The notes beneath the pieces were generated by a model. The model was given only the letters and a program-made list of their open reading frames with translations. It had not been told where the DNA came from and did no database searches. The translations under genes were made by a program, and so were the position numbers. A stretch of DNA of 63,040 nt, counting the filler, from Reticulomyxa filosa (lineage: Eukaryota > Protista > Foraminifera): NCBI GenBank assembly GCA_000512085.1. It is 18 parts of 18 records of this genome, joined end to end, with 100 filler letters (N's around TTAATTAATTAA, not from the genome) between each part and the next. Parts side by side here need not be neighbours in the genome. Positions count along the whole stretch, not along the records: positions 45,664 to 46,951 come from ASPP01011805.1; 17 more parts are not named here. One strand, given 5' to 3'. Numbering within the stretch: position 1 is the first letter of the stretch; the number at the start of each line of letters is the position of its first letter. Below are positions 1 through 63,040 of the stretch, piece after piece.

Positions 1-10
1 AAAAATCCAA

Positions 11-1155
11 ATGGAAGAAAATAAACAAAATGAGAGCTTCAAAATGTTTGGTTTGGATCGCGAGCGTTGACAAAAAAGTGTTGGTAACCCTAACAGTAGT
101 GCAAAAGAAGGCAGTGCCAGCACTGGAGAAAAAGGAAATATTGCTGATAGCAAAAACGGGTTCTGTAAAGACCTTGGCATTTGTATTACCAATGATTGAG
201 AACGCATTGCGAAGTCTGGAAATAGAGCAAAACAACAGTGGGAAGCCAAGTTATGAGAATGGAGTAGTGAAGCGAAGCAGAATAAAATCGATAATATTAG
301 TACCAACGCGAGAGTTGGTGAATCAAGGGCTGAAGTTGTGAATGACATGATATTTTTTTGCAACCACATATTGTCATGTTATTCTTTGATCGGAATCGAT
401 AACAAATGCTTGGATATGGAAAAGCCTCGATTACTGGAGCAGCCACAAATCATTGTATGCACCACTGCAAGGTGATTTTTTTTATTTTTAGACACAGACA
501 TCAATGTGTACAAAATCAACAAACAAAATACCTTAAGCAAATACAAAACAACAGCAATAACAAACAGATTGGTCAGCCATTTGAAAGCAGGGAATCTGAG
601 TTTGACAGGCATTGAAATAGTTGCAATTGACGAAGCCGATCTGGTAATGGCTCATGACTTTGAATTGGACATTCGTGAAATCACTTTGAACATGTCTTCG
701 TCCCGAAAACATCAAATATTCGTTTGCAGCACCACATTGAATCCTCACACCACTGATCTTCAAAAGCACTTTTTGATGCATCATCCAACTGTTATTCAAA
801 TCGATCAAGTTTCTTTTGCAAAAATAAATAATTAACACACACAAAAAGGGTGGAAAAAGTTATACGTATTATAAACACTTATATCTTTACAAGCAAATGT
901 AATAACTTAAACAACGATCCATAATAGACCGGATTTTATGAAATTTAATTGAGTGATTACTACCTCGAAGTATATGATGCCAATTATCAAAGGCAAAAGT
1001 ATTATGTTTCTTCAAAGTATTGATTTGTGTTATCATTTGAAATTATTTTTGGAAAGGTTTCCAGTCCCTACTGCTGTTTTAAACCCTAATTTACCTTACA
1101 ATTCCATACAATAAGTTCTTGACAAATTTAACCGTTGTTTATTCAAATATGCTGT
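11..1155 (+). pseudogene. DEAD-box RNA helicase DBP9/DDX56-like pseudogene
   Basis: Motifs are spread over several frames: SFKMFGLD, VQKKAVP, AKTGSVKT (Walker A with G>V), ILVPTRELVNQ, IDEADLV, and KGKSIMFLQSIDLCYHLKLFLERFPVPTAVLNPNLPYNS, which resembles DDX56/Dbp9 domain 2. Frameshifts and in-frame stops are present. Confidence 0.8.
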
Positions 1156-1210
1156 AAGCTATTTTGTATTTTGTTATTGTAATTCAATGAAAAAAATAAG
1201 TAAAATAATA

Positions 1211-1959
1211 CAGTTGCGACAAAAAAAAATTAGCCAACCCTAAAATATAAACTTGTGTTTCTAACGAAAATTTTAGTAAGAAATTGTGATTATTTTTTTT
1301 GGTTTACTGGATATACTTTTACACTTTTATAAGTAGTTTGTAAAAACAATAAACAAAAATTTAGAATAGTTTTTGGAAGAAAAAAATTTTCAAAAATTGT
1401 AAGTTAGTAGTTTTCTTGTTGGACTTGCTTTAGTTGCGGTCACAATTTTCCATCTAAACTTTTTTTTTTCAACATTCCAAAAGTTGGTTGTTTTTATTGT
1501 TATTCTTTGGCTTCTAATCATGACTCACAAGCTGTCTGGAATACAACAAGCAATTTTATTTGAAAGAATACTTATGTGAATATCGTATCGTGATGCTGGC
1601 CAGCAATTTGGAATGAATCGTCAACATTGGAATGATTACACTCAAAAAATGCTCCGGATATCCTAAAACGTGGACTAATAGAGATGCTAGGCTTGCGATA
1701 CACTTAATTTACTCTAGAGATGCACAAACAGCTGTAGATTTACAGCAACTACTCGCACGAACATATAAAAGAGCGTTCTCCTTGAGCAATGTGAAGAACA
1801 TTTTAAAATCAAGCATCTTCTTGTAAATAATTTTGTAAAAGCAAATACATTCTGACACTTACATCAAGGTGATTCAATCATTTTTGAAAATTTTTTTCTT
1901 CCAAAAACTATTCTAAATTTTTGTTTATTGTTTTTACAAACTACTTATAAAAGTGTAAA
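1211..1959 (+). mobile_element. Tc1/mariner-like internally deleted DNA transposon (family A), truncated by the contig end
   Basis: Candidate left end TA|CAGTTGCGACAAAA at 1209-1224. A perfect inverted repeat of about 80 bp lies at 1318-1397 vs 1880-1959. Internal ORF 1632-1826 (SGYPKTWTNRDARLAIHLI...TAVDLQQLL...FSLSNVKNIL) resembles a Tc1/Tc3 N-terminal HTH. Confidence 0.75.
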
Positions 1960-2059
1960 NNNNNNNNNNNNNNNNNNNNNNNNNNNNNNNNNNNNNNNNN
2001 NNNTTAATTAATTAANNNNNNNNNNNNNNNNNNNNNNNNNNNNNNNNNNNNNNNNNNNN
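1960..2059. other. Artificial contig spacer (N44-TTAATTAATTAA-N44), first of 17
   Basis: Identical 100-nt spacers start at 1960, 3647, 5260, 7965, 10998, 13280, 16227, 17901, 19577, 22811, 33536, 45564, 46952, 51576, 56391, 60162 and 61941. The 12-mer puts stops in all six frames. Confidence 0.98.
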
Positions 2060-2092
2060 TCCCCCCCCCCTTTCCCAGTGTTTCTGTTTACT

Positions 2093-2321
2093 TGATCCAA
2101 TAAGTCATCGACATTGTCTTCTGATTCTATCTGCTCGTCTTTTGAATTCACTTTCTGTTCATTTGCTATGTTCATTTTTGTTTGTTTGACTAACTTATTG
2201 GTAACACCTACACGGACAAACAATTTATTTGTGGAATACCAAGTAAAGGCTTTGTGTCAGTATTTCGATTTGGTCTTTGCAATGTAACATTCTCAGGTTG
2301 AGAGTTGCAACAATTACCCAT
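2093..2321 (-). CDS. N-terminus of a putative dually acylated (MGNCC) protein, 3' partial
   Basis: ATG at 2321 gives MGNCCNSQPENVTLQRPNRNTDTKPLL. A 32-nt GT-AG intron (2239-2208) restores the frame into GVTNKLVKQTK...DDLLDQ. Confidence 0.65.
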
Positions 2322-2786
2322 TGGCAAATAATTGTGAGTCAGCAAAAATGTGAGAATTTTACTAAATTATAATAACGACGCGTTTTTTCTCGTTTAAAAA
2401 CCTGTTTCAGCTTAAAAATACAATTTTCTTTTAGCGATTTATTTCACTTGGGAGACGAGCAAAAAAGTGTTTTGGACATCTAATTGTGCAGTGTAGTAGA
2501 AAGCAGTTTAAAAGTTTTTTTTGGCTTGTAAAGACAGTGGGTGGCAGAAAAACTCAGCGATAAATAATTCGCAATATCAAAGCATTTCAGCTCTATTGTT
2601 GGATGAGCAAAAGCGTAGGTGAACTGGAAACTAACCAGCAGGTAACTAAACCAAGCATTGACGTTTTGCGACTCTGACCGTCTCAAAAGTAGAGGGAGAA
2701 GAATATATTGGGAAGGGATGCAGTGGTCAGCTTCTTCTGTGCAAACAAATTTTATTGTTATCAATGCAAACACAAAAAAAAAAAAA

Positions 2787-3600
2787 AAAACAAAATTTGG
2801 ATTGAAACCATGGAAGGACGTTTTGGAAGAGAGTTCCACGACGGTGGCTCATGCCAGTGTGACCAATCACATGACAACTCCAAATAGGCGAACATTTGAA
2901 AGAGTTGGGTATTTACATCTTTTTTTTTTTTTTTTTTTTCTCGGTGACCAAATCAACAAAACATCTGTATACGTTGGGGAAAAAAAAAAAGACCTCAGAC
3001 TTGAACAGCTTGATATCGGAGACAGAGACATCATTTGGGCAGCTTACAGTCAACACGGACGAGCCTCACAAATCCAAGAGTGACACTGACTTCACTGTCA
3101 CGACAGATACATTTGAATCAGAAAAAAGAGTAGTTCTTGATGTTTATTGTTTGATACATTATCTGTGTTTGTAACAATATACACACATATAATAATTAAA
3201 AAAATAGATTGATATTCGCCATGCTGTGCAAGTTATTTATATATACAATATATATATATATATATAAATATACATATATATATGTATATATGTAAAATTT
3301 GGTTGAACTTTGTCGGGGTTAACTTGTTCCAGATGAAAAATTTGAAAGTCTTGTACGATATTGTAATGGAGGAAATCAGAGATGACAACGATGTGGAGTA
3401 CTTACAAGACATTTTTAATGAGTGTGAGAAAAATGGATGGAGAGAGGAAGACTACACTGAATTGATTGTTCGATTCAAACCGAATCCGGAACGTGACACC
3501 ATTAGACGTATCATTGCCCGCCGTGACTACCAACCACTTTTTGCGCTTGTCGATACTGCTTTCGATACTTGCGGTGCAAAATGGATTACAATGCCTCAAG
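2787..3600 (+). CDS. Hypothetical multi-exon protein, partial
   Basis: Coding-like exons (WKDVLEESS..., TSDLNSLISETE..., MKNLKVLYDIVMEEIRDD...WITMPQ) are separated by GT-AG introns containing T/A or (TA)n runs. Confidence 0.55.
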
Positions 3601-3746
3601 TTCTTTGTTTCAGTTTTTATAACTCGTTTTCACAAAAACAACTTTTNNNNNNNNNNNNNNNNNNNNNNNNNNNNNNNNNNNNNNNNNNNNTTAATTAATT
3701 AANNNNNNNNNNNNNNNNNNNNNNNNNNNNNNNNNNNNNNNNNNNN

Positions 3747-3784
<38 letters not shown>

Positions 3785-3794
3785 GAAAAATTAG

Positions 3795-5239
3795 TGGCGG
3801 GTTTTTCTGAGACAGCACAATATAAATCATCAACGATTCGAAAACAATCGTTTGCGTATTTGAAAATTGTGTTGGAGCGATATGTGGAGGGCAGAAGGTT
3901 GTCCATTCGTGTGAAAAATAACAATAACAACAATGACAACGACAATGACAATGATGGCAACAATGTGGCCAATGGCGATCACAGCAAAAACAACAGCAAT
4001 GGCAATAACGTATTGCAAAGTGAAGCAAATAGCAGACCTACTTTGGAAGATAAGAAAAGTGATAAGAGTGTAAAATCAGTACAAAACGAAGTGGAGGAAG
4101 GAGAGGAAGAAAAGAGTGGCCTTAATTTTGTTAATAACACAAACAAAGAGACTTTGGACTTGATCATCGACACCGTCAAAATCGGTTTGAAAGACAATGA
4201 AAAAATGGTCCGGACAGAAGCCATGGAATGTGTGCATTTATTCACCAAATTCGACAAACATCGCTCCGATATGCTCATTACCAGTATTCCTCCACAATTT
4301 CGAAAAACGTATTTCCAAAAATATGGAATCGCCACTCCTGCTTCTTCAACTGCGGGTTAGATATTATCATACTTTCATTTTCTTGTTTATTATTATTATT
4401 ATTATTATTATTATTGTTATTGTTAGAAAGAGAAATAACATACACAACACCAATATTAATGCAAAAAACACAGAGGTGAAAAGAAGTCAACGCAGTAGCA
4501 TGGACAAACAAGTGCAAGTAGCAACGCCCGAACTGACGAACAAAAACAGTCGATCGGCGAGCACAAACGCGAAAGACAAAATCGAAACGAAAACAAAAGA
4601 TACAACAAAACTCAAAGCCAAAGACAAATCGGGGAAGAAAAAGACACCAAAGAAATTGTCGTCTCGACGAAACAGAGACAAAGATAAAGATAATGAAAAG
4701 GATAAAGATAAAGATAAAGATGAAGAAAATGATAAAGAAAAAGACAAAGATGCGGATAAAGACAAGGGGAGCAAAACCAAAGACAAAAGAAAAGCAGGCA
4801 AAACCCCAACATCCGACAAAGCAAAGAAGAAAACAGAGCGAAGCAGCAGTGAGATTGTTTCAAAGCGCGTTGATCCCAAGACTCCAAATAAATCTACTAC
4901 TACTCGAGGTATTTGGTTTGTTTCTTTTTAAATCCAATTTGGACCCAATTCAATTCATTTGACTTGTTTTGTTTGATGGACAATCAAAGACCAACTCAAA
5001 AGAAGGAGTGAGATCGTGAAATCGTCCAATACCGCGACAAATGAAAGCGCGGCAAAAGCACAAAGCAAAGGTAAACTAAAGCGCAGTTCAGTTGATCAAA
5101 GTGTTCGAAGCACTAGCAAAAGGGCCAGCGAGACCAGTGCAGCAAACCAGAGCCGATCTGTTGCTTCTGGCAACAGTAGCAACTCCTCCATTCAAGAAAG
5201 CAAATCTTCTCAAGGATTTTTATCCAAGGCCTTGCAAAT
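3795..5239 (+). CDS. CLASP/TOG-like HEAT-repeat protein with basic S/K-rich tail, partial
   Basis: Contains KSSTIRKQSFAYLKIVLE and LDLIIDTVKIGLKDNEKMVRTEAMECVHLF...DMLITSIPPQFRK, a pattern matching the last HEAT repeats of CLASP_N. K/D/S-rich low-complexity exons follow. Confidence 0.6.
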
Positions 5240-5419
5240 GTAATTTTTTTTTTTTTTTTNNNNNNNNNNNNNNNNNNNNNNNNNNNNNNNNNNNNNNNNN
5301 NNNTTAATTAATTAANNNNNNNNNNNNNNNNNNNNNNNNNNNNNNNNNNNNNNNNNNNNATTTTTTCCTTTAAACAAATCCAACATAATACAGACTTGAC
5401 ATTCTCTTTCTTTTTATTC

Positions 5420-6690
5420 ATTATCCTCCTCTTCATATTCTTTCTTGCCAGCGTCTTGGAATTTCGGCATAACTAAATTAAATCATTCTTACATTGGATG
5501 ATTCTCCCGATATGGTGGTTGCTCGATCGCAATGCCGAGTATTTTCTAACAGCGTTCACTTTCTTTTCTTTCATTGTTTTCCAATTCTTGTTTTCTTGAT
5601 TGCTGCCCAACACGTCGTTCGTAGCGCATAATTGATCCTGAAGGCAGTTCGACAAAGATAATGGATATTTTTTCAACAAACACAAGGTACACAACTCTTG
5701 CAGCGATGGATTCGGAAATGTGACTAGCTCTCTCTCTTTCTTCACCATAAATAATGTTCAATGTTTCGCGAGCTCAAGGTTTCTCCAATCAGTATACGCA
5801 CTATCCAAAATCCAAGTTGCGAATGCGCGTATATACACAACCAGTTTTGGCGCGAGTGCTCATAGTCTCTGCGTTAAAAATTAGCGCAAATTCCATAACG
5901 GTCGAGTGTTCCTTGTTCATTGGATCCGATAAATCGAAGCTAGACACATTCTTTGGTGCTTTGCAGCGCCAACAATTATCCGCAAAAACTTTTGTGCACC
6001 TGTGTTGATGGCAAATGTTTTTTACAATGCTTTGGGCTACCACTGCTTGAGATCGCTGCGCTCGTTTAGAATTTTTCTTTGTGGCACGATATGAACAGTT
6101 GGTCCACGCCCGCGAGCGGCGATTTTGCGTGTTCCTGGTCCTGAAGGATAACTCTATATCCAAGTTCTACAAAGTCTGCGGTCTGGTTATTTTTTAAAAA
6201 AACAAATTCAAAGCGATATATCTTGGAATTTTCTTCACATAATCCTATCTATCTTCTTGTCTTAACACGAGTTTCGCGCAACTCATCCACCGAATTGGAC
6301 ACTTTCATGTGGAACGATTCTACCGATTTAGCCGTTTGCTTGATTTCCACGTGAATTGTTTTTTTGACAACGCCGCTCTCTTTTTTTACTCAGCTTCCAC
6401 TTTTTCATAAGCCAATCTTCTTGTTTGCCAACTTTATACGGAGTTTCGCACAACTCCTCCACCAAGTTAAACTAATCTTACATTGAACATTCTCCCAATG
6501 TAGTTGTTTTCTCGATATCCTTGAGTAATTATTTCTTGACAATTTCCACTATCTTGTCCACTGATTTCAAGTTCTTCTATGCAGTCATTGCAACGCCATT
6601 TTTTCTACTTTGCGCGTATCACTATCACTTTTTTTCTTCTTGGTGAGCTTGCTTTGGTCTGTCTCACAAAAATCAAACTTTCCGCGATTC
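5420..6690 (-). pseudogene. Decayed coding sequence of unknown family with an internal degenerate duplication
   Basis: GC content is higher than the flanks. The same-frame ORFs 5801-6163 and 5546-5761 are broken by stops. Related blocks start at about 6268 and about 6439. Confidence 0.45.
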
Positions 6691-7189
6691 ATTTGGGAAA
6701 ATTTGTCAAACTATTCAACGACTTGAAAAAAATTATATTGTGATAAGATATAACTTTGCGCCTGCTTTCCAGTACTCCAACTATTTGATTATTGAATACC
6801 ATTCTTTTTTTTCTCATTGTTGGGCATATTCGCTGCGAACGATTCCTCATATTAGCTCCAAAATCCAAAGTCGTGAATTTGCGCACGCACACGATTATTG
6901 CGCTTTTTCTTTTTCTTATTCTTCATTCTACTTTTTCATTACTCCATTTTTTCCTTTATTTTTCTTCTTTTTCTCTTTTTTTTTCCATTTTTTTCAAATT
7001 GCAGTTTTTTTTAATTTTTAATTTTCCAACATTCTTTTTTATTTTTGGATTCTTTTTTATTTTTTCAATTTCTTAAATAAATTTTTAAATTTATTTTTCC
7101 CCTTCTTCAATCACTTTTTTCTCTTAATTTTTTTTCCAATTTATTTTTTTTACTTTATTTTTTCCCCACCTTTTTCAAATAATTTTTTT

Positions 7190-7345
7190 CAATCCCTTTC
7201 ACAATCTTTTTTTTCTCACATTTTCATAATCTTTTTTTCCCACAATTTTCACAATATATTTTTTTCCCCATTTTCACAATCTATTTTTTCCCCCTTTTCA
7301 AATCTATTTTTTTCCCTCCATTTTCCAATCCTTTTTTTCCCATCT
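7190..7345. repeat. Degenerate 25-30 bp minisatellite (ttttcacaatc..tttttttcccca) in a T-rich tract
   Basis: About five visible imperfect units. Confidence 0.55.
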
Positions 7346-8064
7346 GCTCCCTATCACTAACATCTCAAGTATAAATAAAAATAAAAACAAAAATAAAAAA
7401 ACTTCCAATTTTGTTCTGACTTTGACTCCTATAAACATACCACAAAGTAAATTTTTTTCATTTTTTAAGAAAAAATAAAATAACATACTTTTTGCATATG
7501 AGCTAAAAGCTCTAATTTCAAAATATCTATTAATTTTTTTCTTTTGTACAGTGGGGGGGGGAGGGGGATAGAACAAATATATTTTTTTTGACGGGGGCAT
7601 GCCTATTCACAAAAACACAAAATTCCTTGATTAAAAATAAAAAATAAAACAAAAAAATACAAACTCTTTTTTTTATTTTGGAATGTGGGTTTTGCTTCAA
7701 CCCCAAGTTTTTATTTGAAGTGAGTGGGACGTATAATTTTTTATCATTTTTTGATGGAGGGTTGAGGCTGTAATTGAAAACACACACAAAATCATTATGT
7801 AAAAAAAAAAAAATAAAAAAAGAATAGATATAACAAACCTTATTTTCTCCTTGTGGAGACGGGGGGCCTTACCCCATTTCTTTTTTCTTTTGTTGAAAGA
7901 TGCACAGCATCCGAATATAAAACTCATTTTTTTTTGCGAAGTTGGCTGCTGTTGAACAACAAACNNNNNNNNNNNNNNNNNNNNNNNNNNNNNNNNNNNN
8001 NNNNNNNNTTAATTAATTAANNNNNNNNNNNNNNNNNNNNNNNNNNNNNNNNNNNNNNNNNNNN

Positions 8065-8104
<40 letters not shown>

Positions 8105-8189
8105 AAGACGCCCCCTTATATTATTATATTTATATATGTATATAAATATAAATAAATACATACATATATGTATATATGTATATGCTACC

Positions 8190-8561
8190 TCATAATGAAT
8201 CCAAAAATTGGACCTTTGGGGGGCTTGCAAAAGCAACATAAAAAAAAACACTGAGGGACAAAAAAGTGGCGTGCAAAGGCAATAGCAGTTGACTTTGATG
8301 ATACCCTCTTTGCAAGGAATCTTTGGTAATGCTACAATGATTGCTCCACTCAATGCTGTCGATTAACCCTTTCTCAAACTCAAAGTTCGGTTTGTGTATT
8401 AGCATATCCAATACAATCGATACCACCACAAATACTCCCATTTCAAACGAAAATAAAATACACATTAATATGTTTATATTGCGAGGAGACACGCACGCTT
8501 CTCCACAACTGCTGAAAATTTGTGTCATTACTATTTCATAGTCTTGTCTCATTTCACTCAT
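8190..8561 (-). CDS. Possible membrane-protein exon(s)
   Basis: ORF with the hydrophobic stretch ILMCILFSFEMGVFVVVSIVLDML, followed by a (TA)-rich intron-like tract. The reading frame is uncertain. Confidence 0.3.
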   Translation of the reverse strand: MSEMRQDYEIVMTQIFSSCGEACVSPRNINILMCILFSFEMGVFVVVSIVLDMLIHKPNFEFEKGLIDSIEWSNHCSITKDSLQRGYHQSQLLLPLHATFLSLSVFFYVAFASPPKVQFLDSL

Positions 8562-9115
8562 CCAATTCTCTATTTTTTTTTTTTTTTAGTTTTGTTTTGT
8601 TTTGTTCTTGTTACATTTGGCTCTGTTTGCTTTTCATTCCTCGATCATCTTGTCAAAGTCCATCCCAAACAACGTAACAATACAGAACACATTACCACCG
8701 TGTGGGTGAGTATCTACTTCAACTTATGTCATCCAAATCAGGAAGACTTGAACCGCAAGAATCACAGCAAGAACAAGAGCACATCTTGTTTTCTATCAAA
8801 TTTGTTTTTTTTTTGACTTCCCAAAAAATTATTTAGGAGTTTGTAATTTTTTCAATATTTTTTTTCCCCTGATTCCCCCTTTCTGACCCCTTCGTCACTC
8901 CTCTCAAGGCAATTCAAATAGATACTTTTAAACAAACTTAAAACTGAATAGCAATTTTCATGTTTGGCAGAGAATTTTTTTTTGTTTTTTGTAGAACGCT
9001 TTTAAGAAAATTGCGCCTCCATGTAGAGAACATATAAAAAGATTAGTTTTCCTTGTTAGAATTATCATCTTCATCAAACTTAAAAAAAAAAAAAAGAAGC
9101 TTCAAACAAAGTTAT

Positions 9116-9988
9116 TCATAATTTAGGCAGAAAAGTATCTTTAAAAGTTCCATTTTCAAAAAGTGGCAAATTGAAACATGCAACAACACCGCGAGCACAT
9201 TTGGCGCCATGAAAAAGGGGTTTTTTTTTGGACTTTTGAGTGTGGGATTGTGCAAGACTGTTGTTATTGCTGGGGGCAACAAAAGGGTCAAGATTGACAT
9301 TGCGAATATGAACTTCATGTCCAGTGCCTCGAGGCTCAAACCAAACCATAAAGGAGTGCATAACATAAAGTTGATGTTTCTCAATAGGTTTGGAAAAGTG
9401 CATTTCACTCTTGCCCGGATAAAGTTTGATGGTTTTTTTTTTATTTTTTTTCACCTCTTGCACAAACTTGTCCACTTGGATTGCACTTGACTTTATTTTT
9501 TTTTTGCTGTTCTTTGTGTTGTTCGTTTCATCAAGCAAATATGTGTAATACCAATACGTCGCTGTTCTTACCAAATGACACATGAGTGAGTTTGTCAGTC
9601 CATAATCGATTACTTTCCCATTATCTGTGCCTTTTTCGCTTATATCAAACACACACTGCCCTTCACACAACACTTTATTGTCCACAGTGTCGTCCGGAGA
9701 ACGTAGATATATATCCAATACTCGCAAGTATTCCTCCGTATTGGATCGAATATGATCCACAAAACCAGGGGGTTCCGAAATTTCCAAACTTGCCAACATT
9801 TTTTCTTTCAGTTCTGGGGTTACCAGGATCCATCCTTGTTCTATCAGATATTTTTTTATCAAATTCGCTCCGGATGGGAGAGAGGATTTACTATCTGCCA
9901 TGTATTTCCAAAAAGTTTTTTTTGCACGACAAAGGAGGAACACACAACTTGCGTACCTTTCAGTTAAATATCGATAATATGCCTTCAA
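9116..9988 (-). CDS. Hypothetical protein, possibly a divergent hotdog-fold/thioesterase-like protein
   Basis: A 290-codon open frame in AT-rich DNA with globular composition. The start is uncertain. Confidence 0.65.
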   Translation of the reverse strand: MKAYYRYLTERYASCVFLLCRAKKTFWKYMADSKSSLPSGANLIKKYLIEQGWILVTPELKEKMLASLEISEPPGFVDHIRSNTEEYLRVLDIYLRSPDDTVDNKVLCEGQCVFDISEKGTDNGKVIDYGLTNSLMCHLVRTATYWYYTYLLDETNNTKNSKKKIKSSAIQVDKFVQEVKKNKKKTIKLYPGKSEMHFSKPIEKHQLYVMHSFMVWFEPRGTGHEVHIRNVNLDPFVAPSNNNSLAQSHTQKSKKKPLFHGAKCARGVVACFNLPLFENGTFKDTFLPKL

Positions 9989-10278
9989 AAGTAATTGTCT
10001 TTATCAGTTTTGCGAGTAAAAGCACATAATTTCCATCGGTTTCATTCTAGTAGTCTATTTAAAGCGGAAGCCTTTTTATATGTTGATTTGTTAAAAACTT
10101 ACTGAGCTTAACAAGTGAAAATCAGCACAGCGAACACAATTGCTATTTTGAAAACAAGTTTAAAAAAAGTCCTTCAACTTGTTCCTCTCCCCCTTACCTT
10201 TTTTGTTCGGCAGTTCTCCCATCTAAACTTTTGATAAGTATTGGGATAAAGAATCCATAACACTTTTTGTGTATTGAA

Positions 10279-10752
10279 ATGTCTGGTTTTTCACTATGGC
10301 AAGTGTTCTTGTCATTTTTGTCTTTGACTTACGTTGCCCAAGGTACAGGTTTTTGTTGAAAGTAGAAAACTGCGTGTCCCACGGTTGTTTTTGAATCATA
10401 ACCAATATACACGAATAACAAAAAAGGAACACTGACATCAAACTATTACATGTATCGACGATTCTGGCCAGTGTTTGAAACCAATTGGGATCTTTGCACG
10501 GATTATGTGGACGTGTGGATAACATATCATACAAACGAGACGATGGACATCACATTCGATGCCCCATCAGACCGATATTTTGGTCTTGGTTTTCCTTCTC
10601 GCGATAAATACGTAATTCCTAACAGTGGCGAAACATATGATTCCGACTTGTGGCATCTACATCTGATGGAATCGTACGCCATTGTTGTCTACAACAACAC
10701 TGACCATCCTGCCATCGAAGAGTGGAATGTCAAGAACGCATCAGACATATCA
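10279..10752 (+). CDS. Secreted protein with DOMON-like region, 3' partial
   Basis: A signal-peptide exon MSGFSLWQVFLSFLSLTYVAQG is spliced (GTACAG...AAAAAG) to TLTSNYYMYRR...DITFDAPSDRYFGLGF...MESYAIVV...IEEWNV. Confidence 0.6.
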
Positions 10753-12350
10753 GTTTTTTAAACCAAACTTTTTATACATTATACTTGCATATTTTTGTCT
10801 ACAAACATATAATATTTTCCTTGGACCCTCCTTTTATCTGAACCTTTTTTTAAATTTTTATTTTGCAGTATACGTTGTTTTTTTTTTTCCCTCCTCCCCG
10901 CTTCGGCCTTCTCATGAGTTCCCTTTTTTTTTTCTCTTTCTGTCCTTTTTTTTTTTTTATTAATCCTAAAAAAAAAAAATTCTTTTATCAATTTTCCNNN
11001 NNNNNNNNNNNNNNNNNNNNNNNNNNNNNNNNNNNNNNNNNTTAATTAATTAANNNNNNNNNNNNNNNNNNNNNNNNNNNNNNNNNNNNNNNNNNNNTTT
11101 TTTTTTTTTGTGAAGAAAATTTGTTACAAATATTGTTTTGATTTTTATTTTGTCTAAAGAAAATATTTATGAATATTTAATTTGAATGTCTCTGTCATTT
11201 TTTCTTTTTTTCCAAATAAGCAAAACAATAATTTAAATGTGAAAGAAAAGCAGTTCCAAGTTGGTGAAAATGAAGGATATACATTACCAATAATTGATAA
11301 TAGTATACAATTGCGTTATGTATGAATTATAATCAACACCTTTTTATTTATTAAACATCGTAAATAATGTTTGCAAGAGAAAAATGATTTAACCTCGTAT
11401 TTGATAACTCAAATAATAAGATAATTTGAAATCATTTCAAATTGACAGTTGTTATTAGAAGACTTATTTAAATAAAGATATTTTTAATTACTGCATGAAA
11501 GAAATTTAGTATATTCATTCTTCACAGAAGAGTAATTAAGTATTCAATTCTTTGATCGATAGCATAAAAATGAATTGAATTAAAAAAAAATTTGATTATA
11601 TTACTTGCTTTCACATCTAAAAGCTATTAAAGTAATTTTTTTGTTCTGATACATCAAATAATGTTTTTGTAAATCAAATTTATTCAAGTGATGTAAAAGC
11701 AACCATTCATATCTCCAAATTGGTTTCTTGTTCAATGCTTCCTATCTAAAACCAGTTATAAAATTAAGAAACTGGAATTATTCTAAATAGTCAATGTCCT
11801 TGCGCAAGAACATAATATAAAAATTTATTAAAATTAAAACGAAAAGTTGTATTAAATTACAAAGATTTGACTTGAGTGAAAATGTAAAGATAAATCACAA
11901 TGAACATGAATAAATGTATTGATAAAAAAAGAAAAAAAGGAAAAAGCTAGTATTGATATTTGTTGCAGTCATGAACGTTGTAAAAATTGTATTTTTGTTT
12001 TGTAAAAAAAAGTTAATGGATGGACAGGATTCAAAGAAAATACATAAACTAAAAGCAATAAAACGAAAGTAAATGATTATTGGAATTGCACGTTTGACTT
12101 AATAAAAAACAAAACTATAAAATAACAGACTGAATAAATAATAATTACTAAAATGACAAATGAAGTTTTCGCAATGTGCTGAGAGTTTACAAATAGAAAA
12201 AAATGGAATGACTAAAAAATAACATAATTTTATTAAATAAGAAAAAATTTAAAAATAAAATTCAAATTAAACAAAAAACTAAATAAAAGTAAAATTTACA
12301 TGATTTAACAACACATTAAAAAAAAATTTCGTCAAAACAAAAAGCGAATT

Positions 12351-12475
12351 AAAAAAAAGGAAAGAAAGGAAAAAGCGAAAAAGAAAAAGTAAAATAAGGC
12401 GGTGCCTCAGGAACATCGTGGCGTCGCCAAATTTTACCTTTTCTTTTTGCTTTTGTCTTCCTTTGCTTTTTTTTA
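12351..12475 (+). repeat. Long imperfect inverted repeat (hairpin) with a GC-rich core
   Basis: GGCGGTGCC (12398-12406) pairs with GGCGTCGCC (12420-12428) around a 13-nt loop. Purine and pyrimidine arms extend the stem to about 55 bp. Confidence 0.7.
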
Positions 12476-13384
12476 GCTTTCCAAGTCTAGAAAAGTGTGT
12501 TTTTGGTGTATCTTTTGAAATCTCAACTGTATTGAGTAAAAGTTTATTCTACGTATGGACAGATTTGCAAAAATGAGAGCGCTGCGTCATATCTCTTAGT
12601 GTATTCGCAGCTTTTCATAAGAAATTTGTTTGTAGTTTGTCTTTTCACATTAGAACGATAATTCTTGTCATATCAAAATGTACTAAAAGTGACCACTAAT
12701 TTTAAAGATGAAAAATGAAAAAAAACTGAAGCTTCCAAATAAGTCAGAACGTTAGGGCAAACTATTTTCAATCGATTGGTGAAATTCTGGTGAAATAACT
12801 TTGATTTTTGACAAAGTTAGACTGCTATCACTTAATTTTTTTATATTTGCACAACACTTCATGACCAATTATCCTTTGTTGTATTAGCGTTGCTTGCAGC
12901 TGCTTTAGTTGACTTTTTTTTATTATTTATGTTGCAATTGATGCATTTGTAAATAATTGTTTTTGACTATTCTTTTATTGTTTCACTTTTTGCCTTTGAG
13001 TTTGATTGATTTGTACAGTTAGATTTAAAATATTTAGCTATTGAAATAATTGCTTTTTCGTTATTGTAACATATACTTCATGTTGTTTCTTATGTTATAT
13101 ATTGTTTCTTCATTAAAAAAATTGATTATTTTTAAAGTGCAATTTTAGTTACCTTTTTTTTGTATATACAAAATTTCAAATATGTAAATTTTATTCTATG
13201 ATTGAGTTTTTTTTCATATCAATTAATTGTAATTATATCACTTGTAGTCATAACACTTTATATATTATAGTCATTGTGANNNNNNNNNNNNNNNNNNNNN
13301 NNNNNNNNNNNNNNNNNNNNNNNTTAATTAATTAANNNNNNNNNNNNNNNNNNNNNNNNNNNNNNNNNNNNNNNNNNNNAATAT

Positions 13385-13417
<33 letters not shown>

Positions 13418-13439
13418 GTATATGCTCTTTGTAAAGATC

Positions 13440-14188
13440 ACACAAACGATATAATAACGTAAGGCGTGGAAAAAAGCATTGCCAGCATAAGGGATGTTTG
13501 AGTTGGCAAGAAAATGTTTCTGATAAGGTTGCATTTGGGATGGAGGAAGAGGAAGAGGAAGAGGAGAGGGCGGAGGTTGAAAATGAGGTTGGGATTTGTT
13601 GTCCTCGTAGTCCAAGGAATTGTTTTGTCTGTTTATCTTTTTTTCAAAGGTATTTTTGACTATTGCGAATCCAACACACACATATACATACATATATATG
13701 TATATATATATATATATATGTATATACATATATATGTTTATAATATTATTTTGATTCTTTTTTTTTAATATTAGTTTGAAAAGATCAAATGGACACATTA
13801 GACAAAAGAAAGATAACAGTTGGGTTGACGAGATCGAATGTCTTGTGAATATGTGTTAGTGCGATCGAATGGATAAAAGCCGTGCGAGAAGTTGCCATCA
13901 TCATTACCATTACCATTGCCGTGACGTTGGAAAGAGGAGTCAAAGTGCTGCGCTTGCGAGTAGTGATCGTTGCGATGGTTGTGGCTATCCTCGCTTTCGC
14001 GCAAGCGATGGTCATAGCCACCGTATTTGGACTTCCATTTCGAATTGGATTTGAAGGTGGACTTGTGTTGGCATTTCGAGTTGTAATAGTCGTCGTTGTC
14101 ATCTTTGGAATTGTAATATTGGTTTGAATAATTTTTGTCATTGTTATTATTATTATTATTATTATTGTTATTATTATTATTATTATTA

Positions 14189-14225
<37 letters not shown>

Positions 14226-14800
14226 CATTGTGATGCCATTTTTGTTTTCGTTTGGGATGAGAGGACCATGTTTGTGAATGAGACGACATTGGTCGGTTTG
14301 AAAAATGTGCTGTCGTATCTTTGTGCTTTTTACCGTCATTATGTGACGTCGACCAATGTGCTTCTTTCCATTTCTCTTTTTCCATTTCTTTCTCGTGTTC
14401 TTTTTTTCCCGTCTTTGTCGCTGCCGCCGCCATCCTCACTGCCACTGCTGCGTCCCTTTTCTTTTTCTTTCTTTGTTGTCATCTCCTCCTCTTCCTCCTT
14501 CACTTTGCTCTCCATCTTCATGTTGTCAGTGGCGGCCACGTCTTTTTCTTTGCTATTCTTCACTTCTGCTTCATTTGACTAGGTCTCCCATTTGTTCGTT
14601 TGTTCGTTTGTTTGTTTGTTTTTTTTTTTAGCTTGTTTTGTATATACAATTTGATAATTGCTTTTAGACCTCCTCTTTTTCTTTCTCTTTTTTTTCCTCT
14701 CTTCTTTTCTATCCCCTTTGTCCACTTTTTTTTTTTTTTTGACCTCGGTTGCATCTCTTGCCCCTGTGTCACTCTCCACATTTTTGCTGCTCGCTTCCAA
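13440..14800 (-). CDS. Low-complexity E/K-, N- and P-rich protein, multi-exon, partial
   Basis: ORFs 14579-14800, 14339-14563, 13798-14445 and part of 13328-13798. It contains a poly-Asn tract and has an apparent frameshift at the homopolymer near 14401-14410. Confidence 0.55.
14138..14228. repeat. (TTA/TTG)n microsatellite encoding poly-Asn on the minus strand
   Basis: The trinucleotide repeat is directly visible. Confidence 0.9.
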
Positions 14801-15308
14801 TGCAAATGGAGATTGTGATTCTTCATCACCAGCTTTTTTTTTTCACGGTTCGGTGTTTTTTGCACAAAAAAAAAAAGAGATCTGTTTCCTATTTCCATAT
14901 GCTCCATTGTTCCAACACACAAAAAAAAGACCAACAATACTTCACCACTAGGAGGAGTTACAGGAAAAGCCATTCAATTTTTTATTTTAATATTTTAAGA
15001 GTTTTTTCTGTTGTCAACTGCTGTTTGACAGTAACACGGCCCACGATACTTTTCAAAACTTGTTTGCAGAGGTAAGTCATATTTTTTTGGAAAGACTTAT
15101 TTCGCTTGGCAGAACAGGAAGACTTTCCATCGTTTTTTTCTTGTGGACATAATTGGTTTGAAAAGTAAAGGTAATTGGAACATCTTCATGCAATTTCATC
15201 ACTTTGACAATTGTTAATGGGCTGTGTCAAAGGGCTTGAAAACAAGTATGAACTCTGTACGCCCGTATTTAAAAAAAAAACATGTCCGTATAAAAGATAA
15301 GAAGAATA

Positions 15309-16172
15309 ATGGCAAAAGAAAGAACTGTGTCAAGTAATGGGAGTGTTGAACAGTTTGAAAATGATGTGAGTGAAATGAAGACCTCAATGGATCCAAGTGA
15401 GATGTTGTGTTATATTCGAAGTGAATTGGCACAATGGCGAGAAGGGACACTGAAGTTTGAGGAGAATTTGGTGAAGCAAGTGGAGTCAGCATTAAGAGAA
15501 AGAGAGGAGCATTTGGAGAGACAAAGAAAGAAAAGAGAAAAAAAGAAAAAAGAAGTTGAAGAGAAACTGGAAAAAGAAAAAGAAAAAGAAAAAGAAAAAA
15601 AGACAGAAAACGGAAAGATGGGGCCAGTATTAAGATGGCGAATGCCAAGTAATTTCAGCAAACACAAACAAACAAATAAACAAATGGAGATAGTTTTGAG
15701 TTGATATAATTGTCATCGACAATAACAAACATAAAAAAAAAAGAAGATGGACAGAACAAATGGATGGAAATAGTTGAAAATTACGGAGCAAATGGGGAAC
15801 AAAGACTCGAAAAGTTTTGAAAGAAAAGTACTTTATATATAAGTATATGTTTTTTTTTTTTTTTTTTTGTGCATAATGGACGTAGGACATAAAGTGTGGA
15901 ATCCCACAAATACAAGCAGGAGAGCATCCAGGGAAACAGATGACGAGGGACAAGAGAATGGACTAATCAAAGAGGGCAAAGGCCCAATACAAATTCGACC
16001 GACTAACTTTACGCAAGGCAAGCATGTCTTGGTCCACTGCAATGACATTTTGCGACCTGCCCAAATCGTATCGATGACTGAGTACATGTCCATGCTCGCA
16101 ATTCCCTCCGAGTCCCTTCAAAACACGCAGCAAGTCGAATGTACCTTTCAATCGTATAAAATACGTTACTTA
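15309..16172 (+). CDS. Coiled-coil protein with a possible Tudor/chromo-barrel domain, partial
   Basis: An E/K-rich coiled-coil exon is followed by a later exon FTQGKHVLVHCNDILRPAQIV...SYKIRY, which fits a Tudor-knot-like strand pattern. Confidence 0.45.
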
Positions 16173-16399
16173 GTATGCAAAAACATGATTAATCATAACA
16201 AAAAGTTTATTGATATTATATATATANNNNNNNNNNNNNNNNNNNNNNNNNNNNNNNNNNNNNNNNNNNNTTAATTAATTAANNNNNNNNNNNNNNNNNN
16301 NNNNNNNNNNNNNNNNNNNNNNNNNNCTTTTAAGAAAAGTTTTTTTTGTTTAATCTGATTTTATTTTCAGTGCTTGTGGTATATTGCAAAAAAACTGAC

Positions 16400-17030
16400 A
16401 TAAATGAAAGAGAATTAATTTTCCTATGAAAAATAACACTTAAATATAATTTTTTAAAAAATCTACAAATCTTGTAGTTTTGAATATTTTTTTGCGTGTT
16501 TGATTTTCTTAAGATTTTGGTTTTGTTCAGTTGCTTTTTATTTTATATTTTTAGTCATTGTTTGATATTTCGACTTTTTTTAAATGGTTAAACAGTTTAG
16601 ATGATCTAGTGTTTGCTTAGTTATCAAAAAGTTTGGTGAAAGTCGAACATCTTTGTAATTGTAGAAAGCTCTTTATAAAAGTTAATGAGCCTGTAGTAAA
16701 AAAAAAGTGGATCTGGAAGAGCAAAAAAGATCAATATGCGAATTCAGCAAAAAATTATTAGCTGTCTTGTTTCTGTGAAAATTGCAAAAAATACAAAGAA
16801 AGAATTAGATAACTTGATGAAATTAAAGTAGAATATACAACTGTGATAATAGTGCTTAAAAGAAATGTTTAACTGCAGTAACTAAGAAGAAAATACCAGA
16901 TTTAGAAGATAGTCATATTAATGCAATAATCAAATTTGTAATTGGATTGGGCAGTAGACAATTTGAAGGAAGTAATCTTTTCAGATGAAAAAAGATTAAC
17001 TTGCGTAAAAGTGATATTAAATATGCTTGG
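16400..17030 (+). mobile_element. Tc1-like transposon remnant (family B-related), left part
   Basis: Degenerate inner TIR sequence (ttttcctatgaaaaataacac...aaaaatctacaaatc). Also KSGSGRAKK near 16704 and DWAVDNLKEVIFSDEKRL at about 16945-16998, carrying the first catalytic D. Confidence 0.7.
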
Positions 17031-17813
17031 AAAAAATTCAATGTTGCATCATGATTTGTGCTTGCTTTAGCGCAAAGTGCACTGTTAGCTTCTTTGTCGT
17101 CAATGATGTTAGACGCATTGACAACTTATCGTTTTTTAACAGTACCACACATAAAGTTTGTGGTATGTTTGAGACGACATAAAAACTTTCTAATGTATTT
17201 GTACGTATGTCGTTTGTGCCATTGATAGTGAACTCCAGCTTTTTTGTAAAGTGATTGAACCTCTTGCTTGTGCAGCTACTAATGCTATCGAGTTCTTGCT
17301 ATAATTTATTTACAATGTCATCGTTGATCACATATCAATATCAGTGAGTATATTCAAGATTTCTTTAGCATGTAGCTAGATTTCAGGATTCTCCATTACC
17401 TTGTCAATTTAAGAATTGTGATAGTACGTTCGATCTTTTGTTGACTCAGTTGTTTCTTCATCACTTGTAATTCGTTTTCATTATTTAGACAATCACGTTG
17501 TTTGTGACAATGTTTACCACATCACTAACATTAGCAATTCTATTGTTTTTTATTTTTAGATTGACTGTCACTTAAATTGCAATTGTATGGAAGTTATTAC
17601 TATTTTGTTATATGTAAAAAGAGTAATTTTTTCTATTGATATTTGTTTTAACTGTAATACTATCGCATTTGCTTGTGTTGTTCCAAGAATTAATATTACT
17701 AGCATCTATTGTATTTCTACGATCTTTTAGATTGTTGTTGATGCAAATATATCATATATCTGCATTTGATATAGTCCTCGAGGCAGTCATTTTCATTCTT
17801 AAATGACCTTCTA

Positions 17814-17900
17814 CAGTAGGTTGCAAAGAAAACTAAACGCCTAAAACGGTATCATATGATGATAATTGATTTTCTCCATGAAAAATCGACATTTAGACCT
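17814..17900 (+). mobile_element. Terminal inverted repeat of Tc1 family B, cut by the contig end
   Basis: TA|CAGTAGGTTGCAAAGAAAA...CCTAAAACGGTA...TTGATTTTCTCCATGAAAAA matches the TIR at 20728. Confidence 0.75.
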
Positions 17901-18058
17901 NNNNNNNNNNNNNNNNNNNNNNNNNNNNNNNNNNNNNNNNNNNNTTAATTAATTAANNNNNNNNNNNNNNNNNNNNNNNNNNNNNNNNNNNNNNNNNNNN
18001 GGAGTCACATGTGTATCCCTCTGTTTTTTTCCCCCCCCCCCCCCCTCAAAAGAAGATA

Positions 18059-18941
18059 TCAATTGGAACTGAAGTTAACATCTGGTGGCTGATAGCCTAC
18101 ATTCTTTCCCAATTTATAGCGTTTGTTACTGAACAACTCCATTTTCGAGTAATGAGGATTGCAACAGCGCAAGTACAAAAGCTTTATATAAAAAAGAGGC
18201 AATAGAAAACAAACTGGCTCCATATTATATATACATATATATATATGTATACGTATGTATATATACGTATATAATGCTATGTTGGTTATTTGTGACTGAC
18301 AAAACTGCTTGCAAAAAACTGACGAACATGACCATTGGCAATAAAAAAATGTAGGAAAAAATGTGAAAGATATCAAACTTGTCGCAATTGAAATAAGTGC
18401 AAAACTTTCGATGATTTGACACGATAGCACATTTGGCTCCAAAAATATTGGAATTTTCGTTGGCATCATATATTGGCCGAGTCTTGCCAAGCAGTAATGT
18501 CCATATATCACTATTCCCGATATAACTCCATTCCGATGGCAAAAACATGTTGTCCTGTTTGGCATTCTCGTCCGCTGTGCTTCCTTCGCACGCATGGTAG
18601 AAATAGGCCAGGGTACTCACTACGCCAAAACATAACACAAATGTGTTCACTGAAACTATCAACAATACTGGCTTATACTTGATTTGCAATAGCTGATGTG
18701 CTAACATTGCTCCAAATATTGTAAATACCAATACTTTGTTCAATCCCAACAAATAATGCAATGCCATCCTTGAATATCCGTGGTGATACAGAAATGTCAA
18801 CACCAAATCCCAAACACATGGCGCTATTGATATCACCACAAATTTTCCAAATACAAGCCAAACATATTTTTTATCTTGAAAGGACACTGCATAATCTTCC
18901 GGTAAGTACTTGCGAACATTAATCGCCGTAAAAATTGGCAT
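18059..18941 (-). CDS. Multi-pass (7TM-like) membrane protein, partial
   Basis: A 238-aa ORF with several hydrophobic helices, then a (TA)-rich intron and a further hydrophobic exon. Confidence 0.6.
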
Positions 18942-19689
18942 TTTTAATTCCTTTTTTTTTTCCCCCCCCCCTTCTCTTCAACTTTTTTTTTTTGAAAGTG
19001 TTTAAAAGACATTACACCAATTTGTTGTGATAAACTCAATACGTTCATAAAATCGATTTATCTTTGTTCTAAAACATTAAATATCTTAATTTAAAAGACA
19101 AAAATAAAAGCAAGCCACTAGACATCCAAAGTAATGTAAGAGAGCGCTATTCTTTAAATTTTTCATTTGGAATGAATTAACCTGCAAGAGTTTGTTTGTC
19201 AGTTTAGAAACAGCTTGGCATTTCATTCGACTAGAAAAAAAGTAATACAAAAGAAATGTATTGTGAATACTTGAAATGGACTCCATTTGTGTTGTGTTAT
19301 TGACGTAGTCCAACGACTCCTTTGCAACAATTAATTACTCCAAGAAAAAACTTGTTATATTTTCAATGACAATACATTTGAAAAAAAAACAACAAACTGA
19401 GTGCTTAAAACTTGAAGACGTGAGGTGACAAAATGAGCAAAAAAAAGAAGAGACAAACTAGTATGAGCAGGAAGAGGAGATGGCAAACTAAGATTTAGGA
19501 AGCAAAAGTTCAACTGGATAATTTGGTTAAACTAATTGACATTTTTTTTAAAAAAAAAAAAAAAAGAATCAAATTTNNNNNNNNNNNNNNNNNNNNNNNN
19601 NNNNNNNNNNNNNNNNNNNNTTAATTAATTAANNNNNNNNNNNNNNNNNNNNNNNNNNNNNNNNNNNNNNNNNNNNTGTGTGAATTTTC

Positions 19690-20725
19690 ATAATTTAAAT
19701 ATTGTAAAACATTGTTATTTGAACAAGGATATGCAATATCTTCATTATCATAATTCCATTTTGATTTATAATATGAGTAACCTCATTCACTGGCTTGTTT
19801 ATTGCAATAATCTGTTAACTCTTTCAATGCACCCGAAGTGATATTGTCATCATTCGAGGATTATAGGTCAGCAGACCAAATGCAAATAATTCCATTTCTT
19901 TTTCATATTTCCAACAACTTTTTCCAAATAGAATTATCTTGGTTCATATCTTCTTTCAATGCATAAATCGTCACACGTCTCCACATATCTTCGGATGTTC
20001 CGATCAATCATTGTCCGTCCTTTTCACTCTTCCCAACAATTGTTTCGTAAATAAATACAATTGTTTGTCGTTTAACTTTACAGATACTTTTTGAAGTACG
20101 TTATAATAATTTTCATTTGTTCAATAGGTATATTAAAACCTCCTTCAATTGTTTTTCATTCAATTTCATTGCAGTTATTTCAAGTAAATATTTGTAAATA
20201 TATTTTCTATTTTGAAATCCATTCGTCAAAAGATTAAAAGTATCATCAAATTGTCTTTCATCCAATTTCACTGCAATTGTTCCGAGTGAACTTTTTTTCA
20301 GTTTCATTATGAATTGAGTATGTCCACTATAAAAATATTTACGATACCTATTAACCAAATATTGGAAGACACTATCCAATTGTTTTCTTCCCAATTGTAA
20401 TGAAATCATTGCAAGCGCATGTGCACATTCATCACAAATTCCATCGTCAAAGGCATTCTAAAAATTTCAAAACCTTATTCAATTGTCTCACTTAAATTCT
20501 GTGCTATTTCTGCAAGTAATCTTGCACACGTACTGTGAATATATTGGTCTTTGCCACCAAGCCCATCCATTAAAAATTCTAAAACATCATCCAATTGTTT
20601 TTTATTCAGTTTCCGCAATATTTTACCAAAAAATCTGCAAGAAACCAATAGTATTTCCTAAAATTTTGCGTATAACATTGCAAAATAATACTTGAAGTTT
20701 CTGTAGAAATACGCAAATAATTTAA
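19690..20725 (-). pseudogene. Decayed HEAT-like repeat protein (KLNEKQL repeat family)
   Basis: Repeats such as QLGRKQLDSVFQYLVN, KLDERQFDDTFNLLTNGF and KLNEKQLKEVLIYLLN occur with stops and frameshifts. Confidence 0.6.
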
Positions 20726-20727
20726 TA

Positions 20728-21745
20728 CAGTAGAATGCAAAGTAAAGTTGACACCTAAAACGGCACCTTATAGAGATGATTGATTTTCTACATGAAAAAA
20801 CAACATTCAGACCTAATTTTTTAAAAAATACTACTTTTTAAATATCATTTTGGTTTTTTATTAAATCTTTACTAATTATTTCAATATTTTATCCTTTATT
20901 TTTCTTTTCTTTTTTTTAGATCAATGTAGTTCAATATTTGAGTTTTTTAATTATTTTTTTGAAAATTACTAAAGGATTGAGAATTTGAACAAAAGATTGC
21001 TGTTGAGCTGTTGCGTCAGTGCTGGAGTTTGCTCAAAGTTGCAAACAATTTTGTGTAAGTTATGAATATGTGCGTAAACCGAAGCTGATGTTCATCATAA
21101 AAATATCAAATTGATATTGGAAGCATAATCGTGTGGTCTTGCTTTGTAGTGTTAAGAAATGTTTATGCATGTAACATTAATTGATTTGTCAATGCATATA
21201 TTTACAAAGAAATTCTAGTTGATGAAATGCTCAAAAAGCATTAATTGAGGTTTAGAAGATAATGAAAATTGTATATTTCAGCAAGATAATGCCACCAGCC
21301 ACACAGAAATTACAGCAAAAAAATAGCTTGAACAAAATTCTATCAAAGTATTGAATTTTATTCCAAATTCTCCAGACCTGAACCAAATCGAAAATCTGTT
21401 ATGGATAGTGAAAACAAAAGTATTCAAAGTAAAATATTCGGATCAGAAGAAGAACTCTGGAAACACATTGAGAACTTTCTGAAAATGCTTTAAAAAAAGT
21501 TGTTTACGATATAGTCACGATTGTCAACTTTCTCGAAAATTTTCAAAAATGAATAAAATATTCAAATTTTTTAAACAATTAGAAAAGATTTAATAAAAAC
21601 TAAATTCAAAATGATATTTAAAAAATACACGATTTGTAGATATTTTTTAAAAAAAATTAAGTCTGAATGTTGTTTTTTCATGTAAAAAATCAATCATCTC
21701 TATAAGGTACCGTTTTAGGTATCAACTTTATTTTGCATTCTACTG
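20728..21745 (+). mobile_element. Tc1 (DD34E) transposon, internally deleted, family B, both ends present
   Basis: TA target duplication on both sides and imperfect TIRs of about 170 bp beginning CAGTAGAATGCAAA. The remnant FQQDNATSH...KK*LEQN...PNSPDLNQIENL has 34 residues between D and E. Confidence 0.92.
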
Positions 21746-22589
21746 TATTTCAAACACGGAAATAGACTGACAAATTAAAAAATAAACAAATGATATATCA
21801 AAAAACAATGAATATTTGAATATACACGACAAAAAATATCATTATTTTTTCAGAATCTATAGCAAATTGAAAAGTAAAACCTTTATGCGAAGATGATTTG
21901 ATGCCCGAAAATAAAAAAAGGAAGGATCTCCATCTTCTTTACATTCAATTTTTTATGCAAATTGATCTTTGCACAATTCATTTAAGATTTGATAATCTGC
22001 TGTTTGTGAAAATGAAATTATGTTATATGTTCATTACGTAATACATTTATCATTTTATCTTAAAGTTCAATAATAAAGTTAATGTATAACATGTTATACC
22101 TAAAAACAGTCATGTAGAATTTTTTTAGGAAAAAAAAACAGTTAGTAGATGCAAAGAAAAGTAGAAACACATCAGGATATTTTCTTTACTGAGTTACATT
22201 TTAAAGGAAAAGCGTTTTTGAGAGGCTGATAATTACACTGAATTTTTGTTTCCCCCTCCTGTGTTTTTGGAAATTATTGGGATAGGATAAAGTGCAGTAA
22301 AATGTTAACGTTTTGTACTTTTGAGAGATTGGATGAACAATGGAAAATTATCCATTTTATTTTCTTTATTGTTCACCAAATTCGACAAAATTACTACCTT
22401 TTTCTTGAATGTATTTATGTGTTAATTGCATATTTGCAAAAAAAGTAATTTTGAAGAAAACTCTTTGTCATAAAAAAAATAAAATAATCAATGAAAAACA
22501 TTGAACCAAAGAATGGCTCTAAATTCAATGATTCACTATTGATGTAAATTGTTTGAAAGAAGTTTTTAAAAAATAATAATTAATCAATA

Positions 22590-22810
22590 CATTCACTGAT
22601 CATACCGACACTATGTGGAGTATTGATTATTCAACACTTGATGGTTGTCAATTCATTTGTTCTGGATCAGATGATAAAACAGTTCGTGTATGGGATGTTG
22701 ATAACAACAAACAAATTCAATCATTCAACGGACATTCATCTTCTGTGTATTGTGTGAAATTTTCACCATATCATTATCATAACAATCGTCAAAATGTCAT
22801 TTGTTCTTCA
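22590..22810 (+). CDS. WD40-repeat protein fragment (possibly a pseudogene)
   Basis: HTDTMWSIDYSTLDGCQFICSGSDDKTVRVWD...FNGHSSSVYCVKFSPYHYH. Confidence 0.85.
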
Positions 22811-22910
22811 NNNNNNNNNNNNNNNNNNNNNNNNNNNNNNNNNNNNNNNNNNNNTTAATTAATTAANNNNNNNNNNNNNNNNNNNNNNNNNNNNNNNNNN
22901 NNNNNNNNNN

Positions 22911-22930
<20 letters not shown>

Positions 22931-22943
<13 letters not shown>

Positions 22944-25895
22944 AAAAAAAGATCGCCGATTGTTGTATGAGAGCAAAACCATATCCGACAACAAAGAAAT
23001 GGTATTGGCAATGGAAGAAGAGTACCCGGAGGATTTCTTGTGTCCGATGTGCGGATTGGAAGATGTGAAAGTCAATTTCGAGCTGCTGTGCGACTGTTGG
23101 CGCTTTACGCATTTGAAATGCCCCTGCTATCCCAATCTGACACAAACCATCCCGCCACAACTACTTCTTGCGAAGAACCGTGGTGATGTGTGTGCACATT
23201 TATCAGATGCTACTGCTGCAACGATAAAGGCGACGGCAAAGACAGAGACAGAGACAAATAACAAAAGTGCCAATGACAATGATATGGCCTGGTTTTGTCC
23301 ATTGTGTCGAGAGCACAACAACAATGACATGGACATTTTGACGAAACGGAGACAGATATCAATGAAATACCACGCGTTGTTTGCGGGAGACAAGGAAGAG
23401 GAAGAGGAAGAGGAAGAGGAAGAGGGAGAGGAAGAGGACAAGGTGATTAAAAAAGAACACAACAATGCAGACAATAAAACAGAGGGAGACGATGGCGATG
23501 ACGGTGACGATGACGATGGCGATTTAAATGTACAAAAGTCGTGCTTTGAAGTGGAGAAAATTTTGGATTATTCCAAAGAAAACGATCAGTATTTAATCAA
23601 ATGGAAGTACTATCCGTCGATTGCAAACGAATGGCTCCCTGCAGAGTCGAGCTTCTCCTCGCAAATCGAAGCTTATTGGGGAGAGATTAAAGCTACCAAT
23701 CCTCACTCGCGCATCCCTTTGCCTGCCAAAATCAAAATGCTTCAATTCCAAGAGCGTGCGTTGCAAAAAAAGTCTTTGATTATCAACACGGAGAAACTCA
23801 AACTGGCCAATGGTATTTTTTTATCCTTCAACATGCAAAACGAGAGGACACAATCGCAATTCATTTATGTATATACATATATATATATATTTATTTATAT
23901 ATTTATTTTAAAGGAGCAAAACGTGGAAAAGCAAAAGCGCCAATTCCAAATGGAAAAAGGTATGCTGAAAGAGATTATTGGGCGACAAATGGCAATGATG
24001 TCAATCCTTCACCCCACTTTCAAAGCAGACACCCCAGAGTACATACAAAATTTGCTGGGTTTATCCCTGTCGTGTTGACTGACATTATCAAGCCTCAGTA
24101 TATTACCCAACGGCAGCTCTACACGAGCCATTCGGAGGTAAAAGATGTTCATCACCAAACTTGCTAAGATTTTCACTTTTTCCACTTTTGTTGTTGTTGT
24201 TGTTGTGTTGTTGTGTTAATTCTCTCTCTCTCTCTCCTCCTTCCCTCCTTCATCACAGGCGCTGAAGAAATCGAAAGAAAAACGATGCCTGCAAATACTG
24301 GAACGGAAGAAAAAATTAACAAATTGCAACAGATCCCAAAGTACCATTTGGAAAACTTGAACAAAGATTGGAAAATGACAAAGCATAGCATCAGCAAACA
24401 AGTGGAAAAGCTGTTAGACCGGGATTGGGATGTTTGGGTTGCCGAGTGTGACACTGCTCATCAATCTTATGTTATTGGTATGAACAAACACTAATATATA
24501 CATATGTATACATATATATACATACATATATATAATTTTTTTTTTTTTTTGAATGTGTGGTGGACAGGAGAGATAACAGATAAAACAAATCCGGCAATGA
24601 AATGCGTCGATAGCTCGATTCATGACAATACGGTGTATGGACTATTTGCAATTGAAGACATCCCCAAACACACCGTGCTGTTTGAATACACCGGAGTCGT
24701 GCATAAGGCAGACGAGGCGGAACGGCCTCTGTCGCATATTGAGCACGAATTGGATCAAACCACTTTATTCACTTTGTGCGGTCGTCACAAGCCACTCGAC
24801 GGAAAAAAATGGCAAGCCAAAAAATCAAATGGTCATTGACCCGCATCTCTACCACAACGAGTTTGTTTCACACTACTACACATCAATGATCTCATAAAAA
24901 GAAGGAGGGACATAACCACAATGTAACACTATACAAAAAAAAAAAAAAAAAAGAGGAGTATATATGAATGACTATCGCGAAGACTTCTTGCACGATGAAG
25001 ATGATGAGTATGACTCCAGTTCTGACGATGAACAATACCAGAAAAAATCGGCCGGAAATAGTGCCCGGAAAAAGCCCTTAAAGATTGACGGTGAATTGTT
25101 GCCAAGTGCCCATTTTGTCGGCAACGACGAACACAAAGTTGTTTTTTTTTTTAACATTGTGTACTTACAACAAAATATCTCGAGTTAGATTTAGACAATG
25201 TCAGGGAGGAGGAAGAGAGAAGGGGAAGAAAAAAAAAAAAGGAAGTGCTTATAAGGAAATTTACACCATAAACAAAACAAATTAGATCCAACTGTCAGAG
25301 ATAACGGACAAAATCAAAAGGGAAGATAGCGCAGACACTGCGAAGAGTACGAGTAACAAACGAAGAAAGGCGAACGTTCAAATGTATGAAATTTTGGTAA
25401 ATCACTGGCCTCGAGTGTTCGCAGTGTCAACTAGAGTTAATTGACAGCACAGGCTAACATGCACAATGTTTATTTAGTTTTATAAACTACAACGACAAAC
25501 TCCTGTCATTTGTTTGCTTCGTTTAGAAAATTAGCGCAGGGGAAGAACTGCTAACTGATTATGGTGCTCAATACTGGAGCAGCTTCCGTGAAATGTGGAA
25601 GCGACGGAAACAATTGAATGAGGTCAAAGACAGAATTCGAAAGGAATGCCAAGAGTCTCAAACAAAATTAATCGAAGATAGAGACAAATATAAACATCTT
25701 TTTTCAGAATTAGCCCAATTAATAAAATCCAAATCACCTCATATTGTCTCTTCTTTCGTTAAGTATAAACTATATTTTCACTTTTTTTCTTATCAGTGCC
25801 CAAAGAAAATAACAAAGATTTCGCTTCCCCTCTCTCTTCATTGTCTTGTGTATTTTGACAGCCAAAGGACATTTCGAATGCTATCGATGAATTAG
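22931..25895 (+). CDS. PHD-like zinc finger + chromodomain + SET-domain protein, multi-exon, 5' end uncertain
   Basis: PHD-like CPMC..LLCDC...HLKC...WFCPLC; chromodomain FEVEKILD...YLIKWKYYPSIANEWLP; SET motifs YGLFAIEDIPKHTVLFEYTG, MVIDP..HNEGVYMNDYR, NVQMYEILVNHWPRVFAVSTR and ISAGEELLTDYGAQYW. There are two apparent 1-nt frameshifts at A-runs. Confidence 0.85.
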
Positions 25896-26516
25896 GTATA
25901 CATCCAAATGAACAATAAATCTCGTTTGTTCCACAATATCAACGGCTTCATTCATTGTTTTTTTCCTTTGAATTTTCAATATTTTTGTAACTATTGTTTT
26001 GATTAACTTAATCCAAACAAAAAGTTTGATGGAAAGACGGCTTTGTGGGGGTCAGTATTGACCTGGCACTTCCCTTGTGTTCCTATTGATCTGAGTTCTT
26101 TTTGTTGGTCTGTGTGGATATTGGAAGGTGGAGTTACTTTTCTGTTGGCGTGATATGAAAGGTATCACATTGCTTCTTAAACTTGTCGATCTTTCCATTT
26201 TTATTTACTAATTTTTTTGTAAAAAATCCACATTAGTCATTCTAACTTTTTTGTATAAAATTATATTTTTTTGTCGATAATTTTGATTCACCTTTTGTGC
26301 TACCTCACAACCGACTGAAAAAAAATCTTTTTAAACTTAAAATTATAGCATATGCTTCAAAAAATGTTAATTTTTCACACATTTTTGTGCTAGGGCTAAT
26401 TGATGAAAGCCGCAAAAAAGAGGTTGGTGAATTGACATGAAGTCAATTAAAAAAGAAATGCTGTACACAAAAATTGCGATTTTGGATTTGTTGTATTAGT
26501 TGTAATTGTGTAATAT

Positions 26517-27018
26517 TTATTTGCTATCTTTCTGTTCTGAAGGGTTCGGCACTCGTTTCTGACCTTCTTCATCCTTTAGCAGATTATATTGCTGTATCAG
26601 ATATTTGTGAAAAAACTCAAATTCTTCTCGGCTCATGGCTGGGCTTTCACTTTGGCTCAAAAAAGGTTTCCAATTTTTAATTATTTTTTTAATATCTTCT
26701 TCACATGGAGGAACTGGCATTTCAGAATCCCTTGCATCGCAAAATAAACGTATTGCTATATATATTAAACTTTCTAACTCTTCGCGTTCAATGCGTCCCT
26801 TTGTTTTGTTTTAATTCGTAGAATAACCATCTTTTCAAAGACAAAACACAGATGAGAAAAAAACAAAAGTAAATGAAATTAATGATTAAGATTGGGCAAT
26901 GGTTTTATCTCACATTTTTGTCTGTATCAAATGTTTTCCAAGCAGTGCTTAAACTCGCGTTTAAATATTCAATCAATTTAGCTTTTTCTTTGCTTTCTGC
27001 TTTATTTGTGTTTCCCAT
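26517..27018 (-). CDS. Small EF-hand protein with possible N-myristoylation
   Basis: Exon 1 reads MGNTNKAESKEK...AWKTFDTDKN. Removing intron 26913-26799 joins it to GRIEREELESLI, giving the canonical loop DTDKNGRIEREE. Confidence 0.8.
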
Positions 27019-27257
27019 CAGTCACTCCAATTCGAGTATAGTTAAATAATCTTTGTTTTGTCCGAATATTTTCGGTAGAATAATAAAAGTTTGAGAATAT
27101 AACCCCCAAACTACTTGTCGAAACTTTGAATTTCAAAAATTTTTTGAAAACTCTGCCAAAAGATAAATTAGATAAGTTATGTCTTAGTAATGCAATTGTA
27201 GTTAATATTTTTAATTGTGAATAATAAAAAAGTTCTTGCCTTTTCTCAAAGGAACAA

Positions 27258-27983
27258 TCAGGCAACACTCACCCAAGCAGTTTCCAACTCACTTATACGT
27301 TGTTTGATGTTAGCAATTGAAACAATCAATTCCAAACACTTTTGAAAACATTTTTGCCCATCTCTCAGCCCTTTTGGTGCCAAGATACCAAACCACGAGA
27401 TTGGATCCTGTGGTTCATTGTCTTTGGTTTCTGTCGTGTTGGTTTCTTCTTCCATTTTATTTTCGTCTTTTTTCACATTTCTTCGTCTTAAAGACATTTC
27501 ACCTTGTGAAGAATTTTCATTTGATTTCTGTCCTGTGCTTGCATTTCGAAGACATTGCAATGTTAAATTCTTGTGATCATCTTTGTCATTTCTGAAGTTT
27601 GTTAGTTTTTGAAGTTTCTTGTTGTTGGCTATTGTGTTAAAAAAAGCACAAGACACAACTGCGCCAAAACGTAAATTGGTTTTATATCCGGTTTGTTCCA
27701 CATTTGATAACCGGGCTTTGAAGTGAAAGGTCGTCGAGACAGATTGCCTTTTGCAATGTTGATTTTTCCATTACTTATTTGCTCTTCCAATTGCGCATTC
27801 AACTGAAAGTACTCATTTACACATTTTAGATATTCCAAAAAAATTTCTTCTTTTTTGTCTTTGATGGCTTTCTCACTTACTTCTTCCTCTCAACAAACAA
27901 GCCAATATACAAAATAATATCTCATTATGTTGATGTTTATGAAATTAGGAGATGTAAACTTTAGTTGCATTTGTATCAGTCAT
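27258..27983 (-). CDS. CCDC115: V-ATPase assembly factor Vma22/CCDC115
   Basis: N-terminal EYLKCVNEYFQLNAQLEEQISNGKINIAK, central LRRR, and C-terminal DPISWFGILAPKGLRDGQKCFQKCLELIVSIANIKQRI. Confidence 0.85.
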
Positions 27984-28363
27984 TTTTCATATGCAGAATT
28001 TATGAAATATAAAGTTCAGCAGAAAAAAGTGCTGACAAAAAAACGCACATTTATTAAAACCGACAACAATGGACTCTATGACTATTTATTGTTACTGTGA
28101 CTGTTTTATATTTAAGTATCTCTGCACGCAGTAGTGGATACAAAAGCTTTATTCTTCATACTGTTTAAAAATATTTAAATCACGAGACTACTTTTAACTT
28201 TATCGTTTTTCATTTAGTATCTCTCGAATTAGAATACTATCTCTAGCAATAAAGCTGATAACTGTTTGGGATTGCGTTAAAAGAAAGAGATGTAATGAAA
28301 ATAGCAACAGTTTGTGGTGCCACCGACAGCAGACGAGAAAAAAAGAGCCCTTGGTCAAAAAAA

Positions 28364-31300
28364 ATGTCAACATCAGAGGAAGCAGTGAGAGAATGGTTTC
28401 AACAATTTTTACCCAAAACTGACAATAAAAGCACTAATTCAATCCTACAGCCACTTGTGGAAAGACAAGAAAATATTTTACAGCCTGTCAAAAACGCTGT
28501 TCCCGGATACTGTAATGGATCCAAAAATAACAATGATCTGCACACAAAAATTTCAGAACTGGAAAGAGAAAATTCTTCATTGAGAGGTCATCTGCAGTCC
28601 TTGCATGTACGTAAGATAAGATTTATTTATTATTTTCATGCCAGAGCTTTTTTTTTTTGAAAAGAAACTTAAAAACAAAACACTAAAAAAAAAAATGCGC
28701 GGACATAGACACAAAATAATGAGAAAAAATGGATGGAAATGGCTACAAAAAATAACCAATTGGAGCAAAAATTGCGAAATTATATCAAGTAGTGCGTGAA
28801 AAAGATATAATAATTGAGCGATTGGAAAGCGCCTCAAAGAAGTACAAGAGCAAAATGTGAGGAATTTCAAGTAATAATAAATAAAACGAAGAACTGTTAC
28901 AACAAAATATGCAATTAATGAATGACACCAATGATTTGAAACAGAGGTTACAAAACAAGAGTAATAATCTTTTTTCAAGTGCAAGTACAATAGAAATATT
29001 AAAGTTTAGTTGTTTTTTTCCCCAACACTGTTGCCCATCACGACAAAAGAGAAAAGATCCATTTGAATACAAATAAAAAAAAATCGTACTTTAATAATGG
29101 GTCCCTGATTTTTTTTTGTATTATTTTTAAAATTATTTTTTGATTACGAAGCAAATGTTTTTTTTTTAAAAAAAAGGCCTAAAAAATTGGAGAACGAAAA
29201 TCCAAGTGAAAATGGCATAAGTCCAGGAACAAGATCACATAGCCTGTTCGGACCTGACTTGAAGGCGCCGAAAACATTGGAAAAGCCGATAGACAAGCAA
29301 ATAACAGATCCACAAAAGGAAACGATAGTGTGGAGCACAAAGCATTTTGAATTGTCAACACACAAAGAAACAGAAACGAACACATCGTTTGGGAACACCC
29401 CGTTGTTTGTGTTCCCGAAAAAATCGACTGCGAGCAGTGATAATAAACGTTTGAGTTCGAGCGGGCGAGCCAAGTCGTCTCCACCCCAACTTGCATCAAA
29501 CAATAACAACCACCGTTTTTCCGCATCTGCGCAAACTCTGCCAAGTAGTATGAGAGAGCAAAATAATGACCACTTTGGTGAGGAATTTTTTTGCTCAATC
29601 GGCAAGGTGTGTTTATTATTACTATTATTCATTTATTTATTTATTTTTTTTTGGAAGGGATATGTGATGGGTTTAAAAAGTAGTAGGGTACAACAGTGCA
29701 ATTTGTGTGTGTAATGGAGTGTGTAGAAGCGCAGTTTAGCTGACATAAATATAAATGCAATGGACTCGTTACATGTTCAAAAAAAGCAAAGACTTTCGGA
29801 GATATAATGACTCCGGTAACAGCAATTTCCAACAAATCCAAAAACAATGAAGCGTGTAACTTAACGGTGATTTCTCCTTTGGTTCCTGTAGACCTGCTTG
29901 CAGTAGCTCAAAACACAAGCTTAAATGAGAAGGCAGCGATGGAAGTGGACAATGTTCCCAAAATAACTCGCTTTGCGTCCAATGCACACTTTACTCCTGG
30001 CCAAGTGCAAAGGAATGAGGCGCCTACAGAAACAAAAAATCAAAATACAAACATGGCCGAGACAGCAGTTGTTCAGACTGATCTCTCGCCTCCGCAAGTC
30101 AATATCACCGAAAGCAACGATCCAAAAGAGGCCACCGAAGTTGTTAATCAAAATAACGATTCTATATTTGATCGTCCATTAAGTTGGTGTTTTTTTATAC
30201 AAGTAAAAAAAAACGTTGCTATTTTAATTTAATTTTTTGTTTTTTTTTTCCCCCTTCAAAAAATTTGCAAATGTGATCGTTTCCACCACCCCTTTTCTTT
30301 TTTTCAATGTATAATGTGTCTCAATAGTTCGACGTCTCGACTTGATTCGAGCTGATCTGTTAGCAGAAGCCAATGCATTTGATCAAATCCAAGCTTTGTG
30401 TCAACTTGTTACAACAAGCAAAAGCTGACGATTGGAATTTGAGAAAATTTCTAATGGAAATGATTGGTATTTTTTGTTTTATTTGCAATTTATACGTAGT
30501 TTCTTAGGTTGCAAAGTATGCTTTTATGTATACGTGGTTTGCGTTTGTTTTGCCTTGTGGGTATTTTGCTTTGTCGTCAATTATTGCTTTTTTTTAAACT
30601 TTGTTCGCGTCTTTTTTTTGAGGGACCAAAAAACAATAGAGGGCCTGGTTGAAGAGAGTAAAGACATTGACGAAAATCAATTGTGGGAAATGCGGACAAT
30701 AGTCAAAAACCAATTGACAGACTTGAGGTCGCAAATCGTGAAGTGTGCGTGCACGATGTTGGTAAGTGTTGTCCTCATTTATTTTTTTTTTAATTTGCTA
30801 GGGGGTCAAAATAAATACACATAAAGACAGCTTCCTCTCTTTGGAATAAAAAAAATAGTCATCGATTGCAAAAAATATTGGCGTCAAGTATACACAAATG
30901 TTTTCCTTTTTGATTCCAGTTCATCTAAAAGGTCTTTATGTGAAAGTTGCAATTATTAGTGACTCACATAAACAAGCCTTGAAAGAGTGCGTTGGTCATT
31001 GTGTCAATGCCTCTTTAATTAACATAGTTTAGGGGACCAGAACAAATGATTTTTTATTTTTGTAGTTGGCATAACAAATCAAACTAATTTTTTTAAAAAA
31101 AAACAACAGTTGCTGCAAGAATGTCAAGACAAACATAAGGAGGTTCGTGTTGAAGTCATAAAAATGATTACAAAAATTATAGCACACGAGTCGAATTGTA
31201 ACCGTTCAACTGACAAAAATTGCGTTGTAGATTGTTCCAAACTCCGAAAATATCAGCAAAAAATTCAAGAGCTGATTTTGGATAGTTACGAAGACGGCAA

Positions 31301-31501
31301 TTTGCAAGTCAGAAACGCAACTGAACAATTATATCAAACCTTTCAGCAATGCTTTCCACAAGAACTAGACAAGTTATTTTTTAAACTATCTTGTTAAACA
31401 TATTTACTTTTACATCTTTTTACTCATCATCCTGCTTTTTTCTCAGATTGACGGCAGTAGCGCAAAAGTATAGCAATGGAAAAAATAGAAACAAAGGTTA
31501 G
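28364..31501 (+). CDS. Coiled-coil/low-complexity protein with a C-terminal CLASP_N (TOG-like) domain, multi-exon (could be two genes)
   Basis: Coiled coil KISELERENSSLRGHL. Later exons read NDW, KNQLTDLRSQIVKCACTML, GLYVKVAIISDSHKQAL, DKHKEVRVEV and DSYEDGNLQVRNATEQLYQTFQQCFP. Confidence 0.65.
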
Positions 31502-32930
31502 ACCCAAGAGCTTGATATTGTTGATTAAAAATGGTAGCTTTTGTTTGATAGCACATTTGAAACGGGGATTTCGTGGGCAATACAAATTATTTAAGTAAAC
31601 AATGACATTGTTTCGTTCGGATTTAAATTCACTTTTTGTCAAAAACGTTTTTCAAAACATTTTCAAAATTCTTGGAAAGTACAAATTAGATTTGTTCGAT
31701 CATCAATCAGCATGTTTTATCGCAAAGTTTTCTACATAGTACTTTATTAACTATATTCACAAATGTTTTTCTTCAGTGTAATATATAATTAGACTATAAA
31801 GAGCGGACTCCTTGGTTTCTGTTTCAAAACGTAAGCGTCTATTTGGTACGAAGAAAACTTGTTCTTTTCTAAAAACTTCAGCCTTTACTTTCTCTGATAT
31901 TACTTCTATATTTTTTCGACTTTTTGGCATATCCCAAGTTAAGTTGTAAAGAAGAAAAAACAAAATAAGATAAAAGTTAGCTGATAGTAAGTAGCTTTTG
32001 GTCTTTAATGATTTTGTTATTTAGAAAGTTGTTATAGAATGTCAGTACACATTCATGACACGACTTGTTTTTACGGCGTACTTTATGCAACGTTTTCAAC
32101 ATAATTATGAAATCAATCGCATTGAGAAAATTTCCAAAACGCAATTTCAAAGAAAATACAATTATTTTGATAACTCTTTTGTTTTTCTAAAAGAAGTGAC
32201 CCGCTTAGAACCTTGAACATCTTTTTCCTGAAAACATTTTTCTCACTTCTTCAGCTCTGCTTCGTTTTTGATTGTTTTTTGTATATTTAGGTTAATTTCT
32301 TTTTATCAATTTACACAAGAATTAAGTATTTCTTCAACTCAAACTTGCGAGTACTCAGTAGTGTACAACTTCTGCGGATGTTACAGAATTTAAAAGTTTG
32401 TGTTGTTCTTAGTCAAAAAATTCAAATGTATTTGTGAATAGACATATGAAGAATATGAATTCAATGGGGATAGTTAAACAATAAAAAAAAGCTTCGTTTC
32501 CATACACTGTAATGTCGGTAAGTGTACATTTCTAGCGTTTTTTTTTCTTTACGTAAAAAATGGTTCAAGTTTTACAGCTGTTCATCAGCATTTCTTAAAA
32601 CTAACAATTTTTAACAGGATTACATTTTCAATTTTGTTGCGAGGAGCAAAAACAGGAAAAAAAAAAGATGATTTTTGAACAATCAAAGACTTCAAAACGT
32701 AACTCAAAAGTTTTCCATGCCCGTCATCAAATGCACATTCAACGACAAAGTATCAATATTCACAGACCAAGTACACCAAAAAAGCAAAAATAAAAAATGA
32801 ACAAAGTAACAAAAATAGGAAAAGAAATAAAAAAAACAAACAAAACAAAAAAGCGAAAAATACACAAGATCAATAAAGAATGTACATTCCAAATATGGAT
32901 AAAATACCAAAAAATTTTATTTAAAGTGGA

Positions 32931-33450
32931 TCAAGATTGTTCAGTTGTTGGTGTTGTTTCATTCTTTTGACTATATCTCAGCTCATTCCTGATCAATGCT
33001 ATAAAGAAAACAAACATAATCAAAGGCAGATTTACTAAAGAGTGAAACGGCAAAACTTTGTACTGTATCCAGGTCCATTGGCGTGTCTTCAAATTCAAAT
33101 ACGCAACCAGGGTGACTTACCTGTAGAAAAAAATATGAGGAATATTAAATCGACCATTTTTTTTTTTATTTTTAAAATTGTTGCCTCAAACCTAACCTCT
33201 CTTGCTGGATCTCGCATATCACTCAAAAATTCATGAGCCAAGGCTTCGTCAGCTGTCATTCTTACGCTAGGATCGAATGTCAGTAGCCGTCTTAAAAAAT
33301 CAATGGCATCGTCGCTGCATGCAGGAAAGCGCTCGTGCCAATTTATTCCAGGTCTAGGTTCCAATTTCGCCAATTCTTTTCGTATTTCAGGTTCCAGATG
33401 CTGAGTTTCTTGCTCGGATGGAGTTCCAACAATATCGAATATCACTTTTA
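32931..33450 (-). CDS. MAP kinase C-terminal part, 5' partial
   Basis: IFDIVGTPSEQE...RFPACSDDAIDFLRRLLTFDPSVRMTADEALAHEFLSDMRDPARE, followed by FEFED and LIRNEL exons. Confidence 0.88.
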
Positions 33451-33949
33451 CAAAAAAAAAAAAAAAAGATAGTATACGTATGGAAAAAAGTACTACAAAC
33501 ATATTACATATAGATATACGTAGTTTTTTTTTTTTNNNNNNNNNNNNNNNNNNNNNNNNNNNNNNNNNNNNNNNNNNNNTTAATTAATTAANNNNNNNNN
33601 NNNNNNNNNNNNNNNNNNNNNNNNNNNNNNNNNNNAGCCTCGATGAGGGGAAGTATTTTGGCATTTCTGCACTCCCTTTTGCGCAGGCATTTACCCCTGT
33701 TGACTTTTAGTTAGTCAATGATGATTCATGTGGATTTAATTTTTTTTTTTTTTTTGTTGATTGTGTGAGTTTTTGATATATTTTGTTGATCTTTTCCTTT
33801 TTTTGTTTGTTTTCATTAGAATACTGTGTTCCTTTTGGGACAAGTTGCTCATTTTAACTTGGATAAGATCTTATTCTTGTTAAAAAAAAAGATAATGTTC
33901 TGCAGCTTTTATAGTAACATCCAAAAGACCAGTATCCATTACAATCACT

Positions 33950-34970
33950 GCCACAATATCTCCAATGACCCACACATGTTGAATATAGCAGTCGAACAAT
34001 AGACAGAATGCATTGTAGATATTGGAAAAGCTAGGATCAGAACCAAAGTGATTTACAAAGGAAACAAACTTTGATAGAGATAATTACAAAAGATACAATC
34101 AAGAAGCAGCTGCCTTGAGAAGGAAATTGAGACTAGAAAAGCAGTAGTGATTAAAAATATGGAATTCAAACCATCGTCCCTGACCTAATCTATCCTGATA
34201 ACAATGAAATAGCTAAAACAGATTCGGATAAAGCCGAGTTATTTGTATCATGGTTCGCACTCTAAGTCACATCGAAGAAACAAATGAATTTATCAGCTCG
34301 TTGAAGATGAAATATCATATTGTGGAAATGTCACGAGAATATGAAGTCAATGTGCATTCTCCTTACCCATTCGATCTGCGACAAGGACCAATTACGGAAG
34401 AATATGGCACTAAGACATCTCATTGAACAAAGCATAAGTAAGAGCTGAAGTATCACTGATTCTCGCGCTATTATTCGAGATTTATTATTTTCTCAAAACA
34501 TAGAATAGAGCCACCAATGTTGGAAAGGATTATGTAATTTTAAATGAATATCATCTCTTGCACCAGTATGCGGGGTTTCAATCGTGGCATAACACCTCCG
34601 AATTACTCTTGCGACTAACGAAATCAATTTATGCTTCATTTGACGAAAACTCAGTCACCTACGCAGTGTTGCTGGATATTTCTTCGGCATACGATAGTGT
34701 GTGGATAGACGAGACGGCCTGAGATATAAGATTTAACGAGAATTCAACATCAATGGAAGGTTATATTGGTTGCTCGGTAGTTTTCTGAAAGAAAGAGTAT
34801 GTCAAGTAGTCCCATTATCACCTCTTTATTCTCGCTATACATCAACAATATAACCCAAGTGATTCAAAGTCCAATACAGTGTGATGTTCGCCGATGATGT
34901 CGCATTGTGGACTTTCATCTTCACGAGAGATGAGAAGGAAATGTAGGGACAGCTGGAGTCATTACAGGCA
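33950..34970 (+). mobile_element. Degenerate non-LTR (LINE) retrotransposon reverse transcriptase
   Basis: ELLLRLTKSIYASFDENSVTYAVLLDISSAYDSVW, GRLYWLLGSFLKER, PLSPL..YINNI and MFADDVALW, with many frameshifts. Confidence 0.85.
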
Positions 34971-37670
34971 TTTTTTTTAGATAGAGATTCTTCAAGCTTT
35001 GGTGATCATCACTTGGCTGATAGCCTTTATCTCACATATGTGGAGTTTAGAGGTAATCCAATGATCCTTTGGGACCTCGCTCAGACTCTTCGATACAGCA
35101 ACAGATATTGATGTCAGATTCAAGAAGAGTAAATATCATTCAACTTACAAGAGACAATCCACAATTCTAATTACCACCACAAACAACCTTAAATAAAACT
35201 GCTACAACTCAAAACAAAACAAAAGTCAACAAGATGTTGAAGCATTTTTTCTTTGACTATTTCTTCTATCGTTGATCTTTCCAGCTGTTTCTCGGCCTCA
35301 GAGGGACTTTCCTTTGGTTTCCGGACCTTTCTTTGGTTTCAGAGTCTTCGGTGATTTTTCTTTGGTTTCCTGTCCTTTCTTTGATCTTTGATCCTTTTTT
35401 TGCTCGGCTCATCGCACGTTTCTGGCACGAGCGCTTTCATCGCATCTTAATGAGATGCCGAATCACGATGATTAGATGTATTTTGGCATTATTGTATTTT
35501 TTTTCGTAACTAAGCATCACACTACAGTACTAAAATTGTAGTTGTTTTTTTTAAAGAAGCATGTTTCTATTCATCTCGCTTCAGCCTCTGAAATATGACT
35601 TTTTCTTCCCAATACTTGCATTTCTTTTCTTCACATAATCTTTAGTGAGATAATTCAAACTTGCATTTGTGGAAATGTGATCTTAGATCCTTCTTTTTGT
35701 TCAGACAGATAACCCAGATCAAAAACAGAACATTTTGATATTCATTACTATTTTTCTTCCATTTTTCCCAAATATTTACAATATCGAAGTTTGTGATTTC
35801 ATCAAATATTCATTAACATTGCTAACAACTAATGTTGTGAAATTCTGCACAAAAATTACTTTCTTGTCTACTTCTTCTTTTTCTTTTTGTTCATTATGCT
35901 TATTTTGATTAGCAATCTTATTTTGTGGTAATGCAACTGTTGGTTCATAATTCTATATCATCTTTTTATTTGCAGATCCAATAGTTTCATTTTGTTCATC
36001 AGAAGGCAAACGTCTTTTTCGATTGTTAAAAGATAAATCAATTGATGAACTCCTGCCATTGTTGGTTAGTGAACTCATGTCCTTCATTTCATAATGTTCA
36101 GCAATATCTCAAAAAAATTTTGCAAGTGGTGTCACAAAAGATTTAATTTTTTTTTAGTAATCAACAAACAACATTACACATGTTTCATTCACGATCTTTA
36201 AGTCTACCAAAGAGACAATGAAGACATTTAATGAAAAAAAAGATCAAACAAAAAATTCCAAAAAAGAATAAAAAAATAAGATTCAAAACAAAAAAATCAA
36301 AAAACAATATCTCAGTGTTAAAATCTCACTATGTCAACTAATATTTTTTCAATTTTATTATTTTGATCATTCTTTTATTTTTCTTATTTTAACGACATCT
36401 TCAGTCTTGTTAGAATTACTTTTACAATTAATATCTTATATAGTTATTTTACTTCTTGTATTTGATATCATATATTCCAATATCTACTTGATTAAAAAAA
36501 AATATATCAAGACCCAACTTCATCATTATGCAAGCAAAAGGCAAAAGCAGGTGAAAAAAAGCCAACGCTATAGTCAAGTGACAAAATGTCTAAATATATT
36601 TTCATATATGCATAGTACAAAACTATAAACATTCAAAATACGCTAATGCGAATGCGTCCGCTCAGCACTTCGCGAGAGCCTTCGGCTTTCTCACCCCTTA
36701 AACGAAAAATCATGGTCAAATCAATGTCACAACGTGGAAAAATTTATACATATGCGTTTTATCGTCTTTAATACAACCCCCCTCAAACAAAAAATCATGT
36801 TATTAAACATTTTGTTTTACTTTTAGTTGGTTGTCTCTTTGGTTGTTTAATAACTTTGCACGAAACATACTCAATGTTGTATTATATCGATACTTATTTA
36901 TGTTATTGTAATTTTAGTAATGTGCTTGTTTGCGTGATTTTTCACTTTCTTTTTCTTTTTTTTTTCATTTGAATTCCAATAATACAACATTTTCTCATCT
37001 AAAAAAAATTCTCATCAACTACTTAAGAAAGTTTTGCAAGTAAAAAGGTTTCTTTTATGTCTTGCTTTATACTTGTTTGCACTGCCTTAGTTTTTCTCGA
37101 TGTCGTGAAATTTCTTGACTATCGAAATCTTTAATCTCAGTTTCAAAATTTCTTGAAGTTCCATAATATACGAAAAATGTTATAAGATGTTATTCCAATA
37201 CTCTAAAAGATTTTTAAAAAGCCACAAATATGTACTCCCAATTCAGATCTAATTTGAAAAATTTCCAAGAAATTTTTACCAAAATTTAAATTAGATGTCC
37301 AAGTACTTCGACCTTTTCAGGAGTTGAAGATTAGATTTTTTAAGAGAAATTGGTTATCTTCATAATGTCGTTTTCACGTTTAGATTTTGTAAAACTTTTT
37401 AAATGAACAAAAATTAACAAAAGATGCTGATTTTCGTAGAAAACAACAATTACTTGTACAATATAATGTAAGGGAATGCGTTTGATTAAAACTTGATAGC
37501 CTAGAAAAATTTCAAAAGAATTTTCAATTTCCAATATTTTCCAAAACCAAAAAGAATGGGCGTCGTTAAGGGTACAAGATTAGACAACTTGGCCAGAATT
37601 GAGTTTGCATGGGTGAATAATATTTGGCAAAAAGAATGACAAAAAATTGAAGCAATTGTCTTTTTTTGTC

Positions 37671-38406
37671 CTAGCTGAGCGGCATGTCTTCAGTAAAAGT
37701 AAAAGACTCAACAGTGTTGTCAAATGGATGTGACATATAAAATTTGATGGCTCGGGTATTGGCGGGAAATGCCAACTGTTGCCAAGGAATTTGATCAAAA
37801 GAAAACATGTTCACTTCTTCTGTTTCAGCCAAAGCTTTAATATCGTACTCATTTATGACTTGACCACGATAATACATCAATATTTGATCAATTTTGGGTA
37901 TGGCATACACTCCGCACAAACCCTCTAGTGTTATTATTGCATTACATTCTTCTTTTGCTTCTCTTTGTGCTCCTTGTTCGGGTGATTCTCCCGATTCCAG
38001 AAATCCTTATCATGTTTGCATACAAACAAAGACCTTCCTTTTTTTTTTTTGCTTTTTGTTACATTTTACCTGCAGGTAAGTACCAGTACCCTGCTCGAGG
38101 TGCAATAGCCCGACGACATAACAGCAATTTGTCTCGATTTTTTGACACAGCCACTACTCCACTCACAATTTTTGGATTCGAATATACCACATAATTACAA
38201 TTCGTACACACTAGTCTGAGCTTGTCGTCTCCTTTGGGGATCGCCTTTACGAAAGATTGTGCTATGGTCCCCTTCGTTGTTGTGCTTACTAGTTTCAAAG
38301 AATGACATGTTACACGATCATTTTTTACTCCGCCACAACCCAAAATACGTTTTGACGGCCACATAATTTTGTTACAAAAACCGAATAGTGTCCAGCTTTT
38401 CTGCAT
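37671..38406 (-). CDS. Nudix hydrolase, NUDT23-like (ADP-ribose/FAD pyrophosphatase)
   Basis: IPKGDDKLRLVCTNCNYVVYSNPK, LLLCRRAIAPRAGYWYLPA, an intron, then the Nudix box GFLESGESPEQGAQREAKEEC and FDQIPWQQLAFP. Confidence 0.9.
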
Positions 38407-38682
38407 TTTCGTCTGGTGATATAAAATGTTTAAAAGAGTTTTTTGACACAAGCTACAAACACTCTTCTTTACAAAATACATCTGCAGCACTCCACTATGT
38501 TTTCAACAGAAAAAGAAATTACGCTTTGCTTTGTTGTTTTTTAAACACTAAACGTTATGTTAAATCTCGAAGATAGTCGTCTTTCATGGCTAAAAAACCT
38601 TCATACTGAGAAACTAAATTCGGTAAATTATACGTTTGATCGCTGCGTTCAAAAACTAAAAGTTTTTTGGGCTTTAAAAATA

Positions 38683-39459
38683 ATGTCGAACAACACTTGG
38701 GAACCGTCATTTATTGACAAATTGCGCATACGTGGACAAGCCTATTTGTTGCGCTTTGAGATATTTGCCAAAATCAAAGACTTTACACCAGGTAGCCATG
38801 AAGTGGACGTTCTTCGTGTGTTAAGAAATTGGCGTAAGTTTAAGCGTTACGAAATGAGTGCAGATGAAAAAAAAGTTTGGCAGCGTGCAGAGTCTCGAAA
38901 GATAACAGCAGCAATAGTTGGAGGAATGCTTCCGTGGGGAATTGCTATCTTTCGTTATGTTTATGGCACTATTTTTTGTTTTTATAAATGGCGAGGGTGA
39001 GTACGATGCGAAAGACGAAATTTCTGGACCTTTCTTGTCAAGAAAATTATTTAAAAGTGTGGCTTGTTGGATTCAATAGCACGAATTCGTCCGATTATGA
39101 CGGGAAGTCTTGTGAGATTGTTGGTGACTGGTAATATCGGTGCGGGGATGGCTTGGCTGAACTATTGGTCGATGTGCGTGTCACATGTCCGTGATATTTT
39201 CTCTCTTGAAAACTCTCCAATCACATACGTAACCTTCAACGTGTTATGAATTATTTTGTTTATCTTTCGATCAACATCTTCATTTTTGCCTAAATTTGAA
39301 TATTTACAATAAAAAAGAATGTGCCATCCTGAGTATTTGCGAATGCGTGAAAGATGGCAAATAAGGTATAATTTAAGTGAAGTTGCGCACAGATACTCCA
39401 AATTTAACTTGGATGCTGCATTACGTCAGCGGGCAATGGCTCAAATCACCAACAGATGA
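38683..39459 (+). CDS. Two-TM protein resembling the OCIA domain layout
   Basis: Three exons giving MSADEKKVWQRAE, TM1, TGSLVRLLV, TM2, CVSHVRDIFSLENSP. Confidence 0.6.
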
Positions 39460-40400
39460 TGTATTGTTTGGAATCAAATTATATTAAATGATTCAATGAC
39501 AGATGAATCAGGCGCATTCTTGAATCATAAATTCTAGCGAAAGATTGGCAATCGTTTTGCAAATTCTTCTCAACATAATAAAAAAAGTGTAACTTAACAT
39601 TAAACTGTCTTTTTTTGAATTCATATCCTGATGATCATGGGAACTTGAAGCTGTTGATAACATTACCTCAAAAAACTCGCAATTATATCTTTTTTCTCAT
39701 TAATTGACATGATAAAATTTTTGCGAAAGCGTTTTTTTGCTCAAAACATTTCAAGTTAAAAGTCAACATAAAAGTATTGCATATCAAAATGTTGGGGATT
39801 GAAATTGCATGAAACATATGAACTTAAAAACATTGTATTAAAAAATAAAATCATTACTATTGTTTTTGACAGTACTGAATTTTAAAAAATATACAATCGA
39901 TTGCAAAAAAAAATATCCCTTTTAAAAAAGTTGCTTTAGTTTTTATTTTCTTTTTTGAGATGACATAAGTTACGTAGATTAGATCATATGCAAATCGTCT
40001 TATATTAATAATTTGCAAATGCTGATTTTAGTATGTCTTTCTGTTTGCGATTGATTGTACTCTCAATTTTTTAAATGTCCTTTTCAATATAACAGCCCAT
40101 TCTGGACAGTATTATCTTTACAAATCAACACAAGTTTTTCTTCTATCGAAGTAGTGGACGCAAGAACATGAAAGAAAAATTTTTATGTGTTATCTGGCAT
40201 TACACTTTCAACAGTCAGTTCTCAAAACAAAAAGATAAAACAACACATTAGTGCTTTGTTCCATGCGCAACATTTTTCATTTGAATAATAATTCATAGAC
40301 TGTTATTATCTTTTCGTGTTATATGAATAAATTGAATTCCTGTTTGTGTAGTCAAAAAAGTACATCGCTAAATGTCATATACACTACGAAAACGCAAATA

Positions 40401-40776
40401 CATAGAATGCAAAAGAAATTTGACACATAAAATAGCGTCTTATAGAGATTTTTAAAAATATCTACAAATTGTGTAAATTTATATTATGTTATGACTCAAA
40501 TGAAAAGTTTTTCAAACTCGACTTTTTAATTTTTGTTTAACCTTTCCCTTTTTGTGATTATGTATTTGTCAATTTATCGACTTGTAATTTTAAGATTACT
40601 TATTTTTTTTTAAAACAATTAGTAAATACTTAATAAAAAATAAAATTATATTTAAAAACTATACAATTTGTACATATTTTTAAAAAATTACGTTTAAACG
40701 TTGTTTCTTCATGAAGAAAATCAATTATATATATAAGTTGAAGTTTTATGTGTCAACTTTCTTTTGCATTCTACTA
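40401..40776. mobile_element. MITE-sized derivative of Tc1 family B
   Basis: TA|CATAGAATGCAAAAGAAATTTGACAC ... GTGTCAACTTTCTTTTGCATTCTACTA|TA, with no coding interior. Confidence 0.8.
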
Positions 40777-41584
40777 TATGTCTTGATAGGTAAATCCATA
40801 TCACATATGAAGAGTTGAAATAAGAAAATTGTTGTATTATTGGGTATAAACATTAAATCAAATTATTTCTTTGTATTTCAATTTGCAAATATCGACTTTT
40901 AATTTATCGTTTTCTTTTCCTTTATATTCAATAATGCAATTATCCAATTGTCAAATCAAATATAATTTATAATCACTTATGTAAATCCTTCGATATACTT
41001 ATTTTTCATTTTTAACATATAACAAATTTTTTTTAAGTTATATGTTTCAGAAATACCCATTACAATACTGTAGGGAAAGTCCCTATTATAAATCCCCAAC
41101 TACTAACGGAACGGTGGGACCCCCAGTGGGTTAAAACCCTCTTCTCAACACAACTCACTTTTCTCTCTTTGTACTTGTTTCTCTCCTTTTTAGTTGTCAT
41201 TATTCCTTTTTTAATTTACTTTCTTTTACCGAAGTTGTTCTTTTGGAACCAAGTTCCTTTCGTATTACACTTAGTCTTCTCACAAGTCCCACAAGTCGCT
41301 GAAATTGCCTGCCGACTTCCGAAATTTTCACAATTATCAGAATTTAAAAACATCATTTTTGTTTAAGCAACTAGAAAAGTTTTTTTAAAAAAGTTTAACA
41401 AAAATACGGTCGAACAAGAGTAGTAAAGTACGCGCTGCTTTTCTGAACTTTAGACCCAAAACAAGTAAAATTATGTAATGAACGAAATAAGAATAAAAAA
41501 ATACAACAATGATCAAATTTACTAAAACACGTGATCTAACAATACACCCATGAAAATTCCTTAATCTCTACTTTCTTTTTTGTT

Positions 41585-43518
41585 TTACAAATGGAAAATC
41601 GAAACGAAAGATCCAAAGAGGCCAAATGGTGTTGGCCCACCCATTGCACTAATTTTGGTGCCGTCAAGGCTGTAATCCAAGCAATAAACAGCTTGAGGAG
41701 GTACAATTCCATGGGAGGCAAAAACAGTCTGATAAATATCGTCATTTTTGAGAAAGCCTTTAGAAACAGGGATGAAGTTTTGTTGTGACGACACATCGGT
41801 AATATTTGCATCCCTACGTGGAAAATTCGTTTCAACAGAAACACTTGGAAGAGGACAGGGCAGATAAGCCTGCTTTCTAATATCATAGAATGACAGTCTT
41901 CCCATTCCTCCACCAATCGTGCACACATTGTCTTTCCATTTGACAGTTCTAACCCCCCATCCATTATCCATACTGGCGGCAGAATGATAGGACTGCAAAA
42001 AACTTCTGGGATCAAAGAATTCGATGTGCACTTGAGTACCTACGGCCACCAAACCACGATCGATGTGGATAGATTGACAAACACTTTCTTGGTCATGTTT
42101 TAATCGAGAGCTAAAAGCAGATTTTCCTACATTCAAATCCCATATTTTCACGCAACCATCCATACTTACTGCACATAAGGTTGAGGGAGCATTTGGGTGC
42201 ACAGCCATGGTGCGGATTCGGAATTCGTCCATTTTTTGGTGCGTGTTGCTGGAAACGTTGCAGCTGCCAAACTCTTTACTGCTTTCAATTATGTGCTGTG
42301 GCTGTTGGTGTAGCGTTACATTTCTGTTTGCAAACACGTTGGTATTTTTCATCAACGATTCTACCGAGCATTGTGTTGTTGCTCGTATCGTATGTTTGCA
42401 ATTTTTTAAGATATTCTCTGTGTTCCAAATTATTATTTTTCCATCTCGTCCTCCTTTATAGATTTTGTTTGTTACAGTCCAAAAAAAAAAGTGGGAAAAA
42501 AAACGCATGTGGTTCTTACAATAATTTTTTCTAAAAAGAATTAATGTACCTGTGACAAGGCGGTTTTCATTACTCCAATCTATTCCAAATACACAGTCAT
42601 TGTGCGACTGTAATACACTTAGTGGTGTCAATGATCTTTTATCAAACAACGTAACGTCTTGCATCCTTTGTTTGTATTATTTTGTGAAATTTTTTTTTTC
42701 AAAGTCCGTCTTTTTGGGATAAGGCTATTTTTTTTACATACCTCAAACCACCAGCTGCCAATAGGTTTTCAGCGGGACTTGTTGCAATATTATGCATCCC
42801 TAAACAAGGTGGTAAACTCGATAGTTCTTTTTTGCAATCTAACAGATCATTGTCGTCAGTGGTGCCATTCGTGTCGGTAGTGGATGTTGAATTTTGTGTT
42901 GCGGCATCAATGCAAAGTTCATTACTAGCTGCGAGCAAATTATCGTTCATATCACTCATGGAATGCAAACGATTGTAGGGACGAGCGTTTGGTCGATGGG
43001 ATGGCAACATCGACGGAACAGGAAGAGATTTACGTTTCCGAAGGTTTTTGGTGAGTGAAATGAATACAGGATCTGGAAGTTCGATCTCGTGATGCTTCTG
43101 AGTTATGATGTCCAGCACAACCAAACGATTGTCTTTGGTTCCAAAGATTGCGGTCTTGTCGTCTAACCATTCACTACAAAAAATTTTATTGTGTCTATTG
43201 GAGGTATGGATAACCGTTTCTTCTAATTGATATGCAATATTAATTTTGTTGTCTTTTGACGATACTTTAGTGTGTTGCACCTTTATTTCTTCGCTCTTGC
43301 ATGTTTTATATTTCTTTTTGCCCTTCCAACTATGTTGCCAAAAAACAATCTTGAAAAATTTACAAAAAAAAAAACAACAGATAAAAGTATTTTTCATACA
43401 TCTGTTCAATTTTGCTCTCTTTCTTTATTTTCACATCTTCACAATTGAGTTGGTGATATTTCACAGTCTCGATTTCTGATAACGATTTTCGTTTTATCCA
43501 ATGATGAACCAGTTTCAT
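41585..43518 (-). CDS. DCAF12: DDB1- and CUL4-associated factor 12-like WD40 protein
   Basis: NKIFCSEWLDDKTAIFGTKDNRL, GMHNIATSPAENLLAAGG, GVRTVKW..TIGGGMGRLSFYDIR and AVYCLDYSLDGTKISAMGGPTPFGLFGSF. Confidence 0.85.
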
Positions 43519-44115
43519 CTCCAAATTATTTATTTTATTCAGCAAAAAAAAAATACGAAATAACAAAAAAATAAGGTATAAACTAAATAAAAATCAAGTT
43601 GTGATCACAAAAATTTTTTGGCACAGGCTTTTGAAAAAAGAAATGGTTTGTAATTCTTCATAATTTGAAATTTATTTTTTATTGATCGACTAAAATCTCT
43701 CAGTAAAATTCATTTGAAAACAGTAAAAAATTTGCAAACGATAAACTTGAAAGTATAATTTGTCTATTATCTCCAACAAAGGAAGTGGAAATGTAAATGC
43801 TTTTTTTCTGCAAATATTGTAATGCTTACGACGATACCTAAGCTTTTCTTGTGAAAAAAAATGAATTTGATTTCAACTATTCCAAAGCAGAACAAGATTG
43901 GAACAGCATGTGTTGCATGAAAACTAGCAAGGTTTTTTTTATACAAAGAGCAAAAAACCAATGAACAATACAATGCAACACCTTTGCCAAAGATGGAGTA
44001 AATTTTCAATAGATGAAGATACCTTGAAAAAACAAAAAAAAAAAGTGCTTCGATGCAGAAATAATATGACCCCAAAAAAAAAAATAATTTTTTTTTTTGG
44101 TTGTCGTTGTTCTTA

Positions 44116-45523
44116 CTAATCGGATGGAGGGAGAGAGAGAGTGAGTGACCAAGTTTGAAATAGGTGCAAAATAGGTGTTCCTACAACTCTTTTTTTGGTG
44201 TGATGAATCCAACCTTTTCGGACCACAAAAAAATAAACGAAAGAAGATGACAAGATCATAAGTCCACACATAGCAAGGAACCCAAAATGTGCATTTTCAG
44301 GTGAGATAGTGTATGGAGGAGACAACTGAAAAGGAACCCAACAGTTCATTCCCAAAACTCCAGCCAAGAAGGATGCAGGCAAAAAGACGGCAGCCAGAGC
44401 AGCCAGCTTTGCTCCGATTGCACTCAAGTGATTGCTGTGCCTGGTCATATCCACGGATACCTTAGCCACGAACACATTTTGCAAAGACTCCAAAGTTTGC
44501 ATGCCGATTTCAATGACTTCAACCATTTTGGCCAAGTGATCGTTGATGTCTCGCCAATAAGGCGCAGGGACATCCCGCAAAAACGCGCGCCACTCCAAAT
44601 TGTTCAAATGATCGACCAAGATTGACTTTGGCCATAAGCGATGGCGATAGACGCCGAGCGCAGCACGGCCATTTTGAAAGCGACGCAGTAGTTCATGTTG
44701 GCTATTAATTCCGATCATCGACACTAACTTTTCTAAATTCTCGACTTCGCTGACGACACGATTGACATCAGGGATGAGCGCATCAATCACACCATCCACA
44801 ATGGCATGACAAACCCACCCAGGGCTTGGGCAGCTCCATTTCGGAGTGAGTCCAGGAAAATGCCTCTTATTTTCGGTATTTATCAAAAAAAAAAAAAAAG
44901 AAACCAAAAAATATTTTTCATATCTTTATTCGTCCATGAATTTACTTGTTCAATATATATATATATATATATATGTATATGTATATGTGTACATATAATA
45001 AAAACTTTTTTAATGATTTTTCTTGTATTATCCATAATAACGGCAGGGAGTTCATGGTAGGTTAGCAAAAGAGTTTTGAAGACAATAATGGCGATTCGCT
45101 GAGTCCTTTCACGGTCGTGTGTAGGGGCTCGAATGCAAATGAATAGATACTGGTCAAAGATTTCAAGCTTCTCTCGACAGTCTTTGCTGACGCAATCTTC
45201 GATGGTCAAAGGGTGGATCTTCGGACGAATGCTCTCCGCGATAGTGAGGAACGTTTCCCTGTCGCATGACATGTCCACCCAAATGGGCTGCTTGCTTGTG
45301 TGCTTCAGCTCGGTTATCTTCTTCAGCAGAGCGCTGGCGGTGTACACTTCAAGATGCTCGCTGCTTTCGAATGTACTGAGGTCCGGCGGGGGCCCGACGA
45401 TTACAAACTTGTGTTCATATCGAACTTGTCGCGGCTGAATTTGCTCTCCTTCAAACTCGTTGCCATCCAATGACGTCGTATGCAAATGATCCACAACTTC
45501 GTCGTATTCGTTTAGAGGTATTG
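44116..45523 (-). CDS. CorA-family Mg2+ transporter (Alr1/Mnr2-like), 5' partial
   Basis: IWVDM, IHPLTIEDC, REKLEIFDQYLFI, WVCHAIVDGVID and FLPASFLAGVLGMNCWVP (GMN motif), plus a second TM helix. Confidence 0.92.
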
Positions 45524-45524
45524 C

Positions 45525-45563
<39 letters not shown>

Positions 45564-46362
45564 NNNNNNNNNNNNNNNNNNNNNNNNNNNNNNNNNNNNN
45601 NNNNNNNTTAATTAATTAANNNNNNNNNNNNNNNNNNNNNNNNNNNNNNNNNNNNNNNNNNNNTTTTTTTTTTTTTAATTCAGTCGCATCCCTATCGTGC
45701 TCTTCTTCTACCTTCGCCAATGAATATAGTCAATTTTCAACAACGACTCGCACATGATAATTATCGGTTAATTGGATCCAATCACGATAGCGCAGCCAGT
45801 TTCAATTGTATCTTATTTTGTTTTGTTTTTGTGTTTATTATTTTATTTATCAAACAAAAATAAATGTACTTTTTTTTTTTTGACATATCTGTTTTAGACA
45901 AAGGAACGATGGATATAGATGCAGTAAAAAAATTATTGATAATGTTTAGCATTACGACTCTAAACAATTTTTAATACTGTTCCTGTTGTTGGCGTTTTTG
46001 GTATTTTGAGTCGTTTTTGTATCAGATCAAAATTATACTCAAACATTTTTTCAATTTTCAAAAAATTTTTTAAATAAAATATAATTTTAAATAAATTTTT
46101 TATTTAATATTTGCCAGATTAATCTTGAAATTTTTGTTTGAAAAGTTCTTTGATTTATTGCAAAATATAACATTAAACTTAATCAAAATAATTGAATATT
46201 ATTCTTAGGCAAAGCATATATCAATAAAGGAGAACACGACAAAGCAATAAAAATTGTTTCAATTCAAAATTATCGAAAGATGCAAGTGTTCAAGAGAACA
46301 ATAGTTTTTTTTTTACTTCTTCCCCCTTTTTAAATTAAAGATTGCAACATTTTGAATTAAAG

Positions 46363-46887
46363 ATGAGTCAGGAAAGCAAAGAAGCAGGCCAGACATTATG
46401 GCGTTGTAATGTGTGCTTGCTGTATAATCTTGTGGAAGCGAGGCAGTGCCAAGCATGTTTTACCAGGCGTTCCCCGAACGCGCTAACGAAGACACTTGAG
46501 CGACCAATAAAAACGTGGCGTCCAGCAGGCAGTAAGAAGACATTGTGTTCGAGTATCGACGATACATATTACACGGACGACATGGTCAACTTCAATGATG
46601 TGTCCAAATACTTGTACCAGTTGATGCAGGAGCGAATAATAATTTTGGATGGGGCAATGGGAACGACGATCCAAAAGCATCGTTTGACAGAGGAGCAATT
46701 TCGTGGACAACGCTTTCAAGCGCATCACAGGCCTTTGAAAGGAAACAATGATTTGTTGTGTTTGACGCAGCCGCAGATCATTGAGGACATTTACTTCAAC
46801 TATTTGAAAAGTGGAAGTGATATTATCGAGACTAACACTTTCAATGCTAATGCCATCTCGTTGTCTGATTACGATACGGCTGGTTTG
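46363..46887 (+). CDS. MTR: Cobalamin-dependent methionine synthase (Hcy-binding domain start) with an N-terminal RanBP2-type zinc finger, 3' partial
   Basis: ERIIILDGAMGTTIQ...FRGQRF...LKGNNDLLCLTQP...GSDIIETNTFNA...DY, preceded in the same open frame by WRCNVCLLYNLVEARQCQAC. Confidence 0.93.
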
Positions 46888-49800
46888 GTATGTTTCTTTT
46901 TTATTTGAAATTTTTTTTTTTTTTTTTTTTTTTTGAAAAAAAAAAAAAAAANNNNNNNNNNNNNNNNNNNNNNNNNNNNNNNNNNNNNNNNNNNNTTAAT
47001 TAATTAANNNNNNNNNNNNNNNNNNNNNNNNNNNNNNNNNNNNNNNNNNNNTTCTGCCATTGACGTGTAGAAACAGAAAATTTATCTTTTTTGAGAGATC
47101 AATGATTGAAAAATATCAAAATCAGCAAATAAGCAATTTTTCCTCATCCCCATGCATTGATCAGCTGTATGGACAATAACTTTTTGACTTAATCAATAAT
47201 TATTCCATTACCTAATTTGAATCCTTGCACTCATTTTGTCTAGTGCATACATTTGATGAGAATAATCAAAATATACCTTGCTTTTAGCGTTTTCTGTCAC
47301 TTACTAGGCTCCCATGTAAACTTATTCATGTAGGAGAAAAAAATAATCTAAAAGTTTATAGCAATATTGTTTTCGTTGGAAAATGTAAATGTAATGTAAG
47401 TCAACAAATTAACAAAATTACTAATATTGTTATGTTTGATAACTCTTTGTTCTGTAAATTTTTTTGCTACTTGTATTAATAACAATTAAATAATGCTGGT
47501 GAAAATTACCACCTGCAAAATTCAAAAGCTTCAGTATGAATATCCATGCAATATGAAAGAATGCAAAAGAATTTTTAAGTCAAAGTTGATGAAAGTTTTG
47601 AAAAATAATCAGTGTTATGTTGCCAAAATAAACAAAATAAATGCATTTTTTATTAACAAAAGAAAATTTCAGTATCAAAACGAATTAATTTTTGTGAGGA
47701 CCGTTTTATTTACTTTCATAATAAGAGTAGGATCAATTGATTTATCTTTGCTAATACTACAAAGTTATTATATTTCTTTTTTGTACAAAGAAAACATGTT
47801 ACAACTGTAAATTCTGTATTTTTTTTTAGAGTTGCGAATTCACGAGCGGTTAAAGAAAATTATCTTCAACTTTTCTAGTCCTTGATTAAATTCATCGTAA
47901 AAAAGAAATAAACTATTGGCCTGCGAAATTATTATTTTTAATCCTTTAAAGAAAGGCAAGTGTAAAAAATAATACACTCTATGACAAGAATTTGTCTAGT
48001 TACATGAGTTTACAGTAGAAAAAATTTGTCCACTCGTGTCTAAGTTTTTTTATTATAAAAAAATTCTTGGTAGGTTTTATGCAATTAATTCTTCCAACAA
48101 AACTTGAAAAATTAATTGATTTTGAATAAAAAAAATTCTTTAGAATAAAAAATCATTATTTTGATTAAAAAAGAAAAAAGGGTATTAAATTTTTTCGTTT
48201 GAAATAACTGTGTATGTCTCGCTATCTGCTATTAAATGATAAAAGCTACAGAGAAAGTGTCACTACTAAAAAGTTGATGTAATTTAATTACACCTGAAGT
48301 AGGCAACGAAAAAGATAAACAATGACTGCACAAAAATATTAAAAAACAAACTTTGCTGATCTTACTAAGTATAATACGAAAGTTTAAAAAAGATGTGTTG
48401 ATATCTGTATTTGTGGACAAAAAAAAAATTTGGACTTTTTTCTTTAAGATGTTTCTTTTTTACTGAAATTTATACACTTAATCTGGAAAATATAAGGCAA
48501 TGATACAATTATCACTCCATTTGGTGCAGGCAATTACCAAGTTGAAACATCAAAGTTCATTATATATGCAAATATTGTGATCGGTACATCAAGTAATCAC
48601 ATAAAATATTAAAAAACAAGATTTAATTTGATTATTTAATATTTTTAGAAACTGTCAAAGCAATGTTTATTTTGTTTCATTGCAAATAGTGGTTGATAAT
48701 GTGTAGATTATGGAAAAAAAACTCTCAATAAATTTCATAATTACTGATTTTTGATCGGTATTACCTTTTTTATAGCCACAAGTATTAATTCTAGTTACGA
48801 AATATTGCATTGTAGATCAGTTACTGTTGCATCATAAAATAAAAATGATTTCTTAAATAAAAAAAAATGCTTAAAGTGTAATACAAAAGTAAGAAGGTTT
48901 CTTTGTGAGAAAAGGAGCTTAAAATTCCTTTAAATCTGTCAATAATTAGTATGATATAATAAAAGAAATAACAAATATTTTGATATAATATATTCAATAT
49001 TTTTAGCAAAAAAAAAATCCTAAAGTATAATATTTTGTCAACTCTTTGTTGGTAGCAACTATTAATTGATGAAGGCAATGACAAAAAACTAAAATGTTAT
49101 CAAGCCAATACCATCAAGGCAAATAGAAATCATTTGAAAAAGGAAAAGAAATTTTTTTTTTGTTCTTATTTAAATAAATTGATGCTGTGATTGCAATAAA
49201 CAATTTATTTTATAAAAGCTTTGTTTATTATTTGGTACTAATTAATTTCAATCAATAGCATATTTTTTTTTAAATTACAATTTTAATGATTTCTTGAAAA
49301 ACAATATAAAGCATATAATCAATTCTAAAACATAATGCATATCTAAAATTAAGTATATTCAAAGTAATTTTGATAATAAGCCAATTGATTAAACAAAATA
49401 ATTTGTTTGATTTTGGCATTATTGTTGTCATCATTTCAGTTCACAGCTTTATTGGCAGCATACATTCTTCCATTGCCACTCCTTTTAAAAAAAACAAAAT
49501 ATTTGGTAAATTTTGAATATTAAGATGATTAGATTCACAGAAATATGTAGAAGCTGTATTTAATGAAAAATGGCAAGAAAGATGAAAGATATAATACAGG
49601 ACAACAATTAACTACTAATTCTTTACTATAATTTGATAGTATCTTACTTTATGTAAAGAAATGAGAAAATTATCTGCATTAGATATTCGTATTCATAAAG
49701 ATGCTTTAATTGCACAAAAGCAATACAATTATTAAAATAATCAACATTTAATTCAATTGATGCAAAAAGAAGATATCCAGCATCAGTAAATACAAATATA

Positions 49801-50906
49801 AATACGAATGGTAATGCTAATAATAATACTATGACAAAATTACAAAACGTAGAAGCATTACAAACAATATTATCACAATTAAATGATAAAGATTTTTTTT
49901 AGAAAATTTGAATATAAAAATATAATTAATTTGAAATTTTCGTTTTTCAGCTTCAAAGTTTGCACGATTGTAGATGTTGCAACTATTGTTGGATACAGTT
50001 TTTTTTGTTGCAAGTTGTATTTTCTGGTTTGAAATTGGTAATTGTTGTTTTTTTCCTCTTTAAAAGCATTCCTTTGCTGATCTAGAGTTTTTCTCTCACT
50101 TCAACTTGTTCATTTCATAGTACATAGTCCGATTCTACAAAAGAAAATGAAAGCTCAACAAAAATGCAGCGGTTGGAGATACCAACAAAAAAAATACTTT
50201 TTTGTACAAAAAGCTACAAGCTTAAACAAAACTTACAAATATGAGCAGAAGGGATAACTTCAATTATTAACGAAGAAAAAAATGACAACAAAGTGAAAAT
50301 GAAAAATTAAAACATAAACTTTGAACTTTTCCAATAGAGAGTAAGTACTACGATTCAAAATGAAAATTCATCCCCTTTACAAAAAAAACTTTAAAAAAGC
50401 AATAATAAAAGATGAATACTGCAACTTTGGCACCTTTACCACTTCCATTATTTGAAGCTCAACTCTTCATTTGTGGGAATGAATATTATTCTTACAACTT
50501 GATTTGTTCTTGTCCAAAAGATATTATTTTACGTGGACATAAAAAATAACTGTATTATCTTTTGGTGGATTAATAATGAATTATACAAGTATTTGGAATA
50601 ATGATAAAAATAATGAATATGTTAATAAATGGATACGCAAGTCATTTGGCTCGAACAGTTGAAAGAGGGAAAAAAAAAGTTTATCAATAATAAAATAAAT
50701 AATATCATGTTTTTTTTATGTAACTGTATGAGAATAGTGAATGGAAAAAAAGTGAATGAGATTGAACTTGCGTTACGGGACTTATCTTCTTCTTGCCCAA
50801 GATCACATGCATTATCCAAAGGATATCGCAAATACATTTTAATGTATCAATCACAAGCAATTGACAACTTTTCGTTCCATTTTTCGTCCTTTTGTCCACC
50901 ATTTTA

Positions 50907-50984
50907 TGTACATGAACTGTTTTCCAACAAGTGCTTGTACATGAACTATTTTCCAACGAGTGGCTTGTATATAAACTGTTTTCA
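50907..50984. repeat. 29-30 bp tandem repeat, about 2.6 copies
   Basis: gtacatgaactgttttccaacaagtgctt / gtacatgaactattttccaacgagtggctt / gtatataaactgttttca. Confidence 0.75.
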
Positions 50985-51675
50985 CTTTGCGTACATCTTT
51001 TCCTCACTCGTACATTTTTTTTTCATTATTCATTTCAATTTTTGTACATCTTTTTATTTAAAATTATTCATGCTTTGGAAATTCTTTTATCAAATTTATT
51101 GTTTAACTATATCTGCCTTCATTTTGTGTATGTTTTTGGAATCAATTGGCAATTATCATGAAAGAGAAAGAATGATTAAGTTTCTTTATTTTATGGACAT
51201 GTGGAAAATGAAAGAGTAAAATAATTGTTTGAAAACTTAGTGAAAATAAAAAGATAAATCATAAAAAAAAAGTGATTCTAAGTTGTTGTCTCTTTTTCTT
51301 CTACTTTTACAACTGACTCTTGTCTGGTTTGGATTTCATTATTAGTATTGTCAGAATCTGACAATGTTATACTTTCATTACTTTTCAGTTCATTAGATTG
51401 ATTTGATCTTTTTTTTTTACTAACATGGATTTGTGCAATGCTATCTGAAGTGCTATCAATTTCTGCATCTTCTTCTTCTGCTTGTTTCCTCAATCTTTTC
51501 TTTACATCAGTTTGAATTGATGCCAACGTTACATTGCTTCTTTTTCCAATTCATACGTTAATTCTTTATTTTTATNNNNNNNNNNNNNNNNNNNNNNNNN
51601 NNNNNNNNNNNNNNNNNNNTTAATTAATTAANNNNNNNNNNNNNNNNNNNNNNNNNNNNNNNNNNNNNNNNNNNN

Positions 51676-52230
51676 CTTCTTCTTCTTCTTTCAACTTTTT
51701 CATTTTCTGCGCATAGTCGCTCAAGTACTGCAGCAACAAACTGGGTTGCTTCATCACTTTTTCTCTCGCTTTGACATTTGCACTTGTCTTTGTCATCTTT
51801 TCAAACTTCAATGCAATTGTATCTTTCCCACTGTCTTTCATCGACAACACGCGTGGAATAATTGAATACGTTATCCCTTCGGTGCTTGTTTGCATTATTT
51901 TATTGCGATCTTTCGTTTGCAATTCTTTTAGTTCTTTATACGTATTTTTGCTATTTGCATTTTTTGGATATTGCACTTCAATTGTATTCTCTTCTTCATC
52001 TCCTTTTTCATTTTCATTATCATCATAATCATCATTATCTTCTTTTTCTTCTTCTTCTTCTTCTTCTTCGTATCTTTTCCTTTTTTTGAATCTCCTTTTT
52101 TTTATTTTTTGCATTGGCCTCTGTCGCTTTTTGTTCCATTTTTTTTAATACACGTTTCAATGACTCTGTGTTCATTTCACTCATCGACTCTTGTCGGCTT
52201 ACATGTGCATCCTTACTCCCGCACAACACT
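51676..52230 (-). CDS. Hypothetical acidic/basic low-complexity protein, partial
   Basis: Overlapping ORFs 52035-52268 and 51620-52114 have coding-like composition and are probably separated by a homopolymer frameshift. Confidence 0.45.
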
Positions 52231-53299
52231 TTTTTTTTTTTTTGCACATCACACATACGCATGCGCATTTACGTAGCAGATATGAAAGATTGCTTTTTTT
52301 TTTGTACCTGGCACACATTGTTATGGTTAACAGTATTTGTACAGAACATATACTTTATTTTGTGTGTTTTTTTAGGGAAAGTTCACATTCGATCCACTTT
52401 GCTTTGGATGCTTTCACACAAAGTAACTTCGATGCAACAATGACGACATCAAACAACGCTTTTTGTTGTGTTTTTATTTTGTTTTTTATTGCAATATTTT
52501 TTTGTATGGACTGGCAAGTTTTTTTTCCCTCTTTCTTTTCAGATTGGCAAATGTCATATGTTATAGTTCCAATAATGCCAAAACAAAAACTCTGTGAAAG
52601 CCCCCTTAAAAATGTAAACAAAGAGAAACTTTTGTTTTAATGGAGAATGTACATTGTAAACGCGCAAAAGAAACTCGAATTTGCGTGAAAAAAAAGTAAA
52701 CCAAGAAAAGTTGTTTGAAAGTGAGAACGAAAGTTTTACAATAATGTTTGAAAGTCTCTTCAGAATAATGATTGTTAGTATTGAATTACTCCAATTGTTT
52801 TATTAATTCGCGACCAAGATAAATATATTAGTTTAATTTGTTCGAATTGGATTACTTCTGAACTTTCAAATTTGTTAAGGTATCTTAAATATAAAACTAA
52901 AAAATAATTTTATCGTTTATATTCACCGAAAATGCGTCTTTTGAAGCGGTTAAGTGGAATAGATTTATTTTGGTTATTGTCCTTCGTGATAAAGAAATTT
53001 CAAAAAAGATTAAAACATGCAAGATAAGTCGCAACGCATTAGTTGTACATCTAGTACTACAAGAGAAAAAACTAATATTGGTAAATGGAACAACTCGTCT
53101 ACATATATGTACAATTTATATCATTTTTTTTAATTATCTCTGACAAAAATGTAAAATTACAACGTTTCTAAGAAGAAATACATATTTTGCAGAACATTGT
53201 ACTGATTACTTCTATTGAAGAAATTAACAACAAAAAAACAGAATTAATAAATAGGAAATTGACTCCAAACAGTAAAAGTGCATAGCAATCAAAAAACCA

Positions 53300-55640
53300 A
53301 TATATACCAAGTTGGAGTCATCACAATAAAAAATCATCTAAATATTTTCAATACATCATGTCACAAAATCAACAATTGATAGTAACTAATAGTTTCGATA
53401 TAGTGAAAATCTAGTTGAAACCTGGCAATAAAAAATAAACAATATATCTAAATTACGAACATTAAGAAGAAGTGAATAAGCAGGTAAAAGAATTAGATCT
53501 AGCAAGAATAATAAGGAAAATCTCTTCTTAATTTGCGGTGCAAATAGTGTTAGTTAATAAAAAAGGAAGTAAATTACGCATGTGCATGGACTATCGAAAA
53601 TTGAACCAAGCGACAATAGGTGACTAGTGGTCGCTAAATATAAATGATTTAATGAAAAAATTGTCAAATAAAAAATATTTTCCAAGTTAGATATCAGGTC
53701 AGATATCTACATGTCCCAATATGCGAGATAGTCTGACATAAAACAATGTTTATCACTCCAAACTGGTTGTAAGAATGGAATCGTATGGTATTTGGTTTAT
53801 CAAACGCACCTGCAATATACCAACGTATTATGGTATCTATATTTGGAAATTTAGGAGATTTAGACATTTACATATACGACTTATTGATTGCAACGGAAAC
53901 ATAGTAACAATATATACAAGTTCTAAGTTAGTATTACAGCGTTTAAGACTACGACATGAAATTGTCAATGGAAAAATGTGAATTCATGAAGAAAGAGATA
54001 ATATTTTTGGGACAGTTAATATCGGTAAAAGGAATATCAGCGGATGGATAATACATCGAAAGAATTCTAAAAATATCTAAGCCTCAAAACAAAAAGAAAT
54101 TGTAACAATTGCAGAAATCGTTTAATGGATCGCATGTTTCATACCTAATATTGTAGAATTAATGGCAAAACTATCACAACTACGGCAAAAGAATGTGAGT
54201 TAGAAATAGACTACAATACATGACGAAGCATTTGAACAATTAAAAAAGGCAATTGAAAATACACAGTCGCTACATCATCCAATACAAAACGAGCCATTCA
54301 TAGTTCAATGTGATGCATCTGTCATCGCTGTGGTAGCTGCAATACTACAAATTCAAGAAGGAAAACTTGTTCTAGTCGAATTTATATCAAAGAAATTCGA
54401 CAAGCATCAGTTAAACTGACATAAATCAGAAAGTGAATCATATTCAGTTATTTATGCAGTTCAAAAGTTGTGGCACTATTTATTACTACGTAGATTCACT
54501 GTATATACAGATCATAAAAATTTGTTGTAACTATTCGAAGTACGTAATAAACAAGTAAATAATAGATTATCGAGGTTGGAACTATTGTTAAGTGAATTTC
54601 CCTTCGAAGTACGTTATTTTCCAGGATCATCTAATGCGGACTTCTTGTCGCGTAATCCTGATGTATTGGCAAAATCAGAACAGTTATTGTTAGTTAATCG
54701 TTATCAAAATCAACTAACAAAGCAAAAATACAAAGAAACGATATCCAAGGCCAAATCGAAAAACCATTTGAACTATTACGTGAAATAAGATATTTCGATC
54801 AATTATTCGACGTAAAAAGCTTTCTAGAAGTCAGGAATACAACAACAAAATAAAAACATAAAAAGAAAACTGACAGAAGTAAAAAACGATACTACCGACC
54901 TTCCCGCGAGTTGACAATCATCATCTACTAATGTCTGTCAATAGACAAACGAAATCACTAACACGTACATGCAAAGTGGTAGTACCTGTTATGTTGAAGT
55001 ATGATATACTTGCTTATTTTCATTCACATGCGTTATCACAGCATTCCTGTTCAAAAAGAATTGTAACCTCAATTAAAGAAATATTATACTGGCCAGAAAT
55101 AGACAAGACTGAAACGATTTTTCGAAGAATGTTTCACCTGACAAGTAACAAAAGGAAAAATCGACCCAAAGTCTGTATAGATCCAATATTTATCTGCAAC
55201 AAGACCATTCCAAATTGTAGCTATGGACATAGTTGACCCATTACCTGAAACAGACGACTGTTATGACAATAATGGATCGCTTCACGATTCCCTTGAAAAG
55301 TCAAGCAGCCAAAGACATATCACTTACATTTGTAAATGAATAGATATTTAAACGTTATGTCACTGAAACAATGTTATCAGATAATGGAGTACAATTTCGA
55401 AGAAACATTGCAGTTTGACAGCAGAAATTTTAGTGATGAAACAATTATTAAAGTCTACTTACTATCCACAAACTAATTGCATGTTAGATAGATTTCAAAG
55501 ATATTTAAAAATTTGTGACCTTAGTAGTTGACAATAATTTGGATTTGGATAATTGTGATGCATGTAATATATTTCTACTAGCGATCGTGTCATCACCAAA
55601 CCGGATGGCAAAGACAAGCCCACATGAATTGATTTATTTT
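53300..55640 (+). mobile_element. Degenerate Ty3/gypsy LTR-retrotransposon pol (RT-RNaseH-integrase)
   Basis: RT motifs KKGSKLRMCMDYRKLN, KLDIRS and FGLSNAPA; RNase H motifs PFIVQCDAS and FTVYTDHKNL; integrase motifs RPFQIVAMDIV, LSDNGVQF and YYPQTN. The RT-RH-IN order is present, with many stops. Confidence 0.92.
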
Positions 55641-55919
55641 GCAGCTGCAGCTTTTATTGAAATTATTGTTTTTGTTCTTTTTTATTCTCTAAAATGGTTA
55701 TAATAACCAAAAAATAAGTAATTTTTAAATTACAATCCGAACTATGACACAATAGCAAAAAAAATAAAAAATCAAATTTAAAAAAGTTTTCATTTAAATT
55801 ATAACACTCTTAACATAAAAATTACTTTGATGCGTCATTTATTTTGCATTTTTCAACAAAGTTTTGTTATTCGTTTTTATTGCGAAATCTTGTTATTTTT
55901 TGAAAAAAAATTGATGCAA

Positions 55920-56168
55920 CACATTTGCGGTGGAACATTTTTTGAAAAACTTTAAAAGTTGGTAAATTTCATTATTACGATACAGTCACGATTGTCAACT
56001 TTTTCTCAAAAATTTTCAAGCAATTATGAAAGGTGTTTAACAAAAATTAAAATAATTTAAAAACTACAAGATTCGTATATATTTTTAAAAATGTTGTTTT
56101 TTCATGGAGAAATCGATCATTTTTACAAGGTACCGTTTTAGGTGTCAACTTTCTTTTGCATTCTACTG
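55920..56168 (+). mobile_element. Right end of Tc1 family B
   Basis: Matches 21470-21745 (tacgat.cagtcacgattgtcaacttt ... ggtaccgttttaggtgtcaactttcttttgcattctactg|TA). Confidence 0.85.
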
Positions 56169-56490
56169 TATTTAATTTATGTTATTTATAATGAAATATG
56201 TTTTTCATTTTTAATAACGTGTCATATTGATAATTGTTACATTAAATCTCAAAAATGTATTGATATTTTATTTATTAAAAGAGTGATTCATTAATTATGC
56301 TTCTTTTTAAAATCGAACAAATTTGAAAAATTAATTTCTGAAATTGTAAATACAAGTATCTTAGTACAATCTGTTTCCAAATATCTTGTTNNNNNNNNNN
56401 NNNNNNNNNNNNNNNNNNNNNNNNNNNNNNNNNNTTAATTAATTAANNNNNNNNNNNNNNNNNNNNNNNNNNNNNNNNNNNNNNNNNNNN

Positions 56491-56519
<29 letters not shown>

Positions 56520-56528
<9 letters not shown>

Positions 56529-57306
56529 AGGAGATGCACGAAACAATGGCTTCAATTCTGAAGAAAACCACAATGTTCCATGAGGCTTCCATATCTTGGA
56601 CATTAGGTCTCTTGATTCCACTTCAAAGATGACATGTTCAAAAAGAAATGGCTCGGTTTCAGAATGGTTTAGTAAATGCTCCGGCTGCAGCATCATTGAT
56701 GATGCGCTAGTGCTTGTTGTAGTGGCGGGCTCTGGTGTGCCGACACCTTTTTTGAAATGTCTTTTACACTTTCTTTTTCTGTACAGTTTTTTTTTTAGTT
56801 GTGGGAACCCTTTTCGTTATTTCTTCTCTTTGTCATTATTACAAGTCCAAATCTCTTTTTTATTTTCTCTCTCTCTCTCTCTTTGATAATGTTATGACAA
56901 GAGAATGCATGCTTACCGGACATAATAACAATGCTTAAAGTCATTCCGAAACTCTTTCGTGTTAAATTTCGAACTGTACATCCACCCTCGTTCATCAGTT
57001 TTTTCCAAGTCAATATCAATTGTCCATTCGTCCGCCCAAAGCAAATAGCTGGGGAGCCTATATTCTTGCAAAGCTCTGTGTTCCTCAAACAAACAAAACC
57101 ACCCGATATTCTCCTTTGTTATGTTGGAGCCCCACATTTTTGTTTTGTTCCAACTGCAAGCTGAATGGTTTCTTGGCTGGGTTATGTGTTTTTATTACTT
57201 CGAACGCCGGCGGGTCACCCGGTAGAAAGGGTGGTTGCCAAAAAACTGCTGATTTTCGTTGGTATTCAAATACTTCAATGCAATTCTCATCTGCCTTGGA
57301 TGTCAT
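56520..57306 (-). CDS. DysF (peroxin/ferlin) domain protein, 3' partial
   Basis: IEVFEYQRK..FWQPPFLPGDP and LPSYLLWADEWTIDIDLEKTDERGWMYS...YVR. Confidence 0.8.
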
Positions 57307-58324
57307 GATTGTAACTTGATCAGATATGTAAGTTGTGAAGATTATCAATAAAAAAAGGGGAATAAATACCCCTTTAGTCCCGGGTTCAACAAAGGAGAAA
57401 AAAGGTAGAACAACGTCTAAATTTCGCCCTTAAAAGAAAATACAAAATGAATGAAATCTAACAGGCAAAAACAAACTTCAACAAGTCGCAGAGTCGCAAT
57501 TACCGCAAATCCGCAAAGCAATCAATACAATAAAAACCAATTTATATATCGTACTACCCACCAAAAGATAAAACATACGACTTTAATTATGCATAGTACT
57601 TATACCTGAATATGACCGTGTTGAAACTTCCGAATTCAAATGTACGCTTCTTTTATTAAACATACCCAAATTTTTTATATTACTTGAAATATAGCATATT
57701 AGTGATCCATGAAAATTCATCCAATTTTCACATAATGTTTCCAAACTACACCACACACAAAAAAAAAAATATCGTTTTTGGAACATTAAATATCATTAGC
57801 AAAAAAGGTTTGAAATATCTTTGAATAGATGTGGCATATTGAAAAGAAATATGCCAAAGAATTTTTTCTTTTCGTGGAATATGTAGTTTGATATTTAAAA
57901 ATGGTTCAAAATTATTTTTGTGATACATATAAAAAATATTGAGCTTCTTTGCACAAGAGTAATTTGAAGGCAAATCCGTCTTACATAATCGCAAAAAAAA
58001 GTTAGCATTATTTTTTAATTTGAGGCTAAAGGTCTCTATTTCACACTAATTTCGAAAAAATGCTCCTCGAAACAGTATTTTCTCTTTACAAGTCACTTTC
58101 TCAACGAAATATCAAATATCCTTGTGATTTGAACTTTTAAAAAAAATAAGCGGTTTTTGGCTCATTTTAATCGCAACAAATGTCAACACAAGAAAATACA
58201 GGGCTAACATTCAAATGTGAATGTATGTGTGACATATGAACACTCAAAAAAATGCATTTTCTTTCGAATGAAAACAAATGCTTAAAATGCAATTTTTGTT
58301 TATTTTGGTCCCTCTTTCAGACCT

Positions 58325-58651
58325 TTAGTGTTTCTCTTCAAAGTTTTTCAAACCATGATGTCCAGGATAGTGAATTTGTCTTAAGATGACATAAAGACTT
58401 CCACAACAACCAAGTCCAACCAATGTCAAAACAGGTATTTCCAAGGCCCCTGAAACATGGAATGTTGGAACAAATTTCAAAAACCATTCTCCGTCACCAG
58501 CATGTCTTCCATCGAGCGTACCTCTTTCCGTAAATTTGTTACCGTGCGATGAGAATCGTCGCACCGCTTTTTGTGGCATTCTAACCAACAGTGGTTGTCT
58601 GCTGGCTGTATTCATTGCTATTCTTCCAATGTGGATTGCTCTCGCTTGCAT
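58325..58651 (-). CDS. Small single-TM, probably mitochondrial protein (NDUFA4/B12D-like?)
   Basis: An Arg-rich, acid-free presequence ends in RRFSS. The TM segment is EIPVLTLVGLGCCGSLYVILRQI. The ORF is intronless and 108 aa. Confidence 0.65.
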   Translation of the reverse strand: MQARAIHIGRIAMNTASRQPLLVRMPQKAVRRFSSHGNKFTERGTLDGRHAGDGEWFLKFVPTFHVSGALEIPVLTLVGLGCCGSLYVILRQIHYPGHHGLKNFEEKH

Positions 58652-59262
58652 ACTTTGTCTTGGTATCGTTTGCAGTGCTTGGTGAAACGTCGCGCTTTTT
58701 TGTTTGTTTGTTAGTTTTTAGGTTTGATAGAATTCTAAGCAACCAACAGAGAACACAAGCAGCATACTGTGAAGGCTTTCTTGAATAAATACTAAAAGAG
58801 ATACGGATGATCTAAAAAATCTAGAGTTTTTCCGTTATTCTTACGCTAGAACTTTGTTATTTGGAATTTGCCAGTTTGTGTTCTAAAGCCATAATTTAAC
58901 TACACTTGCCAGCATATTAATTTTATTAAAGATTTAGCCACAGAATTTTGTAATATGCATAGAAAATAAATAAAATAGAAAACATTTATTAACAAAAGCC
59001 ATTAATTTTCTGACATTACTGTAAACGATATCATCAACGCAATATAATTATCAACTTTTAACAGCGAAACTATTTAACAAAGTTCTGTCATATTCACGAA
59101 AAACATTAGTATGCATTTTTCCCAGTAGCAATTGATTTAATCTTCAAGTTCGGCGACGTTGTTGAAAAATACAGGCGAGCTAGTGGGGGTGAAAATTTTG
59201 CAATAAACAGAGCGGCTTGGAGATTGTTTTTGTCACATGTGTTGCCTTGTATTGATTATACA

Positions 59263-60131
59263 ATGCTTTCCAATCCCAAACGCTCCATCAAGAAATGTCG
59301 GCTGCCACGAAGTCGACAGGACATAATTTCTTGCTTCTTGGTTGTTGGCTGTGTGTTCATCACATTACTAATCTTTTTTGGGGCATTCGTGCCTGAGCCA
59401 TCTTCACATTCAAATCTATCTCAATCACACGATGCATCACAAGACGAAATAAATACGTTATTGGTAAATCGAACTCAATTGATGCAACCAGTTTTTTCAA
59501 CACTCAATTCAAATAAAAGTCAGAGCAGCAAATCCACACCAACAAATGAAACAGTCCGAAGCATCAAAGAAGGATTGATATTTTATGATTTTGAAAACAA
59601 TACAAATGCGTACAAATCGAAAATTTCACATCAATTGATTCCATATGATGCCATAACCATTGATAATATTGTCTGGGATTTTGGCGCAGCTGGCTGTTCT
59701 GGGTAAATTTTTTAAAAATCCGTTTAATTGTGTAATGTCAAATGAAGGGGCACATAACATTGATTAAGCACTATTCAAAAAAAAAAAAAAACAATTTTAG
59801 GTGGGGCGTAGAGACAGTAAATTTGATTGAACCTTTGTATACGTGGCACCATGTGACAAAGATAAAATTGATAACTGACCCCGATTGGTGTCAATATCCA
59901 AATGAAACGATAACATTAATGAATTATTTGCAATCCCGACAAGATTGGTCTGAGTGGGTAGCTAATGCAAGACGTTCACAACAATCGACGCAAAGCCCAT
60001 CGAAATCCAATCCTTTGATACAGTTTTTCATTAGTCACAAGCCTCCTGGACGATTTCCACAGTTTCCTTATCGAGGCTTAATCAACATTCAACAAAGGCC
60101 GGTATTCGTGATTGGTAGGTCGATGACTGAA
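59263..60131 (+). CDS. Type II membrane glycosyltransferase (GT4-like), 3' partial
   Basis: N-terminal TM and S/T-rich stem, then IVWDFGAAGCSG|WGVE and ISHKPPG...VIGRSMTE, similar to the IGRTMFE motif of eukaryotic GT4-like enzymes. Confidence 0.6.
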
Positions 60132-60261
60132 GTTCAGTTCAGTGCAAAAAAAAAAAAAAAANNNNNNNNNNNNNNNNNNNNNNNNNNNNNNNNNNNNNNN
60201 NNNNNTTAATTAATTAANNNNNNNNNNNNNNNNNNNNNNNNNNNNNNNNNNNNNNNNNNNN

Positions 60262-60294
<33 letters not shown>

Positions 60295-60297
<3 letters not shown>

Positions 60298-60925
60298 TTG
60301 ATTGGAGTGCTGAATGTATTCTGCTTGACTCCATTCCTCTGGATTCTTGACGCCATGAGTTGGGAGAGTCTCTCTTGGCCGAAAGACTCGACGTTGGTTT
60401 GGCTGATCGTAAACGCGATTATTAGCGCACTGAGCGACTATTGTTGGGCACAGTCTATACTGCTCACATCCCCTGTAGTGGCCACTGTCGGACTATCCAT
60501 GATGATGCCATTTGCAATGATTGCGGATCAGTTCTTTCGAGGCCAAACGCATTCTCTTCCCTATTGGCTCGCCGCTTTTTTCGTCATGACCGGCTTCGTT
60601 TTAGGTATGCACACGCTCAACCATGCTTCACATTAAAAAAAAAAAAAAAAAAAAAAAAAGGGACAAAAAAATTTTAATGTCTCCCTCCTTTTTTTTTTTT
60701 TTTTGAATAGTTAATGTGGATTATAATCAATCCGCTCAAAATCCAAAAGACATTGGTTGTACAAATGGTGACATGGAACGAAATGGACCACAGCGTTTCG
60801 GGGGACATACAATAGAAGAAACACTGGTGCAACATACTCGTATTCCAACTACTTTTGTGGATGAATGTGACGGCTTGTCAATCCATGGACAACTCTCACT
60901 TGTTCATAGCGAATCAAGCAATTGA
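60295..60925 (+). CDS. SLC35F/EamA-family transporter C-terminal part (SLC35F5/Thi74-like)
   Basis: GLIGVLNV...NAIISALSDYCWAQSILLTSPVVATVGLSMMMPFAMIAD. Confidence 0.85.
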
Positions 60926-61476
60926 TTGGCCTTTTGTGTTTTGTAGCGTATGGGTGTGTGTGCACTGGACGTATGTTAGGATCCTTTCACTTTTTTTCTT
61001 TTTAGAAGTTGCTTCATTAATGTTGCCCTTTGCCCGTATCCTATCAGAGGGACAACACATTTGTCAAGAAGCATACGCCAAATTTTTATTACTCAATTTT
61101 TTTCACCTCTTTTTCTCATGAAAAGTTCTTTATTCCACACGTACACAGTTTTATTAATCGTCAATCAACACCTTCTTTTTTTGTTCACAACAACAAAAAG
61201 AAAGCCATTTTATATGAGAGAATGCACCCCAAATCAAACCGAAAATACTTTGGCCGTCAAGTGAAAGCAACACTAGCTTTGCTTACAATAAACGAGACCA
61301 TTACTGTTAAATTGACAAAGTTTTTTACTTTTGAAAAAAGTTAATTTAAATTGAAAAGTGCAATCTACTAATCATTTTCTGGAAATGTTTCCACTTCATG
61401 AGCAAAAAAAGCAAAATCAGTAAGTGTATTCTGTCTTCTCCCTCTCTCTTTTTATTAGTTTGGCACATGGAAAAAG

Positions 61477-61911
61477 ATGCACAGATACCCAGCCGACTCG
61501 TCTCTGAAAGTGCGTGTTGAAAACAAACAGCAGTTATATTTGTCATTTCAAGATCTGACAGTGACAGCGAAAAATGACCGAAACAAGCGCAGCGAGAAAA
61601 AAAGAGACAACAATGGTATTTCCATAACCGAAGATGATGATCGAGAAGTGGATCGTCCGAGTACTCGTTTGTTGGAACCAATTAGCACAGCAAATGAACA
61701 AACAAAGGCAAGTTCGGCTACCCGTTTGCAATTTTTTCAAAAGGAGAAGAATAAGACTTTCCACAAGACCATCCTAAACAAGATGAGTGGTAGTTTCAAG
61801 TCCAAAGGTTTAATAGGAATCGTCGGGACAAGTGGAGGAGGGAAAACAACACTATTATCGTTATTGAGTGGAAGACTACATAGTCTTTCTTCTTTATCGG
61901 GGAATGTAGAG
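61477..61911 (+). CDS. ABCG-family transporter, N-terminal NBD, partial
   Basis: LSFQDLTV...KTILNKMSGSF...GIVGTSGGGKTTLLSLLSGR. Confidence 0.88.
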
Positions 61912-62087
61912 GTTAATTTTTTTTTTTTTTTTTTTTTTTTNNNNNNNNNNNNNNNNNNNNNNNNNNNNNNNNNNNNNNNNNNNNTTAATTAATTAANNNN
62001 NNNNNNNNNNNNNNNNNNNNNNNNNNNNNNNNNNNNNNNNTTTTTTTTTTTTAAATTTTTATAAATTAAAAAAAAAAAAAAAAAGTG

Positions 62088-63040
62088 ACCGTCTTCATTC
62101 ATATCAGTTCCCACAGGCACTAATTTCGTAGGTATGACCATTTCTGTATTTTTATGCACGTTTTGTACGTTGCCCTCGTCAACGTCAGCGAAGCTGCTGG
62201 TGAATCGCGAGGCAGATGAGGGTTTTTTATTATTTTCTGGCATGTCAATGATCCGCTCAGCGTCTTTTTTCGCATGTTTTCGATAGATAATGCAACTAAT
62301 GAGGAAAATGAGCAAAAGTAGTACAACCCCACCCCCGGCAGCGTAGACGTATATATTTTTGAAGCCTTTGATCAGTTCCCCTCCATTTGCGCTCTGGCGT
62401 TTGGAAGCAGTAGGTGCAGCGGAAGGAGCCTGGGTCGGTTGCGTTGGGACATTGGACGGTTGCAGAGTAGGGACATGGGTAGGACGTAAGGTCGGTTGAT
62501 TGGTGGGTCTTCCAGTGGGAGAAGCAGTGGGAACTTTGGTTGGAAGCAACGTGGGTTGTCGACTTGGAAGTTTGGTTGGAAGCAATGTGGGTTGTCGACT
62601 TGGAAGTTTGGTGGGATGGACGGTGGGACGTTTGGTGGTGGGAACGTGTGTAGGTGTTCGAGTCGGATTAGTGAATGGAGAGATGGTGGGATATGCAGTG
62701 GGCGACCTGGAAGGAGAGCGTGTGGGATGAGTAACGGGAGAGTACGTAGGATGACGAGAAGGAGATTGCGAAGGCGATCGCGTAGGATGTGTGACAGGAG
62801 AGAAGGTAGGATGTGCAGTGGGATGATGACTGGGCGAACGTGTGGGGTGTTGGGTGGGATGTTTGGTTGGACGTTGAGTAGGATGTCCAGTTGGATGTCG
62901 AGTGGGATGTCGAGTCGGAGGTCTGGTGGGCGTCTTGGTTGGAGATCGACTCGGACTACGTGAAGGATGTTTGGTAGGATGATTCGTCGGGACTCGCGTA
63001 GGGGGCACTGTCGGATGTTTCGTTGGATGTCTGGTCGGAG
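62088..63040 (-). CDS. Type I membrane protein with a long PT-repeat (PTxx/PSxx) stalk, partial
   Basis: More than 200 aa of 4-residue P-T/S repeats, then the TM segment IYVYAAGGGVVLLLLIFLISCIIY followed by RKHAKK. Confidence 0.85.

Follow-up and report, generated by a model that had tools for sequence, protein, structure and literature searches.

A RanBP2-type zinc finger in frame with the homocysteine-binding domain of a protist methionine synthase: a candidate docking module in Reticulomyxa filosa

Cobalamin-dependent methionine synthase (MetH) carries out the B12-dependent step that joins the folate and methionine/SAM cycles, and to our knowledge its domains otherwise follow a very constant order in organisms ranging from bacteria to animals. 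Canonical members of the family, including the human enzyme (9SSP/4CCZ) and Escherichia coli MetH, share the start of the homocysteine-binding (Hcy) barrel with the protein described here, from which they differ in that the latter possesses 73 additional N-terminal residues, a zinc finger among them. The finger is of the RanBP2 type, a fold in which two beta-hairpins, orthogonal to each other, surround one Zn. The signature of this family has been defined as W-x-C-x(2,4)-C-x3-N-x6-C-x2-C (PMC12383448, PMC7154859), and enzymes of several other kinds also carry such fingers as appendages (PMC7154859, PMC11372445). A terminal adaptor finger of approximately 30 residues followed by a flexible linker, an arrangement resembling the one proposed here, occurs in plant HDA15 and ARI ligases (PMC7154859) as well as in CAPN15, HOIP and TRABID (PMC11372445). 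Whereas these proteins act on other proteins or on chromatin, MetH is a metabolic enzyme, and among the enzymes of one-carbon or amino-acid metabolism we found no other that bears a RanBP2 finger. Among fingers of solved structure, those of the nucleoporins Nup153 and Nup358 bind switch I/II of Ran through a flat hydrophobic surface with a preference for the GDP form, aided by a Phe or Leu in an N-terminal extension of about ten residues that plugs a pocket of Ran, and do not bind RNA (10.1101/2021.10.26.465790).

The window analysed, i.e. the whole stretch of R. filosa DNA of 63,040 nucleotides, includes at positions 45664-46951 a contig of 1288 bases which is AT-rich, eukaryotic, and bounded at both edges by homopolymer runs. 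The fusion considered here is based on one gene in this one short contig, with the following features:

46336-46338, plus strand: in-frame TAA, 24 nt 5' of the first ATG, closing the frame (sequence and ORF list)
46363-46365, plus strand: first in-frame ATG, context AAG ATG A, with A at -3 (sequence)
46363-46887, plus strand: first visible coding exon of the cobalamin-dependent methionine synthase (MetH) gene, 525 nt, 175 codons, phase 0
46399-46458, plus strand: core of the RanBP2-type C4 zinc finger, W13-C32 (exact family signature)
46459-46581, plus strand: linker joining finger and MetH, residues 33-73 (about 41), basic at first and acidic further on
46582-46584, plus strand: in-frame ATG, Met74, context GAC ATG G, candidate alternative start at the canonical MetH start position
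46594-46887, plus strand: residues 78-175, N-terminal portion of the MetH homocysteine-binding (S-methyltransferase) barrel (Pfam, PDB, NCBIfam)
46888-46893, plus strand: splice donor GTATGT, then T-rich intron sequence to the contig edge (sequence; contig fits end at 46888)

Translation of positions 46363-46887 on the plus strand yielded 175 codons without a stop. Since the TAA at 46336-46338 shuts the frame upstream, the ATG at 46363 is the first of this frame, and the exon ends at GTATGT, a textbook splice donor motif. The finger, the linker and the start of the Hcy domain are joined in a single open genomic frame of coding-like composition; the preliminary description had reported such an in-frame succession of finger, linker and MetH, and its coordinates, its uninterrupted frame and its finger signature were all reproduced in the present analysis.

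A number of further observations concern the flanks of the contig. Its first bases form a T run (45664-45677), and its end (46907-46951) consists of approximately 29 T followed by 15 A, homopolymer runs which are probably the cause of the assembly break. Between 45664 and 45800 the GC content is 0.37-0.40, compared with 0.1-0.3 elsewhere upstream, and a 47-codon ORF starts there (45720-45863, plus strand) that could represent either the tail of an adjoining gene or a 5' non-coding exon. The use of 45720-45807 as an upstream coding exon was rejected upon manual reading, joining it to either AG before the MetH ATG having led to a stop. Also identified was a short out-of-frame ORF beginning at the ATG at 46280 (46280-46333), which enters a long pyrimidine tract followed by an AG at 46339-46340; this region may correspond to a uORF within the leader or to the 3' splice site of an intron in the leader. 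An Rfam search of the contig returned a chance-level match only, and no part of the contig was flagged as resembling human sequence.

The enzyme portion of the frame was assigned from three sources. In Pfam, residues 93-172 matched the Hcy S-methyltransferase family (PF02574) with 71.2 bits against a cut-off of 22 (E 1.7e-19), and a PDB search aligned residues 86-171 with human methionine synthase (MTR; 9ssp/4ccz) at E about 1e-28 and about 60% identity. Among NCBIfam models, NF007024 (metH) scored 123 bits and a second metH equivalog 108 bits, with non-MetH Hcy methyltransferases reaching at most 53 bits in the same comparison; positions 6-101 of the NCBIfam MetH model correspond to residues 78-173, and Met74 coincides with the start of canonical MetH proteins. 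Together, the Pfam, PDB and NCBIfam matches identify residues 78-175 as the start of the Hcy barrel of a cobalamin-dependent MetH. The exon encodes approximately the first 100 residues of the Hcy domain. The zinc-binding Cys triad of this domain and the pterin-binding, B12-binding and AdoMet-activation domains would be encoded by later exons, which fall beyond the contig edge at 46951.

When 1.84 billion representatives were searched by phmmer with the 175-residue sequence (6104 matches, E up to 0.001), the nearest MetH sequences were found to belong to three AT-rich eukaryotic TARA Oceans scaffolds (P0002, P0003 and P0005, the last two and the first of these lying on scaffolds L001, L002 and L003, respectively) and to Aureococcus anophagefferens (KAH8083471.1; P0001). 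Their Hcy domains are 53-61% identical to that of the query, and all four possess 50-90 residues ahead of this domain. These extensions are acidic or of low complexity, include no cysteine motif, and do not align to that of the query. The occurrence of unrelated extensions among related proteins indicates that the N-terminus of protist MetH is variable, and the statement of the preliminary description that bacterial and animal MetH begin essentially at the Hcy domain does not extend to all protist MetHs. The nearest full-length relative found, with a glutamate-rich N-terminal extension and no finger, is that of L001 (TARA scaffold_24418), a eukaryotic scaffold of 25% GC on which a complete MetH (155-4347) is laid out as two ORFs of 256 and 1106 aa; these are approximately 100 bases apart, and presumably a single intron lies between them.

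Both domains of the R. filosa protein belong to well-known families, and their combination was found nowhere else in the databases searched. No four-cysteine (C..C..C..C) motif was present in the first 200 residues of the best 150 of the 6104 phmmer matches. Word searches with the whole exon gave 120 listed matches, all of them with PF02574 only and none fused, and those with residues 1-85 and 1-60 came back blank, with no close copy of the finger. A metagenome scan, which yielded 80 loci, also revealed no finger, the three apparent matches extending to residue 12-18 being found to cross stops in bacterial DNA, and no usable match was obtained from the ESM Atlas. Similarly, none of the six frames of the three TARA scaffolds described above, one of which includes 962 bases upstream, encodes a finger. 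In the literature searched, we found no work linking methionine synthase with a RanBP2-type zinc finger, and none linking Reticulomyxa with RanBP2. The statement that no example of this fusion had been described is upheld across these protein, metagenome and literature searches, with match lists ranked by similarity to MetH and a word search blind to full-length proteins for a query of 175 residues; because of this ranking, distant independent fusions may exist. Since no finger-bearing orthologue was found, conservation cannot support a function for the finger.

Assignment of the N-terminal residues to the RanBP2 family follows from their signature and from structural relatives. Residues 13-32 read W-R-C-N-V-C-L-L-Y-N-L-V-E-A-R-Q-C-Q-A-C, in which W13, C15, C18, N22, C29 and C32 form the exact pattern W-x-C-x2-C-x3-N-x6-C-x2-C, a pattern for which approximately 1e-8 to 5e-7 chance matches are expected per protein of 175 aa; a basic residue four positions past the last Cys also matches the extended consensus. 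In a PDB search with residues 1-50, the eight-finger RanBP2/Nup358 array was matched at E 4.2e-15 and two-finger chains of Nup153 at 1.9e-8 and 1.6e-6, with single fingers at about 1e-3. Of the two Pfam families proposed as a check in the preliminary description, PF02574 exceeded its cut-off as given above, whereas PF00641 matched residues 13-34 with 16.9 bits (E 0.0038), under its gathering cut-off of 27; this family is described by a short model, of whose flanking G-D and basic residues the finger has only some. Also to be set against the finger reading is the AlphaFold2 model of residues 1-60, which is helical (mean pLDDT 63.5) and lacks a zinc ribbon; generated from the single sequence without an alignment, it is not informative on the fold. 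Low pLDDT was also obtained for the linker in single-sequence AlphaFold2 modelling, and these approximately 40 residues are probably disordered. The linker gave no family match in the Pfam search and does not align to the extensions of related MetHs. The structure search also brought up chain 00 of PDB 9hcj, a protein of 3566 residues named 'RanBP2-type zinc finger' that comprises at least six near-identical fingers, which match the query finger weakly (E 1.4e-5 summed).

Composition bears on whether the finger is coding. GC content rises from 0.09-0.30 upstream to 0.44-0.53 across the exon, reaching 0.50-0.53 over finger and linker, and GC3 is 0.51 in 46363-46581 and 0.54 in the MetH part compared with 0.21 upstream, the composition being even throughout 46384-46743. 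A 73-codon frame of such composition would be open by chance with P about 0.016, and each of the remaining five frames of 46363-46581 is interrupted by one to four stops. Furthermore, three out-of-frame ATGs (46398, 46409 and 46455) lie between the two in-frame ATGs, such that a transcript containing the finger would be translated poorly from Met74. The perfect motif, the open frame, the coding-like GC and GC3 and the out-of-frame ATGs together make a never-translated leader unlikely, and we conclude that the finger is probably a real coding part of the gene.

An alternative that we consider unlikely to be correct is that the finger lies outside the working enzyme, transcription or translation beginning either directly at the ATG at 46582 or a little way before it to give a canonical MetH. 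The finger stretch would in that case be part of a leader or of a minor alternative isoform, or else a piece of exon captured recently and now being lost. Met74 aligns with the canonical MetH start in a strong context (G at -3 and +4), and it is also where the automatic gene call on this contig begins (P0151, 102 aa), a call made by a prokaryote-style gene finder that counts as evidence neither way. Such a start would also agree with the lack of a finger among the relatives found, and with contigs from public runs that map to 46672-46888 only, i.e. to the MetH part of the exon. Conversely, a decaying or untranslated stretch would not be expected to retain a perfect motif, an open frame and coding-like composition as far as 46363, and a leader reaching this position would contain four upstream ATGs. 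The public contigs derive from two runs, taken as RNA by guess, which contain a small share of the R. filosa contig; two of them fit up to 46888 and then diverge, consistent with a splice junction at 46887/46888, and the third covers 46672-46880. Being from a close relative and 95-98% identical, they provide independent support for the MetH exon and its donor.

Taking the finger as a coding part of MetH, we examined its likely partner from the residues that distinguish subclasses of the family. Positions 13, 14 and 25 of fingers of this family (Leu/Val-Ala in the Ran type) reportedly decide between Ran and ubiquitin. In the R. filosa finger, the specificity positions are occupied by Leu19-Leu20 after the second Cys and by Ala31 inside the second CxxC, giving C-L-L-Y-N ... 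C-Q-A-C where the fingers of Nup153 and Nup358 have C-L-L-x-N or C-L-V-x-N together with C-x-A-C. The first finger of Nup153, W-Q-C-D-T-C-L-L-Q-N-K-V-...-C-I-A-C, has in common with the query the Trp, the four Cys, the Leu pair, the Asn, the Val and the Ala. Overall, Nup153/Nup358 fingers (PDB 7MO1, 3GJ7) share the same C4 signature and x2 spacing and are about 50% identical over the 20-residue core, and the best PDB matches were mostly Ran(GDP)-bound Nup153/Nup358 chains (3GJ3-3GJ8, 7MO1-7MO5 and 7MNP-7MNV). The preliminary description had treated the finger as being of unassigned type, a view which must be revised given that the Ran(GDP) fingers of Nup153/Nup358 are closest to it among those of solved structure, and similarity suggests that it groups with them. 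From the Leu-Leu/Ala positions and these relatives, the likeliest partner would be Ran or some other protein that docks on the same hydrophobic face. We put it at about an even chance that this is a protein-docking finger, and regard Ran itself as a possible, if doubtful, partner. Known Ran fingers form tandem arrays (four to eight, in animal nuclear-pore proteins), whereas the present finger is single, N-terminal, and found on a metabolic enzyme of a protist. Also, twelve residues precede Trp13, and where Nup153 finger 1 has its Leu the query has Lys, such that the N-terminal extension does not keep its hydrophobic residue at the aligned position, and Leu12 adjoins the Trp.

Binding of the MetH finger to ubiquitin or single-stranded RNA, by which the methionine cycle would be coupled to ubiquitin signalling or to mRNA, appears quite improbable; the preliminary description had suggested such a coupling, along with links to Zn status or localisation. 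Fingers of the RNA class are reported to carry an aromatic residue after the Asn and a pair of arginines contacting GGU; here Asn22 is followed by L-V-E-A-R-Q, lacking both the aromatic residue and the arginine pair, as had been pointed out for ZRANB2 in the preliminary description. Both activities are known in the fold family (PMC12383448, PMC7154859), and the NZF fingers of RYBP/YAF2 were among the weaker PDB matches (E about 0.003-0.009), ranking below those of the nucleoporins. The defining features of ubiquitin-binding NZF fingers are, however, a Thr-Phe/Tyr pair following the second Cys and, within the second CxxC, a hydrophobic residue (PMC11372445). At these positions the query has Leu19-Leu20 and Ala31, the lack of Thr-Phe having been noted previously and confirmed here, and no finger of ZRANB2, FUS, EWS, RBM5, Npl4 or TAB2 appeared among PDB matches with E up to 10. 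That the fusion is an artefact, either a chimeric contig joining a fragment of a finger to a MetH exon or a dead gene copy, seems scarcely credible: the contig is short and edged by the kind of homopolymer run at which assemblies break, and the independent contigs (46672-46888) do not span the junction of finger and MetH, but a random join would be in frame in one case of three and would in addition require 41 stop-free linker codons, the composition is smooth over 46384-46743 with no frameshifts or stops, and the MetH exon and donor are backed by contigs from another data set.

On balance, and with moderate confidence, we interpret the region as the 5' coding exon of a protist MetH gene whose lineage-specific N-terminal extension gained one RanBP2-type finger, acting as a docking module. 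Ribosomes scanning from a point 5' of 46363 would encounter the first ATG, with its A at -3, and produce a finger-MetH protein, which would be the main product of the gene. In keeping with the adaptor fingers of other enzymes, the finger may stand apart from catalysis and, being small and flexibly tethered, could serve in docking, thereby recruiting or localising MetH. Its partner would be a protein bound through the Leu-Leu/Ala face, for which Ran(GDP) would be the best single candidate. A more specific version of this proposal, in which a Ran(GDP)-type nucleoporin finger was transplanted onto MetH and tethers the regeneration of methionine and SAM to the nuclear periphery or to the Ran system, seems to us a long shot. 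If true, no metabolic enzyme would have been seen with a Ran-type finger before, and one-carbon metabolism would be physically and directly linked with nucleocytoplasmic transport.

With a docking finger at its N-terminus, MetH would be one of the rare core enzymes of one-carbon metabolism to have acquired an address or a partner, and the finger could serve as a pull-down handle for MetH partners in R. filosa. The N-terminus of protist MetH emerges as a variable region able to gain additional sequence. Were the partner to be Ran, one might suspect that SAM regeneration is organised locally, in the vicinity of nuclei.
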